The notes under the pieces were generated by a model. The model made no database searches, was not told the origin of the DNA, and saw only the letters and a program-made list of their open reading frames with translations. A stretch of DNA of 63,750 nt, filler included, from Xylographa opegraphella (taxonomy: Eukaryota), in the NCBI GenBank assembly GCA_022813865.1. It is 6 parts of 6 records of this genome, joined end to end, with 100 filler letters (N's around TTAATTAATTAA, not from the genome) between each part and the next. Parts side by side here need not be neighbours in the genome. Positions count along the whole stretch, not along the records: positions 11,019 to 21,898 come from JALDZX010000171.1; 5 more parts are not named here. One strand, given 5' to 3'. Position numbers and translations under genes: made by a program. Below are positions 1 through 63,750 of the stretch, piece by piece; position 1 is the stretch's first letter; each line of letters starts with the position of its first letter.

Positions 1-62
1 CATTGACGAATCCAACCCAGATCCCTAATCGAACTATACTAGTGAGAGGCAGGATCGTAACA
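1..62 (-). mobile_element. LTR fragment (family E), inserted into a Copia element just past its gag zinc knuckle; cut by the scaffold start
   Basis: Reverse complement of TGTTACGATCCTGCCTCTCACTAGTATAGTTCGATTAGGGATCTGGGTTGGATTCGTCAATG seen at 11567; ends ...CGTAACA. Confidence 0.8.
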
Positions 63-1660
63 GGGACCTACTTAGCTGGCGTTTTACAAATTCTTGCGCA
101 TTAAATAGAAAGGGGCAGCCAAGAACAAGGTGTGATAATTTCTTGCAGATATGGCATTTTGCATAACTTTTAGATTCTTCCTTTTCGGAGCCAGAGGAAC
201 CTCGCCGACCGCGATTTCGAAAATTATTCTTTTTTTAAAAACGATTTCTTGAATCACGCGCCATTAAGGCAATAGAGTCACGTCGTTTTAATTTATTTTC
301 CTTGTTTAACAGACGCGCAAAGCGGTTTTCGAACGAAATTTATAAGCCTTAAAAAGTATTTTTAAAAATTATATATTTATTCGGTAGGCCCTGAAGGAGT
401 AGCATAAGCTTCTGCTCTTGCTCAAACGATTTCGCTATTGTAGAGTCAGACTGCGCTAGTCTTGCTTTGATCTTTCCAATGTTAATTCAGGCATCAATGA
501 TTAACATATTAGCGAATTTCTTATAAATTACCAGCGCCTGCAGCGAGCTAAAGCCGACGAAGTCACGATCGTTATAGTAGCGCTTTTAAAGATAAGCCCA
601 TATTTCTTTAACTAAAATATATTCTAAAACTGCATCGTAATCGAATTCTTTAAAGGCTTTAGAAACTATAATCTTTGCTTTCGCGTTGTCCTTCTTCCAC
701 TGTTTATTCTTTTCAAGATTAAAGATTTTTCTTGTGCCTGATAAAGCGAAGCTCGCTGGGGTGGCGGCTTAAAAGGCGTTCTTTAACTCGGTGCCAAGAT
801 CGGCGTCTTTACCTTTATTGGGTCCTGCCTTACTAATCTTCAACTCGTCGAACTAAACGATTAAAGAATACTTATCTTGGCCTTGCGTAAGGACGTACTC
901 GATATTTTTTGCTTTACAGGTAGTCTTGACTAGGTTGATCCATCTGGTGTAATTGTCGCTTAATAAAGCTGGAATAGCCGAAGTTCTCTCGCTGTCGTAG
1001 TCCATGTTGTTTTAAAAATTAAATTATAGGAAATAAAACGCGTAATAATGCTTAATTAAGGGAAATAAAGATTAAAAGTTAAAGAATTTACAAAGTTTAT
1101 GCTTATTGCGTCCGTAGCAAGCTGCCGGCTCTGTTTCCTGGCTTCTTCCTTAAAAGGCCAAAGGATTTCCTTTACTAAATAAATACTGTACTTATTACGC
1201 CCGTATCAAGCTGCCGTATTACGAGTACTCGACCCCAGTTTTTCCTTCGCTGATTTTTGTTTTAGCTGCATATACTTACACGTATTTACGTTTTGAATTC
1301 GTAGCTTTAGGCTTATACTAGCAACTCGTGATTAATTTATACTTTTTTCGAGTCTTTTCCAGACGCGTAAGTCGAATCTTTTTAATCACGCTTTAGGTCC
1401 TAAACTTCCTTAGCCGTAATCTGAACTAATTAGTGAGTTAAAATACTGTAGGCTAGCCGGGCTTATAATCTGTTAAATTTAATCACTAGGCACAGGGGTT
1501 TTGGCAGCAGATTGCAGTACATTATTTAATTATTAAGAAGGTAAAGAGTTCTCCTGAAGCAAAAGCTTTAAAAGACTCTTCGAGTCCTGTACTAAGCTAG
1601 TCCTAATTGGCTATAGTATAAGTCGACAACACAGGCTGCTAACCCCCTGGATTTTCAACA
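63..1660 (-). mobile_element. Ty1/Copia retrotransposon 5' part: 190-bp LTR (family C, 1471-1660), PBS and RIP-damaged gag
   Basis: LTR matches 53992-54181, which follows a Copia RNase H; PBS-like GATTATAAGCCCGG (1457-1470); gag ATG at 1005 (MDYDSERTSAIPALLSDNYTRWINLV...) with in-frame stops; CCHC knuckle CHICKKLSHLVLGC at 115-156. Confidence 0.85.
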
Positions 1661-3091
1661 ATATATATTAATGTTAAATCTCGTAATAAATTTTTGAGTA
1701 TTAAATTATTTTATAAAATTGATTATTTTAATCGTTGCGCAAATCCGGGCCTATAATTAATTTAAATAAATAAATAAATTAAAATAATAAAATTAATATT
1801 TTATTGAATGAGTTATGAAAATGTGTAAAAAATTGCTTTTTTGAAAAAAGTTTTTTTATGTACGATTACGCTAGTCTAACGGCTATGTTAAAATAATAAT
1901 TATATTAAAATAATAATTATATTAAATTAATAATTACGTTAATTTAACAATTACGTTACTTTAATAGCAAATTAAAGTTTATATTGCCTTCAAACAATAT
2001 GAAAAACATTTTGCCAAACGACGTCATTTTCAATATATTTTATTTTAATTATTTTTAATTGTTTTTAGCTATATTTTAAACGTATTTTAAATATATAAAT
2101 TATTTATTAAAAAAATTAAAAATTATAAAAATTCTTGCTAAATGTACTGAACGTAATAAACGTATTAAATACGCAAAAAGTATACTTTTTGATCGACTCG
2201 TAAAACTTTGAATTTTAAACAAGAATTCTTTTTGCTGATACGAGGCTTCGTTTTGAATATTTTTCCATTTTTATTAAAATTGATTTTATATATTTTATAT
2301 TCAATGGTATTAAATCTCGTAATTATTATAATTTCGAGTTTGATAATTTAAATAATTTTTAATTTTACGACCACGATTATTTTTAATTCGACAATTATTA
2401 ATTCGAAAATTTAAGGAAAAATTTGTAATAACTGAGTGAAATCAATATAATAAAATTAATGTTTTATTGAATTATTTGTTAAAATGTGTAAAAAAAAAAA
2501 ATCTTAAATTTTTCTTATATACGATTACGTTAATTCAAAAGCAAATTAGTATTTATACTATTTCAAACAATAAAGGGTATTTGATTAAATAACGTTATTT
2601 TCAACAGAAAATTTGATTCAACGATTTCAATTGATTTTAATTCTGCGATCAAGATAATTTTTAATTTTTAATTCGAAGTTTAAAATAACTTTTAATTTTA
2701 TAATCACGATAATATTTAATTCTACGATTATTACAAATTTTTACAACTTTTACAATAAACTCGCGTTTTTAAACTTTTAAACTAGGATCATTTGAGGAAT
2801 AGTAACAAAATAACGGACAGAGGGTACCACGGGGGTCAGCCGAGGAATTCGTTGCATTTATTTGGTAACCACTCAACACCTTTAGTGTCTGATCGTGAAT
2901 GTTGCAATGATATGTCTAGCACTCTCTTTCCCTTCTATATTAATTTCCTGCCGTCTATGAGAACCTAAGATCCTGCGCAGACTCAAAGCGGCCTTACGCC
3001 ATCATACATACTCCTTTCTCAGTCACCCTTAGGATAAGGCTCTGAGATCACGAAAAAAACGTAACTGGTATCAAGCTGCATCTCAAACGCA

Positions 3092-6000
3092 ATGCCTTCT
3101 AAAAGCTTTTCTCGGTTGAAGAGTGGAGAGACTGGCGCATCAGAAGATGCGCTGCATGCTCCGAAATCTTGTGACACAAAGCGAGCAGACTACACTTCGC
3201 ACGGTATTTTGGACAATAATATTCTCTTACTGCCAGGCTCCGACTACAAACTTCTGAGCGTACTCACCGCCTTAGCTCTGTTAGTCCGGTTGTTCAGAAT
3301 ATACCAGCCAAGTAGTGTTGTTTTCGATGAAGTCCAGTAAGACACTTCATGCTCACTCAATGCTCTTATGCAAGGCTGCTGATAGACTCGATAGCTTTGG
3401 AGGCTTTGCGTCGAAATATATCAAGGGCAAGTTCTTCATGGATGTTCACCCACCCCTCGCGAAGCTCCTTATAACACTAGCCGGATGGTTGGCGGGATTT
3501 AATGGAGATTTCGACTTCAAGGACATTGGTAAGGACTACCTTGAGCCTGGTGTGCCATACGTGGCGATGCGCTTGCTGCCTGCTTTAATGGGTGTTGTGA
3601 CTGTACCAGCAATGTTTCTTACGCTGAAGGCGGCCGGCTGTCGTACAACGACGGCCGCTATGGGCGCAGGTTTGATCATTTTTGGTACGACCGCTTCACC
3701 AACCCACAGAGCAATGGCTGACTCAGACATAAGAGAATGGGCTACTTACACAATCTCGGTTGATACTTCTCGACTCGCCGCTGATCGTCTTCACTGCTTT
3801 TACAGCATTGGCTTGGATATGCTTCACAAATCAACACGAACAAGGTCCGTCAAAAGCTTTTGATCCAAGTTGGTGGTTCTGGCTTGCAGCAACGGGTATC
3901 GGTCTCGGAGCTACCGTCAGCGTAAAATGGGTCGGACTCTTTACTATAGCTTGGGTAGGAAGCCTGACCATTCTGCAAATGTGGGTGCTGCTCGGTGATA
4001 CACGTACTGTGACGCCGGTAAGTGGCACTTCTACCGTGTACTCGTCGTAATTATACTTTATACTTACCTCCTTTGAGTAGCGCTTGTGGTTTAAACACTT
4101 GTTCGCGCGCGCTTTTTGCCTTATCGGGATACCTGTGGCTTTCTACATGGCCCTGTTCGCAATACACTTCGTTTGCCTTGTTAATCCTGGCGACGGGGAC
4201 GGCTTCATGTCTTCCGAATTTCAGGCAACGCTGAACACTAAATCAATGCGTGACGTTCCAGTAGATGTTGCTTTTGGAAGCAGGGTGAGCATAAGGCACC
4301 ACAACACTCAGGGTGGATATCTCCATTCACATAACCACATGTACCCTATCGGAAGCAAGCAGCAGCAGATTACTCTATACCCACACAAGGATGAGAACAA
4401 CGTGTGGCTACTTGAGAACCAGACACAACCTGAAGGACGAGATGGGCAAACCATAAGTGGGCCGAAGGCATGGGATAAGCTAAGTACTACGATGATCCAG
4501 GACGGTGCTGTGCTTCGCTTGTACCATCTCACCACGGACAGACGTCTTCATTCACATGACTTCCGCCCTCCGGTTACCGAAGCTGAATGGCAAAATGAAG
4601 TCTCGGCCTATGGATATGAAGGGTTTGAAGGTGATGCGAATGATCTCTTCAGGGTTGAGATAATTAAGCCAATGTGCGATGGAGCAGAAGCTTCAATCAG
4701 GCTTCGGACTATCCAGACCAAATTCAAACTTGTCCATCTTATGACTGGATGCAGTCTTTTCTCCCACAAAGTCAAGCTCCCTGACTGGGCTTTCGAGCAA
4801 CAAGAGGTCACTTGTGCCAAACAAGGTACACTTCCAAACAGTATCTGGTATGTCGAACAGAATGAACACCCGATGTTGGGAGCAGATGCGGAGAAGGTCA
4901 ACTATCGTAACCCCGGGTTTTTAGGCAAATTTTGGGAGCTTCAGAAGGTTATGTGGACCACAAACGCTGGACTTGTGGAGTCTCATGCCTGGGATTCACG
5001 ACCACTCTCGTGGCCGATCCTCCGACGTGGAATCAATTTTTGGGGGAAAGACCACCGACAGATCTACCTCATCGGCAATCCAGTCATTTGGTGGTCCTCA
5101 ACGCTAGGTATCGCAATCTACATCGCGTTCAAAGGTCTCTCCGTTCTTCGTTGGCAAAGAGGGTACAAGGACTACGAAAATGTCAGCTTTAAGCGCTTTG
5201 ATTACGAAATCGGAATGTCGGTTCTCGGATGGTTTCTTCACTACTTCCCCTTCTTCCTCATGGCTCGCCAGCTGTTTCTACATCACTATTTACCTGCCCT
5301 CTACTTTGCTATTATGGCACTATGTCAAATTTACGACTTTGTCACTAATCGGGTTAGTGGGATTGGTATGAGGGAGCGACCTTTCATTGGGTTGGGAGGC
5401 ATTGTGGCATTCTTGGCGTTGAGTATTGTCGCATTCACCATGTACGCTCCACTCGCGTATGGAAATCCGTGGACCCAGGAATCCTGCAAGCGGGCTAAGC
5501 TATTTGACAAGTGGGATTGGGACTGTAACGTATTCCATACAGAAGTGGGTAGTTTTTACATAATATGCTGCCAATGGCTAACATCTAGAACTAGCTGAGT
5601 CAGTATTCTATCCAGCCATCGAGCACACCCACTGGGGAGAAGACTAGCGCGCCGGCAGTTCATCCATCAGTGGAAGAAAAAGTCGAGCCAAACCTTCTAT
5701 CGCGCGACGGTGGTGTCACCTCTCAGGCATCTGCGGCAGAATCTATTCTGAGTCAAGAGGAGAAAATTGAATATCGCGATCAGGATGGCAACCTGCTAAA
5801 CGAGGAACAGGTCAAAGCCCTTGAAGGCAAGGTCTCCTTTTCTACGCGGTACGAAACTCGAACACGAATAGTCGACGCTCAAGGTCGTGAACTGGCTGAC
5901 GGTTCAGCCGGCGCCGAAGGGTTTGGACCACCGCATCCAGACGTTGACAGGGAACCGGAAACGGTGTCCGACGGATCGAAATCATCACGAAGAGATTATC

Positions 6001-6116
6001 CTGCTATGGCATCTCCTGAAGAAGATCTTTTGAAGGAGAAATCATTAGTCAAGGCTAAAGTTGGAATCCCACGACCTGCTAGTGAAGGACATGAGGCTAC
6101 CAAATCAAATTTATAA
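3092..6116 (+). CDS. PMT1: Dolichyl-phosphate-mannose-protein O-mannosyltransferase, Pmt1 subfamily; exons 3092-3336, 3395-3684, 3734-4017, 4081-5544, 5595-6116
   Basis: VVFDEVHFGGFASKY, FFMDVHPPLAKL, MIR domains (GGYLHSH, RRLHSHD), FLHHYLPALYF, acidic C-terminal extension; GT-AG introns restore the frame; start codon could lie further upstream. Confidence 0.92.
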
Positions 6117-6378
6117 CGTGTTATTGTAATATTGGCGTTCGATGAAGTTATAATCTGCTGTGCATATTCTTTTGAATTGTACGTACACAACGTCGTATAG
6201 CCATAATATTTGCGATGGCTCGGGGGATTTACCAGGGTTCTTTAACATTCCTTTTATTGTCACTGACCTTGTACCAAATCCATAATACATATGATGCTAT
6301 ACATAGATACTATGTTCATATCACAAAGGAGTTCGGCTTCGCCATTTGCTGCCTGCGCTTATTTGTCCCGCGACTCAC

Positions 6379-7006
6379 TCAGTATCCATCTTTTCCCCAC
6401 TTGTTGTATTTGTCGTGCAACGACTCGAATGGCAAATCAGCATCATATTAACACTGGGCTCCACTTTGAACACACCTTGGGTAAATTGACATTGGGAACA
6501 ATAACACTATGTAAAGCACTAGGAGCATCTTTTGGGGCCTTTGTGGGGTCCCCCCCCGGATGATACTGATACTTGAAATGCTCTTCCGCATTATCCCCCT
6601 TGGAGCTCTCGACTTGCCAAGGCATAGTACCGGGTGCCATGCTGACCGGGGCTTCTGAAGACGATGATGTGGGCTTCCGACCTTTTTGAAATATAATGTT
6701 AGTGAAAGATTGCATCAACCTACAATGTGCAAAGATAGCGAAATGTAGTTACCGAAGTGGAATCCCGCGAGGCCGAAAGCCCCAGACATAATAGCCAGTA
6801 GAATCTCAACAGAAGTGATCAGCTGATATGCGTGTAAACTCCCGCAAATATCGACTTTGACATACATAGAGCTCAGGATCTCTCTTAGCTCCTTTTTGAA
6901 GCACACCCGCCGGTTTGTCAGAACCGCCTGCTTCCGCAGCTCTGCCTGCCGCTCGTGTAGCGGCTTGACCAACTTGGCCAGCAATACGACTCGCCGCGGC
7001 AGACAT
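6379..7006 (-). CDS. Conserved small single-TM fungal protein, probably mitochondrial (possibly NDUFA4/MLRQ-like); exons 7006-6866, 6804-6753, 6681-6476, 6423-6379
   Basis: Spliced product MSAAASRIAGQV...KGAKRDPELYILLAIMSGAFGLAGFHFGRKPTSSSSE...FKYQYHPGGDP...PNVNLPKSLHDKYNKWGKDGY; three GT-AG introns; Ala/Arg-rich presequence-like N-terminus. Confidence 0.8.
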
Positions 7007-7598
7007 TCTGAGCGATATTGATCCGGGGTTATGCCGGTTTTCTAAGTAATAGAAAGCACAGTTATCACTCAGACTAAAGTGTGAAGTTGCGGATATATTA
7101 ATTAAGGAAAAGGTATTACCTACCGGGAGGTCAGTGGTTATGTTGCTTAGGTCCTCGGTCCGGAGCGACTAGTGCAATGTGACGCAATAAACTATGCTGG
7201 GACGGACCAGTTTCCGATCGTCTCTGGTCTAGAGGAGCTGAAGCCCCTTGGCCTCAATCTGCGTGTAACATCCTCGCGCAGCGCTATTTTCGACCATACA
7301 ATAGCTTTAAGCATTCAGCAATATCGCGGGACGATTTACTGCCATCATTTTTCGTCCCTCTAGACTGCACTGTGGAACAATGCCATTGTACATCTTACTG
7401 GCCTCATCCATACAGCTAGTCTACTACAGCATCACTCTTTCTTCGATACGTCAGTTCTGACAATAGTCCTTAAGGGACAGGGTCTACGCTACTCTTCTGG
7501 CCATTTTAATCTTAAATTTCTACAGAACGCTCGTCTTTGAACATTCTGAACATTCGTTTAATAAATCACCAAAATCTGGCTACCTCGGAAAGACTCAA

Positions 7599-9555
7599 AT
7601 GCAGAGCCAATCTCAAGTACCGAGTATCATATCGTCACGAATGACCGATATCATATCCGAAGACGGCGACGAATACCTTCCAGAGGGACCCGTGGCAGCC
7701 GCTACATTCCATACCCGAGCATCGGGAGAAGTCTCGACCCGTTCAGCATCCTCACAACAAGACACTTGGAATACCTGTCCAGCGGCTCGACGTGGGGTGG
7801 TCTCTTCCGATGCGTCTGGCAATAGAAGGGGTTTAAATGTTTTTGGAGGCTCTGGTGTATCTATGTCTAATAGTAGCAGACCACAAAGTTCCGCCAGCCG
7901 GACAAGCCGAACTCACATTCCTTCCTTGACCTCATATGCCTTTTTCCGGCCAATGAGCTCACAGCGACTTCAAGCTCAACGGGGCACACGGCTAGGCGCT
8001 CCTGGTCAGAACTTGAATGGAGGCGTTGCAACCCGAGAATTTCACGGATTGAACTCATTCACTACCTTACAGCCGGACCATCAAGCTGATCATGAGCTCT
8101 TACCCCCTTCAAGAGGTACTGACATCACAGAGAATGACCATCGTGACCGAGAGTCTGTCAATGTAAGTCCAACCGGTGATGCAACAACTCGAAGTGTCGG
8201 CGAAAGCACAAGACCTCTTCATGATGTATGTTCCTATCATCGGCTGCCCTATCTTGAGTTTGGTGCCCATTCTCAGCAGACACATCCCTCCGCAAGTTTG
8301 AGGAACCCGAAATCAAATGGATCCTTCAGATCTGGGTTACTTCCTTCAAAAAGAGTCTTGCAGGATCCCGCAACGACCAATAATCACACTATCATACAAG
8401 AATACTCTACGGTATCGCCTCCGTCTGTCGGACTGGAACAAACTGTGCAGTACCGGAAAGAAAGCGGACGAAATCATCAGTATTTCTCAGGTAATACAGC
8501 ATTTTGGTTGGGGGGGAGAATCCAGAACACAAGGGGGAAGCCTATAAATATTGCTACAGGATCCCTTGTTGTATTGCCGTCGTTCCTTTTCTTTGTATAT
8601 TCGTGAGTTGTCCTATTGGTTTAGCGGTTATTGCGACAATTGAACTAAATACTGCGTATACTAGAGCGACCTACCTTTGGCACAATGTGTCTTCCGCACT
8701 ACCGATTGTCTTTGCCTACAACTTCTTCATCTGTATTTCTTCATTCATCCATGCATCTGTTACAGATCCTGGAGTAAGGAAGCACTTTGGCCTTAATTAT
8801 ACTTCTCCTGAGCTAATTGGTTTCCGCAGATATTACCTCGAAATCTTCACCCAGTGCCTGCACCTGAAATTGCAGACGATCCTCTGACTCTGGGGCTTTC
8901 ATCAACAGACTGGACCATGATCAAGTCGTCAGGCTCGCCAACTACCGCGATGGATGTGCCGACTAAGTATTGTAAGACCTGTGCTATATGGAGGCCTCCA
9001 CGCGGACATCATTGTCGGATATGTGACAACTGCGTTGAGACTCAAGATCACCACTGTGTTTGGCTAAACAACTGTGTCGGTCGACGGAATTACCGATACT
9101 TTTTCACGTTCGTCACTTCAGGGACTTTCCTGGGTATCCTTTTGACATTCGCAAGCCTCGGCCACTGCCTTCACTATCAGTCAGTCACGAGGACATCTTT
9201 CAGTACTTCTATAAGTTTCTGTCATGTACCTTTTGCGATGTTCATCTACGGGATTTTGATAACTCCTTACCCCGCATGCCTCATGTTTTACCACCTATTT
9301 TTAATGCAACGTGGGGAGACGACCCGTGAATATCTCAACTCCCACAAATTCTTGAAAAGAGATCGCCACCGACCGTTTGATCAGAGACACTTTTTACAGA
9401 ACTGGATTGCTGTGATATTTCGACCTCGTCTATCCACATATCTTCAGTTCCACGATGAATATATCGACGGTGATCAAAGATTCGGAGTTCGCCGCGAAAA
9501 AAAAACAGGGATAACATATGGGAAAGTCGATTGCTCGGCAGTAACTACATTGTGA
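7599..9555 (+). CDS. ERF2: DHHC palmitoyltransferase Erf2; exons about 7599-8602, 8665-8772, 8830-9555
   Basis: [51 protein letters not shown] and TTRE motifs, long Ser-rich N-terminus; start uncertain. Confidence 0.9.
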
Positions 9556-10371
9556 TATTGAAATATATAAAATCGTCGACGTATTAAAGCTCATTAAAAT
9601 AAAATAAATTTCATTGACATTCGATTACAAAAAATGGAATTTAATATAAAAAGGAAAAAATATAATAATTTTCATAAAATTAATTTAATATTGATTAAAA
9701 TTTTGAGTAGTTAAAATCGGGACGCGATATAAATAATTATTTATTCGTAAATATATTAAATTATTAATATAATGATTAATTGAAATGAAAAAATCACGTT
9801 ATAACAAAATTATAAAATTCAAATTTCGTTAAATCACGATCAAAATACATAGAAATTGCTTTTTATTGAAGAAATATTTATATATATTTTTAAATTAATT
9901 TAAAATTGAATTAAAATTCATATTATTCAAAAATAATTCAAATAATATTCCTTAAATAACGTTTATTTTTAGTATTTTTATTTAATAATAATTGAATTGT
10001 TACATTTTTATTACATTTTCGAAATTAAATAATGAATTAATAAAAATTATTCATTTATTAACGATTATATTTTATTTAAATACGAAGAATTTTTATATTT
10101 ATTGTTTAATAAATTATTTTAACAAATAAAATATTAATATATTTAATTTGAAAATCATTATACAGAAAATGAAATAAATTTTTAAAATATAATTAAATTC
10201 AAATTAATTCAATTATTATAATATATAATAAAAATCGTTTTTGCGTTTGAATACTCGATTTTTATGATAAAAAACCTAAAATATTTATAATACTTTAATT
10301 TTAACGCGTTAAATTTATTATATTAATAATATAAAATACACGACGAGTTTGAAAATAATTTATACGCTATT

Positions 10372-10551
10372 GAAAAAAGAAAAAGAAAAAGAAAAAGAAA
10401 AAGAAAAAGAAAAAGAAAAAGAAAAAGAAAAAGAAAAAGAANNNNNNNNNNNNNNNNNNNNNNNNNNNNNNNNNNNNNNNNNNNAAGAAAAAGAAAAAGA
10501 AAAAGAAAAAGAAAAAGAAAAAGAAAAAGAAAAAGAAAAAGAAAAAGAAAA
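10372..10551. repeat. (GAAAAA)n microsatellite with an internal N gap
   Basis: Direct reading; source of the spurious poly-EK ORF. Confidence 0.95.
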
Positions 10552-10918
10552 TAAAACGTTTAATTAAAAATTATTAAACGTTTTATTTAACAAAAACGTA
10601 ACGATTAAAACGATAAATGTAAAATAAAAAACTAAAGAATTTATCGCCATTATATAAATATTACGTAAAATATTTTTCGAATTATATTAAATTTAAAATT
10701 AAGAAAATTCGCAAAAAATATAAACATAAAAATAAAAATGTTTAAATTCAAAAGTTTTTAAAATATTTTTGATTTAAAAAAATACTCGAAAACAATAATT
10801 CTTTATAAAAATGAACAAAATAATTTACAATATAATAATTAATTATATATTCAACTACTGTGGTGGATTCGGGGCGGGTCTTTTGGGCGCTTTTTGATTT
10901 GGAGCTTCCTTCCTCACG

Positions 10919-11018
10919 NNNNNNNNNNNNNNNNNNNNNNNNNNNNNNNNNNNNNNNNNNNNTTAATTAATTAANNNNNNNNNNNNNNNNNNNNNNNNNN
11001 NNNNNNNNNNNNNNNNNN
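10919..11018. other. Artificial scaffold linker N44-TTAATTAATTAA-N44
   Basis: Identical 100-bp structure occurs five times; the 12-mer has stops in all six frames. Confidence 0.97.
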
Positions 11019-11566
11019 GCCTACGGCGGCCCGAGCTCTCGCTATCCTGCAGGCAGGCCGGGACTCTATTTCTAACAAATTTGAAATATAATTAAATAAA
11101 CGTTAATAATATTTTATCGAATTTTTTGAAAGAAATTCATATATCGCCTTTATCGAGAATTAAAATTAAATTCAAATGTTATTTAAAAAATTTATAAAAT
11201 CTTTACAATTCTAAGCAAGTAACTCGTAATTAATATAAACGTTATATTTAAAATCTCGAACGAATCGATTTTAAATAATATAATATTAACTTTTATTTAA
11301 TAATTTATTTTAATAAAAAAATTTAACTATTTTTATACGTAAATAATATTAAAATCGTAGTATTTCGTCGAATTAAAATTAATTAATTTAAAGCTAAATT
11401 CGTAAAAAAATTAATATTTAATTACGCGTAATAGGAAAAATCTTTTAATTCGCTTAAATTAAATTTATTATTCCAAAAAAATTTCCCAAAGTTATATATA
11501 AAAATAAATAAATTTAAAGCAGTAAAAATTTTAATAAATAATTACGACTTGCTTTGATTAGCCAGC

Positions 11567-11913
11567 TGTTACGATCCTGCCTCTCACTAGTATAGTTCGA
11601 TTAGGGATCTGGGTTGGATTCGTCAATGAGTNNNNNNNNNNNNNNNNNNNNNNNNNNNNNNNNNNNNNNNNNNNNNNNNNNNNNNNNNNNNNNNNNNNNN
11701 NNNNNNNNNNNNNNNNNNNNNNNNNNNNNNNNNNNNNNNNNNNNNNNNNNNNNNNNNNNNNNNNNNNNNNNNNNNNNNNNNNNNNNNNNNNNNNNNNNNN
11801 NNNNNNNNNNNNNNNNNNNNNNNNNNNNNNNNNNNNNNNNNNNNNNNNAGGAGCAACCTCGGGGCCAGGTTCCTCCTGTCCCGAGATTCTCTGTGAAGGT
11901 GAGAACCTTAACA
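11567..11913 (+). mobile_element. LTR (family E) spanning an N gap
   Basis: Starts TGTTACGATCC, ends GAAGGTGAGAACCTTAACA (same end at 43587); no TSD, so the gap may join two copies. Confidence 0.7.
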
Positions 11914-13117
11914 ATAATGCACAACGTAAAATATATAATATTTTAACTCATTAACGAGTGATAAATTACGATATAATATACGATTGAAATCGGCAGTTTT
12001 TACAAATATTAATCATTAAATTATAAAGAAACCTTGTTATTAACGTTGTAAAAACGAATTCAAAATCGATTTTTAATATTAAAATTAAAGTCATATTATT
12101 TATAATTTAACGATTAACGTTATCTCGATGTACAAAAAATTGTAGCGAGAATTAATCGACGAAATATTGAAATATTAAATTTTTTGAAATCATTTTTTTG
12201 CGTCGTTACGCAATAACGACAAGTTTAAATATATGAAAATATATCTAAATTTTTAAATTTCATAAATATATATAGAATTTTTATTTGATTTAAATTTGTC
12301 ATAATTACGATTAAAGGTAAAGTAAATATAATTGATACAAAATGGAAGATTAATTGTTCGTAGAGCTGAAAACTTCATTTATATATACAAGAAGTTTTTC
12401 ATTTAGGCAGGAAACCCTTTAATAAGCAGCGACATAAAGCAAGAGCCCTGTAGGCAGGCAAGCAAGCAAGCAGGCAGGTCAAAGCCCTGCAGGCCATGGC
12501 TGTAACAAAATTTTATATCTTAATATGATTCGATTTTTTATTATAAAATATTTTAAAACTCGTTAAAACCCTATTTCTTTAAGTATTTAAATAACTACGC
12601 GATAATAATTTATAAAATTTTCGCAATAAATAACATTTATTTAAATTTATCAAATATAAAGATTTTAATATATTTTAACTTGCCGTTGTTGCGTAGCGAC
12701 GTAAAAGGATGATTTTGAAGAATTTTGAAATCTAAAAATTTTGATATTTCGTCGCTTGATTCCCGCTACAACTTTTTGGATATCGAGGTAAACATGCGTG
12801 GGTATACATTAGGTGATTTTGACATGCATACAACAATAGTCATTCCTTAAGAGGTAGAACCCGGACTCCCTGCTCAAACGAAGACTACACGGCGGTTCCG
12901 TTCTTTACGAATATCGATTATTGAGCTAACGTCGGACTATTCTCGGACATTACTGCGATAAACGTTGCTGGTTACAAGATGGCTGCGGTATCTTCGCCTA
13001 CGCGTGAGCGTAAAGATAGTCGACCTCAAACAGCAAATAGGCACCCCACTGCAAGTCTTGACATGCTCTGACAGATTGAAAATATATCGCTGACTCGAAA
13101 TCCAGGCTCCATCCGTT

Positions 13118-15863
13118 ATGACTGTTAATGGCCATTTCGCGAGGGTTGGGGCTACGCCCACTGAGGAGCAATACGAACGTGGCATTCAGATTATTAATGA
13201 GGACCAAGAATTCAAGTACGCGCCTGTTGTTCTCATATGCTGCACAGGTCCACTCGGATGAGCTCTGACATTTCTTCATGTTAGTGATCACATGTCGAAC
13301 TATTTGACAGCTGAGAAGGTCGCTCAATCCGGCTTCAACTACCACCTTATTTCTGTTTTCGGCTCGCAGTCCACGGGAAAATCGACGTTGCTCAACCAGC
13401 TATTCAATACCGAATTCGGGGTCATGTCCGAATCCGAGAGACGGCAGACAACAAAAGGCATATGGATGTCGAAGAACAAGAATCCCAACGCGGACGAAAG
13501 GCAGAAGATCATGGCCGGCAACATTCTAGTAATGGACGTAGAGGGAACAGATGGCAGGGAGCGCGGAGAGGATCAAGATTTTGAGCGTAAGAGTGCTCTA
13601 TTCGCTTTGGCAACCAGTGAGGTTCTTCTCATAAATCTTTGGGAGCATCAGGTTGGGCTTTATCAAGGTGCAAATATGGGTTTGCTGAAGGTCGTGTTCG
13701 AAGTGAATCTGGAATTATTCCTGAAGGACAAAGACAAGAGGTTGGCAGCATCCGCTCCATTCTGAGCGTATGGTAATTGCTTTAGGTCGAATCCTCGGTC
13801 CTTGCTGTTCTTTGTGATACGGGATCATCTAGGCACAACACCTATTGAAAATCTACGAAATACCCTGGCCCAAGATCTCACAAGAATATGGGCAGGGCTA
13901 TCCAAGCCACCCGGGATGGAGAAGTCAAGGATCGAGGATTATTTTGACTTTGCATTTGCGGCACTCCCGCACAAGATTCTTCAACCCGAAAAGTTCATAA
14001 CAGAAGTAGCTAAATTGGGGACTCGCTTCCGGGAGGGTCATCGAGACCCAAGAAGAGACATACTCCGTGGTGAACAGGAACTGGCTGGAGGCGTTTTCCT
14101 TCCCGAATACCACAGGCGAATCCCTGCAGATGGGTTCTCGATCTATGCACAAGGCGTATGGGACCAGATCGTGAATAATAAAGATTTAGATCTTCCAACA
14201 CAGCAGGAATTGATGGCACAGTTTCGTTGTGATGAGATCGCGCGAGAGGTGCTAGTTGGCTTCGACGAGGCTGTTGGACCATTCGAAGCGAAGCAAACGA
14301 ACGCAATCAAAACTGGACAACCAGAAATTTTGGGTGGCTTAGGTGCGGTGATGCGGACTGCTAGGATGAAGGCCCTCAAAGGCTTCGAAACCGAGGCAAG
14401 CAGGTATCACAAAGGTGTCTTCGGGCGAAAAAAGATGGAACTAGAAGGTAAAGTCGACGGTAGATTGAAATCTTTGTTCTCAGGGCAGCTATCTGCCGCA
14501 CACAAACTCGGCGTTGGCAGTTTTAGTGAGGCTGTCAGTGCTGCTGTCAAAGCAGGCCAGAAGAAAGGTGCAAGCTACGATTTTGGAGAGATAGTGGACC
14601 GGCTAAGGACGATAGCATTGGACAGATTTGAGAAAGAGGCGAAAGGGGTTGTTGTTGAGGGCGCCCCATGGAGTAGTTACAAACAGGAGGTGGCGCTATA
14701 TGAAAAGGAACTCAGTGAAGTTACGGGGCGCCTTAGAAGAGCCGAAATGCGCCGTCTAGCAACGAGAAGCGAGCGGTGGGTACGGTCACGGCTTGGAGAA
14801 TCCGTGGGATTAGAATTCAACGCGCTGGGCTCTGGCAGAGGAGGCTCGGGAGCACCAGAAGAAGCGGATATGCCTCCAGAAAAGGATATTTGGGACCGGA
14901 TTTGGAAGCTTTTTGTCACAACGGTCGAAGAGGCAGAGAAGCGCTTCATCGACCGAGCACGAAGCTTCGACGCTAGCTCCGAAGAGGTTGATGTCGGACT
15001 TTGGCGACTGAGAAGGAAGTCTTGGGGCGCCCTTCGAGCCAAGATTGACGAAGAGATGATGGAAGGTAACTTGCTACTGAAGCTGCGTGAAAACTTTGAA
15101 GATAAATTTCGTTATGATGATGCTGGTGTACCTAGAATATGGAGGCCGACAGACGACATTGAAGGGATTTACACGAAGGCGAGGGAGTCGACTTTGCTCC
15201 TAATACCTTTGCTGTCACGTTTCCAGTCATCACGGACATCATCTCCACCAGCCCTAGATGAGTGGATTGGTAAGATGCCGCTCGCTGCGACGCCTGCAGA
15301 CGAAGAGGATCTTGCCCCTATAGGGGGCTTGGATGAAGAAGATGGCAAGAGCTTGGAAGAAGAGATGATGTTGCTAAGTGACCCCAAGAGGCAGGATCTA
15401 GTAATCCGCTTCAAAAAGACGGCCGATGGCGTGTATGTTGAAGCCAAGAGAAGTGCGATTGGTGGTATGACACAGGTGCCGTTATATTTCTACGGACTTC
15501 TTTTCGCACTCGGCTGGAATGAGATCATTGCAGGTAAGAATGCTTGTGTTGTTATGGTACAACAACTGCTAAACACTTCTAGTTCTACGCAATCCTGTAT
15601 ACTTCATGTTCCTGATCGTTCTCATGGTTGGCGCCTACGTAACTTACACTTTAAACCTTTGGGGTCCAATCCTGAAGATGACCAATGCGGCATCACAACA
15701 GGCGTTGGAGGAATTCAAGAAGCGACTGCGAGAGTTTTTGGAGTCTTCAGACACTGGCCGCCAGGCGATAGCCATGTCAGGATCAAGTGAGATGCCGATG
15801 CAGAAACTGGACCGGTATGGGCAGGCAACAGTGGTAGACGAAGAACGGGATGATGATATATGA
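13118..15863 (+). CDS. SEY1: Sey1/RHD3 atlastin-like ER-fusion GTPase; exons 13118-13215, 13285-13740, 13786-15533, 15583-15863
   Basis: P-loop [45 protein letters not shown]-terminal TM hairpin [13 protein letters not shown]. Confidence 0.96.
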
Positions 15864-16064
15864 GTCTTATAGCACAGGGCTTGTTGACGTATATGTTAAT
15901 TGTACCATAGCATGATAACTGAATATATATGCGAGCTTGGTGATTCATACTCGATTAGAGAATGATATTTGTAACTCCCCATTATATTCTATTTTGTTAA
16001 CATTATTGATCCCTTTACTATAAATTGCAACGTCCAATTAATCATGCCATCTATGTCTTCAGTT

Positions 16065-17237
16065 CTAGTACTGCCCTAATGCGGGCCTGTTGTCGGCGGT
16101 GAAAACATCATGAAGGGCATCCAAACCAGCCATATGCTTCGCAATGCTCATTCCATGATCCCTCTCTTGCTCCATCCTTTGCCCGTCCCAAACACCGACC
16201 TCTGGGCCCATCAACGACTGGGAAAGAACACTCTCCGCCTGCAAGCCCGATTGTGACGTTATCGAGCCAATATCGATTATTTGTGAGGCTCGGTCTCCTG
16301 ACAGTCCTGGTGCGGAACAATTTCCGCTCGTCGATGTTTGCTCGGCAATAATTGGTCTTGGAGGCAAAAGTGCAGAAGCTTCGAGGACTCGTTCGGGTGA
16401 AATAGTCACTCTGCCTTGCTTAAACACATATTTCGCAACAGAGGTTGCGAAAATGGCCGGGTGCGGCGTCGCCTGCGCATGCTCAACCCGCCGCTTACCT
16501 TCAACCGTCTTCTTCCATGGCTGCAAGGTGTAGCCTCTTGGTTCTACCGCGTTACTCTTCACGATATGGCTCACAAGGTATAGCCATTTTTGGTCCCAAG
16601 TCAGCACCCTTGTCCATATCTCAAATGGCTCGAGCGGTTTGATCTCTTTCTTAAAGGAGCAGGTTACTCCTCCGAGCATGATATTGAACGAACCCTTCTG
16701 CTCAGCAAGAAATTTAGTTCGTGCCTTTCCCATTCCAAGGCTCATGAGACATGCGATGTGGTGCAAACGGGACACATCGAGGTCGCTAAAGTAGGTACTG
16801 TTAGATTTATGGATATTGTAGTCACATTCCAGGATAGAGGTGCGAGACGAGGTGATAATTGGCTGGAAAAGAGCAGACGAAGCTGTTGTTGAGCGTCCGA
16901 CCGTGCGGGGCCGAATGTGCGTGAAAAGCCCATGAAACAGTCGAACCTGGAAAAGTTGTCAGCATACTGGCACATATTTCCAGATTCTAGGTGCGACCCA
17001 CATGCCAAGCAAAGGGTAGGCTCTTGAGATTTAGAATCGCAAAAACAATGGCCAGTATACGCCAAATTGATCCCGGCTGCGAAAGGGCGAGAATGCTTCC
17101 CAGGCGCAGCTTCGTGGCAGGGTAAAGCACTACAATGCTAGCAAGGCCGGCCGCTGATTATCAGTATTATAACTTTTAGTTCAGAACTCTATACTACCTG
17201 TCATCCACAGTATTCTGTTGCCAAGCATGTTTGCCAT
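16065..17237 (-). CDS. HotDog-fold thioesterase-like protein with N-terminal TM segments; two introns
   Basis: Spliced MANMLGNRILWMTAAGLAS...WRILAIVFAILNLKSLPFAWHFRLF...ECDYNIHKSNSTYFSDLDVSR...FKKEIKPLEPFEIWTRVLTWDQKWLYLVSHIV. Confidence 0.82.
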
Positions 17238-17911
17238 CGACAGCTCGAGCAGGAGCGCGGCCCGATGCTTGTGAGGACCTTGCATCCCAAGTACTTTCAA
17301 CTACATACTATATTCTAGCCGAGGCACAAGAATGATTCCCTCCTTGGGACTAGCTGTTGCTCAGACAAGCACACATGGCAGGACTACCTTATCTACCAAA
17401 CTTACCTGCAGAAGGTTCCGGTTGTCTGGCTCACATCTGCTCCCAGGTGCAAAGCTGGATGAATTTGTGCAGCTAGTAAGGCAGATATTGAAAAGTCGGA
17501 GAACAACAGTGTCCATACTTCGTTTTTCATTGATGAATAGGTTAGCGTGGCATTCAACTGTTCCTTAGAGAAGTGATGTTGTCCATTGACGGATACATGA
17601 AGAATATATAAAGTCCTAATGAAGACTTACAAGTCTTTCCAAGGCTTCCATTAACTCACACAGATATTATCTGCTCGTATTTTTACGTTCGGCAGCCTCG
17701 AAACCATTATGGCAGCGCTCATTTCTTGCTGGCACCGGTCCCCAGGATGCCGGACCAATCCAAAGCCTAGTATACAGAATATACACTGCACTGGCAGTCA
17801 ATCGGCAATCACAAGATTGCTCTGAAGCTCCTTGATTGTGTAGAGATCAAAATGGATGGTACTTTAACGAGACCTGCGTGTAGAGAGTTTGCTATAAGAG
17901 TATGTATGAAT

Positions 17912-18100
17912 TTGAATGAGCATTAATAGTTTGCAAATCAGAGGTGAGTTCAGAGTACTATGTTAACGAAGGTCGATAATTAATCACGCTGCGACTACGT
18001 ATGGGGTTGAATGAGTCTTAATAGTTCGCAGATCGAAGGTGTATTCAAAGTGCCATATAAATGAAGGTCGGTTATTGATCACACTTTGCATACGAGGGGA
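17912..18100. repeat. Diverged tandem duplication of a ~95-bp unit
   Basis: Units start TTGAATGAG at 17912 and 18007 and share TTAATAGTT.GCA.ATC, GAAGGTCG and ATCAC. Confidence 0.8.
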
Positions 18101-18348
18101 GGATGTCGGCTTGAGTGATACGTGCATACCCCGGAACAACCAACAGAACAAAGAACATCATATAATCAAGCATCGGGAATGCTCCTTAGAAACTGAGTTG
18201 CACAGCCGCAGATTCAATATAGGACTCTTCATCACCATTGAAAATTCGATTTGTAATAGGGTGAACGCGATCGGTGCCCTTATCTAGTCCGTCCTAAACC
18301 CAACATTATTAAGCACTCCTTCAATTCGCAAATACACTCACAACGGCC

Positions 18349-18917
18349 TCACAGTAATCCGATAGTAACGTCACCCTTGACCCGCGCATAAAGATCCACC
18401 TAGAAAGAAGTTCACATCAACCCAATAGTCACATCTCCCTTGACCCGCGCGTAGAGATCTACCTCGACTTCCAGATCCAGTTCGATCTTGATTTTCAGAC
18501 TGCTGTCCTTCTGATCCGGCTTGACGGGGCGGTCGAGGATGCGCGATTGGCGTACAACGGGTTGTCGGCCTCCTGGCGGTTGCTGTTGTGCCGCAGGGTT
18601 GTTCTGCTGTTGCTGAAGGGCGCTGCTGTACTGCTGTTGCAGCTGCTGGATCTGTTGCTGAAGAGCGTTGTTCTGCTCCTGCAGATTCGAGTCTTGGTTT
18701 TGGGTTTTGGACTTGCGGTTGCCGGCGGGTTGGAGAGCTTGTTGTGGTTGTTGTTCGGAGTCGGAATTTTGGTCGGAATTATCGTTCTCTGTCCTGATCA
18801 ATTGGTCAGCTGTTGATCCGATGTGCAGTGCTTGTCTCGGCGTGTCTACTGTTTGACTTGCGGTGCAGAGGTCTGCGAGTTTTTCGGGGCAAGTTTGGGA
18901 GGAGACTTTTGCGACAT
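18349..18917 (-). CDS. Gln-rich conserved fungal hypothetical protein with two alternative C-termini (stop at 18412 unspliced, or 18349 after splicing 18400-18462)
   Basis: ATG at 18917 (MSQKSPPKLAPKNSQ...), one intron near 18796-18849, C-terminal SSLKIKIELDLEVEVDLYARVKGDVTIGL[M/L]. Confidence 0.8.
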
Positions 18918-19494
18918 GATTCCTATTTTTGCGACGTCGTAAAAATGGTACTGAGAGAGGACGGTAGGGTCTGAGTAAGGGTCTGGATAGAAACGCAGGG
19001 GCTGGCTGTACAATTTATGGCAAAGCTGAACAAGTGGCTGGGAGTAGTACAAGTACAATTTGTAGGGGGTACTTCCATACCATCCTGTCATAAAAGCTGG
19101 AACTTGGTCATTGATGGGTAGGGGGGTCTGCCCTCGATCGTGCGAGGGTCAAGGATAGAGACTATCCAGTTCCGCCGTGGAAGACCATTGCGGTCATCGT
19201 GCATACGGGCTCACGGTTACAGTAAAACGCCGCCGAGGCGAGGGTTTCAGATGGGTTCCTTGTTTTTGCGGATCGGGCCTGCCGATGACCAACCGCCATC
19301 CTTGCAAGCTCTTCCAAGTCTACCTTAATAAGCCACAAGTGGATCGCGGCACGATGTACGCAATAATCTACCTGTCGACACCACAATTTCCTTGTCTTTA
19401 ATCGGTGTTGATACCATGACTACCATAAAAAGGAGTCCGAATATTGAATTCCATTACGCCGCCGTACTTTTGTCCTAAGGTTAAGTCTGAAGCA

Positions 19495-20214
19495 ATGGTC
19501 TTAGGTATTCTAACTGCGGTCGCGGCCTGTCCGGCAATCATTGGCACCACCGAAGCTGTCCGTCAAGGGCAAAGGAACAATGCTAAAGAAAGACATCGAG
19601 GCCAAAAGGCCAATCTGATTGTGACATGTTCGGGAAGGTCGAAGCATGCGGCGCAAATTAATGGCGCTATGGTTGTGTTACGGAATAACAAGGTCAATGA
19701 CCACACCCATAGGCCGCCGCTCGACGATTTCGATCAGTAACTCTAACCTATATCTTGTATATAGCTCTACATCGACGTGACTGCAGACGAAGATCGAGAG
19801 TTCAATAAACCAGCTGGCCACCCGTTCTCTGGGTACTTCCTACCACATCCTGAGCACAATTGGAGATGGAAAGGAGAGGGGATGGTTTCGACAATCATGG
19901 ATGACCCTCCTCAGCTAAACTGGATCTATGTTGACAAGGATACGAACGAGGTCAAGTATGGCACGAAAGTTGAAGCGAATGGCCAACTGGTCGGACCTTG
20001 GAACTGTACCAAAGTCGACCGCAGGATCATCTTCGATGGCTGGGAGGGTTTTCTTGCCGTTAAAGAAGGCCCCGATACCTGGGCGCTCTACTTTGATCGG
20101 GATGATAATGCTCTGAAAAACAAGGTGTCAGATAAACGAATGTTGGAGATTGAGTTGATCAAAAAAGAGAGAAAGAAGACAAAGGAAAGTGCAGATGACA
20201 AGGACTATATCTGA
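19495..20214 (+). CDS. Conserved fungal hypothetical protein, divergent from the Gln-rich gene; exons 19495-19692, 19765-20214
   Basis: MVLGILTAVAACPAIIGTTEAVRQGQ...HPFSGYFLPHP...GMVSTIMDDPPQLNWIYVD...WEGFLAV...WALYFDRDD; GT-AG intron keeps the frame. Confidence 0.8.
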
Positions 20215-21251
20215 CTTCATGGTATCCGGGCCAGGATACCACTTCCATGGCACCACGAACGGAGTGGCAAGCTTCTGCGAAGCTTCCCCTCGCGATCTGG
20301 TCCTGGGGTGATAATCCGGGCCTTAGCTCCATCGCGTGGCAATTTTCATTCTTGCTGCGTTCCCTAGGCGCCATTTGTTGGTAAGGATGAATTCGTCTTA
20401 CATGCCTACGAGCTTGGTCGTTACTTTTCGCAAAAACAGCCGTGCGATCATAGTGCGTCGTGAACTGTCAGAGAAACTGTATTCATCCATGATTAGGGTA
20501 TGGCTGCAATGCACGCCCTACAATAAGACTTTTAATGGGCAAGGGGGGGATTATTGACGGGTATTATCGAAAGTTGAAGGTGTAAGATCAAGTTTATTGA
20601 AGGTAAGAAAATATTCAGGGCTTTCGCCCTGGATAGGGACGTCTAGCAAAAATCTGTTAAGTCTTGGCAGTGTGTCATTGGCCGACTAAGCAGTTTAGCG
20701 AAACAGAGGACTCCTGTTGATTAACAGGACGGCTTGGAAAACCCGATCGGGTAATAATTTACTGTCAAGATTCTTCATGTTTTATTAATTTAACAGAACA
20801 GATTTTGATTAAACGCCTTTAATATATCCTGAATTAATTACAAGGAAAATATTCGAATGTTTACCAAATGATCCAGCGCGAGGGGACCTCTCGCTCAATA
20901 TGCAGCGCTGTGGAGAGTCAAGGCCCAGGGGAAGCTAAACCTAAAAAGGGAATATTCTACTGATCGAAGCGGAAATACTGCTTCGCTAGCGCTCGAAGTT
21001 CGATTTGCACCTGTCACAATATGGGACCCTTATTTCGGGCCCATTATTGATCGATAATCGAATGTTTGTGAGGGTTCAGAGTGGCGTTCGGCCTGCCTGC
21101 CTGCCTGCTTGCCTGCCTGCATTCTAGGCGTAGTTTCTGCCTGCTCGCATTCTGGGCGTAGTTTTTTATTTAAAAAGTTTAATATATATAATTAAAATCT
21201 GCGATTTTGAATTTTACTCTTTAATTTTGGCTTGATAAATCAAATACGTTT

Positions 21252-21483
21252 TGTTACGGCTCGCTATCTCACCAGAAAAGCAGGCCTAGAACCACAGCTA
21301 TAGGTGAGCGATTTCAACCTAGAATAATACAAGGAAGCAAGTTTANNNNNNNNNNNNNNNNNNNNNNNNNNNNNNNNNNNNNNNNNNNNNNNNNNNNNNN
21401 NNNNNNNCTAGCCTGAGTCCCGGACGCGCTTTAGTCCCGTTCAGTCTATCACTTGTTAAGGTGCCATGTAACACGCCGTTACA
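21252..21483. mobile_element. Solo LTR family A
   Basis: TGTTACGGCTCGC...GCCGTTACA flanked by TSD CGTTT. Confidence 0.9.
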
Positions 21484-21898
21484 CGTTTTGTATTTCAAGT
21501 TCAAAATTTTGTATTTCATAATTCGAATCGATCGATCGAACATTATTCTGATCGAATATTATATTCGATTAAATAATGCATACGTAATTATACGTAATTA
21601 TACGTAATTTATATAAATAACGTTATTCACGTAATATTTATAATAATATTACGTTTTTAATATATTGTATTATATTGATTAATTATTTATATTATAATAA
21701 TTATTAATGAACACGAAATGGCTTTAAATATTATTAATTTATAAATAATTTAATTTAAAATTTAATTTAAAATTAATAAATATTTTTATTTTCTGATTTA
21801 AATCTATTTAAATTGTGAAATTCAAATTAAAATAAAAAAAACAAAAAAACAAAAAAACAAAAAAACAAAAAAACAAAAAAACAAAAAAACAAAAAAAC

Positions 21899-21998
21899 NN
21901 NNNNNNNNNNNNNNNNNNNNNNNNNNNNNNNNNNNNNNNNNNTTAATTAATTAANNNNNNNNNNNNNNNNNNNNNNNNNNNNNNNNNNNNNNNNNNNN
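21899..21998. other. Artificial scaffold linker, flanked by (AAAAAAAC)n and (TTTTCATTAT)n microsatellites
   Basis: N44-TTAATTAATTAA-N44. Confidence 0.97.
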
Positions 21999-22466
21999 TT
22001 TTCATTATTTTTCATTATTTTTCATTATTTTTCATTATTTTTCATTATTTTTTATTATTTTTTATTATTTTTTAATTATTTTTTAATTATTTTTTAATTA
22101 TATTTTAAACAAATATTTTAAACCCCTTTTTAATATATAAAATATTTATTAAAAGAGTTAAAAGCAAAAAAATTTGCTAAATATATTAAACGTGTTGAAT
22201 ACGCAAAAAACATGCTTTTTGAGCGACTCGTGAAACTTTAAATTTTAAGCAAGAATTCTTTTTGCTGATGTATACAAATGAATTATTTATATATTATTTT
22301 TCTATTTACCTACTATTTACATTGATGATTTTTGGCAGATATTTAAACCATTTTTGAAATTTTAATTGGTTAATGGACGCAAATGCGTAAATGATTTTGG
22401 AAGAAACTCCTGCGTTCCCAATATTTATGTTCGAATATGGCTAGTACGTCCCGCTTTTTATGACCA

Positions 22467-22507
22467 CCGCGAGATTAGGGCCGCGAGATTAGGGCCGCGA
22501 GATGAGG
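22467..22507 (+). repeat. 14-bp tandem repeat (CCGCGAGATTAGGG)x3 just upstream of GAL7
   Basis: Direct reading; the third unit is degenerate. Confidence 0.9.
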
Positions 22508-22594
22508 TATTCTTACGAATCATCACCTAATAAACAATCCACAACACATAATTATAATGTACCATACAAGCGGCTTGTTTCTATATATCGAGTA

Positions 22595-23937
22595 ATGTCT
22601 AAAGCAGTTCTCGACGAAATATCGCATCGCAGGTATAATCCTCTTCGTGGTAGCTGGATACTGGTGTCCCCGCACCGCACAAAGCGACCATGGCAGTGAG
22701 TCCCCTTCTGCCCCATCACCATTCTTATAGATGAAGCAATACGATACTCAGACGTAGTAGGGGCCAGCAAGAAGCAGCCTCGAAGACAAATTTACCATCC
22801 TACGATCCTTCATGTTATCTTTGTCCGGGAAATAAGCGTGCTCAAGGGGAAGTCAATCCCAAATATAAGAACACATATGTGTTCGTGAATGATTATAGTG
22901 CTATCAAGGAGGTCCAGAATGGCTATACTCGATATGACGTTGATGGAAGTAAGGTGTTGCAGCGGCAAGACACAATAACCTTGGCTGAATTTGACAGGTC
23001 TCTCCTCGTTGCTCCTACGAGCTGAAGCTGTAACAGGGAAGTGTTACGTGATCGCATTTGCAGCTGCTCACGACTTAACTCTTGCCGATTTGTCCCTGCC
23101 AGAAATTCTTGCAGTGATAGATACTTGGACTGAGATCTATACGGCTCATATATCGCCATTGTCACCCTTGTCCAGAGCCTTCTCGCCGACAGTTTTGCCA
23201 CCAGCAAGTCATGGATATGGGACGGCCAGTCATAACAAGGAACAATACCGCTATATGCAGATATTCGAGAATAAAGGTGCAGCCATGGGCTGCTCGAATC
23301 CACATCCTCACGGTCAGATCTGGACAACTTCCTGTTTACCCGAAGAACCAGGTCTGGAGTTAGACCAGTTGATAAAGTACAAGCAGGAACAAGGTGGTCT
23401 AAACATGCTTGAAGACTATGCGTCGTTGGAATCCGAAAAGAAAGAAAGGCTGGTATTTGAGAACAAAGCCTTCGTTGCAGTATGTCCCTGGTGGGGTACC
23501 TGGCCGTTTGAGGTTATGATTATTGCACGGCAGCATAAAAGAGCGCTCGTAGATCTTGAAAAGGGAGAGAGACAGGAATTAGCCGAAGCTATAGCAGAAG
23601 TTACAAAACGATACGATAATCTGTTTGAAACGCAGTTTCCTTACAGTATGGGTGTTCACCAGGCACCATTGACAGGGACTGATATCGAGATTAACGCAAG
23701 CCATTTACACATACATTTTTTCCCACCTTTGCTCCGGAGTGCAACAGTCAGAAAATTTTTGGTCGGGTTGGTCTTCGCATTTTCTTCATGGTATATCACA
23801 GTAAGGTTAATAATTGAGATAGATACGAGATGCTGGCAGAGCCGCAAAGAGATATCACGCCTGAACAAGCCGCAGTGCGATTACGCAATTGTGGTGGAAA
23901 ATTGTATAGAATAAAATCGAGTAATAAAATCGAGTAA
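22595..23937 (+). CDS. GAL7: Galactose-1-phosphate uridylyltransferase; exons 22595-22695, 22761-22948, 22998-23766, 23823-23937
   Basis: [50 protein letters not shown] active site, [32 protein letters not shown]. Confidence 0.96.
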
Positions 23938-23985
23938 TAAAATCGAGTAATAAAATCGAGTAATAAAATCGAGTAATAAAATCGA
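23910..23985. repeat. 13-bp minisatellite (AATAAAATCGAGT), almost six copies, containing the GAL7 stop codon
   Basis: Direct reading. Confidence 0.92.
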
Positions 23986-24299
23986 CAAAATTTCGTAGCA
24001 CGGTTTGTTAGATTGATTTATTGACTAAATTTATATTTAAATTCAAATAAATTACATAATTTATTGTTAAATGATATAAAATTTATGAGAGTTCGAGATT
24101 CAAAATAAATATTGATTAATTAATTAAAATTAAAAATATAAAATGTAAAATCGAAAGTTTCAATTATATATTGTTGAATTTGAAATGTATAAAATTAATT
24201 TTAATTAAGGTAAGGAAATGTTCAAGGCGAAACTTTAAATATATTTTATATTAATTACAATTGAAAATTTCGAAAAAAATATATAAAAAACTCGCTATG

Positions 24300-24482
24300 T
24301 GTGACGGCTATGACATCAGTCACAGGTAATAAGGGTCAGGCTGGATCAGGACTAGCACCTTTAGTATATAGTCTCGCCCATGGAGCAGCCTCACCGCTTC
24401 TCCATCTTAATCNNGGTTGAAATCGTCCACCTAAAGCTTACGTTCTAGGCGTGCTTGCGTGGTGAGTTGATGAGCCGTATCA
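24300..24482 (+). mobile_element. Solo LTR family B (183 bp)
   Basis: TGTGACGGCTATGAC...GAGCCGTATCA; TSD CTATG/CTGTG (one RIP-type transition). Confidence 0.88.
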
Positions 24483-26254
24483 CTGTGCCTTCGTTTATTT
24501 TTTGTAATTTTTTATTCTCGAATAATTATACTCGCCCCGGGGGCCTCTTTCGGGGGCGCCTTTTCAGGACTCGAGTTTATAAATTTTGAATTTAATGTTT
24601 TTATTATATATAAATATCGAGATTTATTGCCAAATAAAATTATTATCGAATAATATTTTATCATTAAACAGCAGAAAAACGCTTTCAATAAATATATTTT
24701 TTTAATATTTTTATAAAAAATGATTTCGTTCTTTATTTTTTTATTCCCGAGTAATTTCGAAGTTAATTTCAAAATAATTGTATATTTTTATTTCAATAAA
24801 ATACATAACGCGATCGTTTTATACGTTTCGTTATATTAAAAAAATTAAAATAAAAAACTTTTTAAACCGCAATATTTTTTAGGAAAATCGATACATAATG
24901 TAATTAATAAAAATTTAAAAAAATTTAAAAATCTAAAATAAAGTACGATAAAATTAATTTGATAATTTATCAAATTAATTTTTATATAAAAAATCTGTTA
25001 AAAAATTTCGCACTCGAGTTAAACTCCCTTAATTAATATTTCAAATTTAATAATTTAATAAATTCATTAAATTTAAAAATAATTAAAAGTTTGAAAAATT
25101 CGTTAATCGTTAGATCTTTAATAAATATTTATTAGTAATCAATATTATCGCGTCGAATTTGCTTTTTAAATTAATAATAATAAACGTTAATATATTTAAT
25201 ACGTTTATAATATTTTAAATTATAGAATAATTCGATTAACCCTTGATTACTTTTAAACATAATAAATCTTTTAAAAAATATTTAATTATAGTTTGATAAA
25301 AGATTAAATCTTTATATTAATATTTTTTTTATGTTTTTCGTAAATCGCTATATATTAAATTTCGTATCGTAATAATTTTTTATTTAATCGTTATTTAATT
25401 AATTGATTCGTCGATTATTTCAAATAAATAATTAATAATTAAACGTCAAGTATTTATATCGCCGGCGTAATCGCTACTAATAAATTTTTTTAAATGAATT
25501 ATTTTAATAAATAATCTTTAAATCAAGCGTTATTTTAAAATAAATAAAATTTTAATATAACGCGTTTTAATTAAATTAATTAATATTCAACGCGAATAAA
25601 GAAATCTTTAAAATAAAAATATAATATATAATATTTAATTAAATATTAAATATTAAATATTAAATATTAAATATTAAATATTAAATATTAAATATTAAAC
25701 ATTAAATATATTAAAGATTTAATTTTTATTTAATATTTAATAATATTCTCGACGTTAATTTATTTAATAAATTTTTTTAAAAAGGCGTTAATAACTATAA
25801 ACATAATTACAAAAATAATTTTTTTATAATTATATTTTTTAAAAATTTAATAAACGTAATAACGTTAAATTATATAAATATTTTCGTTAAAAGCGTTTCG
25901 AGTAATAACAAAATCGAATTTTTTTTAATTTATTTAAAAATTTTATTGAAAATTTTAACGATAGTTAATTTTTTAATAATCGAATAACGATCGATATTTA
26001 ACTAAATATTAATAAATATTTAATATATATTATTATTATTATTATTATTATGATACCGTTTTTATTAGTAAATAAAACGGAAATTTTCAAATATTATTAA
26101 AATCTCGACCCGCGTAAATATTCGAGAATTTTAATATATTATATTTAATTGAATTATTTATATTCGTATAGAAAATTCTTTAAAATTTAAAGTAAAAATT
26201 CTTCGGGACTTCGAAATTCGTAAATTATTTAATATAAAAATGTTCGATTATATT

Positions 26255-26503
26255 TGTTACAGCTCGCTATCTCACCAGAAAGGCAGGCCTAGAACCACAG
26301 CTATAGGTGAGCGATTTCAACCTAGAATAATATAAGGAAGCAAGTTTAGTAATACANNNNNNNNNNNNNNNNNNNNNNNNNNNNNNNNNNNNNNNNNNNN
26401 NNNNNNNNNNNNNNNNNNNNNNNNNNNNNNNNNNNNNNNCCGGACGCGCTTTAGTCCCGTTCCGTCTATCACTTATTAAGGTGCCATGTAACACGCCGTT
26501 ACA
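26255..26503. mobile_element. Solo LTR family A (internal N gap)
   Basis: Matches the 21252 copy; TSD ATATT. Confidence 0.9.
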
Positions 26504-28815
26504 ATATTAACGTTTGAATTATTATTTCAACGTTTATTTAATAAATTAATATTTAAAATATTATTATACAAATCAATAAAAATTTATAAATAATAAATTT
26601 AATTATTAAAACGAAAATCTCGTCGTAATTAATTTTATATTATTAATAAAAAAAATTGGCGATTTAATAAATTTTATATTTAAATTTTTCTTTCGAGAAT
26701 TAATTTTGACGTAAATATTTATATTCTTTCTTAATAGCCTTTCGGCTTTTAATTAAAAATAAAAAAATTAATATTTTCAATATTATTTATTGAATTACGA
26801 TATTTATTTTTTATAATAATTTATTATTTAAAAATATTGAAGCTAATTATAGCTTTCGCGTAATTTTTTTTTCAAAAAATATAATAAAATATTATTATTA
26901 TTTTTTTAATAAAATAAATTTTGTTAAAGTTTTCACTTTCACAGAGTAAATTAAAAATATTAAAAAATAACGTTTAATAAGAAACGACCCGGCCCTAATT
27001 GCCCCCCGTTGCTTTTTTACACTTTTATAAAAGGTATTTAAAGGCATAAAAAACCACTTTGAACAGAATTTTTATATAAAATAAAGAACTTCTTTTGTTG
27101 TAAAAAACGTATTTAATTTATATTATAATTTATTTTATAGAATACGAACCTTTAATACAATTCTATACGAAAATATTATTTCTTTAAAAATAATAAATTT
27201 ATTACTGTACCTTTTTACATATCTTTAAAATAAATATATTAAAAGTACAATTAAATTCAATCCCAAATATTGCAAAAGGCAACAAAAAAATATCATAAAA
27301 AATAATCGCGTTAAGGTAAAAAAATTTAATAAATATAAAATTTTAAAAATTATTTAAAAAATTTAATTATATAAATAAATACATTTTTTTAATTTTAAAG
27401 AAATAGTATTTTGAAGCTAAAAAAATCGTTTTTCGTTATTATTGATATACAAGAACAAGTTTAAAAATAAAAAACTTTTATTTTAAAAAATATTTCGAAA
27501 ACCTTGATAACGAAAATTTTGGATGGCTAAAAATTTTACGACGCTTAAAATCGAGATTAAAAGAATTTTCGAATTATTTAACGAAAAAAATATAGCTATA
27601 TAAATTATATCGTATTTTAAATAAAAAGATCTTTACGCGAAATATTTAACTCGATTTTAATAATACGCAATTTGAGTTATATAAAATAACGATACTTTAA
27701 TTACAATATATCGCAAAAAACTTAAAAACTCGATAAAAAATAAGTTAATAAAAATTAACATCGTATTTAAAATTGTAAATTAAATAATCGAGAAATATAT
27801 AGAAATCGATAACAAATTATATAGAAAAAATTATAAAACGAAAATACAGTAAAAATTAATTATTAAAAACCGATTTTAAAGTAAAAAAAAATTATATAAA
27901 ATGTTAAACTTTTATAAATTTATACTAATAGAAATAAACGTAGTTTAAAAACAAAAGCAGGGGTTTGGAAAACAATATTTACGAAAAAAAAATATTTATT
28001 ACGTATATAAAAAAATCGATTATGTTGCTAAAAACTGTCGATCGAGAAATAAAATATTTAAATTATAAATAAATATATATTTAAAAATTTTGATAAAGTC
28101 GAAATTTAGAAAAAAAAAACAATCAGCTATTGTTATATTAAAAAAATACGAAATTTACTAGAATTTTAACCAATCAGGTTAGTACCAGCAAAACGCGCGA
28201 AAAAATTAATTTTCGAAAAAATTATATTTAATATAAAATAAATAGCTTTTAAATAAAAATTAATAATAATAAAGAAAGCGACTGAAAGGTTAATAATTTA
28301 TAAATTAAAAAAAACTCCGAGGAATAAAACGTTAAGTCAGATTATCTTAAAAATTAAATTTATATAAAAAATTAACGAACCAATATCGTCGACGAAAATT
28401 AAAAAAATAAATATGTAAAATTATCGAATAAACCGAGAATATTTATATTATAATATGATATATAGTAGTATTTATACGAGTATTTACTGTAAAATTTATT
28501 AAAAAATTATAAATATAATAATTATACAGAAAGAGCCTATTGTAGTATTTAAATTTAAAACAAATATTTTGAAAATAAATACCTTTAATATTTGAGAGAA
28601 AAACGAAAATATTTACGATTTTTAAACTATATATAAGAATTTTGCTATAATTTTATTGCGTACGAAACGCGTTTAAAAAAAACTGCGAAAATTTATTATA
28701 ATAATAGTATTTTTATAAAAAATATATAACGTATATAAAAATTAAAGAAATTTACGGCTATTTCGAACAGGAAAAAAAATTATATATTATAAAAAATATA
28801 TAGAAATTAATATAA

Positions 28816-29004
28816 TATTGAAACTAATCACTAGGCACAGGTAATGGCAGCAGGTAACAGTGCATTGCTTAATCACTAAGAAGGTGAAGAGTTCTTCTGG
28901 AGACGGGGCTCCANNNNNNNNNNNNNNNNNNNNNACTAAGCTAGGCCTAATCGGCTATAGTAAAGGACCAACAACACAGACTGCTAACGCCCTGATTTTC
29001 AACA
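28816..29004 (-). mobile_element. Solo Copia-type LTR, family C variant
   Basis: Homologous to 53992-54181; TSD TATAA. Confidence 0.88.
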
Positions 29005-29133
29005 TATAATATATTTTAAAATATATTGAAAGAAATCAGACTGTATAAATTTTATAAAAATTTCGATTAAAATAAATAATTATCGAATAATCGTGTTATT
29101 AAATATTAAAATTAATTCGAATTATATATTTAA

Positions 29134-29364
29134 TGTAACGGCGTGTTACATGGCACCTTAACAAGTGATAGACGGAACGGGACTAAAGCGCGTCCGGGAC
29201 TCAGGCTAGTTCGAAAGCGGTTAGGAGTCTTGGCGTTAGCACTGTTTATTTTAACTTCTACGTGTATTACTAAACTTGCTTCCTTATATTATTCTAGGTT
29301 GANATCGCTCACCTATAGCTGTGGTTCTAGGCCTGCTTTTCTGGTGAGATAGCGAGCTGTAACA
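29134..29364. mobile_element. Solo LTR family A (231 bp, opposite orientation to 21252)
   Basis: TGTAACGGCGTG...GAGCTGTAACA; TSD TTTAA. Confidence 0.92.
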
Positions 29365-31935
29365 TTTAACACTTTCGCGGAGAGCTGCGATATTAAATTT
29401 TTAATTTTAAAACAAATTTAAATAATAATAATCGACGAATTGTTAAAAAACCGGTATATAAAACCACTTTTTATCGCTATTTATTAACATTGTAACAGAT
29501 AGCCTTTAACATAATTATTATAGCCAGGTATTATATTATTTTAAATTTATTTTAATGAATCAAGTACAACGTATTTTGAAATTAAAGTAGAAAAATATTT
29601 ATAAAAAAATATCAATCGCGTTATTAATATATATTTTATACATCGATAAAGAACCATGGTAAATAAAAAAAATTTAAAAATTAATTGAAATTATAAAATT
29701 TTTATTTTCAAATAAAAACGATTTTACTTAAAAGTTCGATTTAATACGTATTAGCAAAAATTAATAAAATAATTAAAATTAAAATCCAAAAAAATGTAAC
29801 GCATTTTTTAATATCTCTAAAAAAATATAAAGCGTAAATATATTTTTTTTTAAAAAGAAGAAAAGTTCAACGCTTTATTTAAGCACGAATTTTAAAATTG
29901 CGAAATTAATTTTAAATTAGGAGAAAATTAATATTTAAATTGATATACGATATATTAAAGAAAGAACTTCGAGAGTTTCGTATATATATTAATAAAAGTT
30001 TAAAAAAACTATACGGGAATTAGAATTCTTAGTAAAATATTTTAAAATATTTATGTTTAAAAAAGATAAAAGTTTAAATTTTTATATTAATTATCGAAAG
30101 TTAAACAATATCATTATAAAAAATTAATATTCGCTACCAAAAATCAGCGAAATACGAAATAAATTTTAATAAAATAAAAACTTTTATTAAGCTTGACCTT
30201 AAAGGCGTACATAATTCAATTAAAATAAAAAAAGACGAAAAATAGAAAATTGTATTTCGAAATAAACATAAATACTACGAATATTTAATTATATTTTTTA
30301 AATTCATTAATAAACTAGCTATTTATTCAACATGAATTAATAACGTATTAAAAATATATTTAAATTGAATTATAAAAATTAATTTAAACAATATACTTGT
30401 TTACTCGAAATTAGCAAAAATATAGATAAAATATATACAGAAAATACTTACATGTTTGAAGAAAACGAGACTGCTTTTTAAATTAAAAAATATAAATTTA
30501 ATAAAAATAAAGTAGCTTTTTTAAAATTCAAAATTTATAATTAATAAAAATAAAAATAAAAATAAAATAAATTTAAAAAAAATACGAGCTATACTCGAAT
30601 AGCCTAAATTAATAATAATAATAAAATTTTGAAATCTTTAAAATTTATAAATTTTAATAAAAATTTTATTAAAAATTACTTTAAAAAAGCGATACCCCTA
30701 ACGAATTTAATACATAAAAATAAATACTTTAAATTGAATTTAAAATAACAATGAGCCTTTAATATTTGAAAAAAAATTCTATAAAATTATTAGTTTTAAT
30801 GATATTTTAGGTAAAAAAATCTGTTCAAATAAAAATTAATATATCGAACTTGGCCATTAAAGCATATTTATTATAAATAAAAAATAAAAAATGGTATTTC
30901 GTTATATATTATTTAAAAAAATATCGTAATTAAAACAGAATGACGATATTTATAATAAAAACTATTTATAATAGCAATATTTATATAGAATTAAAAAATA
31001 TATATCGAAAGTTATTTAAAATTTACGATTTATACGAACTATAAAAATTTGTTAAATTTTACCAACGATAAAAGTATTTAATAGAAAATAAATGCGATGG
31101 ACTAAACTTTTAAAATAATATAAATTTAAAATCGTTTATATTTTAAATAATAATAATAAAAAAACAAATATGTTTAGTAGAAAAAAAGACCTTATAAATA
31201 AAGAATTAATAAATAAAATACTATTAAAATTAAATAATCAAAGCGTACTAATTTCAGTACGACAAATCGCAGCCTTTAAAATAAAAATTGTAAATGAAAT
31301 TTTAAAAAACTTATTAGCAAAATAAATAATTAAGCATTATTATAATAAATCAACAAATAAATATTCAATAATTATTAAAACAATAGAATTTATAAAAGAA
31401 GTTATAACCTTTCGAGCATAAAAAATGTATAAAAATATATATTAAAAAATATATATTATATTAAAAAAACAAAATTATAACATATACGATATATAGAAAT
31501 ATTCAGTTCGTAAAAATACCAACATTTTTATAAAAATAAAATTCGGTAAACTTTATTATTTAAATTACTAAAGTTTTAAACTTGTGTTACGAAATAATTA
31601 TATAATTCGATTATAATAATAATAAATAAGTTTATAAAGTACTTTATTATAATGTTTTTTAAGAAAATATATACGACGTAACAATTTATATTTTTAATAT
31701 TAAATTAATTAATACGGGACCACGAATTCTCAGTAAAAATAATATTAAATAAAAACAAATTGTTTATATTTAGTTTTTAAAAGACTTTAATATTTAAACT
31801 AGGAATTAAATTGAAAATATTAACGATTTATTATTTATAAATTAATAAATAAATTAAACGAATAAACTAAAGTTTCAAAATATACCTCAAACACTATATT
31901 AATTTTAAATAAAATGATTGTTTATTATTGTTATT

Positions 31936-32123
31936 TGCTGAAAATCAGGGCGTTAGCAGTCTGTGTTGTTGATCCTTTACTATAGCCGATTAGGCCTAGC
32001 TTAGTGCAGAACTAGAGGAGTCTTCTGGAGCCCCGTCTCCAGAAGAACTCTTCACCTTCTTAGTGATTAAGCAATGCACTGTTACCTGCTGCCATTACCT
32101 GTGCCTAGTGATTAGTTTCAATA
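31936..32123 (+). mobile_element. Solo Copia-type LTR, family C variant (188 bp)
   Basis: TGCTGAAAATCAGGG...GTTTCAATA; TSD TTATT; a partial copy lies at 32823-32882. Confidence 0.9.
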
Positions 32124-32722
32124 TTATTATTAAAAAATTGATACTAAACGATAAGCAGTTCGCGATAACTGATTTTATATCTTTTTTTACGAATATAAAA
32201 CATTATTTAAATATATTTAAAAAACCAAAAATAAAGCTAAATATCGATAGGGTAATGATATTAACAAAAAGTTTAAAAAACCGCATAACGTTTTTAATGA
32301 AAAAACTATTTCAAATAATCAAAAATGAAAATAGCCAGGATTAAATTAGCGAAAAATAGATTTTAGCTAAAAAAAGGGATAAAATATACTTTTCTATAAA
32401 AAAATTATTAATTAGCAGAAAACGAAATGAAAATTTTAACTACGTTAAAATAGAATTATTTTTAATGAAGCAAGTTAAAAACTTAATTATTTATTTTCTT
32501 AATTTATTTAAAAACGCAAAAGTATATTTAATATTTTATATCTTTTGTCTGAAATTAGCGAATTTTAGTACTCCGTTATAAATAATCTTTCGTTATAATA
32601 AAAAAAGAAACAGGAATTTAAAATAAAAAAAATTTAATTTTTTTTTATAATTACTTTATTAAGGTTCAGGCCAGAACCGGGTGAGCTCGGCGCGGAGGAA
32701 CCCTGACGCGGCGGCTGCTCAG

Positions 32723-32822
32723 NNNNNNNNNNNNNNNNNNNNNNNNNNNNNNNNNNNNNNNNNNNNTTAATTAATTAANNNNNNNNNNNNNNNNNNNNNN
32801 NNNNNNNNNNNNNNNNNNNNNN
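32723..32822. other. Artificial scaffold linker
   Basis: N44-TTAATTAATTAA-N44. Confidence 0.97.
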
Positions 32823-33189
32823 TGATTAAGCAATGCACTGTTACCTGCTGCCATTACCTGTGCCTAGTGATTAGTTTCAATAATATCAATTTTATTTTAA
32901 TTAATTATAAACTCGAGTTCGCGTAACGATTAAAATAATCGATCGTATGAAATAAGTTAATACTCGATAATTTATTATAAAATTCCATCTTAATAAATAT
33001 TATAATTATTTATTACGCGTTTTTACGATAAAAATAAATAAACATATATTAAAAGATTTTTATTACGCGTTTAAAAAAATTAACTTTGCAATTATTTATT
33101 ACGCGACTTTTTTAACAAAAATAAATAAATATATATTCTCGCGGATTTTATTACGCGGTTTTAAAAATTAAATAAATTTTCAATAATTT

Positions 33190-33380
33190 TGTTAATTGGT
33201 AGAAGCATCACTTGCTGGTAGGCATAAAGGAATACCTGAAGGCTAGTTCTATTTATGTATAGCGTAGTTCAGTACTAGCGTAGGAGGTATATGTCACGTT
33301 CTCGTGGCCTATACCGAACTTCACCGAATATACGATTACTGTTGCCCCCGCCCTGATCCAAATACACGTGCCTTTTAATA
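33190..33380. mobile_element. LTR family D (191 bp)
   Basis: Near-identical reverse complement of 60333-60523; starts TGTTAATTGG; no clear TSD. Confidence 0.82.
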
Positions 33381-36300
33381 TGATATATTATTTAAATTAA
33401 TTCGTCCATTTATAATCAAATTTAAAAAATTTCGCATCGAGTCGTAACGATTATAAAATATACTAAATATTGTTTTAATAGAATTTATACGTCGTATTTT
33501 AAATGAAATCTTAAATTTAAAGCTTCGAATTATAAAATATTACGATTAAATAAAGTAGTAATTTGGAATTTTTATTAAACAAAGGGGTTTTATTCATTTT
33601 AAACTTTATAATAATTTCAAACTTATTTTTTATTTTTTTTTAATTATAAATTTTTTTAATACGAATTTTATTGTGATAATAACGTAATATAATAATTACA
33701 AATATTAATTTTCGCGTAATAACTCGTTTCGTATATTATTGAAGGGTTCGTTCGACGATTTTTAATATTATAATTTATTTCAATTTTTGAAGCTTTAAAG
33801 CTTGTCTAACTATATTAAATAAAATAAAAATCGATTAAAAAAATTTAAAATAGTAATCGTAAATTAATATTGGTAATAATACAAAATAGAATAAACGAAA
33901 AAGCAATAATATATATATTATAGTTATAAAAATTATAATATTTTTAGATTAATTTAACGTCGTTGACGAAAATAAAATTTTTATTCGTAATTCAAATATT
34001 CACGAAGACTAAAGAAATTTAAATAATAATATTATTTATTGATTAACGATTTTGATTATTAAATAAACTTGAAACGATTTATAATATTTAATTGACTATA
34101 AATTGCTCACAATAGATTCTATTTGTAAATCAATTAAATCAACTATTTTTAATTATAAATTAAATAATAACAAAAGTTAAAACCTTGGTTATAATATGAT
34201 TTTTTTTATTAATATAATTTTTTATATAAAATCTTTAGTAATTCAATTGAATACATAAATAAATAAGTAAAAGTCTTCAATTAAAATCGTAACTTTATGA
34301 AATTTTTACTAAAAAAATATTATTTATTTAATAAATAATTTAAAAAAGTTGATTTAATTTATTATCGTATAAAGATTTCTGCTCGTGTATATATTGTAAA
34401 GAAAAGAGTATTAAAAGTTTTTTTCAAAAGAATAAGCTAAAAATAATAACGTTTTTTAAATTTATTATATTAATTTCTGTAGAAATTAACCCGAATTATT
34501 AATTAAATAAAATATTAAATAAATATAATTTTTCTTTTTTTCAGCAATAAAAGTAAGTATATTTCAATCGATCGCGACCTTTTGTTTTTTTTTATATAAA
34601 TAAAAGATTTACGTTTAAATCGATCCGCGATTTTTTATATAAAAAAATAGGCTACGTTTAAATTTATAGTTAATTTTTAATTTTTTATAAATAAAGAATT
34701 TAAGGCTTTAAGCAGGTAAATAGAAATAGAAAGAATAAACCGTTTTTTATTGTTTAAAACAACTTTAAGTGGTAAACGCTATATATTTTTATTTTTTTTA
34801 TAAATTAAAAAAAGGTTATCGTATATTATAATAAACTATTAATGATAAAATTTAATACTTTACTCGAATAATTTTTAAATTATAATATCAAAAAATATAT
34901 TAAGAAATTGATTATAACAATTTTTAAAAAGAAAAGTTGAATATTTGATTAATAATTAGCAACGGGTCGCTAAATATTAATCATTAAAGATATTAAATAA
35001 AACTAAATGCGAAATAAATTATATAATGTTTTTAACAAAAATATTTTTTTCAATTTTATTTGTGTTTTATAAATTTTTTTAATTAAAAAAATGAATCGAT
35101 AATTACTAAAATTTATCATTATAAAATTGGAAAGTTTTTTTGAAAATTTTAACGAATTTTTTTTAATGCCCGTTAAGTTAAATTTTTATTCAAAAATATT
35201 TTTCAATTCTAGCGTTTATAATTATAATTGTCGAAGAAAAAATTAATTTATTTATAAAATATTGAAAAGAATTTATTATTAATAGTAGTTGAAGTCGTTT
35301 ATATTATTATAACTGTCGAAAGAAAATCGCAACACGGTTGTTTTTTTATAAAATTTTCAATTTAAATATAATAATTTATTAATAAATTACTATAAAAACT
35401 GTTATAAATTTTTATAATAAATAAAAAGCACTTTAAATTTATTTTATAATTTTTATATTTCAATTCCTTTTTATTTTAATAACGCAGCTTTCAGTAATAT
35501 AATCGAATAATAAATAATAAATAATTTCAATATATTTTAAACTACGCAAACATTTATAAAAAAAATCTATAAATTTAAATCGTCGAAATCTTTTTCTTAA
35601 TTTGATATTTATTTTTTGTTTTTAATAATGTTTTGTTTGAATTTTCCTAAAAATCTTAAATTATTATTTTTATTACTTTTTATTTTTAGGCAGGGTTGTT
35701 ATTGTTTTTAATTATTAATAAAAATTTATATTTTAATTATAATTTAATTATTAATACATATTTTTTGAAAGTAATTTTAAAATATATAAATTTTTGCGAT
35801 CGCGATAAAAATTATTATTAATAAATTATTTATTTATATATTTTTTATTTAACGTGAATTCTTTTTTTATTCGGCTAAACTATTTTGAAAATATTTTATA
35901 ATCTCGATTTTATTAATTTTATCGGCTATTTCGACCTTTTTTATGTTTTATTAAAATAAATTATACGCTTTCGATTTTTAATAATATGAAAATTAGCTAA
36001 TAATTTATTTAAAAAAAACCTTTTCATAAAAATAAATTTTATAAAACGATCGCGAGGCTTTCGAATTTTGAAATGAGTATTTTTTATTATTAAACTAATA
36101 AATTTCTTTTTTATTAGTGTATTAAAAAGATTATATTAATAAATTTAAACGAATGACGATAAATTTTTTTATTAATATAAAAAATTTCGTCAAATTTTTA
36201 ACTAAATTTGCGCTTGCTGAACTATTCGTAATTCTTATAAAATCAATTATAATAATTCTTATAAAATCAATTATAATAATTCTTATAATTATTATTTAAA

Positions 36301-39057
36301 TATATTTTCAATGTATATTCGCGTTTTTCTTTTAAATAAAAAGAATTAAAATATAATTTATTAACGTATTCGCGTTTTATTTCAAATCTATATAATGATA
36401 TATAAAAATAATTATAGCAATTTTAAATAATATTATAAATTTGAAAAATATTAAAATACTATATAATAATAAAATAATCGAAATTACGTTAATTAATTTA
36501 TCGAATAAAGGTTAAATTACATATATATTTTTTAAAATACGCGATTGCAATTTTATTTTGTAAATAATATTTTTGATTACGCGTATATTAATTTGATTTA
36601 TAATATAGAAATTCTTTTTTATTTTTTATATAAACTTTTAACCTTTCGATATAACGAAATGATGTTTATAATTGTATTTAATAAATATTTTTTTAAATAT
36701 TACGATAAATAAAAATACTTAAACATTAATTTATTTGCGATAAATTTCAATTTAATTTTTTTAAAAAGATTCCTTTATTTAATAATACTCTGAATTTCTT
36801 TTATATTAATATATATTCTCTTTGATTTAATAAAACTTTTAACAATAAATAGAAAAAGAATTAACATATATTAATCGCAGTAATATAGTATAGTAAAAAT
36901 TAAAAAAAATAACGCGTATTTGATTAGAAATCATTCACTATAAAAGTAAAAACCTCGAATAAATTTACAATTAATTAAATAAAATTATAATAATAAAGAA
37001 AAAAGTTACTGTTAAAAAAACAAATAATTATAAAGGAAAAAAAAGAAAGATACCGAAAAAAGCGACTTTTGATATAAAAATTGTATTTAATAGAAAAGTT
37101 TTACTATTAATTATCGAGTAAGTAAAAAATAAAAACGTTATAAACCTGGCCGTAAATAATAATTATATTTATAATAATTTTTAGATTAATCCCTTGCTTA
37201 ATCGTAGTATTGTTATAAATTTAAAATTTATAAATTTTACGAATTTTTAATATCGAAATTGCCGTTTTAAAGGTTTATTTACTTTATTATTTTAAATATT
37301 AAAATAATATTTAATTTACGCTTTTAACGTATTATTTTAAGTTTTTTTTAAAAAATAATAAAAGTTTTTGTCGTTAATATATTCGAAAGTAAATTTTATT
37401 ATTTAATTTAAATATAATAATAATTATAATATTATAATAATACTTATTTGAGTTATTCATATTATAAAATTATTTTGTTATTTAAAAATGTTTTGTTGAT
37501 TAATTAATTTAAAGGAATAATAACGAGAGATCGTAATTATATATATTTTTATAATTTTTTTATTAATTAATATATAAACTTCTATGCGTAGTCAGGAGAA
37601 AATTTTAATATAAAAAATTCAATCCTTTAAGTAAATTTTATATAATTAAATTAATTCAGTTTAATTTAATTTAATTTACAAAAAAACCCAATTCAATTTA
37701 AAAAAACTCAATCCAGAGTAAATTGAATTGTTTACTCAATAACTCAGTTTAATTTAATTTATGCCGCAGTGTACTTTCGCGAATATTTTCGCATTTTAAT
37801 ATTCACGATAACGCAAGTCTGCGACCCCTGCGATTTTTGAAAACTTTAAGAACTTTATTAAGGCCTCGAGCGCGAACCCGCGCGAATTATATATTTCGTA
37901 CGAAAAAGAAATATTATTCGTATTTTACGAGAGAGAATTTGAATATAAATTTTCCAGCCTTTTAATCTCGTATTTTACACAATTATATACTCTAAAAAAT
38001 TATGAATAATATCGTCGCATAAAAAAGTAATTTTTGATAAAACAGTTATTTATATAATTATTAAATAAATTTCTCGATAAAATCGATTCAAATCGACGAC
38101 AAAAACATATAAATATTATTATATTATATAACGTATATAATTTTCTTTAAAATGCTTGGCGTTTAATTTTGATTTATATATTTATTTAAATTTTATAAAA
38201 ATGTATTAAAAAATGTTCGTTAATTTTTTGATATAAATATAAATTGAATCAAAATTCGTCGAAAAAACGTCGATTTTAACAAGAGATTTATTATTAATAT
38301 ATTTTAAATTTTAAATTGTAAATTGATAAATAATTATATATTAAATATATTAATCGTAATATTAAATTTATTCTGCGATTATTATATAAAATTAATGAAA
38401 ATCTCACAAAATTTATATTATTAATATGCGTAAATCACGTTTAAAATTCATTTGATTTTAAAATGTTTAAAAATTGCAATGTTGTAAAGCAATAATTATA
38501 AAAAGATTAATATTGTTACATATCAAAAGACAATAAATATATTGTTGAATTCTGGTAAATTTTACTGCAGGGGTTTTAGCGTGGCATTAACGATTATTAT
38601 GCTTGCAAACACAGTACTACGAAATCGAGTTCCCCATCCATCAATTACCCTGTTATGGTGAGAGCCTTAGCACTGAAGCGTTGCGCCCGAACCTACCGTA
38701 TGTTCCCGCTTTTGGTTCCCCAATCAACTCAAAGCAGCAAGCTTTTGTTGACGAGAAACCTTTCTGTACCAGTTTCTCAAACGAGTCATTTGTTCACTTC
38801 AGCATCAATGATCTACAGCTATCGTTCCGTTGCTTCATGAAGTATCAATATATTCTTTCTTCTTCAACCACGTTGCACTACGCGCCAACGTCGCCATATA
38901 TTTTGCCGAGAAAGATCTGCGATCTGTAATCCTTTCTCGATGTTCCCTTTTGCTTTATTTGACTTCAACTCTAGTAATAAGCGGCTGTTTGCCGTATACT
39001 TCTTCCGTTCTTCTTCTCCGCCTAGCAGGTCTCAATTCTCCCGTGATTTCATGAATT

Positions 39058-40956
39058 ATGGACAAAAACGCTCAGGTTGCCAAAGCAATTCAGGCTGCTC
39101 CATTGCTCAAGCCAGTCAGAGATGTTGAATTTGGCTGTGGTCTGTTTTGTCTCATCAGAAATCAAGCATGTTATAACGTCGTCGTAGAACATCTCCAAGA
39201 GTTTATGTCCGCGAAGCCGGACGTGGCCGAGAAGCTTATCAACGCATACACCAACCTGCAAGGATTGCTCGCCAGACCTCTTGAGGTACAAACCACCAAG
39301 GATCCAAAAGACCCGAACAAGAAAGCTGTGACGATGCTCAGGCCAACATATTCGTGCTTACAATGCAACACTGTCTCCTCGGTGGAAGATAGAGAGCTTC
39401 ATGGTCATGAGAAGAGACACCGGTTGTGTATGGGATTTCTTATTATGACCTGAACTTCCTTACTGACGGTACAAGCGATCGAGAGCCGCTCAGGATGTCT
39501 ATACTGTGGCATGTGCGATGATTTCGTGTATGATCCAACTTTCGAAAAGATCCGTATAGAGCAGAGCCATCCAACGACAAGCAGTGAGTCATGAACACCA
39601 GAAATTATGCTCTAATACTGACCGCCCTGGATTAAGACGGACGTAAGCGTAAACTCAGCACCCATTATTACCAAGGCGAGGAAGACAAATTTGTATTTCC
39701 AAACTCGAATGTGCTGTCATGCTTGGCTGGGGCTCCGAGGGGCATGATAAATCTTGGACAGACTTGTTACATGAGTGTCATCCTGCAAGCTATGATGCAC
39801 AATCCCTTGATGCGAAACTTTTTCATGTCCGAAAGACACGGAGATCCCAAAAAATGTCCATTGAAAAATGGGGAGGACTGTACAGCCTGTGCAATGGCTA
39901 CCTCTTTCATTGATATTCTAGCAACAGAGAAGATTGAAGGACATGGCCCAACTGAGCTACTCCACAAGTCTTGGCTGAAGAACTCCGTAAGACTATGTTC
40001 GATCACTGCTCAGCTGTACTCAATCTGATTTTTTGTTCAGACTCTCGCGGGCCACCATCAACAAGACGCGCATGAATTCTTCCAGTCGCTTCTAGATCAA
40101 CTTCATAATTCCTGTGGCTGTGTGGCGCAGGTTTATAAACCTTGTGAATGTCTCTATCACAGGACCTTTTACGGAAAGCTTCGCAGCACTATGACCTGCC
40201 TATCATGCAAGAACGTGACCGTTTCAGAAGACCCTATCGTCGACTTGAGCCTTGATATCCGCCAGCAAATTAAGCGAAGAAAAGCGGACGCAAAGGCGTT
40301 CACTGGCGAGATCCCGTTAGAGTTGTCAACTTGCCTGAAAAGTTTCACGAGTCCGGAGAAATTAGGTGTGGATGCATACACGTGCAGATCAGCTCAGTGC
40401 GAGAATACGCCACAGCGAACAAAGAAACACATGACGATCAAGAAGTTACCGCCCACAGTGTGTATACAGTTCAAGGTTGGTGGTTTATTTCTGAATGGCT
40501 ATCAACATAGATTAAAGCTGCTTGCAGAGATACGAGCACAATAAGGGCAATCCTCAGAAGCTGAATACGAAGGTCAATTTCCCTCTGCAACTCGACATGT
40601 CACCTTACACTTCGCGCGCACATCGTAGGAAGCAACCCTCCGAAAATCAGGCGCTATCGCCGTTACCGGTCTTACCACTTGTCCAGCGATCGCCAGGTTG
40701 GTATGACCTCTCCACAGTTGTGGTTCATGAAGGGGAAGAAGTGACGGGTGGACATTACTATTGCTTTTGCCGCCGAGAAGATCAGTGGTTCAAATTCGAT
40801 GATCACAGAGTCACTCTAGTAACCGAAGCCCAGGTCTTAGACGCCAATGCATATATCCTTTTCTATATCATTCGACATCTGGGATCTACTACAGAAAAGA
40901 TCGCTACCACGGAAAACTCAAACATAGTAGCGGGGAATGCCATTGAAGGAGGTTAA
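39058..40956 (+). CDS. UBP8: Ubiquitin-specific protease with N-terminal zf-UBP, Ubp8-like (SAGA DUB module); multi-exon
   Basis: zf-UBP (GCEHL after splicing, CLQC, CLYCGMCDDFVYD), Cys box GMINLGQTCYMSVILQ, QDAHEF, His box VVHEGEEVTGGHYYCF, WFKFDD, AYILFY. Confidence 0.88.
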
Positions 40957-41557
40957 GACCATTCACTACGCCCAGAACAATTCGTGGCAGAATCGTTCGG
41001 GCTCCAAGCAAAACGTCGATTGTGAATTGTATGGTTATCAACGCAAGAGATATTGCTTTTTTTCTGCTCGCTTAAAGTGCAGGAATTCGATACCCTAGTG
41101 CAGGCTGATCCACTTTGGGGCGAAATTAATTATGCGTGTGGTGTCACTTTGCGCCGGTTTTACCAGTGATATCATGTTGCGAATCTTTGCAAAAAGCGAA
41201 TCTTCTACTGATCAAATGACACCGCAGCCTCCCCCCTATTTCATTTATTATTGACTTCCTTAAAACTTGATGATGGTGTACACTCTCAACGCAACAAAAG
41301 ATAAGTGGAAATCTTTTTCTAGACCCTCGGGGCGCTGCGAAACACGTTTCCATGGGAAGAGACATAGCAACTCGTGGCGTAATTTTGCCTCGAGATCTGG
41401 TGTTCTTTATGATTTGCCTAATGAATCCCGCAATAATTCTACAATGACTTGGCCCTAATTTTGTGGTTGATAACTTTTTACCAAGCAGCTGGCGGGAACC
41501 TCACTCTTGTGACTTCAACGCCATCGCAGATAGAAATCATCCAGAACACCAGATATC

Positions 41558-42347
41558 TCACTTCGAAACCCTCTCTTTCACTTTTGCTAATCCACTTCCC
41601 CTACCAACTCGTCCCAGGCTACGCGCGATACTTACTCGACCGGCGATGCTGCCACTCCTTGACAGTCCGGAAGTATGTCGTTCAGGCGGTGCAGGTGTTG
41701 CAATTTTGGAGGAAAACCTTGAAGATACAGGCGGGTTATCTACAAAGGACGTGTCCGTTGTGCTTGGTCCTTGTTAGTTTGCTGTGTCTGAGCAATCGCC
41801 CGCTCTAGTAACGTACAGAAAAGTAGCTTCTGCATCAAACTCAGGACGGTTATCTGTCGCTGAAGACTGCATGTTGTCTAAGGTTGATAAGCCGTTGGTG
41901 AAGAAAGATCTACATTGTTGCATTTACTGACTCACTGAGTCTTCACTACCCTTTGCACGCCTAAAAGAATCGGATATAGGAGCCTGATTTCCACCTTTAG
42001 CACCCCATACCTTTCCTTGGAAACACTGTACCGACTTCTGGAAAATCTACGCAGAAAGCGTTCATATTCAAACCGTATAGGAAACTTGCGAAGCTTTCGC
42101 TAAATCTTGACAGGCTCTCATGCATAAGTTGGAGATGCATGAAGTTTGCTTCCAGATCTGCCATCGAGTCCGAAAGCTCCGCGAACGCTGGCTCCAGTGC
42201 CTCTAGAGGAAAAGATGACGAGGTATAAATGCTGCCGTGGCCATGGATGTTACGGAGAGATGTACGTGAGCCAGGACGGAGAGGAGTGGTGGGGCGGGAG
42301 GAGGTGGGGGGATGTGAATTGTGTCTTTCCACGGAGGTACCTTCCAT
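41558..42347 (-). CDS. DAM1: DASH/Dam1 kinetochore complex subunit Dam1; three introns
   Basis: RPTTPLRP, LEPAFAELSDSMADLEANFMHLQLMHESLSRFSESFASFLYGLNMNAFCVDFPEAP, ATFLTTDTSFVDNPP. Confidence 0.92.
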
Positions 42348-42955
42348 TTCGGAAGAGTGATAGTCGAGAGATACTGCATGGAAGTCTGCACTCAGACACT
42401 CAGATTCCAGATCAATCTTGGTGTCGCTCTGGAGGGTTACAATCGTGCATGATGAAACTGATGTCGGGAAGGGAGCCCGGCGAGCGTGGGACGCGGGGAG
42501 CGCTCGAGCCTGGTCATAGCGTCAATCGCTTTCGCCAAACTAATCTCGCGTTATACGTTTATATAATATCTTATAAAAATTTTTAATTTATTTTTAAAAA
42601 TAATATTGATTTATTGTTTATATTAGATACGCGTTTATTTACGATTTATAACCTTTTTTCGCGTATATTACGTAATATTTATACTTTGAACTTTTTTATA
42701 TAATTTTATCTCGTAACTATTTTCGTATTTCTAGTAAAAAAGGGGTTCGTATATATTTTCTTTATATATTCCTATTTATAATAATTATGATATTGTAGTA
42801 TTTCATACTTTTTTAAAAATATTTATATTCGTATTTTTAATATTATTTTAATAACTCGTAATTTAATGTATTACTAATTATCGTTTCGTTGATTATTTTT
42901 ACGATAATTAATAGAAGCTTTTTGCCGTTTTTAAAAAATTTTTTAATTCAAATTA

Positions 42956-43424
42956 CATCAGCAAAAAGGAAAAACGAAAATTTGATCAAAAAATATACTT
43001 TTTGCGCAAAAAGCAAATTTACAGTGTTACGGCTCATCAACTCACCACACAAGCACGCCTAGAACGTAAGCTTTAGGTGGACGATTTCAACCCAGATTAA
43101 GATGGAGAAGCGATGAGGCTGCTCCATNNNNNNNNNNNNNNACTCAAGGTGCTAGTCCTGATCCAGCCCGACCCCTATTACTTGTGACTGATGTCATAAT
43201 CGTCACATACAGAAATTGTACAAAATCCTTAATTTTTATATATAAAAAAATACTTTTTGCGTATTTGATACGTTTAATACGTTTAACAACTTTTTTACCA
43301 AATTAAAAAATTAAAAAATCAAAAAAAAATGATTTAAAATATTTAATTCGCTTAAAAATTTATTTAAAATGTATTTAAAATGTATTTAAAATGTATTTAA
43401 AATGTATTTAAAATGTATTTAAAA
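42956..43424. mobile_element. Non-autonomous TIR element (CATCAGCAAAAAG terminus) carrying a family B solo LTR at 43025-43207
   Basis: Homologous to 56872-57572; LTR flanked by TSD TACAG; ends in (TTTAAAATGTA)n at the scaffold edge. Confidence 0.75.
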
Positions 43425-43524
43425 NNNNNNNNNNNNNNNNNNNNNNNNNNNNNNNNNNNNNNNNNNNNTTAATTAATTAANNNNNNNNNNNNNNNNNNNN
43501 NNNNNNNNNNNNNNNNNNNNNNNN
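43425..43524. other. Artificial scaffold linker
   Basis: N44-TTAATTAATTAA-N44. Confidence 0.97.
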
Positions 43525-43587
43525 TCACGACCGGGCGCTAGTCCCCTAGTGTCTTAGCCCTACCCTGAGAAGGTGAGAACCTTAACA

Positions 43588-44132
43588 AATAGCAGGAAAC
43601 GATATTCCTTTCCTCGTTACTGATGGTGCTGGAGAAGCAAGGAGAGACAGATGTGGATTGCCATATATTCGGACCTACGAAAAGGACTGGAGATTCTTAT
43701 TTATAGATCATTTACAGAATAACAGAAACGAGCAAGCGGAAGGGATTACATCCTTCTTCCAACTCAGATCAGTATATTTAAAATTCTACGGTATACCAGA
43801 ATTAGGCGATACTCATATAGAAAATAACATAGAGCAAAGGGAAAGTACACTAGGCGCGATAATGCAAGAGACTAAAGAACAAGGACCTCCATTGAATGAG
43901 GGGGAATAGTCACAAAGACCCACTTCAGACGCAAGCATGCTGGAGGAGTGTGACGGCTATGACATCAGTCACAGGTAATAGGGGTCGGGCTGGATCAGGA
44001 CTAGCACCTTTAGTATATAGTCTCGCCCATGGAGNNNNNNNNNNNNCTTCTCCATCTTAATCTGGGTTGAAATCGTCCACCTAAAGCTTACGTTCTAGGC
44101 GTGCTTGTGTGATGAGTTGATGAGCCGTAACA
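43588..44132 (+). mobile_element. 3' end of a family B LTR retroelement: internal sequence, PPT and 3' LTR (43949-44132); preceded by a family E-like LTR end (43525-43587)
   Basis: Purine tract GGAGGAG directly before TGTGACGG; no TSD; internal region has normal GC content. Confidence 0.75.
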
Positions 44133-44744
44133 TTAGAAGGTTTTATTAAATAAATTTAAGACATTAAAAAAAGAATTTAAAAAAATTCAAAAATAAAACC
44201 TTAAAACAATTATTAATAAAGTTTACGACTTTTTTACGCTTGTTTTTTTAAAAGCCTTGATATTTAATATTTTTAAGTAAATATTTTTTTAAACAATTTA
44301 TTTTGTAATAGCCAGCTCCTTTTCGAATTTAATTTAAAATAATTTTTTGTTAATTTATTTACAATAAAAAATAATCATATAATAATATTAATTCTTTAAC
44401 TTTTTTTAATAAATTTTTTAACTTTTATTTAAACTCGATTTGCATCGATAATGATTAACGAATAAAATAATTTTAATTTTAATATAATTTATATGATAAT
44501 TTAAATTAATAAATACTTAGTAAAATAGTTTATTTTTTATATATTTATCGTAAAAAATATATTACGATTTTCTTTTCTATACGAATAACCGCGATTTATT
44601 ATTTTTTATAATATAATTTAATATTTTATTTTTAAACATTATTAAAAAAAATTTAAAAATAAAAAAATTTAAAAAAATTTAATTTTAAAGTTTTTACCTT
44701 TTTAAAGTAAGTTAAAAACGTTAAAGAATTAACGTTCGATAAAA

Positions 44745-45046
44745 AACGACTCGATTTTAATTGCCCTTCGTTATTTTTTTATACTTCTATAAGGGGTATT
44801 TAAAGGTATAAAAATTATTTTAAATAAAATTTTTATGTGAAATAAAGGATTTCCTTTATAATAAAAAACGTATTTAACTTATACTATAATCTGGCTTATA
44901 AAATAAGAAAATTTTAATATAAACTTTATACGAAAACTATTATCTTTTTAAAAATAATAAGCCTGTTACTGTGCCTTCCTATTCATTCATTGACGAATCC
45001 AACCCAGATCCTTGATTAAGCTGTACCAGTGAGATTCATCGTAACA
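44745..45046 (-). mobile_element. Family E-related LTR, partly RIP-mutated, ending 90 bp before the FYV10 ATG; left limit approximate
   Basis: CATTGACGAATCCAACCCAGATCC shared with 1-62, ends CGTAACA; more decayed homologues near 26985-27215 and 57960-58247. Confidence 0.72.
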
Positions 45047-45136
45047 TTTAGCGCCCGAAGTTCGATTTGAACCCACTCATCCTTATAGCAGCTCCGCTGC
45101 AATCAGTCATATGTTCTTCTTTTTGAAATTAGCATC

Positions 45137-46494
45137 ATGACGGAGCTCACTACCACCAAGCTGAATGCCGAAAGCCATCTCCTCCTAGTAGACGTTCTAC
45201 CAGTACAAGTCAATGTTCCACTGACCGCCTTTGACAGGAACAACCACTCCTTCGTCTCCCTTACGAGCTCTCCCGTAAGAATTTCAAATGCTTACAGCGC
45301 TCCTTCGAACGAGAACAAAGTCATGTCCTCGCCGCACTTAAGTCCACCGCCAATGGTGTCCTCACTGGCCAACCTGTATCGCAAACCCTGTTGTCCCTCG
45401 GCAGCATGATAAGTCGCCTGCAAGGATTCCAACGGAAGATGCAAAGCCTCCAAGAGGAAGAAAAGGTGCTTTCAGAGCACTCCCGCAAGCGTATACAGCA
45501 TCTTAAAGACCTATACGAAATACCCAGCTTGGCTGACGTGAAGTATGATGAGTGGTCTCGCATCAGGCTGGACAGGCTTCTGGTGGACTATCTTTTAAGA
45601 AGTGGGTATACCGAGAGTGCCAGGGCTTTAGCTAGGGAGAAGGGTATCGAAGCTTTGGTGGATTTGGATGTCTTTGTGCGATGCCGCCAGATTGAGGAGA
45701 GCCTGAGGAACGGGAACATGGCAGAAGGACTGACCTGGTGTCAAGAGCATAAGCCAATTATGAAGAAGACTAGTGTATAATGATATCGTGATGAATCACA
45801 CGTATATCTGCTGACACGCTGTACCAACAGAACAACCTTGAATTTCAACTACGTTTGCAGCAATATATAGAAATCAGGCGAGATGGGAAACTACTCGCCG
45901 CACGACAGCATGCACAACGGTATATTGCTCCACATACCGATAGCCACTTTGCGGAGATACACACGGCAGCGGCACTACTTGCATTTCCTCCAGACACAAC
46001 AGCAGAGCCTTACAAGGTGTGTCCAGTACAAGGTATGAATACATACCTACTGATTCGCTCCACAGTCAATGTACTCCTCTTCTCGATGGAGCGACCTCGC
46101 AAATCTGTTCATCAAGACGCATCATGAGCTGTTTTCATTACCATCTCAACCACTTCTCCATATCGCACTCTCTGCGGGTCTTTCGGCCCTCAAGACACCT
46201 TCATGCCACTCCGCATATGCAAGCAGCAGCTCAAATGCTGGCTCATCTACCACTACCCTCTGTCCCATCTGCTCTACCGAACTCAACGAGCTCGCACGAG
46301 GTCTTCCCTATGCGCATCACACTAAGAGTTATGTCGAGAACGATCCGGTGGTCCTTCCTAATGGCAGGATATATGGGCGAGAGCGTCTAATGCAGATGAG
46401 CGCCAAAATTGGGCTTGAAAACGGAAAGGTCAAAGATCCTACGACTGGCGAGATCTTTGAGGGTACTAAGGTTCGGAAAGTTTATATATCGTAG
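45137..46494 (+). CDS. FYV10: GID/CTLH E3 ligase subunit Fyv10 (Gid9/MAEA); four exons
   Basis: EQPLLRLPYELSRKNFK, LisH (RLDRLLVDYLLRSGY), CTLH, LSAGLSALKTPSC, CPICSTELNELARGLPYAHH, VVLPNGRIYG. Confidence 0.93.
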
Positions 46495-48926
46495 GCAGTT
46501 GCGGATTTGAAGCAGAGTTGGCACATGGGTATAACTTAATACTTTCACGAGGCCTTGAATGCGAAATTTAAAGTTTCAACTTAACGTGCTTTATATTATT
46601 TATCGACTGAATTCAGGAGAGTTTACTTTGAAATCTTGAGAATGAAAATTAATTTCATTTCAAATAATGTAAATTTTGACAAAAAGATAAATGTAATATA
46701 TAAAACTCGAAAATATAAAACCAATTTTATTAAAAATAAAGAAATATTCAAAACGAAGCTTTAAACGTATTTCATATTTAAAAAAAATATAATTTAACTT
46801 ATTGAAAATATAAAAAATGATTTATTGTAAAAATTCAAAAAAAGAATTCGTTAAATAATTATAAAATATTGATTAAACGAAATATCAATTAACGTTTTAT
46901 TTTATATATAATAATAAAATTATTTATAAAAAATTTATCGTTTTCGTTAATATTATATATAAATTTAAACTTTATCATTTATTCAGTTTTTTAATATTCC
47001 GCGTTTTATTAATTTTAAATTATAATTTACTCGTTATTTTATTTTCTCGTATTTTCAATTAATTTAATAATATATTACGTACATTAATTATATATCGACG
47101 ATAATAATTCTTGAAAAATATTCAAATAATTATTTATATTTTAGGAATATATATAACGTTAAATTTACGTCAGTTTTTCTTGCAATAAATTTTTTTTTAA
47201 AAATTTTAAATTAAAGATCTTTAACTAGTTAAATATTGAATAATGATCAAAAAATTACGAACGTTATACAAACGCGTTTGTTAATATTATTTAAAATTAA
47301 TTTTTATTATAAATTTTTTAATAATAAAAATTAAATGATTTTCGTCATTAATAAAAAAAATTCTTGCTTAAAATTTAAAGTTTTACGAGTCGCTCATATA
47401 GCGCGAAAGGTATATTTTTTACGCGTTTAATATATTTATGCTACGGCATGAATTGAGTTAACCTACTGAATTATGGGTTAAATTGGGTTTAAAATGGGTT
47501 TTAAATTGAATTAAAATGAGTCGCAATTCAACTCAAAATTTGAGTTTAAATTTTAAATTAAATTAAATTAGTTTAATTATAAAATTATATAAACGCAGAT
47601 TTGGTATAAGTTTTATAAAAAATTATAGAATATTTCGTTTCCAAATTCGAATAATTTAAACTATATCGAGATTTATTATAAAAACTATTATAAATTATAT
47701 ATTTCATTTTTAATAATTATTTTCGATTATTTTCTGCGAGTTCGAAAGTATATTATCGTTTAATAATTTTTTTGCATTTGAATTATTTAATTTGATATTT
47801 TCTGTTTATATATAATTATTTATAATGATCGCCGTTTATTTTTTACTTTTACAAAGTTTGATTTTATTAAATAATATTTTAATTTACTTTTAATAATTTT
47901 ACGTTTTACATTATTTAATAATAATATCGATGCCTGCGAACTATTTAAAATTTCGTTAGTTTTTTTTATTAATCTTTAAATTGCTTAAATTAATCAAAAA
48001 ATGACTAAAGAATTAATAAATATTATTAATATTATAAATACTTCAATTACTATACGTATTATTCGGCTTCTTTTCTTTTTTTAAGTTATTAAAAAAGTTT
48101 TTGCGTTGTAATTTTTCGTAAGTAACGTAACGGCTTAACCTAAATAAATATTATTAATATATTTAATTATTATAAATATTAAAAAATTATAATTTTATTT
48201 AAATTAAATATTAAATTTAAAGGTTTTAAGTGTACGATATCGTATTTATTTTTTATTTTAGATACTTTTTCGTTTATAAATATAAAAGTTAAGGTTCGCT
48301 AAAAATATAAGCGTTTAATATTATTATTCGTAGGTATTTTTAATAATAACGACTGCGATAATTTTATTATTTTTATATCATTAACCATATACTGCGTAAT
48401 TTATATAGTATTTAATTCCCGCTTTCGAATTTTAAGTTTTAAAACGATATTATAAATAAACGTATTATTAATTACATTTAATTCGTTAATTATAAATAAA
48501 AGTATTCCATTTTGCTGTTATTCGTAATATTGAATTATTATATATATAGTAAAGATTTTAAAGCGATACTATTTTCGTTAATAATTATACATATATTTAG
48601 TATCGTTAAATAAACGTTTATATTTTACCTTAGCGGCAGGTACTGCGAGATTATTACGCGTTATTTTTATAAAACGTAACGTATATTTTTTGAGTTTTTT
48701 ATATATTTAAAATACTTTTATTGGCAAAACCTTTAATTAGTATTAAAAAAATTTAATATGAAACTGAACTGCTATAAAGATTGCTATAATTTATAGAAAT
48801 TTATATATATTAAAAGTTTACTTTTATTTAATTTATTTAAAAATATTAATAAATTACGTATTTTCGACTTCGAAATTAAAGCTAATACGGGTGTTCGAAC
48901 GTTATTTAAATTTTTATCATATAAAA

Positions 48927-49116
48927 TGTTGAATTTAATCACTAGGCACAGGGGTTTTGGCAGCAGATAGCAGTGCATTGCTTAATCACTAAGAAGGTGA
49001 AGAGTTCTCTAGAAGCGGAAGCTTCAGAAGACTCTTCGAGTCCGGTACTAAGCTAGTCCTAATTGGCTATAGTACAAGCCGACAACACAGGCTGCTAACC
49101 CCCTGGATTTTCAACA
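48927..49116 (-). mobile_element. Copia LTR family C (190 bp)
   Basis: Near-identical to 1471-1660 and to the reverse complement of 53992-54181; TG...CA ends. Confidence 0.9.
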
Positions 49117-49685
49117 ATAATGAATTAAAAATATATAAAGTAATTAATCGCAAAAAATTAATTATTTTATTTTGATAATCGTTTAGCGTAAGAAGGAGAA
49201 AACAAATTTTTTATTTTAATATCGAATTTTCCGTAGTATTTTAAATTAAATTTACGTTATTTTAATTCGCGATTTTCGTATAATAAATATAAAATATTTA
49301 AGATAATCGATTTTAAAAAATTATAAAAGTTTAAAACGTAAAAAATAATTTATTTCAATAATCGCCTAGCGTAGTCGGGGAAAAACGCCATTTTTCTTTA
49401 AATATCGAATTTTAAAACCTCGTTTCAAATCTCGTATAAATATAAAAAAATCAAATAAATGAATAAACGTATTAAATACGATTTTTATACGATTTTACGA
49501 TATATACTAATTTTTTATTAGTAACATATAATAAATAAATATTTAATATTGTTAAACGTAAATTAATTATTAAGGCTCAGGCTTTTTCATTAAAAATATA
49601 AAATACGCAAAAATAATATTTTATTAAATTCGAAAAACGACTTTTAAAAACGATTTTCATTAAATATAAAGAGAGTCAACGGGAT

Positions 49686-50359
49686 TATCAGCAAAAAAAA
49701 TTAATGCTTAAAATCTAATGTTTTACGAGCCGTTTATATAACGCGAAAAGTTTACTTTTTGTATTTTTAATATATTTAGAACATTTAACACGTTCAATAT
49801 ATATTTTTATGTTTAATATTATTAATAAATATTTTATATATTCGAAATACGTTTAAAATACGTTTTTAATATTGTTTTTAAAAAATAATTAAAAATAAAA
49901 CGAATTTTAAATTTTTAAGTTAACGAATATTACTCGTCAATATTTATTAACGTTGTAATTTTACGAATATTCAACGTAATTTAAAAATTTTAACGAATTT
50001 GAATTTTTATAAAAAATTGATTTAATTATATATTTATACTATTTATATAAATTTAGTGAAATACTCGCTTAAATATGTAAAACAAATTTCGAATATTTTT
50101 TTCGTTTAATTTGTTTTATTTATTTTTAATAATTTTTAAATATACTTTTAAGCGAGTTAATAATTTTGAATTTTTTTTTAAATTTTTTAATTTAATAAAA
50201 TTTTTGTTAAACGTGTTAAATATATTAAATTCATCAAATACGCAAAAAATTTATAAAAAACATGCAAAAATTTTAAATTTTAAATTATTTGTATTGATTT
50301 ATTTTTTTGCGCAAAAAGTATATTTTTAATTATATTTTTGCTTTCCCTTTTGTTTAATG
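49686..50359. mobile_element. RIP-decayed copy of the CATCAGC TIR element (reverse orientation)
   Basis: TATCAGCAAAAAAA start; GCGCAAAAAGTATA...CCCTTTTGTTTAATG end; aligns with 56872-57572. Confidence 0.65.
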
Positions 50360-50628
50360 AAAATTATAAATTCAAAACTCGTTTTAAATATTATTTTATC
50401 ACTTTAATCACATTTTATAGTTTATAATTTATTATTTAAACTTTATATTCATTACGAATTGAATATATATTATTATATTAAATTTTTTATAAATTTCAAA
50501 TATAAATTCTATTGTTATACGATTATAAAATTTTATTTCGAGCCCATTATTAATCGATAATCGAATATTTAAATCGATGGATTAAATATTATTTTAATCG
50601 AATATTATATTTAATTTTACGTAACTTT

Positions 50629-50812
50629 TGTGACGGCTCATCAACTCACCACACAAGCACGCCTAGAACGTAAGCTTTAGGTGGACGATTTCAACCNNNN
50701 NNNNNNNNNNNNNNNNNNNNNNNNNNCTCCATGGGCGAGACTATATACTAAAGGTGCTAGTCCTGATCCAGCCCGACCCCTATTACCTGTGACTGATGTC
50801 ATAGCCGTCACA
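50629..50812 (-). mobile_element. Solo LTR family B
   Basis: TSD ACTTT; near-identical to 59526-59708. Confidence 0.9.
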
Positions 50813-51075
50813 ACTTTAAAGTAATTTATATAATCAACGTTATTTATATAATCTGTATAATAATGTCATGTTTTTTATACATTTGTATTACACTCAGTAA
50901 TTATTTGCATTATGACATATTGTTACATAATTAAATACATTGTAACACTCGGTAACGGAGTCTAGCCCGAGCGGAACTATGTGCACCTTCGAAACACCAG
51001 CTTTTAACCCCTTCAACCTGGAGCAGCAATTTACGGACTTGAACTTCGTTCAAGTCCCCTACCATTTTTCCAAAA

Positions 51076-52667
51076 ATGGCTCCAATCCTTCGATTGAATG
51101 CTCGTCACCGGCTTTCAACCCGCCTACCAGTCACTCGTGCTATAACAACTTCTTCTAGGCCTGCCGCCAACATTGCAACCGCGATACTGCAGGACAGTAA
51201 CTCGAACGAACATGCAGCCTTCTTTCCAGATGAACCAAAAGCTCCTCGGATTATGACTGCGATTCCAGGTCCAAAGAGCAAGATGGTTATAAAAGAGCTG
51301 GATAAGGTGTTCGACACGCGCAGCCTGAACATGCTGGCTAACTACCAGAACAGCTTTGGCAATTATCTTGCTGATTTAGATGGAAACGTCCTTCTCGATG
51401 TGTACGCCCAAATCGCATCGATTCCAGTTGGATACAGTAACCCTAATCTTCTGCACGCGGCCACGTCACCGGACATGGCTAGTGCACTTATTAATCGCCC
51501 GGCTCTCGGAAACTTCCCCCAGCATGACTGGACTTCTATTCTGAAGAGTGGAATCCTGAAGGTTGCACCCAAAGGTCTCGATCAAGTCTTCACAGCTACA
51601 GCCGGCTCAGATGCCAACGAGACTGCCTACAAAGCTGCCTTTATGTACCGTCGACGCCAGGAACGTGGCGGCGCGGACGTCGAGTTCACCCAAGAAGAAA
51701 TATCGTCCTCCATGAACAATCGATCACCTGGTTCTCCTCAACTCTCTATTCTTTCCTTCAAACAAGCTTTTCACGGCCGACTTTTTGGGTCGCTTTCTAC
51801 GACTCGCAGCAAACCCATCCATAAGCTTGACATTCCCGCTTTTGATTGGCCTCAGGCGGCTTTTCCTCGTCTAAAATACCCTCTACCGGAATTTACAACG
51901 GAAAACGCCGCAGAAGAGAAGCGGTGTCTCGAAGAGACAGAAAATCTGATCCGGTCTTACCACAATCCAGTTGCAGCTGTCGTAGTTGAACCCATTCAGT
52001 CGGAAGGCGGTGACAACCATGCCTCTCCTGCATTCTTCCGAGCTCTTCGCGAGATCACAAAGCGCAACAACGTTCTCATGATCGTCGACGAAGTCCAAAC
52101 CGGTGTCGGGGCAACTGGCAAGTTTTGGGCTCACGATCACTGGGACCTGGCGGAACCGCCAGATATGGTTACATTCAGTAAGAAGGCGCAGGCAGCGGGT
52201 TACTATTTTGGCAACCCTGACCTCCGGCCTAACAAGCCCTACCGACAGTTCAATACCTGGATGGGGGACCCAGCGCGTGCCATCTTGTTTCGCGCGATTA
52301 TTGAGGAGATCGAACGACTAGATCTGGTTAAAAACACAAAGCACACCGGCGAGTATCTATACTTGGGTCTCGAGCGACTGGCGAACCAGTACCCACACCA
52401 GATACAAAACCTGAGGGGCAAAGACCAAGGAACGTTCATTGCCTGGGACAGCCCAGCAAGAGATGTCTTCTTGAAGAAGGCAAAATACGAGGGAATCGTT
52501 ATTGGAGGGAGCGGAGAGCAGGCCATCAGACTGCGGCCAATGCTGATTTTCCAAAAGCATCATGGTGAGCCTCTTTGGTGCTTGCAATCCCTAAGACGTG
52601 ATATACTGATAATTTATTCATAGCCAATATACTGCTCGAGGCTATCGAGAAACTTATTATATCTTGA
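51076..52667 (+). CDS. UGA1: 4-aminobutyrate aminotransferase (GABA transaminase); exons 51076-52564, 52624-52667
   Basis: DVYAQIASIPVGY, FHGRLFGSLSTTRSKPIHKLDIP, EPIQSEGGDNH, IVDEVQTGVGATG, PLP lysine in TFSKKAQ; mitochondrial-type presequence. Confidence 0.96.
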
Positions 52668-53536
52668 GGAATATTATGAGAAAAGTGACGGCAATAAATG
52701 TAGCGAATCTCGATAGTCGAAAATAATGATTTGAATTACACTGAAAAAATGTTCAATTCGTCAATATTATTATTAAATCGAGACGAATAAACTGAGCAAG
52801 AGTTGTTATATCTCGAAAAATAATGCGTTAATAAAAGATATCAAAAATAAAAAAATTATCGTAAAAATTTATTAATTTATCAATTTAATAATAATAAAAA
52901 TAAAAATATACTTATTTTTGTACTGTCGATGTTAATTAATTAAATAAGAATTTATTTAATAATTAAATTTATTATATAAATTTTTAAAAAACTACTTTTT
53001 CAATTTATAAACGTTAATTTATCGTTATAATTACGTTATATTATTTATTTATTTATTATATTTGTTAAAATAAAAGTTTATAAATTCGAGTCCTCAAGGA
53101 GCGCTTTCGAAAAAAACCCTCGAGATCGTAACGGTGAATTTTCTTAAACAGGGGGTAAGGCAATGGCAGCGGTTATAAATATCTGTAAAAAAAATAAAAA
53201 GAGTTTATATTTATATTAAAATTATTTATTGCCTGCGATATATAAATTAAATACATCAGAATTCCCAGAATTTTTAACGTTTTTATATAAACGTTTTATT
53301 ATTATAATTTGAACTATTCTAATATTTTTAATATTTACTGTTGATATTATAATTATTAAAATTCCTTTAATACCTCGTTATATAATTTCGTTGAACCCCT
53401 TTACGCGTTGTTTTATTATGATTTAACGCGATTTTATAATATTAAATTTTTTAAATTTTTTAATTTTTAAAAATAAATTATTTTCTTATAATATACTCAA
53501 TCGTAATAGCAACGTTATTAGTTGATAATTAATTAG

Positions 53537-53593
53537 TGTTACGGCTCATCAACTCACCACACAAGCACGCCTAGAACGTAAGCTTTAGGTGGA
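53537..53593 (-). mobile_element. Family B LTR fragment at the scaffold end
   Basis: Identical to the start of the 59526 copy. Confidence 0.85.
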
Positions 53594-53693
53594 NNNNNNN
53601 NNNNNNNNNNNNNNNNNNNNNNNNNNNNNNNNNNNNNTTAATTAATTAANNNNNNNNNNNNNNNNNNNNNNNNNNNNNNNNNNNNNNNNNNNN
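53594..53693. other. Artificial scaffold linker
   Basis: N44-TTAATTAATTAA-N44. Confidence 0.97.
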
Positions 53694-54181
53694 GCGGACC
53701 CCTACTGCGGAGACCTTAGGGGGGACAATCAGGGCTCGCTAGCGCTCACCCAGAACCCATATTTTCATGAACGCTCCAAGCACATCGACGTAATTTATCA
53801 CCATATTCAAGACCTGGCAAAGCAAAATCGAATCAAGGTGACGTACGTGCCTACACAGGATATGGCCGCGGACGGGCTAACTAAGGTACTAAATCCTACT
53901 AAATATAAGCAGTTTACAAGGCTTCTGGGTATGTTAAGCAGTAGGAGTGCTGCAGTCGTTAGGGGATGTTACAATAAAGGCTGAGTAGAAGTGTTGAAAA
54001 TCCAGGGGGTTAATAGCCTGTGTTGTCGGCTTGTATTATAGCCAATTAGGACTAGCTTAGTACAGGACTCGAAGAGTCTTCTGAAGCTTCCGCTTCAGGA
54101 GAACTCTTCACCTTCTTAGTGATTAAGCAATGCACTGCTATCGGCTGCCAAAACCCCTGTGCCTAGTGATTAAATTCAACA
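53694..54181 (+). mobile_element. Ty1/Copia 3' end: RNase H C-terminus (stop at 53984), PPT and family C 3' LTR (53992-54181)
   Basis: GDNQGSLALTQNPYFHERSKHIDVIYHHIQD...VTYVPTQDMAADGLTK; GAGTAGAAG before TGTTGAAAATCC. Confidence 0.92.
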
Positions 54182-54587
54182 TAAATAAATAAATATATTA
54201 AATGCGTAAAAAATATACTTTTTAAGCGATCTGTAAAATTTGAAATTTTAAGTGTAAATTCTTTTTGCTGATGAAAATACTGTAAATAATTTACGTTTTT
54301 TATAGCAAAAAATGAATAAAAACCGTAAACACGATTATTATTATATATATAATAATTAAATCAATTATAATATAATTATATTTCAAGAATTTTTTTCACT
54401 TTTTGCATGATTATTTTATTAATAATTTGATAATAAATTCAGTTTTTAACGTAATTAAAATTAAGTAAACATTAAAAATATGAAATTAAATTTATTGAAA
54501 ATAAAAAAATATTTAAAGCGAAAATTTGAATACATTTTATATTAATTATTACGACAATATTTATAAAAAAAATATAAACAAAGAAAA

Positions 54588-54708
54588 CTCGCAGGGTTTT
54601 CGCCCATTTTCCAGAAACTTTTATCCCCATGTAATAATACTCGCCCCGGGGGGCCCCCTTCGAGGGCACCCCTCGGGGACTCGAGCTTATAAACTCCCAC
54701 TTCAACAA
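54588..54708 (+). repeat. Dispersed GC-rich hairpin repeat; inverted copy at 56342-56460, decayed copies near 24530 and 53085
   Basis: TACTCGCCCCGGGGGCCCCCTTCGAGGGCACCCCTCGGGGACTCGAGCTTATAAACTCCCACTTCAACAA. Confidence 0.8.
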
Positions 54709-55096
54709 ATTATATATATAAAAATAGTTGAAAATAAAGAAATAAATAAAATATTTGCGATCGAGTTAAAAATCGTGTTTTGATGCGATTATTATATAAA
54801 TTCGAGTTAAACTTTAAATAAAATTCCTTAATTTATTTTAATTTGAACTCTCACTGTGATCACTCCTTGAGTACGAGAATATTGTTTTTACTCAATAAAC
54901 GGAAGAGATTTTAGTTAAACGTCTTTACAGTATCAAGCTGGTGCTGCTTACTACGGTACTAAGGTTGATGACGCTTCGATGAAACCTTCCTGAAAGCAGG
55001 CACGAAGAGAAACCCCAGGTTCCACAAACCACCTATCATTCCACCATTCTTATTGCTTGGGTCTATCGTAAGACCTTCTGCAAGTCTATCAGTAGA

Positions 55097-55807
55097 ATGG
55101 AATCCATCCTGACTTCGGCCATTCCAGATTGTGGTATTCAAGACGCACCCAAGACTTTGCTCCCTTCCCTTGGTGCAATACTCAAACGCTATCTTCATCT
55201 TTTAGACTTGTATCAAGCGTTCCGGCTGGAGCTGACAGAATCGCTGTCTTTGGTAGGTTGTGAGCGTATTTCACGTGGCATCAATAATGTTAATATAAAC
55301 CGGAAAAGGGATATTTCCTTCTCGCTCAAGCCAACTTCAGATCGTCGGACAGGTTTCGCTATGGGCAGGACTTCTATGACCATAGGATGCAGGCGTCGTT
55401 AAAGATGTACACTGTACTCCTCGTCTGACTTGGCACCCGAGCTGATGTCAGTATCCAGAGACATCAGAAATGTACAACCAGCCACTTCTCGAAGATTCTT
55501 CCTCGTTGCAGCCTCCACCCTGGTGGGTAAGAGCTGTCCGGGATCCCAAAAATCCTCAAAACAACTACAAATTATAGAAGAGTCTGAGGTGGAGTCTTTA
55601 GTCCGAAAGGATTTGGCAGAAAAGTCGCCTCGTGACCCGCTGGATTGGTTCGGAATCCTTGTTCCCCCAGCTCTGGGCACTGCTCAGGCAGCTTTCAAGT
55701 CAGCCTTGAATGAGGCGGTTTCGAATGTCATCAATATCTCCGTGGAGATGCGAGATCTTGAAGCGGAGGTCGAAGGACTTCGGCGCAGGATTCGGAGTAC
55801 GGAGTAA
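55097..55807 (+). CDS. VMA22: V-ATPase assembly factor, Vma22/CCDC115-like; two introns
   Basis: RYLHLLDLYQ, GYFLLAQANF...RYGQDFYDHRMQAS, DPLDWFGILVPPAL, C-terminal coiled coil. Confidence 0.8.
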
Positions 55808-56871
55808 GGATTGAGTACTGAAGCCCGACCACCTTTGCATGGATAATCAACATGAACGGAGCGTATCCCGCCAAGATAAGCGACAAGATCCAAAGCATGC
55901 GGAGCAGCCACTGCCATATATCTTCAAGTATATACAATATTACAAATGAGCGGTAGCTTCCGTATTGAGTATCCATCATCCTCGATGCCCGGTACCTCTT
56001 GGGTTCTGTGAGTAATGAAGCCGGGCAGTAGTACTAGGACTTTGCGGCTCTTCTGCATCACTGCACGTATATGGAGAATGGAGCAGGCGTAGAAGGGACT
56101 ATTCAACCCAAACAAACCCTGTCCACGAAGTAGTGGTGGACGCTGTCTCTCACACAACACAACATCATTGAAGCAGCCTCCACTTCGTATCTGCATGTGG
56201 AAATTCGTTTTTATATCAGCTGAGAAGGCGTGTTTAAACTTAATACGTAATTCATCCGACGTATTAAAATTTACATGTGAGTTTTACATATATTATAAAT
56301 CTCAAAATAGTTTGAATATTAAATTTTTTTCATGAATAAACTTGTTGAAATGGGAGTTTATAAGCTCGAGTCCCCGATGCGTGCCCCCGAAGGAGGCCCC
56401 CGAGGCGAGTATAACTACCCGGAGATAAAAGTTTCTGGAAAATAAGTAAAACCCTGTGAGCCTTATTTCTCTTTATAATTTTTTTTTCAAATATTCACGT
56501 TGTATACTGCGGCATAAATTGAATTAACTCATCAATGAATTATAAATTGAATTGGATTTGAATCGAATTTTAAATTGAATTCAAGGGGGCCTCGACTCAA
56601 TTTAATTTTCTGATTTAAATTCTGAATTGAATTGAATTAAATCAGTTGCATAGTTATATAAAATTTATATAATATATTTTTATAATTATTTTTATAATAA
56701 TCGCAAATTTGTATATTTATATATATATTACACGCTTGCGTAATTTTACGAGTTTACGCGTATTTTATTATAATAAGTATATTTCGTAGATATATACGTA
56801 TTTTATTATAAAAATAAATTTCGCAGACCTGCGCGTATTTTATTAATAAACGAATTTCATAAATTTACGCG

Positions 56872-57572
56872 TATTAACAAAAAGGAAAAACGAAAATTCG
56901 ATCAAAAAGTATACTTTTTGCGCAAAAAGCAGATCTGCAGAAATAGCACAAAGGTTTTTAATTTTTGTATGCAAAAAATATACTTTTCGCGCATTCAGCA
57001 CGTTCAGCACGATTAATAACTTTTCTATTAAATTAAATTAAAAAATCACAAAAAATTTCCCAAAATGATTAATTCGCTTAGAAATATATTTAAAAAATTA
57101 TTTAAAATAGATAAAAGCTGACTAAGCAAAAAAAAATTTCGAATAAAATTCTTTTAAATCCCTTTAAGCAGGCCCTTTACTAAATTTATATAAGCAATAT
57201 AAATACGTAACTAGGTCAATTTTACGTTAAAAATCCAAATTCGTCAAAATTCGTCAAAATTCTTATATTGCGTTGAATATTCGTAAAGTTACAGCGTTAG
57301 CGAATATTTACGAGTAATACTCATTAATTTAAAACTTTATAATTTATTTTATTTTTAGTTATTTTTAATTATTTTTAACTATATATTAAAAAGTTATTAA
57401 AAACGTATTTTATACGTATTTTAAATATCAAAAAATACTTATTAACAGAGTAAAAAGCCAAATTTTTTGCTTTTTGTGCTGAATGTGCTAAACGTGTTGA
57501 ATACGCAAAAAGTATGCTTTTTGATCGGCCTGTAAAACCTTGAATTTTAAGCAAGAATTCTTTTTGCTAATG
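56872..57572. mobile_element. ~700-bp non-autonomous DNA transposon with CATCAGCAAAAAG-type TIRs
   Basis: TATTAACAAAAAGG...TTCTTTTTGCTAATG; matching ends near 2240, 22272, 42956, 47345, 49686 and 54272. Confidence 0.7.
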
Positions 57573-58273
57573 ATACGACGTTAATCGATCGCTGTAATTA
57601 TTAACGAATAAAACGAATTTTTTTAATATAAACCGCATATTTTTAAAGATTAACGAAAATATAATATAACTTTTCGTTTTTAATATATTTATTATAAAAA
57701 TATATAATAAAAAATTTTTAAAATACGAATATTTACTGATTACTTTTTACGACGAATATAATTGAAACGTTTCAATATTTTAAAAATGATTTTTACAGGG
57801 CAAAAACTTTAAAAAAAGTTAGCATTAAAGTTTTTATTTTTATAAAATAAATCGCGTAAATAAATATATTAATTTTCGTACTATCGAGTATTGTGAAAAA
57901 AGTATATAAACTTATTATTAAATATTATTAAAAAAGCACTAAAAGTTATTATTAAATGTTGTTAAAAAAGGTATTAAAAGGCACGCAGGAATAGAATTTT
58001 GATATAAAATAAAAAAAATTCTTATATTAAAAAAGACGTGTTTAATTTATATTATAATTTAATTTATGTTATAATTTAATTTATATTATAATTTAATTCA
58101 TAAAATAAAAATCTTTAATATAAATATTGTACGAGAATTGTTATTTCTTTAAAAATAATAAGTTTATTACTGTATTTTTTATTTATTTATTAATGAATAA
58201 ACCCAGATGTTAAATTGAATTATATCAATGAGATTCAAAATCGTAATAATTATAAATAATTACGAAATTATAT

Positions 58274-60200
58274 TATATTACGGTATAAATTAAATTAATT
58301 CACTGAGTTATAAATTAAATTGAATCTGGGTTGAATTCTGAATTGAGTTCAGGGGGGCCTCAATTCAATTCAATTTTTTAAATTAAATTTTAAATTAAAT
58401 CGAGTTAATTCAATCGTATAATTATATAAAATTTATAGAATATATTTTTATAGCTATTTTTATAATGATCGCGAATTTTTACGCTTGCGTATATATTATA
58501 CGCCTGCGTGGCCTGTGAGCCTACATGGCCTGCGCGTATTTCATTATAATAAACGTATTTCGCATGCCTGTACATATTTATTACGCCTGCGAGCCTGCGA
58601 GCCTGCGCGTATTTTATTATTATAAGCGTATTTCGCAAATTTATAAATATTTATTACGCTTGCGAGTTTAAATGATTTACGCGTATATTCGTCACGTTTA
58701 TAAATTTATAAACCTGTGCGTATTTTATACATTTGCGAGTTTGTAAATTTACGCGTATTTCATTATCATAAACGCATTTCGCAGACCTGCATATATTTAT
58801 TACGTTTATAAATTTGCGTGATCTGCGCGTATATTCGCCACGCTTGCAAATCTGAGTGATTTACGTATATTTTATTATAAAAAACCTATTTCGCAGGCCT
58901 GCGCGTATTTTATTATAATAAACGTATTTCGTAAACCTGCGCATATTTTGTTAATAAACGAATTTCGCAGATTTACGTGTATTTTGCAAATTTACGTTAA
59001 AAATTTGCGTTGTAAAATATAATATAAAATTCGAAATTTTCCGTTTACGATATTTAAATTTTAAAAATTGAATTTTAAAAAAATTAATTTTAAACGACGT
59101 TAAGTTAAAATTTAATTTACGCAAGTCTTACGATATTTAATTAATTATAATATTTCACGTTCGACAAAAATATTTCGATTTTAATAAATCCAATTTTTAT
59201 TATAAATAAAAGTTTTTAATGCGTAAAATTGTAGAAATAATAATAATAATAAATATAACGCAAAATGCGCGTAAACTTGCAAAATACGTAAAATTTATAT
59301 AATTCGCTTAATATAATATAATGCACGCAGATTACGTAAACTCGCAAATTCGTTAACGTAATAAATATACGCGTAAATTATATAAATTCGTAAACGTAAT
59401 AAATATATACAAATCTGCGAAATATATTTATTATCATGAAATACGCGCAAGTTTGTAAATTTGCAAACGTATAATATACGCATAAATTTGCAAGATGCGT
59501 TTATTATAATGAAATACTTGCAGGCTGTTACGGCTCATCAACTCACCACACAAGCACGCCTAGAACGTAAGCTTTAGGTGGACGATTTCAACCAAGATTA
59601 AGATGGAGAAGCGGTGAGGCTGCTCCATGGGCGAGACTATATACTAAAGGTGCTAGTCCTGATCCAGCCCGACCCCTATTACCCGTGACTGATGTCATAG
59701 CCGTCACACAGGCTCGCAAATTCGCAAACGTGACGAATATACGCGCAGGTTACGCAAGCTCGCAAATATAATAAATATACATAAATTTGTGAAATATATT
59801 TATTACAATGCAATACGCGTAAATCACGTAAATTTACAAATTACGCAGACGTATAATATACGCATAAACGTGCGCAAGACCGTTCTTATAATGAAATACG
59901 CGCAGGCCACGCAGATTTATAAATTACGCAGGCGTGTAATATACGCGCAAAGCTGTTCAATAAATATAAACTCACAAATTATATAAACGTAAAAATTCGC
60001 GATTATTATAAAAATGATTAAAAAATTTATTATATAAATTTTATATATAATATAATATTATATAATTATACGACTGAGTTAATTCAATTCAATTTAATTC
60101 AATTTATAAGAAATTGAAACAATTTATCAATAATTCAATTTGAAGTGGGTTGAATTATTTATTCAATAATTTAATTCAATTCAACTTATATCGTAGTATA
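58274..60200. mobile_element. Foldback-like element with long, internally repetitive inverted arms
   Basis: Left arm has repeated CCTGCGCGTATTT, right arm AAATACGCGCAG; termini TATATTACGGTATAA / TTATATCGTAGTATA; a related arm starts at 56503. Confidence 0.7.
59526..59708 (-). mobile_element. Complete solo LTR family B (183 bp) inserted in the right arm of the foldback element
   Basis: TGTTACGGC...CCGTCACA with TSD CAGGC. Confidence 0.93.
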
Positions 60201-60332
60201 AATTATATATTTACGTATTAACGTCGTCGAGTTTATAACGATTTAAATTTTTATTTAATAATATTCCCCATTTAATAAACTTGCTTAAAATAAAACCTTT
60301 TAAATAATAACGATTTTTAATAATATAATATA

Positions 60333-60523
60333 TATCAAAAGGCACGTGTATTTGGATCAGGGCGGGGGCAACAGTAATCGTATATTCGGTGAAGTTCGGT
60401 ATAGGCCACGTGAACGTGACATATACCTCCTACGCTAGTACTGAACTACGCTATACATAAATAGAACTAGCCTTCAGGTATTCCTTCATGCCTACCAGCA
60501 AGTGATGCTTCTACCAATTAACA
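60333..60523. mobile_element. Solo LTR family D
   Basis: Matches 33190-33380; TSD ATATA. Confidence 0.85.
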
Positions 60524-63500
60524 ATATAATTCTTTATTTAATTTTTTAATATAATATTTTATATCGCTTTTTTAAATTAATTTTTTAATAAAATATTTTA
60601 TAACCCCGTAATCGCAAAATGGCGAAAATATAATAATAAAATTATTAATATAATAGAATTATTGATATAGTAATAAATTATAAATAATAAAAAAATTGAT
60701 ATAATAAAATTATTGATATAATAATTATAATTATAACAAAAAATTACAAATATTTATGCATAATAACGTTTTTAATAAATTCTTTTTTAGCGTTTTTATA
60801 ATAAATAATTTTAATTTAAATATCAAAAACGATTTCGAGTTGAGTTAAATCGTAGTTATAATATATATTTAATAATATAAAATTAACGATATTTAATATT
60901 AATATTTAAAAAAATTTAAATTATAACCCCGTAATTTGTTTAAAAAAGTATTTTAACGTATTATATTAATATTTGTTACAGTAATTATATAATAAAACGA
61001 AAAATATTAAATGATTATTATAGTAAACGAAAAAAGATAATATCGATATTTTTTATAAATAATATTAGTAAAAAACGTATAATTTATATAAAAGATAACG
61101 AAAACTTTAAACGATTATAATATTATATATTTAATCATTTTGATAGTTATGATAAATAATAATTATTTTATTTATCTCGTTTTTTCGCAATGATTTTTAC
61201 TTTATTTTTTATTATAGCTAAAAATTTATTTTATAATAATCGTTTCTCGCTATAATTAACGATTTATTTTACAGTAAAATCCTCAAAAACTTTTTTTAAT
61301 ATTTTATAATAAAATTATAATATTATCGCTTCCCGCTATAATCGCTTTATAATAAAATTATTAAAAAAAGTTTACTTTATAACAAAATTATAATATTATC
61401 ATTTTTCGCTATAATTAACGATTTGTTTTACAGTAAAATTAATAAAGCGAAACTTTTTTTAATTTTATTACTCTCGATTACAACTTTTTTTATTTATTTT
61501 ATTTATATATATAATAATCTTGTCGAGGCTTTTAAACGTCGAGTAAAAAACGATGAATATCGAAAAAAAATTTAAATTTTAAATAAATTTAAAAATTTAG
61601 AAAATTAAACGTTTTATAATAAAAATAATTAAAATAATTATTAAAAATAATCAAAAAACAACCTGATGTTAAAAAGATAAGTATAATATCAAAAAAATTA
61701 TATTTTTAATATAAATATTTAATTTTTATACGAACGTATAGAGAAAATTCTATATATATAAATATTATTTTAAAGCTAAAAAGATACTTAAAAATAAATA
61801 TTTTCCTAAAGTTAAATATTTCTTTAAAATTAGTATTTTAAATATATAAGATGAAATATAAAAAATTAAAAAATATAAAATCGAATAATAACGTTTCGTA
61901 GCTATTTAGCGTAATTATAATTAAAAAAAATTTATGTTAATAAATTTAATTATGTTAATAATTCTCGTAAAGATTTTTGCGGTAATTTTCAATATTATAG
62001 ATTAAAATTAAAGAATTATTAAAATTAATTCATAAAGAATTATTTTAATAATTCTTTTAGTAATTATATTTATATTTATAAAAGTTTAAAGCCACAACGA
62101 CGGTTTTTACGAATAATATACGACGATTTTATCATTTATTAATAATATATTAATATAATATTTAAAAAATAATTATTAATGATAATATAAATATATAATA
62201 TTCTTTTCTGCGAGAGCGAATGCGTATTATATATATATAAACGATTTATTAAATATTTTAAATTAACGGTATTAACGATGCAGGCTACACTCGAATATTA
62301 AAAATATATATTTAATAACGGAAAATAAACAATTATTGAATAAATTTATGTTTTGTTTTTTTACCTAAGTACTTTAATCTTTTTTTATAATAAATAGTAA
62401 GTCAAAAATAAAATAATACAGTTAATTATAAAATTAAGTTATTCGGTATAAAACAATAGCAAATAAGTTATTTAATATAATTTTAAATATACGTGGCAGA
62501 GAGACTTTAAAGTAACGAAAATAATTATAAAAAATATTTTAATCGTTATTATTATTGTAAAAATCGTAAAAATCGTTATAATGTTTAATATTATCGTATT
62601 TATCGTCAATATCGTATTGTAATTAATATATTTTAAAGTCGTGTAGTTTTTGTATTAAATTAAATTAATATTTTTAAAAAAAGAAAAAAGTTTAAATTTA
62701 ATTCATAGAAAAATATTAAGAAAAAGTAATTAATACGATTGTTTTTAATTGTTAACGACGTAATAATTTTAAAATGCGTAAATACAAACAGAGCGGGATT
62801 TTATTCTCAACATTGTTAATAGTTAAAAATAGTTGCAGTAATTATTTTTTCTCTTCGTTTTTTTACGAATTAAATTAAATTTTTTTTTCTTTAAAATATT
62901 TATTAATATAAAAATATTACCATTGATTTAACAAAAAAAATTATACGATCTTAAAATATATTAACTATAAAATAATATCAACGATAAATACGAGAATATT
63001 GAAGATTTTTGTTTAATATTAATAATAATAGCGATTTTTACGATTTTAACAATAATAATAATAATAAAAATATTTTTATAAGTATTTTTATTATTTCAAA
63101 GTTTTTTTATTACTTATATTCGATATTAATCTAAATAGTTTATTTATTATCGTTTTATATTAAGCAATTTATTTATATAATTAATTATCTTACCTTGTTT
63201 TTAGTTTATTTTTTATAATTAAAAAAAGAAAAAGAAACAATCACGCAAGAGGTAAAGCAAATTCTTAAAATACAATTATAATACAATTAATTTAATTATT
63301 ATACGTATAGTAATAGTCGCCTTTACGTTTTTTAAACGTTTCATACGATAACAAACGTAAAATACTTATAATACTTTAATTTCAACGCGTTAAATGAATT
63401 GTATTCATAATATAAAATACGCGACGAGTCGAAAAACAGTTAATACGTCGTTAAAAAAATTAAAATAAAATAAAACTTTAAAACCCCTTTTTAAAAATAT

Positions 63501-63688
63501 ACTCTTTCAATATTATTTTATAAAACGCCAAAACAGCGTGGAGTTCGTAAAATTCAAAAAAAACTTAATGAAATAAATCGTTCTTTTAAATAAATTAATC
63601 GTGGATTTATTTAAAATAATTAAATAAAAAGTTTTACTAACGATTTTAAATATTAAATAAAGTCGATCGAGCTTTAATATACGTAATG

Positions 63689-63750
63689 TGTAACGGCGTG
63701 TTACATGGCACCTTAACAAGTGATAGACGGAACGGGACTAAAGCGCGTCC
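63689..63750. mobile_element. Family A LTR fragment at the window end
   Basis: Identical to the start of the 29134 copy. Confidence 0.88.

Follow-up and report, generated by a model that had tools for sequence, protein, structure and literature searches.

Results

The gene and its protein family

The window, meaning the whole stretch of Xylographa opegraphella DNA that was analysed (63,750 nt, filler included), carries on its minus strand a gene whose coding end is present twice. In transcriptional order, its features are as follows.

18850..18917, minus strand: exon 1, with the ATG at 18917-18915; 68 nt, or 22 codons plus 2 nt, encoding MSQKSPPKLAPKNSQTSAPQVK..; RNA contigs cover 18849-18966
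18794..18849, minus strand: intron 1, 56 nt, phase 2, with donor GTAGAC, branch-like GCTGAC and acceptor CAG
18463..18793, minus strand: exon 2 up to the terminal donor, an open reading frame that includes the conserved block ..RQSRILDRPVKPDQKDSSLKIKIELDLEVE and a predicted helix rich in Q
18400..18462, minus strand: putative terminal intron, 63 nt, phase 0, with donor GAG/GTAGAT and acceptor TCTAG
18412..18462, minus strand: copy 1, VDLYARVKGDVTIGLM followed by TGA, the reading frame of an intron-retaining message
18400..18411, minus strand: spacer, ACTTCTTTCTAG, a pyrimidine tract with the acceptor AG
18349..18399, minus strand: copy 2, the coding part of the last exon, VDLYARVKGDVTIGLL followed by TGA, to be read once the message is spliced
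18278..18348, minus strand: 3' UTR, reaching at least this far, from RNA contigs X1 record 1 and X4 record 23

A search with the gene product returned 599 relatives at E<=0.01, which make up a large family of "hypothetical proteins" of Pezizomycotina, and the named members came from Lecanoromycetes, Leotiomycetes, Dothideomycetes and Eurotiomycetes. The family shares an invariant block, ..SRIxDRP..KIKIELDLEVEV[DE][LI]YARVKGDVTIGL[ML]. A Pfam search gave nothing above the cut-off (best E 0.097), a profile search of the PDB gave 0 hits at E<=1, and the protein atlas returned solely "hypothetical protein" clusters of Ascomycota at 0.81-0.82, without family or function. Judged by these matches, the product is an uncharacterised protein found across the Pezizomycotina. 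The AlphaFold monomer model of the 129-aa ORF placed the Q-rich helix at residues 36-66 (pLDDT ~60, pTM 0.23); the conserved C-terminal part was not folded in this model (pLDDT ~60), which is uninformative on the role of the last residue. In metatranscriptomes from soil and decaying wood, the summed contig depth over the conserved block at 18443-18496 was ~1,900-39,800. Many fungi thus seem to express the family strongly, although genes cannot be ranked by depths of this kind.

Elsewhere in the window, a galactose-1-phosphate uridylyltransferase (GAL7) gene lies at 22991-23914 on the plus strand; its relatives carry Pfam PF01087/PF02744, and the best named ones are from Xylographa species, with 82-88% identity. 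By sequence similarity, the window organism is a Lecanoromycete. Masked or unknown bases occupy ~21343-21420, where an ORF translation ends in a string of X.

The doubled terminus

Directly after ...IKIELDLEVE, exon 2 runs without interruption into the 51 nt of copy 1 (18462-18412), which has no acceptor of its own and reads to a TGA at 18414-18412 (..IGLM), inside the terminal intron. The 12-nt spacer (18411-18400) separates it from the 51 nt of copy 2 (18399-18349; ..IGLL). A base-by-base check showed that the copies differ at 10 of 51 positions, comprising nine synonymous third-position changes and one ATG/CTG (Met/Leu) difference; at least 41 matches out of 51 would arise by chance (p=0.25) with a probability of 1.6e-16. 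The doubled 51-nt endings and the spacer, first described in the original prediction, were exact when the minus-strand sequence, its translation and the individual bases were compared. A repeat search stretched the unit to 56 nt with a period of 63, adding TCGAG and TCTAG ahead of the respective GT. AG/GT stands at both intron borders in the window (TCGAG/GTAGAT and TCTAG/GTGGAT), and copy 1 together with the spacer forms a phase-0 segment of 63 nt bounded by GT..AG.

Within copy 1, GTA GAT (Val-Asp) makes up the donor, and TTG ATG (Leu-Met; TTGAT) the likely branch point. Retention and splicing would each give a product of 149 aa with the last residue as the sole difference, in keeping with the earlier suggestion that the two outcomes yield nearly the same protein.

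Two other repeats were seen downstream. A third partial repeat of the module at 17871-17886 (16 nt, 75-88% identity) was dismissed as chance, as its flanks had no module-like reading frame. A 95-nt unit is repeated head to tail with 74% identity at 17898-18087, ~260 nt downstream of the gene's second stop, and no reading frame or function was seen for this repeat.

RNA contigs from related fungi

Four metatranscriptome runs (X1-X4) were searched; these consist of assembled contigs from mixed communities and relatives, and are read here for presence only. In all four runs, contigs joined exon 1 to exon 2 through the joint 18792>18849 (56 nt skipped, CT..AC, cut +1), and the interior of intron 1 (18794-18847) had zero depth. 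The prediction of an intron 1 with a GTAGAC donor was thus confirmed at its exact borders, 18849-18794, in 4/4 runs, and since intron 1 is spliced, this type of donor is demonstrably used in the same gene.

At the terminal intron, the contigs took two forms. Spacer position 18407 was covered in 4/4 runs, as in the retained form, and three listed contigs bridge copy 2, the spacer and copy 1, namely X3 record 15 (18341-18502, 4 other letters), X4 record 24 (2 other letters and a 4-nt gap) and X1 record 2. Pre-mRNA could be the origin of these unspliced contigs, but intron 1 had no coverage in those runs, a point against their coming from DNA or bulk pre-mRNA. Five contigs (three from X4 and two from X3) leave the window at 18401 and continue, after reverse complementation by hand, as ..IKIELDLEVE; in these, the upstream exon is joined straight to copy 2. 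Contigs that look spliced in this way might instead stem from a relative of the LL type that lacks the intron. Further contigs stop precisely at 18461 (records 5, 12, 27 and 28) or at 18401 (record 23), and these positions are the expected fork points of the spliced and unspliced forms in an assembly graph. Downstream, X1 record 1 and X4 record 23 span 18278-18369 and 18278-18401, respectively, with 2-4 other letters. A transcript contig with a poly(A) tail, L017, shows EVE continuous with an LL-type end that has the codon signature of copy 2. Contigs that look like the spliced and the retained form were thus seen in relatives, while no joint across 18400-18462 was among the joints listed for the four metatranscriptome runs.

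Layouts among related loci

A peptide-pattern scan of metagenome contigs gave at least 594 matching stretches and at least 60 related loci, 60 of which were classified; these were placed taxonomically through similarity only. The layout of the window was present at 34 of the 60 loci among the matches listed (33 complete loci and L059, whose contig starts inside copy 1), a share that is biased upward because the peptide patterns match a doubled gene twice. Seven further loci among the 60 listed had both copies in another layout or in a damaged form. The layouts that differ from the window were as follows.

L049, L054 and L055 (three loci): a strong GTAAGT intron three codons further on, then two tandem acceptors, the first giving ..YARVKGDVTIGLM and a stop, the second, 52 nt later, giving ..YARVKGD[VI]TIGLL and a stop
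L053 (1440-1785): an ordinary 62-nt intron at EVE/V, copy 1 (LM and stop), a 47-nt spacer ending in CTCTAG, and copy 2 (LL and stop)
L019 (one locus): a decayed copy 2
L048 (535-780): a damaged gene, its frame broken upstream and copy 1 interrupted by an in-frame stop, with copy 2 intact
L060 (640-760): a fragment in which unrelated sequence is followed by the end of copy 1, then the spacer and copy 2
11 of the 60 listed loci: intron-less single-copy genes ending in LM
4 of the 60 listed loci: single-copy genes ending in LL
L051 and L052 (LL), L057 and L058 (LM), four loci: a single terminal exon behind an ordinary intron at the equivalent position

Only in the layouts of L053 and L049/54/55 does each of the homologous exons have an acceptor of its own. 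Copy 2 of L053 is split by a further GTATGT..CAG intron after ..VDLYAR. The exon structure of L053 is quite different, so the doubled ending has been kept even there. Two identical loci, L005 and L008, have TTA in place of the copy 2 stop, and their spliced product would be six residues longer (LGLTFC).

Among the 120 proteins in the matches listed, 108 ended in ..IGLM and 11 in ..IGLL, the latter including named NCBI models from Xylographa, Lambiella and Microthyrium. The motif occurs twice in the Aureobasidium pullulans model P0119, which is wrongly spliced through both copies; locus L029 is 93% identical to this model.

Splice signals written in codons

For the comparison of signals, the 33 complete canonical loci and the window were reduced to 29 non-identical loci (28 loci and the window), which fell into 22 clusters at 90% nucleotide identity and 15 at 85%. 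The upstream exon ended in GAG and the intron began with GTAGA in 29/29, and the borders were GAG/GTA and YAG/GTN in every case. The Val codon at the start of copy 1 was accordingly GTA in 29/29, whereas at the equivalent position of copy 2 it was GTT in 16, GTC in 8, GTG in 5 and GTA in none. Intron-less single-copy LM relatives had GTA at this Val in 2/12, and the difference between doubled and single-copy loci was significant by Fisher's test (6e-8; 8e-6 when each 85% cluster is represented by a single locus). On these codon counts, there is selection on the donor base. The spacer varied from 5 to 40 nt, for an intron of 56-91 nt in relatives, with no conservation of its sequence, yet always ended in YAG (TAG in 22, CAG in 7). 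Copy 1 and the spacer, proposed to be an intron from the window, hence kept the signals GAG/GTAGA..YAG in 29/29 loci, with partial backing from RNA contigs. Intron length modulo 3 was 0 in 8 loci, 1 in 12 and 2 in 9; with all three values present, copy 2 is readable only after splicing.

The suggestion of TTGAT as the branch point also stood up as a candidate. The only yTRAy motif found in all 29 introns was yT[GA]AT, at 10-45 nt from the 3' end, formed by the Leu-Met pair of copy 1 as CTGAT, TTGAT or, once, TTAAT. Single-copy relatives carry TTG ATG as well, so the pair may have been inherited from an ancestor and need not be maintained by a role as branch point. The second-to-last Leu (18418-18420 in copy 1 and 18355-18357 in copy 2 of the window) was yTG in 28/29 first copies and yTA in 23/29 second copies (Fisher 8e-12); the bias in copy 1 fits a branch-point role. 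The final residue was Met in copy 1 and Leu in copy 2 in 29/29 canonical loci, and the same asymmetry was seen in L049/54/55 and in L053, where the spacer offers a branch point. The stop was intact in 29/29 first copies and 28/29 second copies.

These signals bear on the possibility that the site is not spliced at all and that copy 2 is left over in the 3' UTR, either from a tandem duplication or from a deleted paralogue that had it as its last exon. In favour of this, the gene models of relatives mostly stop at ..IGLM (108/120 among the matches listed), and L019 has a copy 2 that has decayed. However, copy 2 elsewhere is under protein-level constraint (pN/pS 0.077), has an intact stop in 28/29, is directly preceded by YAG in 29/29 and lies in all three frames relative to copy 1. 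The GTA donor is invariant, LL-type transcripts exist, and 11 of the 120 listed proteins, with the NCBI models from Xylographa, Lambiella and Microthyrium among them, end in ..IGLL. The comparative data already contradict the absence of splicing, which we regard as extremely unlikely. The variant in which copy 2 survives from a deleted tandem paralogue, raised in the original prediction, was rejected, since the layout and its conserved splice signals recur in 34 of the 60 loci listed.

Selection on the two copies and their age

Substitutions were counted by pooled pairwise Nei-Gojobori comparisons, which are phylogenetically non-independent. Between the 29 loci, pS was 0.654 and pN 0.051 for copy 1 (pN/pS 0.078), and 0.742 and 0.057 for copy 2 (pN/pS 0.077). 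Between the two copies of one locus, pS was 0.76 and pN 0.057, so that their synonymous divergence was saturated. The ratio of ~0.08 for each copy at saturated synonymous sites upholds the claim, made from the window alone, that both copies have been under purifying selection as protein. Because of this saturation, the 48-nt copies were compared by nearest-neighbour counts instead of a tree. The nearest neighbour of a copy 2 was another copy 2 in 24-25/29 and its own copy 1 in 1/29, while the nearest neighbour of a copy 1 was another copy 1 in 27-28/29. Third-position identity was 0.47 within a locus and 0.37 when copy 1 was set against copy 2 from other loci, and the copies within a locus tended to share Asp-Leu or Glu-Ile. 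The saturation and the nearest-neighbour counts argue for old copies that evolve separately, and against recent duplication or frequent gene conversion; the saturated divergence within loci likewise points to an old origin of the duplication.

An always-removed, constitutive intron, in which copy 1 resembles copy 2 through the constraints of splicing or through conversion by copy 2, is a reading that we hold to be very unlikely. Donor and candidate branch point do lie inside copy 1, and the excess of third-position identity within loci (0.47 against 0.37) would suit it. The variation in copy 1 is nevertheless almost purely synonymous (pN/pS 0.078, pS 0.65), which splicing signals leave unexplained, and the stop after copy 1 is intact in 29/29. 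Conversion is disfavoured by the fact that a locus's own copy is the nearest one in only 0-1/29 and by the within-locus pS of 0.76. Unspliced contigs were present in runs where intron 1 was uncovered, and L051/52, which have abandoned copy 1, have an intron of ordinary appearance.

We give next to no credence to the notion of many recent and independent duplications, or of an artefact of assembly. Short tandem duplications are common, and the tendency of the copies within a locus to share Asp-Leu or Glu-Ile would be in line with this notion, but the same asymmetries (GTA against other Val codons, Met against Leu, and yTG against yTA at Leu15) are found in all lineages, and synonymous sites within loci are saturated. 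The doubling also recurs in independent assemblies from many samples, which speaks against an artefact. As far as sequence comparison can tell, the arrangement is old and common to at least 15-22 divergent lineages, including the Lecanoromycete of the window and the Aureobasidium relative L029. The class of the window and the Dothideomycetes separated on the order of 300 million years ago. The check for a doubled terminus in relatives thus came out positive (34/60 listed loci). The layout fits the proposed tandem duplication; a recent intron gain does not agree with its presence in at least 15-22 divergent lineages.

Discussion

Origin and comparison with known systems

The layout fits a tandem duplication of a segment that spanned an AG/GT site and the stop codon. 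Alternatively, the end of an intron and the last exon may have been duplicated, as in L053, followed by loss of the first intron, after which the exon junction GAG/GT would serve as the donor. An ordinary intron at the same phase-0 site is present in L051/52, L053 and L057/58, and single-copy genes without the intron are represented by the 11 LM loci and L019.

The window's layout is what the tandem-duplication model for how introns are gained predicts (Rogers 1989), for which cases have been described by Hellsten et al. 2011 (PMC3265369) and further ones in PMC4974935, as far as the accessible parts of these papers go. Like the intron of ATP2A1 (accessible part of PMC3265369), the intron here is homologous to the exon that follows it, with 41/51 matches and a period of 63 in the window. 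AG/GT stands at both borders and the splice signals come from coding sequence, as in the Rogers-type introns of the passages available from PMC3265369 and PMC4974935. Splicing here would also restore the undoubled coding sequence of the single-copy relatives and of L017 (..ELDLEVE followed by VDLYARVKGDVTIGLL), again as in the Rogers-type introns set out in the accessible text. In contrast to ATP2A1 and other Rogers-type introns of those passages, the duplicated segment includes a stop codon, and retention would give a complete protein at any intron length. Moreover, the intronic copy has not decayed but is still coding and under purifying selection in many lineages; for the vertebrate ATP2A1, the accessible part of PMC3265369 describes no intronic copy that is coding. 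Lehmann et al. 2010 (PMC2891723) noted, in the portion of their paper that is accessible, that, beside a constitutive intron, tandem duplication permits retention "as a temporary or permanent alternative". The case in that portion has a length that is a multiple of three and inserts residues into the protein, whereas the lengths here are 0, 1 or 2 modulo 3. With the stop codon inside the intron, the multiple-of-three condition of Lehmann et al. is removed and the retained form has no extra residues.

The arrangement can further be compared with two kinds of alternative splicing. Exitrons are coding introns inside exons, without a stop codon, and their removal deletes protein sequence. By this definition, the present intron resembles an exitron in lying within an otherwise continuous coding exon and in having a retained form that is a normal protein-coding mRNA. 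Unlike an exitron so defined, it holds a stop (TGA), and its removal swaps in an equivalent ending, with the length of 149 aa kept. Alternative or mutually exclusive exons are said to be born by tandem exon duplication, reportedly as set out by Kondrashov & Koonin in 2001 and Letunic et al. in 2002. As in such exons, going by what is said of them, there are two homologous coding units with one used per mRNA, and L053 and L049/54/55 are of such a kind. In the window, however, copy 1 has no acceptor, and the products are near-identical and bring no protein diversity.

Searches of the literature, outside subscription-only papers, found no description of the gene family or the arrangement among retained tandem-duplication introns giving the same protein, and no paper with the peptide motifs. 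Tandem-duplication introns, retention and alternative exons from duplication are of a known kind. What appears to be new is the stop codon within the duplication, the long persistence of coding on both sides in many lineages, and splice signals that are written in codons.

A probable partly retained intron with a coding copy of the last exon

The explanation that we consider likely is an ancient and conserved intron of the tandem-duplication (Rogers) type that is partly retained, both outcomes being translated into near-identical proteins of 149 aa. In the window, this would be a spliceosomal intron of 63 nt at the end of the gene, and its opening 51 nt would repeat the last exon in a form that still codes. 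With the intron left in, translation would pass from ..ELDLEVE into copy 1 and stop at its TGA (..IGLM); when it is removed, ..ELDLEVE would be joined in phase 0 to copy 2 (..IGLL). Both mRNAs would encode a full-length protein, since an ending and a stop are also present within the intron. The signals would be made of codons, with Glu/Val-Asp or Val-Glu (GAG/GTA GAN) as the donor and Leu-Met (yTG ATG) as the likely branch point, and the short spacer with its YAG would be the only non-coding part of the intron.

The reason for keeping both forms, we infer, lies in these signals. Removal would be incomplete because the amino acids encoded at the donor and the probable branch point fix these signals and leave no room for improvement; with signals fixed in this way, a good share of messages would keep the intron, and copy 1 would stay under selection. 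The coding conservation of copy 1 implies that retained messages are translated often enough to matter. Removal would still be favoured, as the synonymous GTA would otherwise have drifted like other third positions, and for that reason copy 2 and the acceptor would stay under selection too. The outcome would be a stable, self-backed-up ending at which intron retention is harmless. Three exits from this state can be envisaged, all represented among the 60 classified loci: splicing may be lost and copy 2 decay (L019), copy 1 may decay into an ordinary intron (L051/52), or a precise loss of the intron may leave an LL gene (possibly L047 and L056).

A refinement of this explanation, rather than a contradiction of it, would be that the isoforms differ in function, through the Met or Leu end or through their 3' UTRs (oxidation sensitivity, stability or localisation), and that the choice of splicing is regulated, with stress as one conceivable cue. 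The fixed difference between the ends, Met in 29/29 first copies and Leu in 29/29 second copies, extends to L049/54/55 and L053. Loci with a strong GTAAGT donor, which must be spliced anyway and leaves a choice between two acceptors, have kept both copies too, and the conservation of GTA shows that splicing itself is favoured. On the other hand, single-copy relatives work with Met (11 loci and L019) or with Leu (4 loci). Leu has six codons and Met one, so that we estimate 0 Met in ~15 copy 2 lineages to be only mildly unlikely under neutrality, and the Met of copy 1 is explicable by the branch-point reading. We regard functionally different isoforms as a possibility, though an unlikely one. 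A bolder form is that the doubled ending is a conserved switch of a single residue, Met/Leu, together with the 3' UTR, in an abundant small protein of several fungal classes. We hold this to be rather improbable. In such a switch, the ratio would be set by the splicing efficiency of the weak, codon-encoded intron, and could for example shift to the retained form when heat, drying or dormancy impairs splicing.

Significance

As a source of new introns, tandem duplication has long been debated, with few documented cases. Once splicing has taken hold, decay of the intronic copy is to be expected, whereas here both halves are readable and under selection as protein in many divergent fungi. On the side of annotation, most gene models of the family (108/120 among the matches listed) stop at the first ending and miss the intron, and at least one model (P0119) splices wrongly through both copies. 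The arrangement offers ideas that are testable in culturable relatives, namely a coding sequence that doubles as splice signals, a weak intron that is neither lost nor perfected, and intron retention made harmless by design. If the switch were true, the gene would hold the clearest living Rogers-type intron frozen halfway, with a copy that has been coding since before the fungal classes diverged.
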